Assembly: GCF_009834535.1 (NCBI RefSeq)
Contig: NC_045696.1
Coordinates: 36,458,001 to 36,522,000, forward strand
Source of the DNA: Camelus ferus
Lineage: Eukaryota
Direction: 5' to 3'
DNA length: 64,000 nt
The notes under the pieces were generated by a model that saw only the letters and a program-made list of their open reading frames with translations, was not told where the DNA came from and did no database searches. A program made the position numbers and the translations under genes. Shown here piece by piece: positions 1-64,000 of the stretch. Position 1 is the stretch's first letter. Each line of letters opens with the position of its first letter.

Positions 1-47
1 TGATCTCTTCAGTTTACAAAATAGGAAGCAAACCTATCTCACTAATG

Positions 48-243
48 CAGTGTTTCTCAACCGAGGGTAATTTGCCACCCCAGGGGACATTTGGCAATGT
101 CTGAAGATACATCTAGTTGTCACAGTTAGGGGAGGGGTACTACTGGCATCTGGTGGGTAGGGGTCGGGGCTGCTGCTACACCTCCTCATTATAATGAATT
201 ACCCAGACCAAAATGTCAGTACTGCCCTGGGAGAGAAACCCTG
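48..243 (+). mobile_element. MER20 hAT-Charlie non-autonomous DNA transposon
   Basis: Starts CAGTGTTTCTCAACC, ends GAGAAACCCTG (terminal inverted repeats); internal GGGGACATTTGGCAATGTCTG and CTACTGGCATCTGGTGGGTAG match recalled MER20 consensus. Confidence 0.9.
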
Positions 244-970
244 GTCTATGGTGATGCTGTGATGTGGTAGAAACAGGTCTAGAATCCAGGCTCTTTGACC
301 CCCAGATGTTGTGCTCATTTCAGTATGCTCCATTCTCTCCCCAAATCTAATGCCTGTAGAACAGGGGAAAGATTTGCAGCAGGAAAATGTGTTTTATGGC
401 TTCCTGTACCAACTAAGGAGGGTCAGTCTTGATCCTGGTATTGGGGAAAACTTTGCCTGCTGGCTTTTCACAGAGCTGAAAAAGCATTGGTTAAAGGGTG
501 TGATGGCACAAGATTGCAGGAGCAGGGATGGTGTTGAACTGCTCTGGAGAATAAAGTGTAATATAATGAACCTTGAGGAAATGTTTGTAAAATTAGAGTA
601 TGGGTGTGGGAGATGGGAAGGATAGGGGGTTGGTATTGAAAAAGGAATAACTTGTGGAAAAACTAGGGAGGTTTGTGGAGTAGAACATGGTGATAAATGA
701 GAATTGTAGAAGTGAAATGACGCACTCTTGGTGAAACAAACATATTCCATTTTCCCATCATTAAAACGTTGGTAAAATTTACATTGCTCTTTGATGCTTG
801 CAGGGTGTGAGTGTAGCCCACATTTGGTTATAAATTTACTAACAGTCTGGTCAAGAAAAAAAGATAATCTCTAAGTTTCAATTTTTAAGTCTCCTCCTGG
901 ATCTTAAGATACGTCCTAAAAAATGGAGGACTGGAAGTTCACAAAAAAGTTGGGTATCAACTTTTATATC

Positions 971-1098
971 TGGTGTGACCTCTGAAACCTAATTTTCTCA
1001 TCTGGAAAATAGGGATCATGATACTAGTCCTACATACTTTACAGATGTGTGATAAATTAGATAATGATGGCTTTGTCAACTGTAAAGTGATTTACAAA
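971..1098 (+). mobile_element. MIR SINE relic
   Basis: MIR core-like TTTTCTCATCTGGAAAATAGGGATCATGATACTAGTCCTAC; boundaries approximate. Confidence 0.65.
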
Positions 1099-1144
1099 AC
1101 CTTTAAATATCATCCATATTAATGACCCAAATTTCTGTTTCTAG

Positions 1145-2095
1145 CCCAGGATAATTTCAAAGTCACTGACCAGTCTTTCTAGTGCTAGTGCAGTACGAAT
1201 TGGAACTTGCTGTGAAATCTGGGGAGCCAGCACATCCACGCAATGAGAAGGGCAGCTGGTGTAGAAGTCTACGGAAGGCTGCAGCCTCTGCGTCTGGTGG
1301 TGGAGCCAGGATTGCTGTTGGCCAGCAGGGCCTGCTGTGGGGAAAATGAATCAGATGTGAGCAGAGAGGACAAGCTGGAACCACTGATACCTGCGTTTCT
1401 GCCTCTCACCTCATCCAATCAGAACGACCCTCAGAGAGTAATGGATGCTATTTCATTCCCACTGTGATGGTTAATTTTTTCTACTTGACTGGGCTAAGGG
1501 GTACCAGATAGCTGGTCAAACACTATTTCTGGATATGCCTGGAAGGGTGTTCCTGGAAGAGATTGGCATTTGAATCAGTAGACTGAGTGAAGAAGATCTT
1601 CCTCAGAAATCTGTTGAGGGCCCCAGTAGGACAAAAAGGTGGTGGAAGGGCAAATTTGCTCTTTGCTTGAACTGGGACATCCATCTTCGCCTGCCTGTGG
1701 ATATTGGCTCTTCTGGCTGTGGGGCTTCCACACTCAGACTGGGATTTGCATCACTGGCCCTCAAAGTTTCAGGCCTTTTGCACTCTGAGTTATTCTACTG
1801 GCTTTCTGGACTCTTCAGCTTACAGACAGCACATGGGACCTCTCAGCCTTCATAATCTGTGAGTCATTTCCTATAATAAATCTTCTCATAGATATGTATA
1901 TATTTATATCTATGTCTACAGATACATGTATCTATAGACACATATATCTCCTGTTGGTTCTGTTTCTCTAAAGAACTCTTACTATCGTGTCCCACTTCCC
2001 AATCGCCCACAAATTCAGCTTTGGGACAACTCTAACCGGCATCATACATCGAGGGGATCCCAGCTTCAACAGGTTAACACAGCACAAAACAACTT
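1145..2095 (-). mobile_element. Old ERVL-class LTR (LTR41-like), split by the MLT2 insertion
   Basis: GAGGACAAGCTGGAACC...GACCCTCAGAGAGTAATGGATGCT before and TTCCCAATCGCCCACAAATT...TTAACACAGCACAAAAC after the MLT2 resemble recalled LTR41 sequence. Confidence 0.5.
1463..1990 (+). mobile_element. MLT2 (ERVL) solo LTR
   Basis: Starts TGTGATGGTTAATTTT, contains CTTGACTGGGCTAAGG, AATAAA and GGTTCTGTTTCTCT near the 3' end; flanked by 5-bp TSD CCCAC (1458-1462, 1991-1995). Confidence 0.88.
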
Positions 2096-2236
2096 CAACC
2101 TCGTGTCGTCTACTTATTTAAGACGCTTGTTGGATATTGCGTCATTGTGAGTAAGCGTCTCCAAGGCAGAGGGATCTATTTTATTAAATCAAAGGTCCAA
2201 ACCACCAAAAACAGTGACTGGCACATACCAGGTACC

Positions 2237-2582
2237 TGTTATGGACTGAATGTGTCTCCCCCAAATTTATATGTTGGTATCCTAGCCATCATTATGATAG
2301 GAGGTGGGTGCCTTAGGGAGGTGTTTAGGTCAAGAAAGTGGAGCCCTCGTGAAGGGGATTAGTGCCCTTGAAAAGAAACCCCAGGGGGCTTGTCCCTTCC
2401 TTCTACCACGTAAAGACACGGTGTTGTCTGTGAGCCAGGAAGTGGGCTCTCATCAGACACCGAATCTGCTGGCACCGTGATCTTGAACTTCCAGCCTCCA
2501 GAACTGTAAGAGAGAAATGTTTGTTGTTTGAGACACCCAGCCTGTGGCATTTTTGTTTTAGCAGCCCAAACTGACTAAGACA
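2237..2582 (+). mobile_element. MLT1A-type MaLR solo LTR
   Basis: TGTTATGGACTGAATGTGTCTCCCCCAAATT start; TCTTGAACTTCCAGCCTCCAGAACTGTAAGA; ends GACTAAGACA. Confidence 0.9.
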
Positions 2583-3399
2583 GTGACTGATAACTATTTG
2601 TTGAAAAAATAGATAAATAAAGGGAAGAAGGAAGAAAGGTAGGAAAGGAGAATTGGCTGAAAAAAATGGGTTCATTTATCTAAATTCTTACATTTGGGAC
2701 CTTTGGAAACTGCCTTAACTTTGCAAATGCACTAGAAGTGCATTTTCACACATAGAAAACGCAGTAGATTGCATCTTAATAGCTTAAGGGAATTCCATTA
2801 ACCTTCAGATATTTCTGTTTTTACACAAAGAGATTGAGGGTGAATTCAGTGGAACTCACTTTAACATTATTGAGGACTTGCTGTGTGCCAAGAACTGAGC
2901 TGGGTTTGCAGATATTTGAAAGCATCAAAGTGTTTTTCAGGTCAGGATTGTTACTGTATCTAGGAAAAAAAGTGATTGCTGTTGGCACAACTTTTTGCCC
3001 GGTAAAATTTCATGCCAGGTGAAAATTTCTGCTGATCTCTGGCCATAGAAATTTTTTATCAACATGAGACTGACACACTGCCTGTTACACTATAAATTTT
3101 TATCAGTGTAAGTTTGCTTTTTTAGCTTAAAGTTGTTTGTTTTTTTAGAGCTCTCAGTTACAAAAACATGTTATTCCCGTCTATTAGTGAGCATGTTAAG
3201 GTAGTTTATCATATTCATTTAGGGGAGATCTAGGAGGAGGGCATAGGGCAAAGGAAGGTAGGGTGAAAGGTGATGGGAAAGGGGGGAGGGAGGAGACCAG
3301 AGGGAGGGCTGCCCCACTGACAGTTAATGGTAAGAGAATGGAGTCGCTGCCTGGCTGCAGAGAGAACCCAGTGTCACCACTGGGAGGGTGCTTGCCTAG

Positions 3400-4310
3400 G
3401 AAAAATTCTGCTTTTTCCTCAATATTACTACTACGCTCACAGTACTTCTGACACTAGGGGTGAGTGTTTTCCACACATCAAACAATTCTCCAACGCCAGC
3501 GGAGTGTCCTACAATTCAGTTCAGTTATACCTGGAGTTAGTACAGATCCCACAGGTTAAAATCTCAGTCCCACAAGACTACCCTTGGCTTTAGATGCCAG
3601 TTGCAAGTAGTGAGTCCTTAAGTTAACCACAATTTCTGACAACTTGGCTGCAAATCTGAGGTTCCTGTGACCCCTTCCTCAGTCATTTGCTAGAAGAGCT
3701 CACAAAACTCAGAGAAACACTTATTAACATTGACCAGTTTATTATCTAATAGGGATATGATAAGATATACAGATGAATAGCCAGATAGAGATCCACAGGT
3801 GAGGTCAGGGAGGGTCTTGGGCACTTCTTCCCTTTTGGAGTTGGGGTGAACCACCCTCCTGGTGCCTGGAAATGTTCACTGACCTTGAAGCTCTGAGAAA
3901 TCCACACTTTTGGGATTTTTATGCAGGTGTCATAATATAGGCATGATCTATCATTAATTCAATCTAAAACCTCTGTTCCCTTCTCAGAGGATGGGTGGTG
4001 GGGCAGAAAGTTCCAAGCTTCTAATCACAACTTGGTCTTTCTGGTGACCAGCCATCATCCTGATGCTCCCCAGGGGCCCACCAAGAGTTGCTTCATTGGA
4101 ACAAAATACACTCCTATCGCCCAGGAATGTCCGAAAGATTTAGGGGCTCCCTGTCAGGAATCAGGAGCCAGAGTTAAAGACCAAATATCAAAACAAAAGA
4201 TGCTCTTACTAGTGCTCTTATTACTCAGGAAATTACAAGGGACTTAGGAGCTCTGTACCAGGACCCAGGGGCAGAGACCAATATGTATATGTATTTTCTT
4301 ATTTCACTGT
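3400..4310 (-). mobile_element. MER21-like LTR
   Basis: Reverse complement starts ...AATAAGAAAATACATATACATATTGGTCTCTGCCCCTGGGTCCTGGTACAGAGCTCCTAAGTCCCTTGTAATTTCCTGAGT; also CAGATCCCACAGGTTAA and CTCAGTCCCACAAGACT typical of MER21. Confidence 0.75.
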
Positions 4311-4451
4311 GCCTGAAGCAGATTTCATATTTGGCTTCTATCTGGCCCTACACTAATCACTCCAGGGATAAAAAAAGATATTCAGCACATTCCTATGTGC
4401 AAAAGCTGTATAATTTCTATAAAATATATCTCTGCATGAATTCATTCAGAA

Positions 4452-4785
4452 GAGTGGATCTTAAAATCTGATCTGTGAACTCTTGCAGGTCCCTAAAACA
4501 CATCTGGGATTTTCCAGGTCAAAACTATCTTCCCAGCAATGCTAGAACATTATTTGCCCCTCACAGCAGTGTACAATAGAACTTTCTAGAGACTAAATGA
4601 TGTGTGATGACCTTATTGATTTGACAGCTAATAGAATGTGTGCTTGTGCATTCTTGTATTTAAAAAATGAATCACCTTTAATTTCTGATAGCTATATCCC
4701 ACATAAATGAAAGCTCTTTGGAGTCTTCAGTAACTATTTTAAAAATGTGAAATGATTCTGGGACTAAGAAATTTGAGAACTGTTA
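4452..4785 (+). mobile_element. hAT-Charlie family non-autonomous DNA transposon relic
   Basis: GGTCAAAACTATCTT, CCCACATAAATGAAAGCTCTTTGGAGTC and terminal AAATTTGAGAACTG resemble Charlie-derived MERs; subfamily not assigned. Confidence 0.65.
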
Positions 4786-6334
4786 ATTTAGCTGCTTCTA
4801 AAACTGGTTGGGATATTTGACAAGATGAGATTGCTCAGGACCTTTTGTTTTCATTTCTTCTGGTTTCCCTTTCCTTACTTTAGAACTCATAGACTTAGAT
4901 CCCAAAGGAAAAGGAGGAGAAAATCTTGTTAGAGCATTTTATGCCATTCAAAGACTTTTAGATCTAAAATCAAATGAGAGCAAATGGATTTTTTTGTGGC
5001 AGAACCAGCCTTTTCAACATTAATCTTTTGCATCTTTAATCAGCTGTAAAATAGGACGAGGAACTAGCTAAATAGGCAATAGATATTTATGCCCATCTTA
5101 CAGGAAGGCAATAGGAATCCCAATTCTCCAGCCAATCAGAGCAGAATAATTCTCCTACCTCAAATTAAGAGTTGTGCTAACTCTTGACAAAGTTGTGAAC
5201 GCCCCAGTGGGTAGGTCTGTGGACCCTGGGAAAAATAGTGGTGGCCAGGAAATATGACGCCGAATGACCCATTTTAAGATGCCACTGCTGAATGTGTGTG
5301 TCACATCTAGCTTTCCCTAAGCAGTACAGACTGTATCCTAAATTGTACTCTTGTTCGCAATAAAAAGATAAACCGACACTGAGCAATTATCTGAAGATTG
5401 CATGCACGATTTATCTTTATTTAGAAAGACCTACAAAATTGAATTTTCATGAATTATAGAGGTGATTAAGGCTATCAGCTTACATGTTTTGAATAATTTA
5501 GATAATAGATCTCTAGTCTTCTTGGAAATACGTGGGACACTCTGGGGAGTGACTTCAGCACAATAAATACGCCGTAATTGTGGAAATAGGTAATGCCCAC
5601 CTCCAAGAAGTTGACTCTTTTTGCATCCCTCTGTTTTATCTGCATGGAACATGGAAGGCCTGCTCTTTGCAGTTGTAGTTTTGAATTTCATTTTTTGGCT
5701 GGTTTCTCATGTGTTTTCAAAAAGAAAAGCTGAAAATGTGTGGTCACATCATTGTATACTTTAAAAGTACATTTATTACAAAGTAGCTAAAGTGAAGATG
5801 TGATATGAAATGGGAAATAATGCCTATTTTCTCTCTCTCTCTCTTTTTTCTTTACCTTTTGTTCTTGGAATCTTAAATGTAAAGAATTAAGGTAATCACA
5901 TTCTGAAGTTCCTGGCATACTATTCCCATCAGTTTTGGTAAAATCTGCTTTTTGTTTGGTTTTATTGATGCTTCCCTCTCCATTCTTGATTCTCCTTCCC
6001 TCTCCCCTCCTCTCACAGTCACCCACTGTAATAGGTTTGAGAGGGAGATGAACAAATCCTTGTCATAGAGATCGTGTTGTTTATGTGGGAGGCATTTTTA
6101 AATTTACTTTGGTGGTATTATGTTTTAGAGCTCATTTTATAGCTCACTCTTTTTACTGAATACTGTGTTTTAAGAAATCTTTGTTTCAATAAAACATGTT
6201 CATTGCTGCTAACTGCTATAAAATATCCTATAGAATATATCTGCCCCATCTTAGTTGTTTCTTTAGTGATGAGCGCCAGACTCCACACCCCATTGGTTAG
6301 TTTTTTGTCCTTTTTTTTCCTTCAGAATTTAAAT

Positions 6335-6450
6335 TACATAGAGGCAGGGCTTTCTGTGTGTCTTATTTACTGCTGTATCCCCAGCACTCAGAAGAATGTC
6401 TGGCACATAGTAGGGGGCTTAAGAAAGTTTTGTTGAATCAACAAATTAAC
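6335..6450 (+). mobile_element. L2 LINE 3' end
   Basis: GAGGCAGGG...TGCTGTATCCCCAGCAC...TGGCACATAGTAGG...TTGTTGAAT. Confidence 0.8.
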
Positions 6451-9400
6451 TCGTTTGCATTTGGTTAACATGTGGAATATAGAGATAAATTAAAACTGCT
6501 TAAGTGTTAACTTCCTTGGAATATTCTACCCTGAATTCCTGGCCTGGGTTAGGTTTCCTTATACACTTATGATATCCTGAACTTTTCTATGAAAGCACCA
6601 ATTACAGTGTTTGTCATCACTTACAGTGACTGTCCCGCTTTCTTGATTCACCTTCCTACTCTGTGCATTTGTTGCTGTCTAACACAGACACTTAGCTTCA
6701 CTATGCTTTTACGCTATCGTGTGTCAGTCTCTTCCACAGGGTCTCACTGGCGTGTGATTCTTGACCATGAGAGAGAGAGGTGGCAATAGCATTGGTTTTG
6801 GGAGTGGGAGAATCCTAAAATCTCCATTGGCATCAGCCCTGAACCTGGGCAAATAAGTGGTTAACCACTATGTAAGTACAGCCTGAGAGTGAGTTCTCCG
6901 GTTCCCTTTCCCCCTGCCCTTTCCCCACCAGGCTGCTTCCCTAAGCCAGTTCCCTATAGAAATTCTGGAGCAGCCTCTACTGAGGCTAATAAACTTTGAC
7001 TCTGTAGTTTCTAAATGTCGTCAGTGAGGCAGAGTATTGTGATTTTCTCTATTCTTCAAACTACAGTTTTGAGACTTTTTTATTCTAGGAAGGCTGTTAG
7101 AACAGAAGGAATGTGGGTGAGAGAAAGAGGGAAGGGATCAGAAAAAAAAGTGAACATGATGTTCACAAGAAACATTTTTTTTCCAAATATTAAAAGTATT
7201 AAAATGCTCAGCAAGTTGCATTTGAGAAGAACGCTCACTTGAATTACTCTCAGGGTGCTCGCTTGCTGTAGAAAGATGTATGGATTTATGCAGTGGGAGA
7301 ACCTGGCTCAATTTGTGGCTTGAACCTAATCAATGAAGTAGCGTACTCAGCAAGGCTGAGTGTAGTCTTCACTTCTCTGGCTAAACTGTAATTTATCAAA
7401 AATAAATTCAAGATTCACATTGTTAAGTATCACCCACTGGTGCAGGGTTAATTATATAAACTTCAAAATATGCGAGCCGTCTTCATAGATAAATTAGTAG
7501 CTGTCATAAAATCTAATGACAGAAGAAAGATGCTCACAGGCTGACAATTTCTGGGAGTCAGGAGTACATAGAAAAATGTAGTTTAAACATTCATTCTCTA
7601 GTTTAAACACTAATTGGTTAGTAGTTTGATCACAGACATTGATATTGTTGACCTCATTAGCTTCACTGTATCTCAACATGTTAAAAATTCAGGGGAAAAA
7701 ATAAGTGCATAATGTAGAAATTAGACTTTGAAAATGTTCTGTTGTTTTGAAAGCTCAATTAGGAATGAAATGTCAGTTATGTAGTGTGAGGTTTTTGGGA
7801 ACTAGTTTTGCAGCAATCTGACATTCACTTTCAAGTAGAAATCATGTAATATCTGACAGTAGTTTTTCACTTGGTTCTCTTTTAAATGGCATTAGATCTG
7901 TTTTCTTCCCTTCTTTCCTCCCAACCTCCCTTCCTCTCTCTCTTTCTCTCTCTTTTTTTTTTTCTTGGGGGGTGGGTGGCTGGACTTGGGGGACCAGGTA
8001 GAAATGTACTCTAGGTTTCTAATATTTAGAAGTGTGAGTGTATGTGGCAATGAAGAGTCTTTATTGAAAATTTTAGTGGAATATTCTTAACTTTTTCTCT
8101 CTTTTTTCCTGAGCTCTTTCACCTGAGGACAACATTTAAAAATCATTCTTTTAAAAATATTTTTAAAAATTGAAATTAAAGGAAGAAAAAGTTATATTCT
8201 TTGTGAGCTGAGAGACAGATTGTGTGCCCAGGCTATGGTGATTCAGGGGGACCCACATGAACCCAGAGTTGCTATGGACAAATGGGATGTATTTGTCGGG
8301 CAGTAGCTCTGGGAGGGAACTGTTGAGCATGTGCTAATCTGTCTCAGAGTCCCCTTCCCCAGAGGATCCTCCCAGACCTTCTCCTGCTTCCATCCTCCTC
8401 CCTAGCCACATGCACCTCCTGATTCACAAAGGTTTGTTATCTTCTAATATTCACCCCACTTCAAGCCTCTATGCTTATTATAAAGCTTGGACCACCCCTT
8501 CCTTTACAACACCTATACCTCCTGTTGCACTTAAAAGTTCTTTCAAGCTTGATATTACCTGTATAAAATGTTAAACAATGCGTGTTTTTACTTAATCTGA
8601 TAATTAAGAAAGAAAAGTTATTTATAAGAGTTGCTCCTTAGGTATGTACATTTATTTCCTAAACTCCATTCTCCATCATGAATATGAAGATGATAATTTA
8701 AAATTTAAGACTAATTTCAGACATATATTCAACTAACAGGGACTTTATTGAAAGGGGCTGTAACACAGCTCATTGAAATGTCTGATTGAGGTGTTTAAAT
8801 ACATTTTCAGACTCAGAATTTCAGGAATTTTTAAAGGAAGGAGAATTTTAACATTGAATAGTCTAGTGGTTTTCAAAATTTGGAAAGGAAAGTGGGACCA
8901 AATCCTGTTTTCGAATAAATTCCTGCAGAAGAGAAAAGCAGAGCTGCCTTGGCAATGAATGCTGCCCATGGTCCTCTCCTTTTGTTCTCTGTGGAACCAC
9001 AGGGCTTTATTAAACCTCACTTAAAAGCCAGTTAGTGTGTTCAGATTTGTTTCTGTTTTGACTCTTAAATAAATATTTCTTTTGGTCTAACATTCTGTTG
9101 CTACAGTGTGGAGTCCTCTGCAGAGGAACTGAGACCTGGTCTTCCCTGGATGGGGAGAGCTAGTTTTGTAGAATCCTGCCAAGGCCACTTATTCCACCTA
9201 CTTCTTTTGCTGCATCTGCAAGCTCTCATCAAGTCTAACCAAGCAGTCCACTAACAGCTTTTGCATTTATCCTTTCTTTTCTATTTCTTCAGCTACTGTC
9301 AATATTCTAAACAGTCTTCCTGTTTCTGGTCTCTGAGCAATTCAAATGCTTCAGTATCAGGGATAGACTACATTTATCACAAGTAGATAGTAAATTTAAA

Positions 9401-9605
9401 GCCCTCAGTTTCCTTAACAGCAAGTAAACCTGTACACACTAGCCATAAGACAAGTCAACATTGAGTGGACGAGACTTTGCACTGCTACCAAACAATCTGG
9501 GTAGGATACTGGTCCTCCCTGTAGCAGATCCCATCACAAACGATGAACATCTTCAAGAAGACATGGGCTAAGTGAGAAAAACAGTGATTTTAGAGGCTTA
9601 CATTC

Positions 9606-9989
9606 TGCTATGAACTGAAGTGTTTTCCCCCAAAATTCATACACTAAAGCTCTGACCCCTCAGATTATGACTGTCTTTGGAGACAGAACCTTTAAAGAAG
9701 TAATTAAGACTAAATGATGTCGTATGGGTCTGTCCTAATCCAATATGACCAGTGTCTTTATAAGAAGAAGGAAAGACACCCGGGATGCATGTGCACAGAA
9801 AAAAGGCATGTGAGGACAGAGCAAGGAGGCCCCACCTGCAAGCCAGGGAGAGAGGCCTTAAGAGAAGGCAAGTCTGCTGACACTTTGATCTAAAACCTCC
9901 AGCCTCCAGAACTGTGAGAAAATAAGCTTTTGTTGTTAAGCCATTCAGCCTGTGGTATACAGTTATGGCAATCCTGGCAAACTAATACA
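9606..9989 (+). mobile_element. MLT1B-type MaLR solo LTR
   Basis: TGCTATGAACTGAA start, CCTAATCCAATATGAC, CCAGCCTCCAGAACTGTGAGAAAATAA, ends AACTAATACA. Confidence 0.9.
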
Positions 9990-10215
9990 GAATCTGAATG
10001 AAAGTTGCGTTTCTTTGTTATTGAAAAAAAATTTCATCAATTTTTAAAAGGATATATATATAATTCTAAAATTTGATTCAGAAAAGAACTAAATGCTAAT
10101 GTTGAGGAGGGACTTTTTAACATTCATCATGCCTGTCTCCTGCTTAATGCCTACAAAGTAGGGATGATAAAAACCTGGTATATTTCTCTCTTCCCTACCC
10201 ATCAGAAATGCTGTT

Positions 10216-10581
10216 CTTTAAAAAATTTTTTTAATATATTTTTATTGAAGTACAGTCAGTTTACAATGTTGTGTCAATTTCTGGTGTACAGCACAATGCT
10301 TCAGTCACATAGGAACATACATACATTCGTTCTCTTATTCTTCTTCACCATAGGTTACTACAAGATATTGAATATGGTTCCCTGTGCTATACAGTATAAA
10401 CTTGTTGTTTATCAGATTTTGTGGGAGTCTTTCTGGATTTTGGAATGAGAGATACTCTGCCAAAGTTCAGTAGGTGTTCTGTGTGATTCAGTGGGTTTGT
10501 AGATGTAATTCTTGGTGTATTTGTGGAAGAGGGTGAGCTGTGAGTATCTCTACTCCACCATCTTGGCTCCACCCTCCTTTC
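10216..10581 (-). mobile_element. Bipartite mini-L1: L1 5' end (~10413-10577) fused to L1 3' end (~10232-10412); probable retrotransposed spliced L1 RNA
   Basis: 10413-10577 aligns by eye with the first ~160 nt of the full-length L1 (24308-24467); 10232-10412 aligns with the L1 3'UTR at 53698-53870; degenerate TSD candidate CAGAAATGCTGTT (10203-10215) / CATAAATACCGTT (10582-10594). Confidence 0.85.
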
Positions 10582-11409
10582 CATAAATACCGTTAATCAA
10601 ACAATTTGCATTTTTCCAACTGAGCCTGTAACCACTTCTGAATCCTTTAAGAAATATTTGAGAATAAATTAAATGTTATAAAAATAGGTTAAGTCCTCTT
10701 TGTATCCCAGGTTAAGATATCAGAGCAATTCATCAAATGAATACTTAATTTCTGAGTTTATTCCAGATTTATAAAATATTAGCAGTCAAATAGATCTTGG
10801 GGCTTGACAGTACAAAGCTTTAATTTTTCTCAGCATAAATGTTATAAATATTTAGAAGCATTTCCATACTGCTTATTTGGAACATTTTAATCTTGTCTGG
10901 TTCTTAAGTTCTCCCAGGCTTAATCATCTTTCCTTTAATCTGTAATAATGTATATGTATGGAGAATTTAGCTGTCTCTCTTGTTTTATTCCCCATAATCT
11001 CTATTTTTTTCTCCTACCTGGAGTGAGTCAGAAGGCTTATGTCACTGTATATCTGCTCATTTTTTGCCGTAAGTGTCTGAATTCTAGTAGGACATATCTT
11101 GCAGAAATACATATATGCTGTATAAATTCCTTGACTAGGAAAATACATAATTTTATTACCTTCTTATTTTTCCTCATTTCCTTCTGAGTGTGGTTTCAAT
11201 GGATGTAGAGTTTGGAGTTTTAATCCCTGAATTTAATCCCTAAATTCCTAATATTGTACCATTGCAGAAAAGAATATGTCCAGAGTTAGCAACAAAGATC
11301 ATTTAAGGAGCATCTGAATATATTTTAAATACAGTTGTTTGTCATAACATCTGATGAGAACTGCCCACCAAAGTGAAACTCAATTTCTAACGGGAATCTA
11401 TCATTTTTG

Positions 11410-11431
11410 AAAAAAAAAAAAAAAAAAAAAA
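11410..11431 (+). repeat. poly(A) run (22 nt)
   Basis: Direct observation; no associated retroelement body or TSD seen. Confidence 0.9.
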
Positions 11432-12610
11432 GAATAATGTCAAACTGTCACAAGGTTAATGACTTCACCTTAATAATTTTGATAAATGGCAACTGTTTCA
11501 TCGATGTTATAAAGACACATGATAAATTTTAAAAGACCTTACAATTGCCTTGCCTTTTGTTCCCCAGCAAAATCCAACAGGACTTCCTGTTTCAGAAAAA
11601 AAACTCTTTAAGATCATTTAGTTGATATTCCCTCAGGTATGAAACATGTCTGTTGCATAGTTAACTGATGAATTGATCTAATTTTATCAGCAAAATTAAA
11701 TTTTATCTTTTATCTAGGTAGGTGTTTTAAAGATTCCTGTGTGAAAACCTCAGCTAATGAGTAGTCTGCATAATAGTTTGTTTTATTAGATGATTATTTG
11801 CAAATTAATTCCTGCTTGGAGAGCCATATATTTTTCTTCTCATAGAGAAAACCATTATGTTTCAAATATATCAGAAAGATACGAGAGATCACTAAATGAC
11901 AACATAGAATCTTAAATTAGACATTTACCCCCAAACAAAAACAAAAACAAAACCAACCCACAATAGTACTGAAATTTTACATCTGAGAAGGAGCCAGATT
12001 GATTGTTTTTGCATGACTTTACACTGTGCCTCTTTAACTGTATGGCTTCTTTATGATCAGGTATTTTGGGGTCAGATATTTTCATAGGGGGTGCTCTGCT
12101 TTGCAATGCAAAGTTATGGAGTTTGGAGTTTTAATCCTTAAAATATCATGCAGTGATTTAAGATTGGGCAACAAACAAGGTAGCTCATGTAGCTGTGGCC
12201 TTTGAGGGTTAACCCTTCTCAGAGTAAGTGCTGGTCCTTGACAGGGTCCAGGGAAAATGTGATCTCTTCTCTGAGTTCTAATTGATTGAATTTCAATTTA
12301 AAAGAGTTTTTAGACACTTTTGGGTAAAGGAAAGGAAGGCTGGGAAACATTTTGTGAGTTGGGAAATTAGTGCAGTTTACTTGCACAGTAGGACTAGCCA
12401 GTAACTTGAATATGGATAAAACTGAAAATTAACAACATTGCTGAAACCCAGATTGTTTTTATGTCTATTTGTGTGAGATGTTTCTGAAGAAGGCTACCAG
12501 GGAAGTGGGATCTGGAATTCAGCGGATGGACAGGATTGGCCACTAAGCAGCTGTGCACCTTGGAAGTCACTTCACGTCTTTGATATTATTTCATAGTAAA
12601 TTAGGAACAC

Positions 12611-12868
12611 TAGTAATAGCTATTTTTAATGAATGTTTACTATGTCCCAGGCATTGTTCTGAACTGCTTTACATGTTATTAACTCATTTAAACTTCGTAA
12701 AATCCCTTGAGATCATTATTGTTACAAGCCCGCCCCCACTTTCCAAACGAGGAAATTCAAGCAATGAAGAAATTAGATAACTTGCCCAAAGTGCCACAGT
12801 GAGTTGGAGAAGAGCCAGGATGCAAGCCCAAATGACCTAGCTCAAGATCTATGCTTACACCCTACACC
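12611..12868 (-). mobile_element. MIR SINE (near full length)
   Basis: TTTACTATGTCCCAGGCATTGTTCT, GAGGAAATTCAAGC, ATAACTTGCCCAAAG, GAGCCAGGATGCAAGCCC. Confidence 0.8.
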
Positions 12869-14929
12869 GTCAGCTCTGGCTGTTTTATTAAGTAAAACTG
12901 GGCTATTGGAACTTTTGTATATTAGATGCATCTCATGCAAATCTATCTGGTGATTGATTTAAGCACTTAGTTGTTTTTAACCCATAAAGAGTTTGGATCT
13001 AAACATTTTGAATTCTGTTCATTGAACTCTTTTATGGTCCCAGTGCATGTTTATGCCTGAAATAGTCAAATGGCATAATTTCAATACCCTTCATCCTCAG
13101 ACAGCACTCCTTCCATAATGGATTGATGTACCTCTTCATTTTTGAGCATTTAAGAGTCTTTCAGACACCTTTTATGATTAAAAAAAAATTTCCACCTCTT
13201 TCCAATGGGGAATATGTCCTATACACAAAATCACCTTCTAAAAATACCCCTAAAAAGTTTTTATACAGGTTTTAAAAGATTTATTTGTTGACTGTAGTTG
13301 GTAGACTTGATGACTTTGAGGATGGTAAAGAAGGCAAATTTTCAGCTTTTGCAAGGATTCTCACTTTCTAATTTCCCTAATGCTTTTCAGTCTGCAAGTA
13401 TTTGGGTTCAGGTTTATGGTTTGTCTGCCCTCAAGCCATAGGATACAAATTCTGTGTGCATTGCTCATGATAAATTCAGCAGATATTTGTGTAAATGTCA
13501 TACAGCATGTAAAGTGACAAGAATTTCACTATAATTTGGCATAAGGTGAAGCATTAATTAAGGGATATACATACAAATGAGTTGAGGGAAAACACTTTGC
13601 TGTCAGGTAGTTTGGAAAATGACCATAATGAACATTGTTGGCATTTTTGTGACCTATAAATGCTATATAAAGCTTTACCAAAAAATCTACTGAGGTCAGC
13701 AACATCAAAGCATTAACTAATGGGTACTTAAACTACTTGCAAAATGAATCATATTAAAGCTTCAGAAGAATAAATCACTATTTACTGATGCAGAATAGAT
13801 TACATGATTATTGCAAGCCACAGCATATGAGAATGTAATATCATTCATAAAATACAGAATGAAATAGACCTATTTACTGCAAGTTGTTATTTTTGATGCA
13901 TATTCTTTTTTAATTAGTAGAACAAATGTTAATGCCAAAAAGCCTGGATTCCCAGGCAAAGAAAGTATTCATGCTACAGAGTTGAACTGGGGATACAAAG
14001 TACTAAAAATTATTTTATATTTAGTACAGCCTCTCCCCAAATAAAGTTAGTGCCCTCTAAAAATGTGACACTGTCTAAGGCTTTTTGACTGTTCTTGTCA
14101 AAACTTTAGAGACTGATTTGAATGAATAGTAGAACACCAGTGGGGTAATAATGAAATGGGCTGACCCTGTTGGGTTGAACAATGCCTTCTCATTTAGTCT
14201 TGGCCTTGCAGTTGAGAGTAAGCTGTCTTCTGAGGATAGCATCCTGTTTTTTGGACCTTCAGCATCAGTAAATTCTCAAAAATAGGGACTGGAGAAATGT
14301 ATCTGTTCTGTCATCCATGGATCTTCTCTTCCCTCTAACGTTGTCTCTGGTTTCTTTGTCTCCAAGCCTGTTAGTGTGGTGCTTTGGTTTCTGTCTCTAC
14401 ATCCGTCCAAACTTGGCAGCTTAACCCCCATGTATAGGTTCAGCTGTTCCTCATACTTGAGAACCAATCTTGATCTTAGGATCGATGTACGAATGTGGTG
14501 ACAAGCAGTAATAAATAATCCTGCTTAGAAACTTAGATGCCTCAAATTGAAACAATATTATTGTGGTTCTACTCTGACCCTGGCGATCTAGTCGTCTGGA
14601 ACTTGAGTTCCTCTTCCTAGTTTTCATTCTTCGGGAGGGAGCCATTTCCTCTTCTGTCACTAGGTCCCAGGGCGTTGAATCCAGTTGTTCAAGGTGTCCA
14701 GATTGTAATCTTAAATGATCAGTTCCACAGATGTTTGTTACTGGTAATAATTCCCACCTTATTTTGAGTGGTTTCCTTGCCGTATCCTTCCTGTCTACAC
14801 TGTAAACTCTCTCAGAGCAGCAGGTGGATGTGCTCTGTCCAGCTGGAAAACACTGGGCATAAGCTTACTAAATCTGTTTCTTCTGCCTGGGTCCATCCAC
14901 ACCTAAACATTCCTTTGGAGATCTTCACA

Positions 14930-15033
14930 TTTAGGTGAGACAGTGACACTAGTTCCAGTTGATAAAATTTAAGCAAAAGCGAGGTGTCATTTTCAGCTTG
15001 AGCCCATTAAGAGCAGATGTGCATTCTCTAAGC

Positions 15034-15064
<31 letters not shown>

Positions 15065-16906
15065 GTCTCTGTCTCAGTGGACTGATTGATACTATGCTGA
15101 TTATGAAAACGTGCATTGAAGAGAGTGGAACTAAAACAAGTTTCCTTTGCTGAATGACTGCACATAGCAGAAACCCTGCTGTCACTCTGCATTGGAATAG
15201 GATATGTTAAGCCACAGAGATTTTGAGGCTTTTTTTTTTTTTTTTTAAAGCAAAAACTTACTTTAATATATTTGTAAGTGGGCTGTGGCCATCATAAAAA
15301 ATTGAAAATATATGGCAATGAATTAGCATTTTGGTAACAGAATTCAGAGAATCAGATATGAAAGGTTGGAGATACAGCATTTCATATAATGTACTGACAA
15401 CACATGTGGTAAGATTTTAACCTGCCATATTGAGAGGAAGGATATATGCCTCATCAGCTAGCCGGCCTAGGGAAAGTGAATTGAAATAATAAAATTGTTA
15501 CAGCATGTTGGCTAATATTAATTGAGGTTGGCAAAGAGAAAGGTGACCTGAGGAAAGAACTGACCCACTTGTAAGCATAAATGAATAGAAACAGAGAAAG
15601 TCCAGTAAAAAGGTCCTTGAAGAGTTGGAAAAGTTGACTGTTTGTGGCTCTGAAACAATTGGAGAAAAATTGGATGCCAAATATGACTGAGAAATCTTGT
15701 GAGCAAAAGAAATCTATTGAAAATAGTCTTCCTACTCAAGCCTGCTTGCCTCAAGGAAGTGGTCATTAAGGTTGGAGTGGGCTGTCTACAAACAAGCAAA
15801 TAAACACATCCCATTTGGGAACTATGTCCATGAAAGAACTGGGTATGTTTGCTATACATCATACTGAACTGGAAACAAATAATTAAAAAGCCTAAAAAAG
15901 CAATAAGCCAGGACTAAATTCTTTTACTAAATTTTAACTCAGACTGAAGTTTAGCTAAAACTCTACTATTGGAATGTATGCTTACAGTGAGCAGAATGTG
16001 AGTTCCCAAAGCTCTTCTCTCTCCAGTGGACAGAATATCCAAACTTTATTTTAAATATGGCTATGAGAATTTTGACTTGAAGAACCGTATTATCCAAACC
16101 AAGATGTCCTGGGATCAAAAGAACAGGGGATGAAGATGTTCCTTCCAAAGAACAGAATTAGGTTTGTAATATCTATTGCATCAGAATTGCTATATACCAG
16201 TAACTGCTTTGTGATTTCTGTTTTTCTCTCTTCTGAATGTAAATGTTTATTGAAGTTACACTCTCCCTGCTCTGCCAATCAGTGTCAGAGGGAGGCAGAT
16301 GATTTCTCTTTTCGGTTCATTAGTCATTAGACCATGAGAAAGCAATATGAACAAGTTAAGAAGGGCCTTGCATCATCAGGAGTTCTTGGACTTTCAGCTG
16401 ATTACAGTGAATGCTCAGGACTTTAAGTTTTCCTTGAGAGCGGATGAATGTGTTCTACATGTGGATGAAAAGCGAACTGGATATTTCTTGACCACAAAGG
16501 AGGATTGTGGCAGAGACAATGGAATATGTTCACCAAACCTATTTCTTTTTCCTCTAGGGTGTGTTGATGGACTGTTTCCTAGTCGACTTCCTATAGATAA
16601 ACCTACATGAACGGATTCGGGTGAAAGGAATGCAGGGAGAAGTGTTATATACAGTTTTTAGATCTAGACCATAAAAATTACCCATGAGCAATCATTTACT
16701 CTTTTCCTTTTTTAGGGCATCCTTGGAGTTTATGTGTGTAGATGGTGGCATCATAAAATGAAAGCAGCCAAGTTTGTGAAGTAGAGTCCTGCCACCCCCA
16801 TCACCATTTCATTAGATTATGGCACAGGCATTTGATGAGCTTTTATTTATACGACTGAAACTTTGAGTCATTTTTTTCTATCAGTTAGCATATCCTGACT
16901 AGTACA
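14930..16906 (+). mobile_element. Ancient MaLR element with LTR-internal-LTR structure (MLT1I/J-like)
   Basis: Degraded 5' LTR to ~15270 (TTAAGCCACAGAGATTTTGAGG), MLT1-int-like interior, purine tract CAAAGGAGGAT then 3' LTR TGTGGCAGAGAC (16506) to CCTGACTAGTACA (16906); left boundary approximate. Confidence 0.6.
15033..15075 (+). repeat. (TCTCTG)n/(TC)n microsatellite
   Basis: Direct observation. Confidence 0.85.
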
Positions 16907-17019
16907 TGCAATATTTACAACTTTTTAAAAATGATACACCACTCTTAGATTTATTCTGTATTTTTTAATACCTCAAGCCTTTCTGTTTTGTTTAATCTAT
17001 GCTTTAACCAGTATGATAA

Positions 17020-17350
17020 TACATTCTGTTTTCCTTTTCTCTGAGTTCATTAATTACTGAATTGAATACTTGGTTTATTTATTTTTATTCTTTGTTTAAA
17101 GTGAAAGCATTTAGATCTATTAATTTTACTCTGAGTACATTTTACTCTGGTTTTCTGGGTGCAGATTTGGCCACATCCCATACATTTTGATATATTATTT
17201 TATTTTATTATACTCTCTTAGTTATTATTTTCCAAAGGGCTCCCAAGGAAGTTTTTATTTCCTCATTGATAAAAGAGTTTGGGAAAATGGTTTTACGTGT
17301 GGTTCTGCATACTGGTTTTAAATAGTGCCCTTCTGCTTATAGTTGAGGAA
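17020..17350 (-). mobile_element. Old L1M ORF2 fragment adjacent to the young L1 insertion site
   Basis: AAGCATTTAGATCTATTAATTTTACTCTGAGTAC and CACATCCCATACATTTTGATAT resemble the L1 segment seen at 20575-20630 and 43670-43730. Confidence 0.5.
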
Positions 17351-17684
17351 TTTTGGGTAAGTTTTTTTTTTTTTAACATTTTTTATTGATTTATAATCAT
17401 TTTACAATGTTGTGTCAAATTCCAGTGTTCAGCACAATTTTTCAGTTATTCATGGACATATACACACTCATTGTCACATTTTTTTCTCTGTGAGTTATCA
17501 TAACATTTTGTGTATATTTCCCTGTGCTATACAGTGTAGTCTATTCTACAATTTTGAAATCCCAGTCTATCCCTTCCCACCCTCCACCCCCCTGGTAACC
17601 ACAAGTCTGTATTCTCTGTCTGTGAGTCTATTTCTGTCCTTTATTTACGCTTTGTTTTTGTTTGTTTGTTTTTGTTTTTGTTTT

Positions 17685-20600
17685 TTAGATTCCACATATG
17701 AGCGATCTCATATGGTATTTTTCTTTCTCTTTCTGGCTTACTTCACTTAGAATGACATTCTCCAGGAGCATCCATGTTGCTGCAAATGGCATTATGTTGT
17801 CGGTTTTTATGGCTGAGTAGTATTCCATTGTATAAATATACCACCTCTTCTTAATCCAGTCACCTGTTGATGGACATTTAGGCTGTTTCCACGTTTTGGC
17901 TATTGTAAATAGTGCTGCTATGAACTTGGGGTGCAGGTGTCATCCTGAAGTAGATTTCCTTCTGGATACAAGCCCAGGAGTGGGATTCCTGGGTCATATG
18001 GTAAGTCTATTCCTAGTCTTTTGAGGAATCTCCACACTGTTTTCCATAGTGGCTGCACCAAACTGCATTCCCACCAGCAGTGTAGGAGGGTTCCCCTTTC
18101 TCCACAGCCTCTCCAGCATTTGTCATTTGTGGATTTTTGAATGACGGCCATTCTGACTGGTGTGAGGTGATAACTCATTGTAGTTTTGATTTGCATTTCT
18201 CTGATAATTAGTGATATTGAGCATTTTTTCATGTGCTTTTTGATCATTTGTATGTCTTCCTTGGAGAATTGCTTGTTTAGGTCTTCTGCCCATTTTTGGA
18301 TTGGGTTGTTTATTTTTTTCTTACTGAGTCGTATGAGCTGCTTATATATTCTGGAGATCAAGCCTTTGTCGGTTTCACTTGCAAAAATTTTCTCCCATTC
18401 CGTAGGTTTTCTTCTTGTTTTATTTCTGGTTTACTTTGCTGTGCAGAAGCTTGTAAGTTTCACTAGGTCCCATTTGTTTATTCTTGCTTTTATTTCTTCT
18501 AGGAGAAAAATTTTTAAATGTATGTCAGATAATGTTTTGCCTATGTTTTCCTCTAGGAGGTTTATTGTATCTTGTCTTATGTTTAAGTCTTTAATCCATT
18601 TTGAGTTGATTTTTGTATATGGTGTAAGGGAGTGTTCTAGCTTCATTGTTTTACATGCTGCTGTCCAGTTTTCCCAACACCATTTGCTGAAGAGACTGTC
18701 TTTATTCCAATGTATATTCTTGCCTCCTTTGTCGAAGATGAGTTGACCAAAAGTTTGTGGGTTCATTTCTGGGCTCTCTATTCTGTTCCATTGGTCTATA
18801 TGTCTGTTTTGGTACCAATACCATGCTGTCTTGATGACTGTAGCTCTATAGTATTGTCTGAAGTCTGGGAGAGTTATTCCTCCAGCCTCTTTCTTTCTCT
18901 CCAGTTAAGCTTTGGCAATTCTAGGTCTTTGATGGTTCCATATGAATTTTATTATGATTTTTTCTAGTTCTGTGAAATATGTCCTGGGTAATTGGATAGG
19001 GATTGCATGAAATCTGTAGATTGCCTTGGGCAGTGTGACCATTTTAACAATATTGATTCTTCCAATCCAAGAGCATGGAATATCTTTCCATTTTTTTTAG
19101 TCTTCTTTAATTTCCTTCATCAATGGTTTATAGTTTTCTGTGTATAATTCTTTCACCTCCTTGGTTAGATTTATTCCCAGATATTTTATTACTTTGGGTG
19201 CTATTTTAAAGGGGATTGTTTCTTTACTTTCTTCTTCTGTTGATTTATCGTTAGTGTAAAGAAATGCAACTGATTTTTGAACGTTAATTTTGTAACCTGC
19301 TACCTTGCTGAATTCTTCAATCAGCTCTAGTAGCTTTTGTGTGGACCTTTTAGGGTTTTCTATATATAGTAACATGTCGTCGGCATATAATGATACTTTT
19401 ACCTCTTCTTTTCCAATTTGGATCCCTTTTATTTCTTTCTCTTGCCTGACTGCTGTGGCTAGGACTTCCAGGACTATGTTGAATAGGAGTGGTGATAGTG
19501 GGCATCCTTGTCTTGTCCCAGATTTTAGTGGGAAGCTTTTGAGTTTTTCACCGTTGAGTACTATGCTGGCTGTAGGTTTGTCATATATAGCTTTTATTAT
19601 GTTGAGATATGTTCCCTCTATACTCACTTTGGCGAGAGTTTTTATCATAAATGGGTGTTGAATTTTATCAAATGCTTTTTCTGCATCGATTGAGATGATC
19701 ATGTGGTTTTTGTTCTTTCTCTTGTTGATGTGATGTATTACACTGATTGATTTGTGTGTGTTGAACCAGCCTTGTGTCCCTGGGATGAACCCCACTTGGT
19801 CATGATGTATAATCTTTTTTATGTGTTGTTGGATTCTATTTGCTAAAATTTTGGTGAGGATTTTGGCGTCTATGTTCATCAGTGATATTGGCCTATAATT
19901 CTCTTTTTTTGTAGTGTCTTTGCCTGGTTTTGGTATCAGGGTGATGGTGGCTTCATAGAATGAGTTTGGGAGTATTCCCTCCTTTTCAATCGTCTGGAAG
20001 AGTTTGAGAAGGACTGGTATGAGTTCTTCTTTGTATGTTTGGTAGAATTCCCTGGTGAAGCCGTCCAGTCCTGGACTTTTATTTGTAGGGAGGTTTTTAA
20101 TTGCTATTTCTATTTCCTTTCTAGTGATCGGATTGTTCAAGTGTTCAGATTCTTCTTGATTCAGTTTTGGTGGACAGTATGTTTCCAGAAACTTGTCCAT
20201 CTCCTCTAGGTTATCCAGTTTGGTTCCATATAGTTTTTCATAATATTCTCGTATGATATTCTGTGTTTCTATTTTGTTTGTTGTAATTTCTCCATTTTCC
20301 TTTCTTATTTTGCTAATTTGTGCTCTCTCTTTTTTCTTCTTTGTGAGTTTGGCCAGAGGTTTGTCGATTTTATTTACTTTTTCAAAAAACCAGCTTTTGG
20401 TTTGGTTGATTTTTTCTATGGTCTTGTTAATCTCTATTGTATTTAATTCCTCTCTGATCTTTATTATTTCCTTCCTTCTGCTGCTTTTTGGGGCTTTTTG
20501 TTCTTCTTTTTCTAATTCATTCAGGTGGTGGGTTAAATTGTTTATTTGAGATTGTTCTTTTTTGAGGAAGGCCTGTATCGCTATAAACTTCCCTCTTAGC

Positions 20601-21478
20601 ACTGCCTTTGCTGTGTCCCATAGGTTTTGAGTGGTTGTGCTTTCATTATCATTTGTCTCAAGGTATTTTTTAATTTCAGCTTTGATTTCCTCATTGATCC
20701 ATTGTTTTTTCAATAACATACTGTTTAATCTCCATGCTTTTCTTTTTTTCTCCTTTGTTTCTCTGTTGTTGATTTCCAGTTTCATGGCATTGTGGTCAGT
20801 AAAGATGCTTGAGATAATTTCTATCTTCTTAAAATTGTTGAGGTTTCTTTTGTGTCCGAATACATGATCGATCCTGGAAAATGTTCCATGTGCACTTGAA
20901 AAGAATGTATATCCTATTTTTTGGGGGTGTAATGCTCTGAAAATATCCACCAAATCTAGTTTTTCTATTGTAGTATTTAATTTCTCTGTTGCCTTGTTTA
21001 TTTTCTGTCTGGAAGATCTGTCTAGTGATGTTAATGCAGTGTTAAAATCTCCAACTACGATTGTATTCCCATCAATATCCCCCTTTATCTCTGTTAGTAA
21101 TTCTTGTATGTACTTAGGTGCTCCTATATTGGGTGCATATATATTAACGAGTGTAATATCCTCATCTTGTATCACTCCTTTAATCATTATAAAATGTCCT
21201 TCTTTATCTTTCTTTATGGCCTTTGTTTTAAAGTCTATTTTGTCTGAAATCAGTACTGCAACACCTGCTTTTTTGGCTTCTCCATTTGCATGGAATATCC
21301 TTTTCCATCCTTTCACTCTCAATCTATATGTGTCCTTCTCCCTAAAGTGGGTCTCTTGTATGCAGCATATTGAAGGTTCTTGCTTTATTATCCAGTCTGC
21401 CACTCTGTGTCTTTTGACTGGAGCATTTAGTCCATTAACATTTACAGTAATTAATGATAGATGTGTGTTTATTGCCAT
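17685..21478 (-). pseudogene. L1 ORF2 (APE endonuclease, reverse transcriptase, C-terminal Cys-rich domain), disabled
   Basis: [18 protein letters not shown] start at 21478; EN motifs QETH, GDFN, DHN; RT motifs QGCPLSP, YADD, YLGI; in-frame stops at 19097-19099, 18905-18907 and 18431-18433 plus a 1-bp deletion near 17926 (TCTP-MFIAALF); native stop at 17685. Confidence 0.95.
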
Positions 21479-21882
21479 TTTGAACTTAACTTTGCAGTTG
21501 AATTGGTATATCCTCTTTGTCCTTTCTTCTTCCTTTTGTGGTTTGGTAATTTTCCTTTGTATTATCATGGATTTCATTTAATTTTTGTGACTCCTTTGTA
21601 AATTTTTGGCTTGTGGTTACCCTTTTTTGTAAATCTATCAACCCATTACTAGAACTGTTTTTATTAAACTGATAGTAACATGATCTCAAACCCATCCTAC
21701 TGTTAAAAAAAATTTAAAAAAGAAAGAAAAAAATATTCTGTATTTCCCTGCCTCCCTCTCCCACTCTCAGTGATTTGTATGTCTTCTTTAATAATTTCAT
21801 GTTTACTTTATTTGTAATTCATGAGTTATCACCTTTCCAGTTGTGTGTTTCTCATTTCTGTAGCATCCTGCTGCTTTTCTAT

Positions 21883-22786
21883 TTAGAATAGCCCTTTCAA
21901 TATTTCTTTTAGCATGGGTTTAGTGTTGCTAAACTCCTGCAGCTTTTTTTTGTCTGTGAAACTCTTTATTTCTCCTTCTATCCTCAAGGATAGCCTTGCT
22001 GGATAAAGGATCCTAGGCTGCATCTTTTTTTCATTCAGGGCTTTGAATATATCTTGCCACTCCCTTCTGGCCTGTAGTGTTTGTGTAGAGAAATCAGCTG
22101 AGAGCCTTATGGGGGGTTCCCTTGTAGCTTACTCTTTGCTTTTCTCTTGCTGCCTTTAGAATCATTTCTTTATCCTTGACTCTGGCCATCTTGATTATGA
22201 TATGTCTTGGTGTGGGTCTATTTGGGTTCTTCCTGTTTGGGACCCTCTGAGCTTCCTGTACTTGGATATCTGATTCCTTCTTTAAGTTTGGGAAGTTTTC
22301 AGTCATGATTTCTTCAAAAACCTTTTCAATCCCCTTTGATCTTTCTTCTCCTTCTGGGACCCCTATTATGTGAAGATTGGGATGCTTTATATTATCCCAT
22401 AGGTCCCTTATGCTATTTTCATTATTTTTTATTTGCTTCTCTTGTAGTTCTTCTGAATGGGTGCTTTCTATTGCCCTGTCTTCTAGATCACTAATTCGCT
22501 CCTCTGCATTATCTAGTCGGCTTTGCACAGCTATTAGATCATTCCTCATCTCTGTCAATGAGTTTACCCATTCTACTTGGCTCTTCTTTATAGCTTCAAT
22601 TTCATTTTTGACATATTTTATATCTCTAAACACTATCTCTTTTAATTCCTTCAGCAATTCGATCACTCCTTTTTTGAAATCTTGATCTAGTAGGCTATTG
22701 ATGTCTATTTCATTGATCTTTCTTTCAGGGGATTTCTCTTGTTGTTTTAATTGGGAAAGGTTTTTCTGCTTCTTCATCTTGCTCAT
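21883..22786 (-). pseudogene. L1 ORF1 (coiled-coil/RRM/CTD RNA chaperone, ~300 aa) with a +1 frameshift
   Basis: RLDNAEERISDLED, NLHIIGVPE, ENFPNL, PTPRHIIIK motifs; one extra base in the G6 run at 22111-22116 interrupts KGTP-IRLSADFS; the shifted frame reads ...ARREW...YPARL... to TAA at 21883. Confidence 0.93.
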
Positions 22787-23289
22787 ACCTCTTTGGCACT
22801 GTGGTTTATGGAGTATCAGTTGTTTATTTTGGTCCTTAAGGATTTTATCTATCTAATGCCTATTTAGGAATAGAACTTAGGAAAAAAAGAAAAAAAAATA
22901 AGAGAGAGAAAGAATTTTAAAAGAAGGGAGAAAGAGGGTTTGAAAACAGTGTAAAATGAATAATAGAAGAGTGAGTTGAAGCAGAGTATTAATCGGGTTG
23001 AGACGTCCTTTTAAAACCTTTACAAAAAAAGGGGGGGGGAGATGAATAGATGTATTTGAAACCTGTGTCTAATCAATAGCAGGACATCAAAACCCAAGAG
23101 AAATAGAAATGAATTAAGAAGTAAAAATTAAGAGAGTAATAGAAAATAGAACAGGTAAAAACAGATTTAAAAAAAAAAGGGGGGGGGGGTGGTTTGTCGG
23201 TGTTCTCCTGGAGTCTGTGTGCTTTTAATGTGAAGTCTTCCTGTCTTCGTCCTGTTTTGGAAGCTCAGCTTGCTGTTTTCAGAGGCCCT

Positions 23290-24467
23290 CCGTTGGCGCC
23301 CTCTTCTGTGCTGCTCCCAGCACCTGTCGGCAAGCTGATCGCGCCTCTTCCTAACACTGGGTCAGGTGCAGCTCTCTGCTGTGGGCGGGCGGGTCGCTGC
23401 CCCTCCGGATGCCGCACTCAGATGTTGCAGACTGGCCAGGTAGGAGGGCGGGTCGTGCCCCCTCCCAGCACCTTGGTCAGGGGCTGTGTTCCTGCCCTAA
23501 AGGCGGGGGGGCGGGGGGCCGCTCTCCCTCTACCTGCGCCGCCGGTAGTTCCGCTCTCTGTGCGGCTGCGCGCTCCGTCCTGGTCGGCGCTCCGCAGGTG
23601 GGCTCCGGGAAGACGGAGGGACAGCCCTGTCCCTGCTCCGAGCCAAAACCCAGTTCCTTGTTTGTCTTTGTGGAGCAAGTTCTCTGAGGGACCAGGGTGT
23701 AAGGATCCTATCTGCCACGGGCTGCAGGCCAGTCTCAGTCTGGCCTTTGAGGCTGCTAAGCCCGTCCGTGCGGATGCAGGTTTCGCCCCGCCCCCGCCTG
23801 GGTGCTAAGCGCGGAGGATATGGCGGCTGTGCTTGAGCCCCGCCTCTCTTCCCCCGGAAACCTTTCCTCGGGTTTTCAGAGATGGGGGTGTGCACCCTTC
23901 CCCCGAGAGCACATCAACCTTGCTGTTTTATGGAGGGCCCAGGTTGTTCTGCCCTGTGCACCCACAGCCACGGCGCGCAGCCCCCAGCAGTCCCTCGGGG
24001 CTGCCTCTGTGCAGCCGCCCCCGTCCTCCGCCCGGCTTGTGCAGCCTGGCCCTGCCCGCCGCTGCCGGCCCGCATCTCAGGCTGGGTGTCGGGGGGACGC
24101 TCTGTGCCCGTTTAACTTAGTTCTGTTAGTCAAGGGCTGCTCTGTACAGATCCGAGCCTCGGAGGCTCCCCCTCCGTCCCGCTGGCCTCTCAGTTGGAGA
24201 GGGGAGACCCAGCGAGCGAGCGCCAGTCCTCCTTTGCCGCTCCCTCCCCGCGGGACCCGTCCCGCGCTGCTTTGCCTTTTGTTCTTTCTTTTTTCCTTTT
24301 CTCCTACCAGATTTTTGGCGTCTTTATCTTTTGAAGAGGGCGATGTTCTGTCGGAGTTCCGCAGGTGCTCTGGTTGGCTGAGTGGGTCTGTAGATGTGGG
24401 TCTTGGTGTATTTGTGGGAGAGGATGTACCTGCGAGCGTCCTTCTACTCCGCCATCTTCTCCCTCCC
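23290..24467 (-). promoter_or_regulatory. L1 5'UTR CpG island / internal promoter
   Basis: Abrupt GC- and CpG-rich block; YY1-type site CCGCCATCTT at 24449-24458; GC boxes CGCCCCGCCCCCGCC at ~23784-23798. Confidence 0.85.
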
Positions 24468-24803
24468 GTTGGGTAAGTTTTTTTTTTTTTTAACTTTCTG
24501 AACTTCTCTCATATGCTTCCTGGTATTGTTGAGGGTGTTAAATGAGAAATTTCAGTCAAAATCATTAACACTATGTCTAGTTAACCATAATCGCTCAGTA
24601 AATATCAGGGAATGCTCTGACATTGTTTTCATTTAATATTCTGCTAAACTCTAAAGGTAATAACTGTGCCTATGGAGGGAGAGCCATCTTATTTTCCAGC
24701 TAAACCTGGTTCTCTGAACAATTGGACCAGCAGTGAGAGAAGGACACAGAATCTCTGATTCCAATATAAGGACAGTGGGATCCCTCTCTTTTAGATGGCA
24801 AAG

Positions 24804-25370
24804 TGTGTGTGTCAGAGGCTTCTGGTCATCTTCTTGGTGTGTAATAAACCACCCCAAAACTGAGTGGCCTAAAACAATAACATTTATTTTGCTTACAAAT
24901 AATACATTTGGGCAAGGTTCTCTAGGGTGGCTCTTCATCAGCTTCATGGAGCATCAGCTGGGGCATTGCAAAGTCTGAGGGCTGGAAGGATCATGAGGTT
25001 CACTCATTTATACATCTAGTTGTTGATTATCCCGGCTGTTGATTTAGACCTTAGCTGGTGCTGTTGGCCAGAGCACCACCTAGTGGCCTCTCTGTGTGGT
25101 CTGGGCTTCCTCACAGATGTGGCTGAATTCAGAGGGTGAGATACAGAGAGCCAGGTGGAAGAGTATTGTTTTTTTCTGACTTAGGCACAGAAGTCATGCA
25201 GTGTCTCTTCCTCTATTTTCTGTCTGTTAAAAGCAGATACTTAGGAGGTGTATATTCAAAGGAAGGGGGAACAGACCCCACCTTTTGATGAAGGACCATC
25301 AATGTAACATTGTAAGAATACATAGGATGGGATCTATCAGTGTGATTATCTTTGGAACATATCTGCTACA
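24804..25370 (-). mobile_element. MLT1H-like MaLR LTR
   Basis: GTAATAAACCACCCCAAAACTGAGTGGCCTAAAACAAT, GGGCTTCCTCACA, ACAGACCCCACCTTTTGATG, ends TCTGCTACA. Confidence 0.8.
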
Positions 25371-26214
25371 GTGGATTTTGCTAATTGTAATTTTTATTTC
25401 TACTCCCTACTATGATACTAAGTGAAAATTTTAGTTAGCTTCTGGTTTGACTATTGGCTTTAAGTCTTTATGTTTATTATTTAATTGCTTCTTAATCCTC
25501 AGAGGCATTTTAGTGGGAATATTAGAGAAGTTGTATATTACACTCTTCTTCAGAGATGACTTGGACCATAGTGAGCCACTTCTGAACATTTTCCCTAATT
25601 CATAAACACAGATCTCATCAGGAAATGCCACAAAATTAACCTGAGTTGATCTAAATTTGATGAAATAACTAAAATATACTTCCTTGTGGATAATAATTCC
25701 CTCCCCATTTTACTTTAGCAATGTACCACTGCTTTGTTTATGGCTATAACTTTTAAGGATGGTAGAATCTTGGCCCTGGGCTGGAAGTGTCATGAAGATT
25801 GGAGTAGTGATCTATGTTTTGAGCAGCCAAACCTAAATCAACTTTTGAAGTATTACTTGGGTTGGCATAATGCAGCCTGGACCAAGGACATTACTGCAAG
25901 CCTAAAACTTTTGGAACAGTAGATAAAGCTCTGACACTCATACCAGCTGTGACTTTGATTAAGACACTCTTCCTACATTTCTGGATATCTGCCTTAACTT
26001 TCTGGCCAGACCCTCTCACTCCCCTTTTAGAACAGGAGAGAGAGGGAGGGCTGACAAAGCAAGCTATCACTTACTAAATATGTTAAAAATTAAGGAGCGC
26101 TACAGGATGAGTGGGCAGATCCTGAATCAGCTACAGGACCTGTCACAGTGACTCAGTAAGTTGAGTCTAACACAGAAGCTCTTTAGTAGCATGAGACTGT
26201 GAGCACACTTGAGA

Positions 26215-26560
26215 ATAATGATAGCTTAGTATAGGCTAGGCATTGTGCTGAACGTTTTACATTTATTGCACATAATTTTCTCAAATAAGAAAATTGAGAT
26301 AGGTATTATCATTATGCTCATTTTAGAGGTATGGAAGCCGAGGCTTAAAAAGTTAAATAACTTTTTAAGTTCATTATCTGAGTGACAGAGCAGAAATTCA
26401 AACTAGAGACTTTCTGACTCTCAAAGTCTATACCTGCAGACACTTCACTCTACTGCAAATATGACGGAGATCTAGTTCAGCCCTGATAATTTAATGATGA
26501 AACCATTGAGCCCCAGAGGTTATATGACCTTCCCGAGGTCACAAAGTTAATAGTTATTTA
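26215..26560 (-). mobile_element. MIR relics (two adjacent pieces)
   Basis: AGGCATTGTGCTGAACGTTTTACAT, ATTATGCTCATTTTAGAGG, TGACCTTCCCGAGGTCACA. Confidence 0.65.
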
Positions 26561-29500
26561 GCCAGGCCTTTAGGTACTACGTTGAAATACTTTGTGATTC
26601 TCGACGCATCATGACACTATGTAGATTTTAAATTTTACTTAGAGACTCTACATTCCAAATATTCACCAAGTATAGTCTAGATCATTAAATATCAGAGTTA
26701 TATTTCTAATTTATGTTTCGTCAATACTTGAGTTCTTATAAAATTGTTGCTAGGTAAAAGAGTTCTCTATAACAGACAGTGGCAACATCTCTACTTGCTT
26801 ATTTTGTGGAGATATTTTCGGGATCAATGAAATAATGTCTATGAAGTACACAATGTAAAACACTAAACATTATTTAGATAAACTACGAGACGCCCAGATC
26901 ACTGTAGTATTTGACTGAGATCATTTCTCGCTATCAGCTGACCACAATGCAGAAGTCCAACAACCACAAGACACTCCCCTCCATCTCCCTAAAGTGGTTC
27001 TTTCCTTGTCTGGTTAAGCAGTTAGTAACACAGAGTGTTGTGGTTGTTGAATTTCTACACTGCGGGTAGCAGAGAGCAAAGAAATGATCATAGTCACCAA
27101 TTTAGCAATAGAACAAGCTTTACTGGCATGTTTAATTATTTCCTATAAGATACTACACCAAAGTGCTGCCTTGCATTTCTCCAAGGACCAGCCACAAGCA
27201 CATTACTGCATAATGAAAATCACAGGGATAAAGCCTAACACAGTGCCATCTGGTGGTTTCCATCTAATAATAAAATAGATGCTACATAAATCCTATCCCA
27301 GCTCACTCTAGTTTCTTGTTGACTGTGGAAAGCCAGGTTTGATAATTTGTTCTTGATGAAAAGTTCTCTGTGTTACAGAAAATTCCAGAAAGTAGTTGGT
27401 TGTTTTATGGTGCAAAAATTCCCCAAGAATTTTTCTGACTTAATGCATTTAATGTGCACTTACTGTGGGGGGTGCTTTTAGATTATGGGAGAGGAAAAAT
27501 GTTATTTACATTATTAGATGAGTGTCATGTGCATTAGTGTTCTCTTTTACATAATTTTTCCAGATCAGAATCATGGACTATCAATCCTCGCATGTATCCT
27601 TTTACTTGTGTTCCTGAGAATTTCTTCAATACGATGCAGGCCTATTAGCACTTTTCCAAGAAAATAACATTAATGCTTACTAGTGTGAAATAGCTGGTAA
27701 CAGTAGTTCAGTGGTTGGTGTACAACCACTAGTTCCCCTAAGACAGCAAACTCCAGATTTTGAAAGTGGACAAAACACTGCCCATTGTGGCTGGCGAGTG
27801 ATGTGGGTATAATTCTTAATGTCCCTACATCAGTTTCAGGCATAGTTCTCCCTAATCCTAGGGATGGGAGCCAAGTTAAATCATCTACTTTGTTCTCATT
27901 GCCTTGACAGTTCTGGAAACTCTATCTTGCTTGCCAAATACGCATCTGTTTTGAGAAAAGGACAGAAAGGAATCATGCCCTTTTCTTTCTGTCACTTCTT
28001 CACTCTTTCTGTAAAACAATTGTTTTTCTTAGTCACTTTTTTTCTCTTTCTATGCAATATGAGTGTCTTTTCTTCAGTTTTTTTTCCTTTACTTGAGGGT
28101 CATTTCTTTGTTTATTTGGCTATTTCTTTCCTGTGCATTGGCAAAAAGTCTCTCATGCCCTAGCATAACCAGTTTGGACTTGCTTGATCATATCTATTTG
28201 CAGTTACATCAAATATCCAACTTTAAACTTTCATTTCAGCTCTGAATTATGCAACATGAAATGAATTTTAACCATTTAAAGTCCGGCAATAGAAATTGGC
28301 AATGTATTCTTAATCTATATTCTCCTGTGATTTAAACTTCTTCTTCTAAACTTCAGCTTCTTCTGGTAACTTTGGTGGATTTATTAATCGTCTTATGTCT
28401 ATAAGACTAGTAAGATGCTTCTTATGGCCAGTTATTATCTTAAACATTATAAAAAGCTGATATTTTCAAATTCATGGCAGTTTTACATAACTATACGAGT
28501 CAAAGTAAAGAAAGGTTAAAAAAAGGCAAAAGAAGAAATACTCTTTTTAATAGCTGCTCTGTACTTTTGCCTAAATTATAAATCTTTATAAAATCTCAAA
28601 AAGGTGATGAGTTTATTTCATGACAGAAGAAAAGCTAGGAGGATGGTTAGCCATTACATTCTATAAGGTCAGCTAGGAAAATAAACTTCTTAGACCCCAG
28701 TGTGAGGACGACCCAGGGCTACGGAGGCGGAGGGTGGAGTCTGAGAGAGGAATATTCCTACTCCCTGGGCTCTAGAGGTTTTCACCTTTAGATTTCCTAT
28801 CATTCCAATATTTTATCCTTTTTTCGAGCTCAGGGTCCTCTGGCACAGGGACTTTAAAAAAAGTATTTTCACTCTGTTGGGAAATATGTCCCTGCCATTT
28901 CGAGCTGAGATTCTGAATGCATTTTCTAACAGAAACATTGCAGCATGGCATTTGAGTTTCAGAAAATTCCCAGGACAGAACTTTGCTTCAGCTGCTGTGG
29001 CTATCTGATTGTCTCTAGGGAAAATGCAAACTGAGTGCTAAATAAATAACTCACAAACTGAACTCTTAGACCTCTTAGTCCATGTGGAAGCTAGAGGGTG
29101 CCTTTATGTTTAGAAATATCAAAGAAATCCTTACTGGCTGCTCTCCAAACTCTCCTGAAAATCTTGAGCATTCTGACAGGCCCTAGCAGAAGTCGTCAGC
29201 AGGAAGCCGGAAGGCACACACTACTGAACTTTTGAACTCTGAAACAGCATCTATTTCCTTAGTTCTGTTTGTTGACTCCTCTTTGATCTCATCATATGAG
29301 AAAGATAATGCCGTAACATTTTAGCATATTTAAAGTAAACTGCTTCTACAATCCTCCAGGGAGCTCAGCTTAACTTCTGCCTTTTCCCAATCTCTAAAGC
29401 TCTTTACCGCAGTGCTCACTCACCTTCATGGAAATTGTTAAGTAATTCTCTGTAGCAGGGAATACACTTTAGGCAGGGATATTTATATTTCCTTTCATCA

Positions 29501-29599
29501 TCTGAACATGAACCTATTTCTGATTTTGTGACTATCTTTGAAAGTTTACTAACAAGTCTAAAAGGACCAAAAGGAGCGGAAACCCTGTCCACGGTAATA

Positions 29600-29626
29600 G
29601 TAGTGGTGGTGGTGGTGGTGGTGATG
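29600..29626 (+). repeat. (GGT)n trinucleotide repeat
   Basis: AGTAGTGGTGGTGGTGGTGGTGGTGAT. Confidence 0.85.
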
Positions 29627-29999
29627 GGGGCTGCCTTACACCCTCCCGCCATTTGGCCAGTACCTTATATTCAGAAAGGATCTCAAAGTTACAACTTTTG
29701 CTATAATCTCAAAATGAGGAAATAAGAAGCAGTTGTATACATAAAATAAAAAATTGAAAAATGATTATCCTATTTTTCAAACTTGTGTTTGTTATCCAAA
29801 CCACACCATTGCAGCACTCCATGAACAGATATTTATTTCAAAATACTAATCCTGTAATTATCTTTCAAATAGCAAAATATACTGCATTGTAATTTTTGCC
29901 TTAAAAGTGTTTTTTTTTTTAAGGTAACACTGAACAATTTAACTGTGGTAATGAACGGTATTAGTAACATTTCTGGAACTCCTTTCCTCCCTTGCCTCT

Positions 30000-30490
30000 T
30001 CCAAATACTAGCCAGATTTTCTTTTGGCTCTATTCATGCTCATCTACTCACTCTACCTTCAATGCAGAAATGGCCCCAGATAGCTTGAACCCATCAACAT
30101 CTTTCATTCTTGTAGTCACAGTCATTGGTTCAGGGATGCATATGACTTCAGTTGTCCCTCCTGATTAAGTTCCAGGACCCTCTGGGGGAGAGCTGTTAGA
30201 GTCCTTCTCCCAATAGATTTAAAAGAGGAGATGTATACCTTAGATCATGAGAAGAATGAACCTTAGGAAGGCAGGGAGGAGAAACAAAGAAACTGGATCC
30301 ACTGTGTAGATGGTTGATTGGAGAGAGAGAAAGAAGGAACAAGGTCCTCAGTATGGTCAGAGAGACGCCAATCCTGGGGCCTGTTTTATCTGAGAAAACT
30401 CCTTCTTTGTGATCAATAATTCTCCTCACTTTTGAAGCTGGGTTTGAATTAGATTTTCTATTGTTGGTCACATAAAGACTCTTAACCTTT
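30000..30490 (+). mobile_element. Old MLT1 (K/L-like) MaLR LTR relic
   Basis: ATTGGTTCAGGGATGCATATGACT and TTTGAAGCTGGGTTTGAATTAGATTTTCT resemble old MLT1 LTRs; boundaries approximate. Confidence 0.5.
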
Positions 30491-30803
30491 TTCTATAAAC
30501 CTGATACAGGATTTCTTAAATTTTTAATATCTGGAGATCCTCAGAATCATGAAGTGGCAAAGGCCTCTCTTAGCCATTGAGTGCCCCTGACTCAGTCTGA
30601 TATTTGCCATCCTTCGCAGGCTAGTCCAGTCTGGGTTTCCTAGTATACCTACCTTCTACTTTACATTCTTAATTTGATTACAAAGACAGAGGGAAATGCA
30701 GAAAGATGTTAACTGAATAGGATATGACCATGACGAAAAAAATCTATTGTACCTTTTATTCCTTTTAGAGAGTCCTTCTTAAGTACAAGGTAACTCTAAG
30801 CCA

Positions 30804-31019
30804 CAGTGGTTCTCAACGAGGCTGATTTTTGTCTTCGTGGGGACATTTGACAACATCCGGACCCCTTTTTTGGGTTGTCACAAATGTGAGAAATGTGCTA
30901 CTGGGATCAAGCAGGTAGAGGCTATGGATGCTGTTAAGCTTCCTACAATGCACAAGACAGCCTCAGCACAAAGAATATCCTGCCTAAAATGATAATGGTG
31001 CTGAGCATGAAAAACCCTG
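30804..31019 (+). mobile_element. MER20 hAT-Charlie DNA transposon
   Basis: CAGTGGTTCTCAAC...GGGGACATTTGAC...CCTACAATGCACAAGACAGCC...AAAACCCTG; flanks share TCTAA(G)CCA. Confidence 0.9.
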
Positions 31020-31689
31020 TTCTAACCATGTAAGGTAGCAAATGAAACTGATGGTTTAGCAGTTGTTCTTTTTTTCACTCTTGCTCAGTCTTATTTTCTG
31101 TCTCTCTGTGTGTGCTGGATGAGCTGGGAGTTTACTGTTTTGCAGGGCCTCTTGATTAAGGTTTTGATTTTTATTTTGATTACTGGGAGAAACTGATAAC
31201 TTTGAAAGTTGACGTAATTTTTTTTCTATGACACAATTAGACAATTTAGAGAAATATTCTGTAACCAAGAGGTGACTGCATTATCCTTAGCTGCTTCTCC
31301 CCTAAGTTTCTAAGGAAGGAATGCTTACCATGCACTACTTGTTTTGTTTTGTTTTGTTTCGTGTTTTGAAAGACTCAAAGTTGTGTAAAATTTTTCTTGC
31401 TTTCCAGGAGCTCTGAATCTAATGGTAGAAATGGTACAAAGAGTCAAATTACTTTAGTATAAGGGGGTACCCGTCGTAGTTGATAGTGGCATCACTGGAG
31501 TGCTATTGCAGAACCCGTGAAAGAGGATACGCTTAGCATCCAGGAATAATTTACAGTTTACCTACTCACAGGGTAAAAGTTGTGAGACAAATACGGCTAC
31601 TCTAAAGGGTCACTCCCGGCCTGTCACTTTCCTCGGGTGGCAGACTTCTTATGTTCTTTCAGGGGCTGATAGGTAACTACCTGGGGTGA

Positions 31690-31821
31690 GGCTGCCAGCT
31701 TTAATCATTCACCTTCCCCTGTGCAAAGACAGCGAGGAGAAAACGCAGCTCAGCAAGGCTGAGAGGGCATGAAATTGTGTTAAGCAACACTCATGACAAC
31801 GACTGGATTTGCTATTTTAGA
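31690..31821 (+). other. Candidate alternative first exon of an unidentified host gene (possible ATG at 31793, MTTTGFAIL...)
   Basis: Ends at donor GA|GTAAGT (31822) inside a repeat-free block; 5' boundary is a guess; protein not recognised. Confidence 0.3.
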
Positions 31822-34800
31822 GTAAGTGACTAAATGTTTTTTTTTTTGAAATTGTAATTTTCCTGTGCTGTTAAGTGTAAAGGTGACCGCTCCATGGTGG
31901 GCTCTCAGCAGTTTGTACTCGACAGCTAATCAGGTTGATTCATTTGGTGAGGTGGGCAGTAAGCTCAGTTATAAAGCAGAATTGAGTTCTTACCTCACTG
32001 AAATATAACACCACACATTTTTTTCCTTTCTTCTTTTTGAAGGAAAGAAATCTCTGTGCAGACTTCTCAGGAAATGTTGTGAAGACATAAGATTTTATAT
32101 TTGTAGTAGAAAATATAATCATCTGTGCAGCAAAACCAGTTCCCTTACTGAGTTTGCTAGCAGCCTTTCAATAAACGATTTAGTCTGTTATCACCAACAG
32201 GGAGTCCAAGGTTTTGGTAGGAACCATCCTGAGTTTATCCCAGATCAATCCCCATGCTAGTGGAGTATAAGGTGCATGTTTATCGCTAATTGCATCAGAG
32301 CTGACCAAAAGTGAGTTAGCAAATACCTCAGTACTACCAAGTCTCCCCACAGGATGGCATTCATCAGTTAAAAACAAAATTTACAATGTTAGCAAAACTC
32401 ACAAAAATAGAGATGGAGTAAATTTTCTATTAGGCTTTGCAATGTTTAGGGTTTATTTTGATACACATTTTAACTTGATCATAGTGAGTTAGGGTAATGT
32501 GGGTGTTTGCCAGGAGCTGGCACAGAAACAGAGTTGGAATTTGTCGTATGTGCAAAGAGAAAAATTGACTCATGCTGAGAATGGAGTTGCTAACAAATAA
32601 AGCTTAGCATTTCAGAGCCCCTGATCACCAGAGATCCATTGATGGAGTTAACTTTTTTCCCCCTCCATCAGAAGATTAGCAACTATCAAGAGATCAAATC
32701 AGAACAAGCAGAGTCTCATGGCAAATTAAAGAGCCCAGCACAAGATGACTCAGAGTTTGGTTTGGTGATAGCAGGGTAGTAACATTTTATAGCATGAAAA
32801 GAATAAAAATATAGTATTTTAGCTGTATGACCATAGAAATCATAACCCTGAATGTTTCTGATGGGAAAAAAAAGTGCCAAAGAGAAGGAAAGTTTTCTCT
32901 AAGCCAGGACTAGAACAAGGGCAGCGGTCAGTTAATATTTCCATTTAGTGGGGACTTAGCCAGTGGGAAGGAGAATGAAGGGGTTTGTCTTGAAGCTGTG
33001 TATGCCCAGCAAATATATTGTCAAAATTAGATTTATGTTGCAGTGCAGTAAGGATAGCACAGTTTTCTAAAGGTAATTTATTCACTATTAAATTAAAGAC
33101 TGAGAAATGTCAATTTTCCATATTAAAGGATGCTGTTATTATTAAAAACACTTGGGGCAGCTGGGAGGTTGGTAGAATTGGCGGTGGGGGCACTAAGACT
33201 CTCTCAGGACACCCTCGGTATCTGCATGGAATCTGAGTCTTCTGATCCTTTGTCAGAAGCCCCATGCAGTGAATAACTGCTAGTTTTGCTGGAGATTATC
33301 TCTCTTTGTCCACTGCTGAGACCCCTTCTGTGTACCTGCTGTCTTTTTGTCCATTACATCTCCCAGGCCTTTTATGGCTAAACATGTCGAGTACACTTCC
33401 CCATTCACCTTAGAAAGGACACTGAAGTCCTCCTGGGGGAATTATTTCCTTACTAGCAAAAGTCAAGTCACAAGTTCATTTTTTCCACTCCCAGCTGCCA
33501 ATTTCACTTCAGTCATCAAGTGCTTTGGAGGTCAGTTATTGTTTGTGGGCAGATACGCTTTTCTACATGTCATTTGCATTAGGGGTATCGACGATAAAGA
33601 TTATAGAAGAAAAGGATGCTGTCTTCTTCAGTTCACATATCTCTTGCAAATGTAGGCATTTCACTAAAAAAAGAAAAAAACCAAAAACAACAAACAGAAA
33701 AGAAGCTACTATTCCTAACATCTTGATGTCTGAAGATGTCCCATTTGCAGGTATAGCACACTGCAACTGACTTATTAAATGTGAATTTGGGGGCGGGACT
33801 CTTTAAAGTACTGAAAACTATAACCCATGCATGGAAATGCTGATTCAGTCTGAGCCTGGGAATCTATATTCTTAGCCTTCTCCTCTGACGGGTACAGGTG
33901 ATCTAAATGCTGTATCGGTACTTGAATCCTCTTTGCATTTGGAAACACTGGTTCTTGAAGGGTCCAATACAAAGATGGTGATAACATTTAAATCCAACTA
34001 TCCTATTTTTCTGTTAGAGATGGTAATAATTTTCTTATGAATGTTTGTCTGTCCTATTTGTGCATTTCAGTACTGGACAAAGGAGTCTGTGAATTCAGTA
34101 TGTTTTAAATCACTTTGGAGTCCAGTGTTGAAGAATATAAAGAAATTACAACATTATTATTATGTATTACAAAAGCAGAGAAACCCCCAAATCCTTTAAT
34201 CTGCCCACATTTCTCATATTTAAAAAAAAAGATAATTTTGTACCAGAGTTTTAAAAGCAAGCCCATGTAACACCTGGGCATGTCCAGGACACCTCTTAGG
34301 TGGGATTATTTGCAAACAGTAAAATCTCTTCAGGTCATGTCAACAATGCCTTCATCTTCCAGAATTTACAAGTCATGGTTCTTTAATGACATTCTGTTAG
34401 GCAAAGAAGAAGAAGGAAAAAAAAATCCCATTTTTTTTTTTTGTTTTAGTTTTTTTTACCTTTTTTTGTCTGATTTTATCAATATGTAAAACCCAAGGCA
34501 TAAAGAGGGCTTTGACATCTTTGTTAGTAAACGGAGCAGTTACAATTCTTTTGACAAGAAGGTGTGCAGGAGTGTGATCTGAAAGGCTCTTCCTCCTTCC
34601 CTCCCCCGACTTCCTCTCCTCCAACTTGACAAGCTGATTGCAGAGGCCATGAAAACACCCGTGTCTCTTTCAGGTTGAAAGCATTTGTTTGGCATCTGTG
34701 CGGGTGGCCTTCTTGCTGTGGGGTGTCAAGTCACGCAACGGGAATGGAGGTGGCAGTCCCAGCCATCGCTCCCCTGTGAGCGCAGCGCTGATGAGCAAGT

Positions 34801-35228
34801 GGCCCAATTAGAATCTGAAGAAAACACTTCACTGTGGGGGACACCAGCTTACTTTACCGACTGTGGTGTTATTAGTTAGATTGACAGGGGCAGCCAGGAG
34901 AGGTTGCAGTGGCTGAGAGGATATGGAGACACAGTTCATGTTTCCTCAAGAGGCAGGAAATCACTCTTTTTTCTCACTGTTGTTGGCAAGTTGTTGATCT
35001 TGAAGGTCAGAAACCTCATTCACAGCCTATTTTTCTAGACTTCATTATAGTTTAAATTGTTTATTTTGAAAGACATTACCCAAATTTAATGTCCCACAAT
35101 ATTTAAAGTATCACAGATTTCTCCAGAATTTACCTTTAGCCTGTGCATTCATGTGTGGCCATTTTAATAGTTCTCCTTAGGGTTTACTCCCTTGGAACCT
35201 CAGGTCCTTGGCCCTCTGCAGATGGTGC

Positions 35229-35796
35229 TGATACAGGAAAAACAATGTGGGGTTAGAGGAGGGCCGTGTCCCAGGTCTCGGTTGAGTCCCTGGGACGTGT
35301 CCTGCCAAGTGTGGGTCCTTGGCTTTGCACAGGAAAGGGTTCAAGAGAGAGCCACAGTTGATTAAAGGTAGATTTATTTAGAGAGATACATACTCCATAG
35401 ACAGACTACAGACTATTTTAGAAGGCAAGAGAGCGGCCATGAGGTGTGGGGGGTTGTTAGTTTTTATGAGCTCAGTAACTTCATATGTTAACAAGTGGGA
35501 GGATTATTCCAACTACTTTGGGGAAGGGACAGAGAATCCCATGATTTGGGCCAACACCCATTTTTTTGACCTTTTATGGTTAGCCTCAGGAACTGTCACG
35601 GCCCCTGAGGGAGTGCTATTTACCATGTTAATATATTACAGTGAGTGTATAATGAAGCTCAAGGTCTACTAGAAGTCAAATCTCTCTCCATCTTGGGCCT
35701 CAACACCTACTGGGGGTTGAATTTTCTGCCACCTTGGTGTTGATTGCTGTGTTATTTCTTAAATGGCTGTGCCCTGCCTCCTTCCTTCCTATCTCA
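35229..35796 (-). mobile_element. ERV1-type solo LTR
   Basis: TG...CA termini, 4-bp TSD GTGC/GCGC, minus-strand AATAAA near 35373, GGCTTTGCACAGGAAAGGGTTCAAGAG U5-like segment. Confidence 0.8.
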
Positions 35797-36201
35797 GCGC
35801 CTTTGGTTATTTCTTGGTGTTTTCAGGAGATACCTTATACATCCTCACTAACCTGCCTCCTTACAGCTGGGTGGCATGGTGCCCACTTTTTCTGCATAGA
35901 ATTCATCTTCCTCAGTCAGACATCATGGTCAACTTCATGCTGTCACTGCTCCTAGGCATTGCCACCACTGACTTTATCTGTTCGTTCTGTGTCTGGTCCA
36001 GAGTGGAGAGAATATGTCTTTTTTTTTTTCCTTCTTGGGATCACACTTTGCTTTCTTTGCTTTTAAACCTGGAGGTTCAGAGATCCTCATGTCCTGGTTC
36101 TTCCACCACACCTATCCTGTAGACCCTCTATTCTAAATCAGGCCTGTCATCAATGTGTGCATTTTTTTCTTATATCTGAGTTTCTAGGCACTTTTGGAGA
36201 T

Positions 36202-36744
36202 TGTAGCATTTTTTTTTAAACCAAACTCAGGTTCGGCTGTTCCTTGCTTAAGAATATAACCTGAGAGACAACTGTTGGGTGAAAGGAAAAATACCTTTAT
36301 TGATGAAGCCAGCAATCCTGGGGAGAAGGTGGACTCATGTCCCAAAGAATCAACTCCCAATTTCCCAGGTTTTGCTCAGAGATTATATAGGGAGAAGAGG
36401 AAAGGCCTATGTGCTGGGGAGGGGATAGTCTTGCTTTTAGAGATGATTGTTTTGATCACATAGTTTCAAATAGTCATCATGTCTTACATGTGGTTGGATA
36501 TTATCTGAGCCATAAGTCTTTGGTTAGCTATTCCTAGAGAATAAGGAACAAGGGTGAAGCCTATAGAACAACTAATCTTCAGTCTCTATGTGCATCAACA
36601 GCTTTCTCCATCAGCAGCAAGCTAAGCTAAAGTTAGTGGTGAACTGGGGTCTAGTCAGGCATAGTAAGCATAAGATCACAGCCATATCATAACTAAGAAA
36701 TAAAGCTGGAAATAATGCTGAGGAGCTGAAAATCCCCAGTTACA
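36202..36744 (-). mobile_element. ERV1-type solo LTR
   Basis: TGTAG...TTACA termini; AACCAAACTCAGGTTCGGCTG and TTGGGTGAAAGGAAAAATACCTTTATTG (minus-strand AATAAA) typical of laurasiatherian LTRs; TSD not clean. Confidence 0.7.
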
Positions 36745-37061
36745 GTATCACTGCCTCAGTTATCACATCACTGGGCAAACTGATGACACTGCTGGGTCTT
36801 CAGCTTTGTGTTAGAATCCTTTCCTGTCTGATCCCCCTCTTTTCCTGCCCTCCCCCCATCAAGAATCCCACATTCTCACCAGTATCCTCATTCTCTTATC
36901 TCACTTTTTAAAGAGAACCAATGATACCAGGCAAAATGTTCTGAACCTCCTCCTCTCTACTCATCAGATGATCTGTATATGCGCAAATTCTTCTACAGTC
37001 CTTCTCATTCAGTGTAGGAAAAGTCTCCTCTTTCCTGTAACAAGCAAACGACATTGCTCAG

Positions 37062-37262
37062 TATTTAGAGGCACAGATTATGAAGCCAGACTGCTTGTAT
37101 TTAAATCTTGTGTCGGCCTCTCATGAACTACATGGCTTCGCTTGAGGTCTCAGCTCTCTCATCAGTAATAGGGGCATAGTTAGGTAGAGTGGTTGTGAGA
37201 ATTTAATGGGACTTTCCCATTTAATGCAATGTGCTTAGCATCATACCTGACACACAGTTATC
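37062..37262 (+). mobile_element. MIR relic
   Basis: GAAGCCAGACTGCTTG, CTCAGCTCTCTCATCAGTAATAGGGG, GTGCTTAGCATCATACCTGACACACAGT. Confidence 0.7.
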
Positions 37263-37759
37263 ATGAGTCATATCTTTTCATAATGCTTGGGCCCTAGATT
37301 CCATCTCTCATATATTCAGGGAAGTGTACTCACTCAGATGTGATGAGCAACTTCTGTATGGTAATTTTTATCTTCCTTACTGGCTTAAATGTGCTCTATA
37401 CTTTTATTTCTTTTTCCTTTCTTTCTTATTTGGGACTTTAAATGACAAATCATCCCTTTGGATAATGCAAAGCCAATCTCTATCTTTTTTTAAACAATGT
37501 ATTAAAATATTTTTTTCCACATGCCCTGATCTCTTTAGGCATTTGCTTTGTCTTTCTCCTTTCCTTCATAGTCATATATGTCTGATGGAGCTCGTTGCAT
37601 CTTCTTTTTCTATTTCTTCAAGTCTAAACTTTGAATCTTTCAGTTATATTAGTCACTTTTGTTCCAAATGAACAACAGTAAATTTCATTGTCTTACAATA
37701 CAGATATTATTTGGCTTTGCTGTCGTATTTGGGGCATGCCCCTTCTTAGGGCAGAAAGG

Positions 37760-37920
37760 AGGTGTAAGAGGCTAAGCTGAACCACACAACTGCATGTAAA
37801 ATTTTTGTTTGGATATGACCAACAGCATTTCAGCTCACATCTCGTTGGTCAAACCAAGTTATATGACCAGATTGAAGTCAGTGGGATGGGAAATATAATT
37901 CCACCCATAGCAAGTGGATA
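37760..37920 (-). mobile_element. Old MLT1 LTR fragment
   Basis: CATTTCAGCTCACATCTCGTTGGTCAAACCAAGTTATATGACC...GGGAAATATAATTCCACCCATAG. Confidence 0.55.
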
Positions 37921-38639
37921 AGACAAACAGCAGTGGAAGTGGAGGATGATGTATAAGGTACAATAGTACAATTTACCTGTCAGTCCACTAAAATCTGGTC
38001 TTGATCTAAACTAAATGATCCCTTGTTTACCAAGTTGCAGGGCTTGGTAGACAGCACACTTGATTTTGAGTTCTTGCTGCACCACTTACTATAATTCCAT
38101 CATCAGTAAGCCTCAATTTCTCTATCTGTATATGGGGGTGTAGTTCCTAGTTCATGGACAACTTTTATGGAGCGTTGAAATGATTTTATTTAAAGCACTT
38201 ACATAAATGTTAACTATATGATCAACATAATCACCACCACTCCCAATTTGTACAGGGACCAATGTGAGATACTTTGAAATTTTCAACTGTTTCTACATTG
38301 GAGGAGAGGGAGAAATGGAAGCCAAAATTCATCCTTGAAGGAGGGAAATACAATGCTTCCCTTATTTTGAGAATTGCTTTGGAGGGGCTTTTGTATTCTA
38401 CAGATAAGAGATCTCAGGTACGCTGAGATGTTTGATATTAGAATACTGTAAAATAGTATAAAACAAGCTTGTTTTTTTTCTCTTTATGGACAGAGGGTAT
38501 AATTGAAGAAATTAATGTGATACTAACAAAGTTTTTTAATGCTTCTTCTTGGTTGATAAATGGAGTAAGGGGCCCAGGACTTAGGGGGAAAAGAGAGAAA
38601 AAGAAAAATGCTATTTATTGTTTTATGTATTCATCACTA

Positions 38640-38765
38640 GTTTTTTCATATGTTCATTCATCCATTCAGTTGGAATTTATAGTGCACCTACAATGTGCCA
38701 GGCACTGTGCTACATTCTGGGGTTATAAATAATGTACAAACCCTCAGATCCCTGTCTTCTTAGAC
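38640..38765 (-). mobile_element. L2 3' end
   Basis: CATTCATCCATTCA...GTGCACCTACAATGTGCCAGGCACTGTGCTA. Confidence 0.7.
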
Positions 38766-39434
38766 CCTTCGGTTTTACCTCTGAACATGCCTGGAGATGA
38801 AGCAGATCAGTTGACTACAGCAAATGAAGTGGCTTGGAGAAACCAGAGCAGTGGTCTGGAGGGAGAGGTGACTGGTGGCAGTCAGAAATGAACTGTGGTG
38901 TGGACTAGAACTTGAGATTTTCGAATCAACAGCAACAACAAAAAATAACTCCAACAAATTAGGGTACAGGATGCAAGACAGGGTATCAGTTTGGGATATT
39001 ATCATTTGCACATTGAAGACAAGGGTGATGCAGAAAACTTGTAGTTACTTGTTCACTAGTTTACCTTCCTTTTCCTCCTTGCCTTCCCCAGCTCAATTAG
39101 GAGACTTGAGAAAATGTCTGTCATTTCTTTTGTTCCAGTGTCCTAATGGCTAACATTCATGGATGTAGTATGTGTTTAAAATTGTTTTCTCTAAGAACAA
39201 ACACATAAAATCTCCTGAGTCAAAGCTTTTGTCTAACTTGTGGATATCTTTAGGTATCAAAGGGTTTGGGGAAATTTAGAGAAAAACATATTGTGAATTT
39301 GAGACTTTGAAAAATGTGGCAAAAATTTGAATGTCTCAAGCTTCTGAAAAGGATGGACATGTACTGGAGGCCTTGAATATGCATAGGAGCTTTTCAGGCC
39401 GTATGCTTTTCCTGTAAGAGAATCTTTCTACAAC

Positions 39435-39685
39435 CACAGTAGCTCACATTTACTGAGCATTACCCCGTGGAAGTCACTGTACTGAATATTTTTTCTGGGT
39501 TAACATATCTGATCCTCCCGACATCACAGCCTGGGTTTTGTTCTATTATTATTATCATTTTGTAATGAGAAGACTGAGGCCTGGGAAGCTACGTAGCCTG
39601 TCAATTATTACACAGTGACCATGCTTCAGAGCTGAGATCCCACCATAGAGGTCACACTCTCAAACACCACACTGTGCTACCTCCT
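39435..39685 (-). mobile_element. MIR relic
   Basis: AGCTCACATTTACTGAGCATTAC, ATTTTGTAATGAGAAGACTGAGGC. Confidence 0.65.
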
Positions 39686-40980
39686 TGCACACCCCGGTGT
39701 GAACCATGATGGGTGACACTTGTGTTATCAGTCACAGAACAGAAGAAGTCACAGATACTTCAGGGAGAGTCAAAGGAGGTAGATTCTCCCATCCCTTTCC
39801 CTGGAAATCAGTTCTGTAATTAGCATAGGTTAAACCAAGCTGACTTGGTTTCCCAAAACTTGATTAGGAGGAGCCAGAATATAAACTGATGCTACATTTA
39901 AGTAAAATAGAATTTATATTGCCTTTGATAGAGTCCAGAAATTGATGGAATGCAGTAATCAACACTTTAGTTACAGACATTAAAAACTTGTACTCTTTTT
40001 CTTTGGAGTAGAAGGAGTGAGAGGAAAGAAGGCATAGGAAATGATGTTCAGCAGCCTCTGATTTGAAATAGGTAACTGGCTTATGCTTCCTCTGGGGTTG
40101 CTCCAAGGAGAGGTGACTCCATCTCATTGCAGCAGGTCATCTCAAATGGCTGCCATGCATGTTCTGCGGGGTGGGGTGGGGTGGTGGTCTGCACTCGGGC
40201 TTTCATGTGTATTTTTAGAGTGATGGAGGTTGTATTTATTTCTATTTTTATATTTACTTATTTTAAGGAAATAGATGGTGCATGCTATACTTCATTCTAG
40301 AATTTATGGATTTTGGCTGATACCTCAGTTCAGGGTTATCTCCTAGACATAAGCCTTGAGATCATGAAGCATGGTGTAGTATTACAAGGCAGCAATTACC
40401 TGCTCAACCGTTTGCAGTTGTTTTCTCGGGAGGTGGCCTCTTTGTCTTTCAAGGAAATGACAAAACGTCAGTGAGGTTTCAGTTCAGGGGCTTGGAGGAA
40501 ACTTGTAGTTGCACACTCACTAACTGACAGGGATATTTTAAGCTGAGATTCAAATCAGAGTTTCCCCTGAGATAGATTCTGATGCTTTGTTTAACAAAGC
40601 AAACTATGAGTCCAAATTATTCATTACCATATTCATAAGTAGTCTATTTAGTAAGATGGTGTGGAGATAATAATAAAAACAAATATTGAATAAAGCTCTT
40701 TCCATGTCAACCTTTCCAGCACATACAATATGTTGACTCATTGTTAGCTTGAAATCAGCGGTTTAAAATTAATGAGCATATACTTTTGATTGCTAGGTGA
40801 GAAACCTAGGAAACTGGAAGTATGTAGCCAGCCTTCCCATGAAAGCTTGTCCTGTAGAAAAAATGCTGGATTATGAAAACACTGATTTAAAATCCATTTT
40901 AAATGAACTTCAGCATCTAAAATGTTTTGTATGTGGTTCTCTTACTTAAATGTAGTAATAGTTTGTACTGAACAAAAGTA

Positions 40981-41471
40981 CGTTACTGAGCAAAGGGCTG
41001 GCTGCCTGACATGCATAGAAGCCAAAACTATGGCACCAACTTTTGAGAAAAGAAAGACCTTTATTGTGAGGTGGATCCACAGGAGACAAAAGGGGTTTAG
41101 TCAAACTTTCACCAATTAGGGGAGGACCAGTTGGTATGTGGAGGTACTGGTGGGGCAGGTTTCAACTGGAGGGCTTTGAAACTTGGCCATTTATGGTAAG
41201 GTGTGGCAAAAGGACTTCAGCATTCCTCTTCTTGGACAACAGACCCTTTGTTTCTGAAAGGGTTCCAGTATTCAGGTTCCTGTCATGTCCCAATCTTTTG
41301 GTTCCATGATAGGAGAGAAACTTTGGTTCTGAGTGTTGTTTGAGGTCAAATTTTCTTCTCTGTGCATGCGTTGGCTGTATGACTTGCAGTTTTGTTCTGT
41401 TCTCTGAAAAACAACTCAGTATCTGGCTAGAAACAGAACAAGGCCAGTTTTGGACTGGTTCTGTGGCTACC
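40981..41471 (-). mobile_element. ERV1-type solo LTR
   Basis: Near-canonical termini (CGTTACTGAG...GGCTACC), TSD-like AGTA/GGTA, AGAAAAGAAAGACCTTTATTG (minus-strand AATAAA). Confidence 0.7.
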
Positions 41472-42524
41472 GGTACCAACAATATTTGCCAGCATTAATT
41501 TTTCTTATCCTTTCTCATTTCTTTCCATTCTCTATTTTTTGTATTTCTCATATCTCATGATATTGCAACTAGAATCTGAAGACAAGTTGCAAGTAATAAT
41601 CTGGCTGGCCCTTGTCTTTATATTCTCTTGATTTTATATTCTCCTTTATGCTTCAGATTCTTTGAGAAATTTCTGTGCATAAACTACTGCGATTTATAGC
41701 TATCTGAGAAGAAATATAAACCTGTTTCATTTTTGCATCCTGTTTATTAACAGTGTTTTAACAAGGTAGTAAAATTCTAGATCCTGACATGTTCACACAG
41801 TGGAAGGCCATTTGCTTGCCTTGTAATTGTCTCAGGAACAGCAGGAACTTGCTTCTCCATGGCGGGGGAACTCATAGAAACATTTAATTCACTCTTTCTT
41901 TGTGGTCTTCATTTTATAAAATTGAAAGGAAGTGATGCTGCAGTCATAAGAGCATACTACTAGGAAGAAAAGTGAATCATGGCTTTTGTTCCCAAAGGCA
42001 TGAAGCAGAAAGGGGTTCATCAGGCCCCTTGCTGAAAGGAGGTTAAGGGATTCCCACTGGAACAAAAAAGTCTGGAAGGTAAATTAGGATCTGTTAGGGA
42101 AAGAAAGTATTCTCTTAGTTCTTCAGGGAGAGTACAATTGTACCTAAGTACAAGAAAACTATTCTTCTTTGATCATAAAATGAGGAAGAAGTGGGTTTAC
42201 TGTGCAGCTAATGATGTTTGTGGGAGGGACATTAGCTATACATTTTCATGGACAGATGCCTTTTTATTCTTATTCTTAGAAGTGTTTCTCTAAATTGTAG
42301 AAGCCACACAAAACCTGGACCCACCCCTAGAAACAGTGTTTGAGTTACCAGTATTCTTTAAAAAAAATCTCAGTGTTGAACAGGTTGGGATGAAAAGGCC
42401 AGAGGAACTGGCCAGTTAGAAAGTATTAAATACACTCAGAGTACAACATTTACACAATTTCAAAGTTATTATTTCATGAACAGTCATTTTATCTGTAAAT
42501 GGATTATTTAAAAACATATATTCC

Positions 42525-42991
42525 TTCTACTAAACCTATTGTAAGTTGAAAATATTTTAAGTCAAAAATGCATTTGATAACACCTCAACTACCAAACATA
42601 GCTTGGCCTCACCCACCTTCAGTGTGCTCAGAATACTTACATTAGTCTACAGTTGCGCAAAATCATCTAACACAAAGCCTATTTTATAATAAAGTGTTGA
42701 ATATCTCATGTCATTATTGAATACTGTACTGAAAGTGAAAAACATAGTGGTCGTATGGGTACAGAATGGCTGTGAACATACGGACTGCCTACTCTTGTGG
42801 TCAAGTGGCTGACTGGGTGCTGTGGCTAGCTGCTGCCGCCCAGCATCACTAGAGAGTGTTGTACTGCGTATCGCCAGCCAAGGGAACAGGTCGAAGTTCA
42901 AAATTTGGTGTATTTTCTGAATGCATGTCCCTTTCACACCATTGTAAAGTTGAGAAATCAAAGTTCGAATCATCTTAACTCGGGGACCCTG
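42525..42991 (+). mobile_element. TcMar-Tigger element (MER47/Tigger5-like)
   Basis: TAAACCTATTGTAAGTTGAAAATA, GCAAAATCATCTAACACAAAGCCTATTTTATAATAAAGTGTTGAATATC, ends TCGGGGACCCTG followed by TA. Confidence 0.8.
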
Positions 42992-43254
42992 TATATATTG
43001 AAAAAGCTTTCTCCTGAAGTAATTAAAATACTCTTTTTTAATATTATGGGTTTGATTAGTCAGTCCTTTTTTTTAAAAGAGTTGTTGAGGGAAAGTTTTG
43101 TTCTAAGTGCCAAGAATCTGAACCCCAGGAGCCTGTGTTTAACACTGTTCTAACATACTTTAAAAAGGTACCTCCATTTTACTTTTTTCCTCTCATTATT
43201 TATTTAATTTTTATTATTATCCACCATCATTATGGCTTTGCTTTTGCAGTAGTA

Positions 43255-46200
43255 ATTTTTTTATTGTGGTAAAATACATATAATATAAAATTATCTTATC
43301 CATTTTTAAGGGTTCAGTTTGGCATCATTAAATACATTCATATTGCTGTGCAGCTGTCACCACCATCCACTGCCGGTTGTAATGTCTTCTGTTTCACTTT
43401 TGATTTCATATATTTGAGTTTTTTCTCTTTTTTTCTGAATTGGTCTAGCTATACCTTTGTCAATTTTGTTTCGAAAAAAACAACCTGTAGTTCCATTGAC
43501 TTTTCTAATGGCTATCTAGTTTCTATTTCATTTATTTCTGCTCTGATCTTTGTTATATTCTTCCTTCTACTAACTTTGGGCTTAGTTTGTTCTTATTTTT
43601 CTAGTTCTTATTTTCTAGGTGTAAACTTAGGTTGTTATTTGAGATCTTTATTTTTTCTTATAGGTGTTTATTGCTATAAACTTCACTCTTGGAACTGCTT
43701 TTGCTTCATCCCATAAGTTTTGGTATGGTGTTCTTACATTTTTGTTTGTCTCAAGATATTTTTTAATTTCTTATTTGATTTCTTTGACTCATTGGTTGTT
43801 CAGAGGTGTGTTTTTTAATCTCCACATATTTAAAATTTTCAAATTTTCCTCCCTTTATATTAATTTCTAGTTTCATACCATTGTGATCGCAAACAGCTTG
43901 ACATGATTTCACTCTTTAAATTTATTGACTTGTTTTGTGGCCTAACACTTGATCTATCCTTTTGAATCTTTGTGCATGCTTGAGAAAAATGTATATTCTG
44001 TCATTATTACATGGAATTTTCTGTATATGTCTGTTATATCCATTTGATCTACAGTGTAGTTCAAATCCAGTGTTTCCTTATTGAATTTTTGTCTGGATGA
44101 TCTATCTGTTGTTGAAAGGGGATATTGAAGTCCTCTGCTACAAATGTATTGCTGTTTATTTCTCCCTTCATATCTGTTAATATTTGCTGTTATACTTAAG
44201 TGCTTCAATGTTAGGTACATAAATATTTACAATTGTCATATCTTCTTGAAGAATTGCCCCTTTTATCATTATATAATGATCTTCTTTGTCTCTTGCTACA
44301 ATTTTGATTTAAAGTCTACTTTTTCTGATTTAAATATAGCTGCCTTACTCTCTTTTGGTTTTTATTTTCATAAAATATTTACTTTTCATACTTTTGTTTT
44401 TAGTCTATGTGTAAAATGCATCTCTTGAAGGCAGTATATAGTAGGTTATTTTCTTTTTTTTTTTTTTTAAATCCATTCAGCCACTCTATATTTTGGATTG
44501 GAGAATTTAGGCTATTTATATTTAAAGTGAATATTGATAGGTGGGGGCTAACTATTGCCATTTATTTAATTGTTTCCTGGATGTTTTGTAGGTCCTTTGT
44601 TCCTTGCTTACTCTATTGCTGTCTCCCTTTATGCTTTGATGATTTTCTGCTGTGATTTCTTTCTCTTTATCTTTTGTGTATTTACTATAAATTTTGGCTT
44701 TGTAGTTATCATGAGGCTTAAGTAAACATTTTATAGTTATAAAAGTCTATTTTAAGCTGATAACAACTTAACTTCAAATGCATACAAAAGCTGTACATTT
44801 TTACACTCCCCTATTTTGTGTTTTTGATGTTGTAATTTATATCTTTTTGTATTATGTATCCACTAACAAGTTATTGTAGCTATAGGTATTTTTTAATACT
44901 TTTGCCTTTAACCTTTATACTAGAGGTAAAAGTGATTTACATACTACCATTACAATATTATTCTGAATTTGATTATATATCTACCTTTACCAGTGAGTCT
45001 TATACTTTTATATTACTAATTAGCACCCTTTGTTTCAGCTTGAAGAACTCCCTTTAGCATTTCTTATAAGGCAAGTCTACTGGTGATGAACTCCTTCAGC
45101 CTTTTTTTTTTGCCAGGGGGTGTCTAGAAAAATCTTTCTCTCTCCTTCAAATCTGAAGACAACATTGCTGGGCAAAGTATTCGTGGTTGGATGTTTTTTA
45201 TCTCAGCCCCTTAAATATACCTTGCCACTCTGTTCTGGCCTGCTGGGTTTCTGCTCATTGGTTCCCTTGCAGGCAACAAAGTGCCTTTTTCTTGTTGCTT
45301 TCAAAACTCTGTTTTTTTCTTTAAATTTAGACAACTTGATTACAATGTATCCTAGGGTGGGTCTCTGTGGATTCATCTTATTGAAATTTTTTTGTTGTTG
45401 TTGTTTCCTGGATTTGTATGTTTACTTCTTTCTCCAGATTTGGAAGTTTTCAGTCATTATTTCTCTGAATAAGCTTTTTGCCACTTTCTCTCTCCATCCT
45501 CTTTCTGGGACTTCTATATTGCATATACTTCTTCCATTGATAGTGTGCCATAAGTCCCTTGTGCTTTCTTTACTCTATTTCATTCTTTTTTCTTTTTGCT
45601 TCTCTGATTGGGTGGTTTTCACTGACCTGTCTTCAAGTTTGCTGATCCTTTCTTCTGTTTGCTCTAGTCTATTGTTTGAATCCTTCTATTGAATATTTCA
45701 GTTCCATTATTTTAGTCACCAGCTTTATGACTTTGGTTTCGTTCTCATTTATATTTTCTATTTCTTTGTTAAAATTCTCACTTTGTTCATCCATTGCTTT
45801 CCTGATTTCAGTAAACATCTTTATGACTCATTTTGAATCCTCTCTCTTGGATAAATCACTTGTCTCCTTTTCATTAAAGTCAGTTGCTAGAGATTTATCT
45901 TGTTCTTTTGTTTGGAACATAGTCTCCTATTTCTTCATTTTCTTGACTCTCTGTTGGTTTCTTTGCATTACATGAAATAACTACCTCTTCCAGTGTTGAA
46001 AGACCAGCTTCACGTGAAAAATAAAGCTTGTCAATTGGCCTGGACTGAGAAACTGGGTGCTTCTTACACCTTTGTGTTTGTTCAAATTGCTATCTTTGTT
46101 CTTAGTGGCCCTAGGAGATTTGTGTGTGCCAAGTCCTGTCACTGCACAGAAGGTGGAGAAAATGCCTACAATCCCGTTCAGACTCGCAGAGGACTACTAA

Positions 46201-47205
46201 TTGCCTGCCCTGTCAGATCCCAAATGCATGTTAATTGGAAGCTAAACTTTTAGGCAGCAGCTGGGAAAGTCAGAATGTTAGATATGCAGTCTAGCCTCTA
46301 TCAGGGAGAAACTAGGAACCAGGTTTTTTTGTTTACTTGTTTTGTGTTAAGCCTGTAGTAATAGCGACTGGGACTGATTGTGTAACAACATAAAACTTCA
46401 TCTTTGTTCCCTTTGGTCCTGGGGGACTTGTAAATGCCAAGTCCTGTTAGTTCCCAGAATTAGGTGATCTAGGAGCTAGCAGGTAGCAGTTGTAGAAGTT
46501 GGGGCAATAGATGTATGAGCTAGATTCTTCTAGGTAAAGCTGGAGACATGGTTTTATCTTTGGATTAAGCCTAGGGAAGAAGGTGTGGGAAATGCCCACA
46601 GACACTTTCAGGCTCCAAGAGAAGCCCAGTGAGCTCCCAGATGCAGGCTGATTAGAAGCACAACCCTTAGGAAGCAGCTGGAAAATACGTAGTCAAATCC
46701 CTTCCTAGGAGGAACTGGGAGCTGGGTATTTTTGCCTGCTCCCTCTGTTCTGAGCCTGTGGGAGTAGCTGTGAGAGGTGCTCATGAGCCCATTTAAAAAC
46801 CCACTGTTTTTTTCTGTGCTACTGGGGAACTTACAAATGCTGAGCCCTGTTGGCTCTCAGAGCTGGGTGAGTTCCAAGCCAGTCCTCAGGTGGCAGTCAT
46901 AAAAGTTGAGGCACTAGTTCTGTGTTCCAAACCCTTTACTTCTCAGGGAGAAGCTGGGCATCGGAAATTCCCCACTGATTGTAAGGTACTGTGCAGGTGG
47001 TGGGATTTATGGTGTGAGCATGTCTCCACTTGTCCTACACACTTCAATGTGGGTTATTTTCTCAGCTGCCTGATGTGTAGGAGTCAGTCAACTAGTTTCT
47101 GCATTTATTTCAGAGGGAATTAATCCTTATTTAGCTGTTTATTTGGTGTATTCCATGGGAGGAGGGAGAGACAAGAGCCTGATATTCCATTCTCTTGCTA
47201 ATGTC
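43255..47205 (-). mobile_element. Old L1M element: 5'UTR, decayed ORF1, ORF2 endonuclease region, then abrupt jump to the last ~120 bp of an L1 3' end
   Basis: 5' end-like ATTCCATTCTCTTGCTAATGTC ~47185; ORF1 relic ~45050-45960; ORF2 ATG at 44561 (MAIVSPHLSIFTLNINSLNSPI); EN relic DRSSRQKFNKE, EYTFFSS; junction at ~43373 to L1MA/MB-type 3' end. Confidence 0.85.
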
Positions 47206-48711
47206 TTCCTCTTGGAACTTTTAATACAAGAAAATTTCAGTCTTTACATCTTGACACATTTTTCTTTTACTGTGTTTGCTTTGTAGGCACCTTCTTTCTA
47301 TCTTATCTCTTGGTCTCTTTATACATTTATATATGTACATATACATGAAATTATTGTATATGTTGCAATTGCTTTTTTCCCTTTTCCATCTTCTTTTTAA
47401 ATTAATTTGAATTTCCCATTTTATGAGTATAAGTTTCAAATATTTATGACAACCAGATCCATCAGTCTATTTTTAAAGATCTCCTTATGGTTATAAACAT
47501 TTAAAAAATCTCTTCATTTATCCAAAAACAGATAAATATTTTTCCATATAAAAATATAATACTTTTTGGTTTTTACTTTAATCTTTTACATTAAGACTTT
47601 TTATTCATCTGTAATTAAATTTTTACAAGCTATCAATTTTCAACTCTATGCATTGCTTATCTTAAATAAGAAAAATATTTGAACGTTATATTCATAAAAT
47701 AAACAGATTTAATAAGAATTTCTTTCGGTATCAAACTCTTTAACAGTGTATCTAACGTATAATTTATCAAAGTCCAAGTTGTGCAGGACTGTTCAGAATT
47801 GCACCTATTTCACAATTCCAGGTTTCTAGTTCCACCTTTTGTTCTTATCTTTACTTCTTGACACTGGCACTATTCCTTCAATAAAATAGGCCTATTTCAT
47901 ATATTTAAAAAGGAATTTTGCCTTTATAAGTTTCAGCAAGAAGGTGGAAATGAAAGACAATTGAGGGTGAAAAGTGGGAGAATGAAATATAACCATAAAA
48001 AGCTCATTAACCCAAGGAAGAGGTAGGAATCAGCCAGGCAGTTGACCACATTACCAGCATCTGTCAGTCCTTGGTACCCATGAAAAAATATTGTCACATA
48101 CACTTTCTTGCTAAGAGCAAAAGTTTTGCTTTTTAAAAGCAATTCTATTAATTCTGTATAAATAAATAAGAGCAAATTGTCTTGCTGATGATTATCATCA
48201 AGAAGCATCTTTTTGCTGTTGAAAGAGCTTGTCTAGATCATTGTGTTTTTTTGCTCCCTATAGCTGGTATAAAAAGTTAGGCACATTAAATATGCATTGT
48301 GTTTGGGAAGTTACAAAAAATGCTTGTCTTTACAGCATTTTCTTTCAATTCTCCTGATTGTTCAGCATAATTAAAATTAAGCCCTCAAACACAAACAGCT
48401 TGTCATACACTTCTGGAAATTTCTCCTGACTCAGGCCTTCAGTGTCAAGAAAACATTATAAACACTAAAGGTGCTCTCCTCTTAAGGGAGGATGTGCTCC
48501 AGGAAAGTTAAGCTTAAAGAATCTTTAAATAAATTGAGTTATGCTATTCCCCTTGACTTTGTGTTTCCATCAATAAAATATGGACCCGTAAGAAATAGTA
48601 ATGAGAAGGATGATAATGATGATGAAAATGCTGATAATTATAATAATGTTATACCATCATATTTGAGGAGCTCTGACATAATAATATCATATACTGATTA
48701 CCAATTATCAA

Positions 48712-49293
48712 GTATTCTGGTTATTATGCTGTGTAATAAGTAACCCTAATACTTAGTAGTGTAGAACAGTGATTTATTTTAGCTCATAGATTAAAAACAT
48801 TTGGAAAGGGCACAGTGGAGATGACTTGTCTCTGCTCTGGGATGTCTGAAGTCTCACCTGGAAGACTCTAAGCTGAGAGATAATATGATCTAAAGGGTCC
48901 TTCACTCATTGTGTCTGCTGGCTAATGATGGCGGTTAACTGGGACCTTAGCTGGAACTTTCAGCTGGAATGTCTACACAGGGACTTTCCACATATCCTGG
49001 GCTTCCTTACAACATGGTGGTTGGGTTCAAAGGGTAAGAGTTTCAAGAGAGAGTAAGAGCCAGGCAGAAGCTATATCAGCTTTTATGGTCTAGCTTCAGA
49101 AGTCAAGCAGTGCCACTGCCACTACCTTCTTTGTGTTAAGATGGCTACAACGATCCACCCAGTTTCAAAGGGAAGTAAAATAGACCCCCTCTAGATAAAG
49201 GAGTGCCAATATCATACTATGAGAAGACAGTGTGGGATTGATCAAATAGCATATATACATGCCAGCCATCTTTAGAAAATATAATATTCTATA
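48712..49293 (-). mobile_element. MLT1H-like MaLR LTR, apparently within a MIR relic
   Basis: Similar to 24804-25370: GACCTTAGCTGG, CTGGGCTTCCTTACAACATGG, GAGCCAGGCAGAAGCT, CAGAAGTCA, GCCATCTTTAGAAAATATAAT. Confidence 0.8.
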
Positions 49294-51269
49294 ATAAGAA
49301 AGTATCTTTTGTTAAATACTTTACATGCAAGATTTTACTTAAACTTTACAACTGTGACATTGATCTCATCTTTCATTCACACATGAGAAACCTGTAAGAT
49401 CAGAGAGGTTAAATAATTTAGGCAAAATCTAGTAGGTAAATAGAAAGGCCATACTTTGAATTCAGGATATTCTACTTCAAAGACAGTGTGCCCACTTAAT
49501 ACATCGAAAGTGATGATTTACTGAGAATATGTTTTTAAAAATAATTATCAAAAAAGGACTTGTGTTAAGGGGTTTAGGTGTTAAGGAATCAAGATATAAT
49601 TGAAAAACTTTGGGTGATAGTTCATAGGAAAGATACACTGGAAAATAAGAAAAAACAGGAACCAGTCTCTGTAGTTTTAGGGCTGGAGATTCATAGATAA
49701 ATAGATTGTCTTTGATTCCACAAAGCAGCTCTAGAAAACTGTCTTGTTTTTGACTAGTCACTTTATGTCCTTAATATCTGTTGTGAGTTTGCTTCCGTGT
49801 TCTTACCAACAACAGCTGACTTTTGAGGTGTGGGTTACTCTACTGTCTGAATTCCTGCCTGTGCCTCCCACATAGACTGAGAGGTCTGATTTAATCTGCT
49901 AGTCAAAACCTGCGCCTTTATTGGCCAGCCTCTAGAGGTCAGCACCCACTCCTAGTTCAGTGAATTCAGAGCTGCAGATAGTATAACGGGGGAAAAAAAA
50001 AAAAAAAGAAGAAATCCTAGTCCAGAGTTTCAGATCACATGACCAAATCAACATCAACATTAATTCCAAAGGTCCAGCTCTTAGTTACTTTGCTCACATA
50101 ACAACTTTTGGTCGGGCTTAGGAGTCAAAGCATCATGAATTGTGTAATTCAAAAACTTTAAATACAGGAACTTAAACTGTTCCAGAGCAGTCTAACCTCC
50201 AAAGAGGCAAAGGAGTCATCAGATGATGTGTTTTCTGGACATAGCAATTTTTGGACATTTTTGCCATGAAGTTCTAGGCACTAGTCTTCTTAACTGAAGT
50301 GGTTTATAGTAGCTGCTTTCGACAGGCTTTACTCATTTTTTTCTGGGCACCATTAATAAGGACTTAAACCAGGACTTGTCCCAGTTGGCACTATAGTTAC
50401 CAAGATTCCCTGCTAAAGGTCCTGAAAAATGCACTGACAAAATTACCTGTTTGATGGTACCGGAAGGAACCACTGTTGCAACTAGCAGCTGGCCTGTCAG
50501 GTTTAGGGAGGTTGTTGTTCTCTGATATCCTAGTGTAAGTGGCTTTAATTAGCGTGGAAAATAGAAGAAACATGGGTCTTTTAAGATTTTATTATTAGAA
50601 GGCATGACCAGCTTTCTATCAGGAAAGCTAGTAAGTTAAAATATTCAGAAATTTTGGGAAGTGGATAAGGCAGACATCAAAACTTTAAATTCTGTTTCAT
50701 TCCTGAGGCTCTCTGTGGGGTGCATAATCCTGGAAAGAGTTAATAAAATTTTAACTAATGGAAGATACGTAAACTTCAGCCAAATAAACTCGGGAGCTGT
50801 AAATATTGAGAATGGGTTCGTTAACAGTAAATTGATTCTGCTGTTATTTTCAAATGATTAGGCCTGGAACCTACCTTCTTATGACTGTATCTTTAAAAAT
50901 TACCAGAGGAAAATAGAATAAAATCAATATTCTATTCACTTGTCACAAATAACTACTTCCTTTAGTTACTAACACCATTTATTTCAAAGAGGTGAGCAGA
51001 CGTCCCTGAAAGCTCCCATTTGCCAGTGACAGAAGACAGCCATAAAGCCGACTTTTCTATTTGTAGTTAGATTTCAAAATGCTGAAACAGACTATAATAA
51101 AATGTGCTTTGTTCCTGGAAACCTGTGCAGCTCGTGTGACTTTTTATACTCTACATTTTTTTCTTTTCTCTTTAAGGATTTTTTATTTTCCAAACTTAAT
51201 TCTCAAGTAGCTTATATCGAACAGATCTCTGTAAATTACACCACCCTCTAGCTTGTTAGTGAGTTCAGA

Positions 51270-51615
51270 AGACTGAGATTCATACTTGACATTTTCTTTC
51301 TCATTCTCCACATTATATTTACCACTAAATCCTCTTGGTTTTACCTCTAAAATGTGTTTCAGGTCACATCCTTATATCCATCTCTGCTGCTACCTTTCTA
51401 ATACAAGTGAACGTAATCTCTTGCCTGAACCACTACAATAACATCCAAATTCATCCTCTTGCTTTCCTTTTGACCCTCTTCAACCCACTTTCTATATAAC
51501 AGCCAAAGAATATCAATTAAATCCCATGCTACTTTTAAGCTTAAAATTTTTAAGTGGCTTTGCATTGTGCTTAAAGTGAAATCCAAACTCCTAATTTTCA
51601 GCTACAAGATCCCTG
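51270..51615 (+). mobile_element. L2 fragment
   Basis: CCACTAAATCCTCTTGGTTTTACCTCTAAAAT, CTCTTGCCTGAACCACTACAATA, CTTAAAGTGAAATCCAAACTCCT. Confidence 0.7.
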
Positions 51616-51643
51616 TTGAAATATCTTCCCCATTAAGGTTAAG

Positions 51644-53005
51644 TGTTGTGGATAATCTTTATTTACTTCTTCAGAGTCAAAGACACCTGTGTGGGAGCAG
51701 AGTGAGGTCAGGCCATTTACAGACTCAACTCTCTCCCTGCAGTTGGTTGCTCCAGCTCCACATTCTCATAACTGCTCACTCCCTGCCCCTACAAGCTCAG
51801 AGTGATAGTGATTTCTGACAGAATATGCCTGATAAAGTGTCTCGTAGTGGGGGTGGCCTGAAAAATGGGTTCTTGGATTGAATAGCTCCATACATGTGAG
51901 AAGTTCATAGATAATCTGTTGGTAGGGAAGAATGGCTTACCGTGTCTTTATCATTACTCAGATTTTCACTCATGTAGCACAGGCTTAACTGCAAGTAGAA
52001 AGCAAGGGATTAGGAGATCAAATGCTGTGGCTCCTGGTCTTATGATAGCAAGAGTGACTATAAAGATTGTGGATCAGCTGGCTGTTTCTGAAGCCCTGGG
52101 GATCATACAGGGTAAAAGGGACAAGGTCAAGGTCATAAAAACACAACCCAAAGTATAAGATGGAAATCAGAAGTCTTCAAGGGCATCTTTGAGGGAGTCT
52201 TTCATTTCCTGTAGTCACAAGGCAGATACGGCTGAGAACCAAGCCCAAGGCCTGACTGTAAGGGCTGCAGGGTGGTAGTGCCAATTCAAGGCTCATTCCC
52301 TTGGGTGTAAAAGATTCTTTCCTCCCTACGCTATCTAAAGTAACAGGACTCTTCTTGAATGAAACTTCTAATGACTGCTCCCAGGCATTGTGTCCCACAA
52401 AGAAGTGCCAGTTCTCCTTGGTACTTACTGCCACTTTTGTTCACAGCTCCTTTGCCCAGCATAAGAGTTAGATCCCAACGTGGACCAGATGAAGACGCAC
52501 AAAGCATGCTCTGGAAGGGTATAACTTATACATCCAAAGGGTTGTAGGAACACATCAGTTTATATTAGTAGGAATCAGGAGCATGTGTAAATGTGGATTC
52601 TATGGGTATTATTTGTTTGGACAAAAATGATTGATATACACATATTCACAAAAGTTACAGAATTTAATGTGCTCATTTAAGCACTTAGGAGTGATTTTAA
52701 TCAATTAAGTTGGCAAATGGTAGGCTAAAGTCATTGGTAGCCTACCATCAAAAAGTGTTCATGCTGAAACTGGCATACTACAGAAGGAGGAGTTAAAAAT
52801 CCCAGGGAGGTAGCAATATTGAATTCATTTAATAGGACAAACTGCTCAGATACTCCTCTAATCATACCTATCTGGAGGGCCAGGAACACTTTCTCAACAA
52901 GGCATTAAAAAGGAAACACCTTGGTGATGATGGATCACTAATGTCCTTGAGAAACTCTGTGGTGGCTGTACTGTGTGGCTGGCGGTCATGGTGGGGATGC
53001 TGACT
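51644..53005 (+). mobile_element. ERVL-class provirus relic: putative LTR plus decayed gag
   Basis: TCCTGTAGTCACAAGGCAGATACGGCTGAGAACCAAGCCC, TATACATCCAAAGGG...GGAGCATGTGTAAATGTGGATTCT and TCCTTGAGAAACTCTGTGGTGGCTGT resemble recalled ERVL gag segments in the expected order; no intact ORF. Confidence 0.65.
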
Positions 53006-53666
53006 ACCTCATTCTTATTAACTAGATAAACCCCAGCTTTGGACTTCTGGATTTCAATAATAGCTAAGCATTAATGCTCTGAGTGGCACGATTAAAGAAC
53101 AGAGAATAAAACCCCACTTCCACCCGGGACACACTCTTGTTTGATATAAGGTTGTAAATCAAAAGCCTTGGAAATCAAAATATTTATTCTCTATTGATTT
53201 AAAACAATTTGGTGATTTTTTTCTTGTGTCTTTTTAGTCATAGTAGTTCAAAAACTGCTTGCTTTTCATAGCCCTTAAGCCCTTTCTCAAAAATCAAGCC
53301 AATTTGTAAAATTTATATTGTATACATGTATAATTTACATATTAATATGTCATACATATGTATACTTCAATTGGAGTTAAAAGAGGGATGTAGATAAGCA
53401 TGTGGGAAAGGTTAAGAAGACTTTAATAGGCTCTGAAGATTGTGGTTACAAATTCGTTGGTCAGCTAGTCAAGGTGATTGGCTTTTTGCTTTCAGAATTG
53501 TCCTTTCCCTTTCTAAAAGGAAGGTGATGAGTTATTGCTATTAGAGGCACTGTGTCCTCTAAGAACTCATAAATAATATTTAGCAGCTCAATAATTGCTT
53601 TAATCAATTCCTTAAGCATCTTGGGATATGTGTTATTAGGATCTGATAATTGGATAGAATCCAGCT

Positions 53667-54168
53667 TTTTCTTTTTCTTTTTTTTGGTATATATATATTT
53701 TTTATTGAAGTATAGTCAATTTACAATGTTGTGTCAATCTCTGGTATAGCACAATGCTTCAGTCATACATGAACATACATATATTTGTTTTCATATTCTT
53801 TTTCACCATAAGTTACTACAAGATACTGAATATAGTTCCCTGCGCTATACAGCATGAACTTGTTGTTTATCTAGTCTGTATATATGTGTATATATATCAG
53901 CTAGTATCTTCAAATGTCTAACTCTCAATTTATCCCCTCTCACCGCCCTTCCCCCTAGTAACCACAAATTTGTTCTCTATATCTGAGATCTGTTTCTATT
54001 TTGCAAATAAGTTCATTTGTCTTTTTTTTAAGATTCCACATATAAGTGATATATGGTATTTTTCTTCTCTTTCTGGCTTATTTCACTTAGAATGACAATC
54101 TCTAAGTCCATCCATGTTGCTGCAAATGGCATTATTTTATTATTTTTTATGGCTGAGTAGTATTCCAT

Positions 54169-54206
<38 letters not shown>

Positions 54207-54290
54207 CACCACAACTTCTTTATCCCATCATCTGTCGATGGACATTTAGATTGTTTCCATGTCTTGGCTACCGTAAATAGTGCTGCCATT
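53667..54290 (-). mobile_element. 5'-truncated L1 (ORF2 C-terminus plus 3'UTR)
   Basis: Clearly homologous to 17375-17920 (TTCACTTAGAATGACA, TCCATGTTGCTGCAAATGGCATTAT, TTTATGGCTGAGTAGTATTCCATTG); T-rich tail at ~53667-53685. Confidence 0.93.
54168..54206 (+). repeat. (TG)n(TA)n compound microsatellite inside L1
   Basis: Direct observation. Confidence 0.9.
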
Positions 54291-54644
54291 TTCATGTAAT
54301 CTTTGATAAGAAATTCGCCTGTTTTTACTACCCTATCACATAACTAGTTATTGACTAGTATTGAAAATTTGGGAAAAGTTACTTTGCTAGTATCATTGGT
54401 AGCTTTTTTTTTCCTTTTGCTATAGGCCTAGTAAAATAAAAGTGAATTTCAAGTTCATTTTTCAGGATTCTTGGGAAGAGAGAATATGCATCTCAAGAAA
54501 AATACTTTATAATATGACACTATGAATAAGGATTAATGAAATTTATCAAATATGTCAGTGATAGTTTCCTCATGACAACAGATTTTTAGTTCACAAGAAA
54601 ATCCTCACCAGCTTGCTTGAAATTGAGTTTTCAGAGGTTAACAT

Positions 54645-54905
54645 AATAGTAATAACAACAAAAATGATGACTATTTGTTGAGCATTGTGTCCCAGACCCT
54701 GTGTGTTAAGTGCTTTGTAGGGATAATCTCATTGAATCCTCAGATCATATCACTATCTATGTGGTATTGTATACAATTTCACAAATGAGGGAACTAGGCT
54801 CAGAGAGGTTCAGTAAATTTCTCATGGTCAGACAAGTAATAAAAGTGGCTAAGACAGGACTGAAACCCAGGTGATGTCTAAAGCCATGGTCTATGCTAAA
54901 CTCTC
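54645..54905 (-). mobile_element. MIR SINE
   Basis: ATTTGTTGAGCATT, TTTCACAAATGAGGGAACTAGGCTCAGAGAGGTT, CAGGACTGAAACCCAGG. Confidence 0.8.
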
Positions 54906-55084
54906 TTCCCATTGATGGTATTTTTCTCTAATTATGGTGTTGGGGACAGCAGAACCAGGAGAAACTGGCAGTTAATATTCTCAAAGAAGTGTAAAATTAG
55001 ATGCGAAAGAAAATTTAGAAGCTAATCTAGTCAAGCCATCTTCTTTTACTGATAAAAAATAGGAGGCCTTTATAGTATAAACTA

Positions 55085-55220
55085 GAATCCATATTGCCTG
55101 GGTTCACCTCTTACAAATTAAGGGAATTTAAACCTCTTAATTCCTCAGTTTTCTCATCTATAAAATGGGGGTGATAATAATGGAACCTACTTCAAAGCGT
55201 TGCTCCAAGATTCAATATTA
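55085..55220 (+). mobile_element. MIR relic
   Basis: CCTCAGTTTTCTCATCTATAAAATGGGGGTGATAATAATGGAACCTACTTCA. Confidence 0.8.
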
Positions 55221-55444
55221 TACATGTTATATGTATCTAGCTTTCCCTCTTCTGAAGTTTAAGAACAAGAGAATTCATGAAGTGTTGAGAGTTAGGAAAC
55301 ATAAGGAAATACACAGTTATCTGTCTGTTATATTATATTATCATTCCCAGAAATATTAGGATAAAGAATAAAGAAGCATCTGGTCAGAGGCACACATAGC
55401 AAAATTAAAAAAAAAATTCAAATTAGTAGCAAGGGTGAAGGTTT

Positions 55445-55504
55445 TATATATATATACATATATATTTATGTATATATATATACACACATATATATATATA
55501 TATA
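55445..55504 (+). repeat. (TA)n-rich microsatellite
   Basis: Direct observation. Confidence 0.9.
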
Positions 55505-55554
55505 AAAAATTTGTAGACAGGGGGAAATTTACTGTCTTTATCAAGATGTACCAC

Positions 55555-55930
55555 TTTAAAAGTAGCAGAAAACCCAGCCAATATTTACCTCTCCAAACTA
55601 AATAGCTATTACCTTGGTTAACAAGACATGCTGAGTAGGCAGTTGGTAGCATTGGTTTATCTATAACGGTGTTAGGGTTTCTGTCTCTAAAATTGTACTG
55701 TCCTTCCTCCTCTGGTCTCAAGATGGTTATTGCAGGTCCAGAAATCCTGAACTCAGTTAACACATGTAGAAGGAGGGAAGGAATGGAGTGAGCCTCCTCT
55801 GTCACTTTTATTAGGAAAAAGAAAAGCCTTCCAAGAAAACCCGTTTCCTTTTCTAACATCTCATTTGCCAAAACTAGGGCCATCATGTTTCCAACTGGTT
55901 TTCCAGTGTAGGCAGGCAATGAGGAGTAGA
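55555..55930 (-). mobile_element. Old MLT1 (K/L-like) MaLR LTR
   Basis: AGTAGCAGAAAACCC, TGGTCTCAAGATGGTTATTGCAGGTCCAG, CATCTCATTTGCCAAAACTAGG. Confidence 0.6.
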
Positions 55931-56044
55931 GCTGGGAATGGATGGTGACCAGTGAACATTACTATTTAGATTTATGATGATTATATATTGACCACATTTA
56001 TATATTAGCTGAGATATATATTAATGGAAATGAGGGGAGAAACC

Positions 56045-56500
56045 ACCACTTACAGAGTAACTATTAAGTTCTAGGTTGTACATTAGGTATTCTATGGTCA
56101 GTAGTTCATTTAGTCCTCAAAACATTTTTGAGAAAACAGATGAATAAATTGAGATTCAGGAGGGTGAAGCCTATTGCAAATATCTTATACTACATAGTAT
56201 TATTTGAACCTAGGTCTGGCTGACTTGAAAGTCTATGTTTATAACTGGAACATGAGAAAATGAAGAGAGCTCTAGAATAATAGCCACAAATTAGTGAATG
56301 CTTACTAAATGCCAGGCATGACAAAACTAACACATTTAAAAATAAATTATCACATCTATCCTCACAACAATCCTGTAAGATATTTTTATCCCTATTTCAT
56401 AGGTGGGTAAATGGAGTCAGGGGAGTTGGCTACCTTGTTCAAGTTTACTCAGCTAAAGATTTGAGACTGGGTTTGGTATCTAGGTTTCACCCCCAACCAC
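56045..56500 (-). mobile_element. Two tandem MIR relics
   Basis: ACAGATGAATAAATTGAGATTCAGG, TTTGAACCTAGGTCTGGCTGAC; TGCTTACTAAATGCCAGGCA, CCTCACAACAATCCTGTAAG. Confidence 0.7.
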
Positions 56501-57759
56501 TAAAACAGATTTCCATTTATCATCTGTATTTAGGAGAGTGTTGTTTAACTTCCCATCTTACCATGTGATGATTCCAGAAGTATACAGAATGTAACAACCA
56601 GGTAGGTGTTGAGAATGTGCACTTGAGTTTTCCCCCATTTATCTGTTAGAAATGGCAGGATAAAGTCCCAGGTGAAAGGTTTCAGGAGAAGAAAAGGAAA
56701 TACATGTAAGGTCAGGGATGTCTGGCATAGGTACTCTATCTTACCTGATGGTCTGGAATAACTTGAGGTTGGAAAAGACAGTTAAATAGAAAAAGTTACC
56801 TAGAAGCAACTTGTTCTAACCTTTATGACTACAGTGCCATGTATTCTTTATTTAAAGCTATTTTTATTGCTTCCAACAAAACAAAACAAAACAAAAGCCA
56901 CAACAGCCTAAGATACATATTTCTCCACCATTGAGTAGTTTTAACTTTCTCTTTGCATGTTAGGACATTCCAGAACTAGCAGCTTTATGGAAGTGAGGAA
57001 AAGGCAAGTATAGAGTATTGGTTTTATTAATAACAAGATGATAGCTCATACTCAGCAGGAGATTTAGAAAGCACCTGGGTTGGGGTGGTGGGATGAGGGC
57101 TAATGCTTCCCTGTATAAGTTCTCTTTAATTGAAAATGCTGTAGAGGCCTAAATGCCTTCAAAGGCAGTCATGAAGGGTTTCAGAAAGAGGTGTTTCAGC
57201 ACAGTTCACTGAGCAGAATGAAAACATTTGCCCCACAGATACCAAATACGTTCGAAAAAGAGCACGTACAATAGCTGATAGCAAGCACCAAAGCGGGGAA
57301 AATAAATAAAAGGCAGGCGTGGACTTTATTGCCAGCACAACTGTGACGAGTTTATAAAATGCATCTGTGCCTTAGGTGTCTGGTCTGAACATCTGAATAA
57401 TTTTATTTCTCAAGGTGTCTGACAGTGGATCTGTTCATTTTTTGTTTGGCCCATGCTTTATAGGTGAACCTGTCCCCTCTAATTATTAGGAAGAGTGACT
57501 TCATGCAACCCTAATCCCAAAGAGGGGGTATTTAGGCCTTTTGAGTCCCTCTGGTTTCTTTCAGTTTAATAACTATTCCTTTCTGTAGTTTGAAGCTATA
57601 AATACAAACTCCTTTTTTTTTCCCATTCTTGCTACAAGAAAAATACATTCATATTGAATCTTTGTGTTTTTAAGAATAATTTAAATACTTAAAACTTCAT
57701 TCTGATCGTCTAATAATAATACTTTCAATAATAGCATGACTTTATTCCAATAATAACAA

Positions 57760-57990
57760 TTACAAATAATAATCATAAGTAACATTTATTGAGTTATTGC
57801 TAAGGTTAGACTGTAAATATTTCATAAGCCTAATCTCACTCATTTTCTCAGCAACCTTATGGACTGTGGGCTTGTATTATTTTTATTTTGCAGATGAGAA
57901 AATGACCCTGGGAGAGATATATAACTTCCCTGACCTAGCACAGCTTATAAATGGAAAACTTAGATATGAGTCTGGAGCCTCAACATCTGA
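57760..57990 (-). mobile_element. MIR relic
   Basis: AACATTTATTGAG, ATTTTGCAGATGAGAAAATGA, AACTTCCCTGACCTAGCACAGCT. Confidence 0.75.
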
Positions 57991-58849
57991 GACAATGCTA
58001 GAGAAATTTAAGCTGTATAGCTATCTGAATGTAAAACTTCCATTTTAGAATTGTAAACCTACATTGAATTATAACAGTCTAGTCTTGGGAAAGTGGAAAT
58101 AATTAGGGACATTGCTTTTCACACTTCATAGCAATGCCTTTTGCATAGCTGGTGCTCCAGTGAATGTTTGATGAACGAATAAATGAATCAGCAATAAGAT
58201 ACAGAGGAGATGCAAATGCCTGAGTAGTTTAGAATAATTTTATTTCTTTATTATCTTCAATCATACTCAAAGTATTGAAGAGTGAATATTTGCTGGTACT
58301 ATTTAGTAGAATTTCAGTGTTTTGCATTGTTGGCTGTTTATACATGGATCATCTGTGCTCCATGTTATTTTTCTATTGAAAATATGTGATATGTTTTATA
58401 CCACCTTTATCTGGATTCACCCTAGTCCTCTGGATGAAACACTTGTGAAGGGGCATAAGATCAAAGCTTTGAGTGGATTGACCAGACACTAACATTCACA
58501 TGGCAGCAGGATAATTCCCCATAGAGACAGGCTTCTCTGTTTGTTTGCTGCCCAGAAGTTCTATGAACCTGCTCCTCATAGCAGTTTTTCTTGCTTCTGG
58601 AAATCAGGTCATAGTCCCAGTCCAACAATATGATCTTAGGATTTTGGACTAATTCTTGCCAGTGCTCCCATGTTGTGCAGATAATTGAGAATTGACTGAA
58701 ATATATACATTTTCCTTTAGAGTAATCAATGGAAATAATGGCTGTAAAGAAAATTAAATCGCTTTCTCCTTGAGGTTTGAAGAAATTGAATTTATAAAAT
58801 TTTAGTGAACTGTATCAAATTCTTCAAAAAGTAGAAAAGAGTACAACAC

Positions 58850-59240
58850 TGATTATATCATATCACTTTACTTGCTCCTCATTGTATAAAATCCAAACAA
58901 CTCAGCTTGGTACTCAAGGCTTCCAAGCCCCAGCCCCAACATTTATTGTCAGCCTTAAATACATCTCCTTCCATATATATATGTTATGCAGGCCAAAGTA
59001 GACTATAAATTATTTCCTGGACATTCACTATATATTCAAATTCATCTCTGTGGAAATCCTAGCCATTTTTCTAGGATGCAAACTCCTTTAAGAAGTACTG
59101 ACTGATGCCTTCAAATAAAGATGATTTAATCTTCTTTTGAATTCCATAATACTCTCTGTTTCTCTTATAACATGTACCAGATTTTATTTTTACTGTAGAT
59201 ATTTTTATATTTGTAAGTTCTCTGAGAGCCTGGGAAATAG
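58850..59240 (+). mobile_element. L2 fragment
   Basis: ATAAAATCCAAACAACTCAGCTTGGTACTCAAGGCTTCC and TTGTAAGTTCTCTGAGAGC. Confidence 0.5.
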
Positions 59241-60194
59241 CCTATCCTTCTGGAAGGAAAGTAGGCTGGGGAATGGTAAATTGATACATTGTGGGGACTG
59301 TGGAGTTAGGGATGATATACAAGAGTCAGAAAATAGGAAGTTTATTGGAGAATTATTGGTGCTTAAGAAAGGCCATTGAAAGTCAACCCAATTTAAAAGC
59401 AGATCAAACTCTTATAATAAATTGTTAAAAAATGTAATGGCACTTTATCTTAAAAAATGAAAAAAAATTCTTATATTCAATTTATATCTGAATAACAAAA
59501 CTATTCTAAGTAGGGAACAAGGAGTGTTTTTCCCTTGGTATGATGTTCCTGACTAAACTGTCACATATAATTACTTCATGTGTGGCTTTTGCAGATCATC
59601 ATTTAGAGTATCATTTTACAAAATTATTCAACAGTTTTTCCAAAGCTTCTCTAGGTTCTTTGATATTCAGACTATTTCCTTTTAAATTTCAAATTGTGTT
59701 ATCATCCTTGCTGACCTCTCTTCTTTGACTGCTGGATATATAGACTGCCCATTTCCTAATTTGATAATGATTCTTATGATTCAAGCAATCTCCAATGTCA
59801 CTCTCATTAGTTTCATGAAATTTTGCTTATTATGCTAGAAATTCAATATCTTTTAAAAATACTTCATATTATATTTGTATTGTAGACCTATACTCAATGA
59901 AATACTGTCACAAGGCAAAAATGTTGAACTTAAGAGCCATTAAGAAGGAGGAATGTTTGAATAGAAACCCAATAAGCGATCCGTTTATTGTGTAAGATTT
60001 TATATTATTCTTCCCACTACAGCTTTGGACAGTGAACACTCAGATGAGAGTTATCTCCTATGTATTTTTGAATTGACCTGCTTTCCTGCCTATTTTTAAC
60101 TTGGGTCACCTGGGTCACCAATAATTCTCTGACTCCTGTACATCATCCCTAATTCCACAGGGAATTAAAACTCCTTAATAAAAACACCTCCTTT

Positions 60195-61290
60195 TTTGCT
60201 AAAATATTTGAAATTAAGTTGCGAACCTAATGATACTTTACTCTGAATACTTCAACATGTATCTCACAAGGACAAGGACATCCTTTTTTCATGAACACAA
60301 TATCATTTTCATATCTAAGAAACTGAGTATCATCACAACAGTATCTGATACAAAGTTCTATGAAAATTTCTCCAGTTGTCCCACATGTGTCCTTTATAAG
60401 TTGAGTGTATGTGGCTTTTATTATTTATTTTTTGGCATCTGATCAAGGATCACGATTTGCATCTAATTGTCATGTCTCCAGAGTCTCCTTTAATCTATAA
60501 CCATTCATTTGCTTTTTCTTTTCTTTCTTTCCTTTTTTTTTTTTTCCTGTCTTTCACAACTTGACAGGTTTGTCAACTCTGGGCCAATTGTTTTGTAAAG
60601 TATTCTACAATTTAGAACTTGTTTGTCTTCTCACAACTAGTTTAAATTTAAATATTTTTATGCAGGAATATACCACAGCCACAGGTGTTATTGTAAGCTT
60701 CCCACTGCATGGTATCAGAAGAAGCAGAATGCTGATTTGTACCATTACTGGTGATGCTTTCTTTGATCCCTTGGTTAAGATCCTGTCATTATTGTAAAAA
60801 TATCTTTTTTTCTTCATAATAAATAATCTGTTGGGTAAAATTTTGAAAATATGAGAATCCTTTTACCTTATGTTTTTAACGTCATTTGATGATTCTTGCC
60901 CAAGTCAATAGCATTGTCATTGGCAAAATGTTGATTTTCTAATTTTATCATTCCGTCTTCATATGATGGCTAGCATTCTTGTATTACATAGAACTTTTCC
61001 TCCCTCCCCTGCCCCCATACATTTTATTGACTCCTTTAAAATGCAATGTACTATATTTCATTATTTAAAAAGAAATACTCCAATTGTCCCAGATTTGGCC
61101 AGTTAGATCTTTGAAGCTAGCCCTATGTTTTTCTGTTAGGTCCCCACTAATCATTGAGTACTTTTTAGCTCTCTGACACTACAAGAACATTTAGCATTGC
61201 CAGTAGATTTTTCTTGCCTTGGCCACTTTTCCTTTATGTGGAGAATGGTATTTAAAAACCAAGATCTTGGCACTAGATGAACACGTTGAT
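60195..61290 (-). mobile_element. Old L1MC-type 3' region
   Basis: AATACTTCAACATGTATCTC, AAGGACAAGGACATCC, ATCAAGGATCACGATTTGCATCTAATTGTCATGTCTC, TTGTCCCAGATTTGGCCAG, GAATGGTATTTAAAAACCAAGATCT. Confidence 0.8.
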
Positions 61291-62622
61291 ATTAGGGTGG
61301 GCATGGGTAATTTTCACTTTCATATACAGCATACTTTCATTCTTTTGTTCTCACTTGTTTAATTTTGGATTTTATACATTAGAACATTTTCTTCCTTTGT
61401 ATTTTCTTCAGCTAAGTATTTAATTTCAAATGCTGCTACCTAAAATTCAGTAGGATTCCTAAGAACTGGCAGAGAGTGAAAATCCTTCCGTTTTCAACTG
61501 ACAGCATGGAAGCGCTAAAATTTCACACTTCATTCAGACCTTTCTCAGTCACCTCTGTTTGTCTTTCATCTGATTTTTACAGATGTTCTGAAGTTCCCAA
61601 AATAAATAGGGATAATTAGTGAAGCACAATATCTGGAAGATAAAGCAAGTGCTTACCTGTTTGCTCTGCCATCTGCTCCAGTTTGGATTGGATAAGTACG
61701 TATTCAGTGCCCCCAAACAGCGTGCCTGTCTCAAATACACACTGTGACTGGCTCCAGTTCTATCTGGTTGATTCGGATTATTTCGTTACAACTATTGAGA
61801 CTTACAAACCCAGCAATTAAGATAACTTAGACATGTTAATACCTACGTAGTCCTTAACCACCCGGCCTTGAAAAGAGTGTGAGAGGTTTTATAAGACGCT
61901 GTTTCATTGAAGGATTATTATTATTTAATGGGACATGTTATACGTGCAAATTATTTTAAAAGGTTTCTTTCTTTCTTTTTGGATTTATCAGGCCTTCATT
62001 TGCAAATGGAAGATTAACTGTACTTTATTTGTAATTGTTCCAAATGTGATGATGGTGAAAAGCAATGATACAAATACCAACTTTTTTTTTCCTACCAATG
62101 TTTCTGTGTGAAGATTAAGAGTGTCTGTGACTAGTTCTAGAGTGATAATTTCAGTTGGCTCAAGTCCATTAACTGCAGGGAAAAACACCTGGCAAGGCGG
62201 TTGGTAGCAGCCCGTTCTTGTTAACCTTTCAGCCTTCACAATAACTATCAGCAGGCACAGAGTCAGGGCCTCTAATTAACTGGCATTAAAGCTTCTGACA
62301 GCTAATAACTTTTTATCGGTTTCCAGGACTGAGTGAAAGAAAATGTTCTGATTAATTAGAATCAAGGAATTTTTAAATTCCATAATCCTAGAATTGAACA
62401 ATTTTTAGGCATAGAAAATAAATCAGTGTGGTTACTCAGATGACATTTTCTTAAAAACAAAATAGAGTTTCAAAGTACATTATTTTAGTTGCTTTAATCC
62501 AGTTTAATTTTCACCTACTGTACTCTTATTTTTAGTAAAAAGGAAAATAGCTAAGAAATGGAAAACTTAGAGGATCAACTCCAGACCTAAAGTTTTAACT
62601 GGATTCTTCTCACCTGTGAAAT

Positions 62623-63220
62623 TGTTACCAGGAATGGGAGAAAAAAGTTACCTCTGTTCTTCGTCACCTGAAAAAAATGAATTTTTAATGAGAGACAGAA
62701 AGTGTAATATAAACAGAAGATTTTATTAGTAAAGTTAAGGTCGTAAAATACAGTACACCCCCAAGGACTGGGGACGGGCCAATCCAAGAGAGGAAGAATG
62801 GCGCTGCTCCTTTGTTTTTCCTGCTCTCATATCCTGGCTTAGGGGCGTTTTCGTGATTGATTGATTGATGGCTCCTTGTGCTCAGGCTGATTGACAGCTC
62901 AGTTTCCTTGTGCTCAGGCACGCCCATCCCTTTTGTGCATGTTCTTACCCATGATGCACACAGAGAAACCTATAGGGGGAGCTCAAACTGCAACGTTAAT
63001 TACATTATAATGAGCATTGGTTCAAGTTAAGCCTGGTCCTTCTCTCTACTGCATAGCTGCAGGGTTCGGTTCTAGCCCACTTCTTTGCTGGCTCTTATTT
63101 AGAGAAAGTATGTTTTTGGAGCCCCTTATCCTGAATGCAGGCGTACTGTTACTTTTTAGGTTGCTCCTTCCCCCTTTCTCTCCCCCTGCCCGGTACTCAT
63201 TTCTGTCTAACTGTCTAACA
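62623..63220 (-). mobile_element. ERV1-type solo LTR, relatively young
   Basis: TGTTA...TAACA inverted termini; perfect 4-bp TSD AAAT (62619-62622, 63221-63224); minus-strand AATAAA ~62722; CpGs retained. Confidence 0.88.
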
Positions 63221-64000
63221 AAATAATTTCTGCTAGTGAATTATAGAAGCTCTTTAATCCTCAGTAAATGTGAGGGATTAAACCTCAGTCCTGCAGGGGA
63301 TCCATTTTAAGGAAAATACTGAAAAGCTTCACTGATGCCCTTCTTTTTGTCTTGTTTATAAGAAAAACAGATAATTTGTAGATGGCCTGTATCTATAAAG
63401 AGAACATGCTCATCATTGGTTATACAGAAGCTAAGGTGGACTTGAGGAGAAAGCTGAGCTGAAGCTCAGGTGCTAGGCACAATCCTATTAGGAGAAGGCA
63501 TGGATAAAGATTGAGGTGGGAGCCAGCGCACATCATTGCTGACTTACGGCAAAGATAGTTGAGAACCATTTTTGTACCAGAGTGAGTTTTCTTAGAGGCA
63601 AGTCTCAGCTAACTGTGGTGGCAGGAATGTAGTGAAGTTATATCTAGACTGTTGGCCCAAGTCCTTGGGGTACAAGGGAATAAAAATAATTTAATTATTC
63701 ATTTTTTTGTGGAGAAGCTCCCGAGACAGTAAGTGGAGAGTGAGTACCAGAGCAAGTCCCAAGATTCAGACCTTCCCCTTGTTGCCACTGTTGTGTGGAG
63801 GCAAAAGGCAGGCAGGGTGGCATGTCTAGGATAACAGAGCAGTCTCAGGATTTCTCACAACCTGCAGCAGCGAGGGAGGGCAGCTGGTTGTTCCCCGTGC
63901 CTCTGAGAGTCTGTATAAGTAACGGAGAGAGCTCCAGGCTTGAAGAGTTCCTACAGGAAGGGGCAGGATTAAAATCCAGAGGCAACCTGCTTTGGTCAGT

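Follow-up and report, generated by a model that had tools for sequence, protein, structure and literature searches.

How does an L1 element come to consist of little more than its own two ends, and how does such a remnant multiply? This question is raised by a 366-base insert in the 64,000-nucleotide stretch of Camelus ferus DNA analyzed here (contig NC_045696.1, positions 36,458,001 to 36,522,000; hereafter the window). Read on the minus strand, the insert runs from the start of an L1 5ʹ UTR directly into the end of an L1 3ʹ UTR; its longest ATG frame has 21 codons, and no open reading frame (ORF) is left. In humans, retrocopies of spliced L1 RNA, termed SpIREs, are reported for L1PA1-6 and account for 131 of 6,609 full-length L1s, or ~2% (Larson et al. 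2018, PMC5860796). A preliminary description of the window proposed that both ORFs had been spliced out of an L1 RNA and that the product might represent a self-propagating, Pol II-driven family acting like a SINE. The parts of the insert (hereafter the mini) and the two L1 copies to which it was compared are the following:

10216-10581, minus strand: the insert, 366 bases, L1 5ʹ-UTR start joined to L1 3ʹ-UTR end
10413-10581, minus strand: exon 1, the first ~169 bases of the L1 5ʹ UTR, ending at the decayed donor CpG
10550-10561, minus strand: 3-codon reading frame within exon 1
about 10556-10565, in exon 1: CAAGATGG motif, which we take to be YY1-site-like
G10413/A10412, minus strand: splice junction between exon 1 and the 3ʹ-UTR exon, at an identical position in 123/123 copies collected
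10241-10412, minus strand: last exon, the final ~170 bases of the L1 3ʹ UTR, carrying 3ʹ variants of one L1 sub-lineage
10241-10246, minus strand: AATAAA, inside the last exon
10216-10240, minus strand: decayed A-rich tail
10582-10594, minus strand: upstream copy of a degenerate 13-bp target site duplication (TSD), 10/13 match to 10203-10215
10203-10215, minus strand: downstream copy of the TSD
53667-54290, minus strand: 5ʹ-truncated L1 of the parent type, with acceptor AG at 53872-53871 and a mutated branch motif, TACTAGC, at 53906-53900
17350-24467, minus strand: near-full-length L1 with long open frames kept, of a sister lineage and not the parent

Self-BLAST of the window aligns positions 10410-10564 with an L1 5ʹ end at 74% identity and positions 10234-10413 with the L1 3ʹ fragment at 53667-54290 at 88% identity. 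The landmarks named in the preliminary description lie where it placed them: the junction at 10413/10412 on the minus strand, the GT at 24307-24306 of the long L1, the AG at 53872-53871 of the 3ʹ fragment, and the AATAAA (10246-10241) followed by the A-rich tail (10216-10240). Its 13-bp TSD survives in part. The 10/13 match is real, and the score of 7.5 is weak against mismatched flank pairs, 15% of which reach 7. The mini RNA shows no unusual predicted fold (z -0.67), and a structured-RNA reading was dropped for that reason. Elsewhere in the window lie an older L1 remnant with an internal repeat (43376-46917, 64-68% identical) and a 37-base inverted repeat (59298-60160).

The mini is not alone. 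A search of the 2.09-Gb assembly with a junction query of 80 bases returned 172 candidates; the best 40 of these, which were scored, all span both sides of the junction (40/40), and the loci fetched from this search are without exception whole elements of ~350 bp with the identical junction (30/30). Further copies came from patterns for the end of exon 1 that left the next base free. The pattern for TG ends gave 99 matches, all inspected, consisting of 41 minis and 58 unspliced ends; the pattern for CA and CG ends gave 113 matches, and among the 100 listed were 62 confirmed minis and 36 that read GTAAG. Three of 22 junction-pattern matches (L160, L164, and L171) were dropped as not minis. One of them, L160, holds at about position 1400-1500 a U6/L1 chimera, in which a sequence that is presumably U6-snRNA-like is joined to a short L1 3ʹ end.

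Altogether, the searches yielded 123 distinct minis, sharing a single junction position and having A (116), G (5), T (1), or C (1) as the first base after it. The multi-copy family guessed at from one copy is thereby confirmed, and its junction is neither unique nor variable, being shared by all 123 copies, most of them with a TSD of their own. TSD scores reach at least 8 in 39 of the 59 minis tested, compared with 5% of mismatched flank-pair controls, and A-rich tails are present, which together with TSDs are a hallmark of SpIRE insertion. In matched counts, exon 1 of the minis ends in TG 28 times, CA 31 times, and CG 28 times. This is the pattern of a decayed CpG; the parental donor was accordingly CCG/GT, and the CTG of the window copy is a decayed form of it. 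A first estimate of ~80 copies was rejected, as the initial patterns caught only the TG third of these ends. By recapture, 10 of 19 minis from an acceptor-side search recurred in the exon-1-pattern lists for the TG class, giving an estimate of ~78 copies for that class and ~230 minis overall. A sequencing-run index provides a lead only: 16 of the 24 runs listed contain at least half of the locus words, including two RNA rows and rows of two organisms; RNA data of this kind would not tell new splicing from read-through of genomic copies.

The junction coincides with splice signals in the parent L1 lineage. Among unspliced exon-1 ends of the parents, GT occupies +1/+2 in 51/58 and GTAAGA is found in 30/58, so that the consensus, CCG/GTAAGA, is a strong donor. 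The weak pyrimidine tract mentioned as a caveat in the preliminary description is a true feature of the acceptor, which is almost without one, and is offset by a TACTAAC branch-point consensus at -24 to -20, present in 23/30 unspliced 3ʹ ends with the branch A ~19 bases upstream. Full-length parents have 6.3-6.8 kb between donor and acceptor; the loss of ~6.5 kb bounded by GT...AG, first deduced from other copies, is therefore true of the actual parents, whose consensus lacks neither site (GT in 51/58, AG with branch point in 23/30). The break falls exactly at GT..AG in 116/123 minis, and G>A at +1 is equally frequent in unspliced copies (6/58). Seven one-off internal deletions were also checked, none of which has GT..AG.

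Judging from its genomic copies, the parent L1 acts as a pre-mRNA of three exons whose two introns contain ORF1 and ORF2, respectively. Exon 2 is a 47-base segment between the two ORFs; a long pyrimidine tract and AG lie before it in 30/32 parents, and GT follows it, in register, in 22/31. Retrocopies were found for all four splice forms of this model:

exon 1-exon 3: the mini, 123 copies
exon 1-exon 2-exon 3: L271, a three-exon mini
exon 1-exon 2-ORF2: L274 and L276, ORF2-only, lacking ORF1 entirely and the 5ʹ UTR for the most part
ORF1-exon 2-exon 3: L121, L275, L282, and L365, with the inter-ORF donor joined to the 3ʹ-UTR acceptor, ORF1-only and HAL1-like

The exon 2-exon 3 junction, with zero shared bases, resolves the uncertainty of one base that the mini junction leaves. 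Additionally, a third donor, located 267 bases downstream within the 5ʹ UTR and reading GT in 30/44 parents, joins the mini acceptor in L363. The 3ʹ-UTR acceptor is thus used by three donors, those of exon 1, the inter-ORF segment, and the distal 5ʹ UTR. With the parental splice signals, the full isoform set, and one-off deletions that are not of the GT..AG type, the splicing origin of the mini is essentially shown, as near as genomic sequence allows. The proposal that both ORFs were spliced out is strongly supported by the canonical donor, the branch point, the three donors meeting one acceptor, and the presence of all isoforms.

Two other kinds of shortened copy were seen in the same searches. 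A HAL1-like form of ~3.2 kb, in which the 5ʹ UTR and ORF1 are kept, occurs at 6 of 53 long loci (L092, L100, L130, L131, L139, and L141). Its junction (near position 3090 of L131) is one common microhomology and not GT..AG, three of its copies have clear TSDs, and the recurrence of this non-splice junction suggests a propagating family. At about position 1500, L044 and L057 contain ~200-base insertions of the L1 5ʹ end alone, with duplications on both flanks; these stop in an A-rich run just past the donor and were perhaps primed on that internal A-run.

The long L1 of the window (17.4-24.5 kb), from which the preliminary description took its reference donor, was rejected as the parent of the mini. 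It belongs to a sister lineage whose donor reads GTAGGA against the parental GTAAGA and which has no mini junctions: 643 unspliced exon-1 ends of this type were matched compared with 0 joins to the 3ʹ exon, and the junction was found at 0/30 loci examined. The window copy of this lineage has the homologous donor GT (24307-24306), a pyrimidine-rich acceptor just before ORF1 (22877-22876), and no branch motif at its 3ʹ site. At 8 of the 30 loci examined (L210, L214, L219, L220, L227, L232, L237, and L239), the sister-lineage donor is joined to this pre-ORF1 acceptor, the intron being 1,432 bases in the window's L1; these copies are conventional intra-5ʹ-UTR SpIREs. In L218, sister-lineage exon 1 is joined to a site ~630 bases downstream. 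The window copy lies 4.5% from its group, and the sister lineage is likely, from such sequence distances, to be younger than the parent lineage. Its loss of the mini product might represent an escape from splicing, which we offer as a hypothesis because the group is mixed (3.8-18%).

Whether the minis arose repeatedly or from one another can be asked of the variants they carry. On this point, the suggestion of a self-propagating Pol II-driven family fared poorly. The copies track several full-length L1 sub-lineages without fixed private mutations and with no clear excess of rare variants in common, and no mini-wide diagnostic site emerged. Majority bases of minis and parents agree at 159/161 and 169/172 columns, variants occur at similar frequencies, and no fixed private mini site was found in comparison with unspliced copies; for the 3ʹ exon, six parents whose 3ʹ type differs were not used here. 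Variants of the 5ʹ and 3ʹ parts are linked in the 123 minis (p 4e-7 to 5e-6), and the same linkage is present in 34 parents (p 0.004-0.03). Among 86 rows, two rare 3ʹ variants of the window copy recur in no more than three further minis and a single full-length L1. A pattern for these variants has 122 exact matches, of which 28 of the 30 inspected lie outside minis, so that the variants mark an L1 sub-lineage from which separate minis arose. In a star-like tree built from 58 minis and 28 parents, there is no mini clade (weak support, bootstrap unsettled) and mini labels are slightly clustered, with 18 label changes compared with a shuffled mean of 23.8. There are 35 mini pairs with at least three common rare variants (null 34.5) and 8 with at least four (null mean 4.0, null maximum 8), the latter count being 4 against 0.5 in a smaller set. 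Furthermore, no 3ʹ transduction between minis was seen, as no flank is common in register among 59 copies.

Divergence gives a more mixed picture. Minis are less diverged than 5ʹ-intact unspliced copies (non-CpG 5.4% versus 7.1%, p 0.001), also within the 3ʹ exon (5.5% versus 6.9%, p 0.009; versus 6.5% for generic 3ʹ ends, p 0.07). They also retain more CpG (141/513, 27%, versus 57/335, 17%). When the two groups were matched for selection, within the TG class only, the values are 9.0% and 9.4% (p 0.64), which is no difference. The larger comparison of divergence and variants left out five mis-cut or other-type rows, and both it and the CpG comparison excluded rows above 17-20% divergence. The lower divergence and higher CpG retention would each be explained by later sub-lineages splicing more often or by a little secondary spread. 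One 3ʹ-exon site, ~44 bases past the junction (~10368 in the window), reads A>G in 28/123 minis compared with 8/89 unspliced copies; this is unexplained. The change is spread over all haplotypes with no linkage to any, and a general A>G excess of the kind expected from editing was not seen in the minis (2.8% versus 2.6%). On balance, the variant data lean to mini copies being dead ends for further rounds. Among the unspliced copies, L148, L149, and L150 are three near-identical 5ʹ ends for which segmental duplication is probable, and 5ʹ-intact unspliced copies seem concentrated on one contig (C37, 14/56 matches), with minis more evenly spread.

How much of the RNA was spliced can be approached from the acceptor side, where 1,187 unspliced matches, which include related subfamilies, were found for 19 TG-class minis. 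This is 1.6%, or ~5% if the TG class is one third of the family. About half of the 5ʹ-complete insertions of the parent lineage are minis; of its insertions as a whole, the estimate is 2-5%. The former share would be explained if copying usually runs through a 350-base RNA completely but seldom through one of 7 kb; on the same grounds, RNA levels can hardly be read from the finding that the 99 TG-class ends include no other acceptor. In cultured cells, an ORF1-defective SpIRE is reported to be rescued in trans only at a low level (Larson et al. 2018, PMC5860796), and LAVA reporters reach 0.02-4.7% of the cis rate, the lowest not above plain mRNA (PMC5174737). If such rates held, the spliced RNA would have been at least as abundant as full-length RNA or else an unusually favored substrate, a step that carries cell-line numbers over to an ancient germline.

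Probably, then, the insert represents an extreme SpIRE, a retrocopy of L1 RNA that was spliced repeatedly in several full-length sub-lineages and mobilized in trans by intact L1s. The L1 RNA carried a GT donor ~170 bases into its 5ʹ UTR and an AG acceptor ~170 bases before its poly(A) signal, and skipping of exon 2 takes out both ORFs in one splice. The capped, polyadenylated product of ~350 bases would be noncoding and, because the mini encodes nothing, would need both ORF1p and ORF2p in trans. Reinsertion likely happened many separate times, from several L1 sub-lineages, and most mini copies would have been dead ends. The family, its fixed junction, the parental splice signals, the other splice forms, and the haplotypes common with full-length L1s are direct observations; the trans step would follow by analogy with human cell assays (PMC5860796, PMC5174737). 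A spliced origin could also be combined with SINE-like spread, a good share of the copies then stemming from earlier minis transcribed by Pol II from the retained 5ʹ end. We regard this as unlikely. It would fit the lower divergence and better CpG retention of the minis relative to unspliced 5ʹ-intact copies, the slight excess of pairs with four or more common rare variants, the high yield for an RNA needing both proteins in trans, and a report of a human SpIRE turned source via a host promoter (10.1101/2025.02.02.635956). However, a fixed private site is absent, haplotypes mirror several full-length sub-lineages, pairs with three or more common rare variants match the null (35 versus 34.5), no flank is common in register between 59 copies, and a few hundred copies is far below SINE scale. 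Moreover, weak promoter activity is described for human SpIREs in which no more than the first 97 bases are kept (PMC5860796).

Very unlikely, in our judgment, is that the same splice took place after the full-length RNA had already been bound by the L1 proteins it encodes (for instance, on its return to the nucleus), so that the short RNA was copied in cis and no large spliced pool was needed. Splicing normally precedes export and translation, which counts against this order of events. The SpIRE model likewise places splicing before translation (PMC5860796), even though copying in cis would account for the estimated 2-5% insertion share despite trans rates of 0.02-4.7% of cis for LAVA (PMC5174737). 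It is extremely improbable that no splicing occurred and that the mini reflects a deletion or a template switch by reverse transcriptase at short imperfect homology, whether inherited or recurring. One common G at the junction, a common TAA just after it, and the G at +1 in 5/123 copies could be read in this way, and such deletions are common in the lineage, where one junction recurs at 6/53 long loci. Yet the break sits precisely at GT..AG in 116/123 copies, unspliced copies show G>A at +1 just as often (6/58), the predicted RNA fold is unremarkable (z -0.67), and independent origins are seen in several sub-lineages. Three donors and three acceptors, all canonical, together with a doubly joined copy and an exon 2-exon 3 junction without a common base complete a set of isoforms that, at the level of sequence, largely refutes deletion or template switching.

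As a repeatedly formed and probably trans-mobilized retrocopy, the mini is closest to the human SpIREs, with which it shares a donor near the 5ʹ-UTR start, a TSD, a poly(A) tail, and repeated origin across autonomous L1 subfamilies with conserved donor and acceptor; in both, the splice pattern shifts as the L1 sequence changes (PMC5860796). In contrast, the human classes described there have their acceptor in the 5ʹ UTR or ORF1 and keep ORF2, whereas the mini uses a 3ʹ-UTR acceptor, has lost both ORFs, and measures ~350 bases. Without ORF2, it falls outside the described SpIRE classes. Its parent also differs from human SpIRE sources in having a cassette exon between the ORFs and four isoforms, and its frequency, about half of 5ʹ-complete insertions, differs from the ~2% of full-length L1s reported for human SpIREs. 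ORF-less bipartite LINEs are listed only for RTE, Ingi, Vingi, and R2, arising from internal deletion, in the available text of Kojima 2018 (PMC5786205). Like RIME, NARTc, Bov-A, and the Vingi and R2 derivatives, the mini consists of the two ends of a LINE without any ORF, is presumably transcribed by Pol II, and would depend on an autonomous partner; unlike them, it comes from L1, by splicing, and its copies do not act like one spreading lineage. HAL1 is likewise a nonautonomous L1 derivative with both ends but keeps ORF1 (PMC5786205, PMC13756887), of which the mini retains nothing. The parent lineage has two HAL1-like forms of its own, one with the microhomology junction (6/53 loci) and one spliced and ORF2-less (4 loci), and the spliced, ORF1-only retrocopies indicate that some HAL1-like elements can arise by splicing.

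SINEs resemble the mini in being short, noncoding, A-tailed, TSD-flanked, and L1-dependent. Unlike them, the mini has no small-RNA head, no Pol III B box, and no master-lineage signature, and it numbers a few hundred copies. A head of the tRNA, 7SL, 5S, or snRNA type was rejected: an Rfam search of the mini gave two chance-level matches only (E 0.28 and 0.38), neither near the gathering score, no tRNA was found in the window, and the head is L1 5ʹ UTR. No B-box match was present in 58 copies, in which the sole loose A-box-like match lies in the 3ʹ exon. The private diagnostic mutations of a SINE master copy were not found in the minis, although a minor contribution of this kind is possible. 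A survey of camelid repeats puts SINEs at ~1.6% of the genome, nearly all of them MIRs, and its available text mentions no such mini (PMC8605555). In the literature searched, which reaches poorly into subscription journals, no ORF-less spliced L1 family and no SpIREs outside primates were found.

The mini extends SpIREs beyond primates, where none were found in that literature, and to their limit, at which all L1 coding capacity has been spliced away. It is a ready precursor for the bipartite route from LINE to SINE. Rather unlikely, in our view, is that the ORF-less isoform went further and became a Pol II-driven parasite that was copied about as efficiently as a SINE, was transcribed anew from the 170-base start it had kept, outlived its parents, and drove a successor lineage to lose the 3ʹ branch point; were this true, L1 would have given rise to its first ORF-less bipartite family, and splicing to a SINE-like element. 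The minis also offer a small set of clean presence/absence markers. Together, the ORF1-only, ORF2-only, three-exon, and two-exon retrocopies constitute a fossil transcriptome of an extinct L1. If trans-mobilization was as poor in this lineage as it is in human cells, an insertion share of 2-5% implies that much of its RNA was lost to splicing. Splicing would then have been a measurable brake on L1, and the loss of the mini in the sister lineage would be a testable escape from it.
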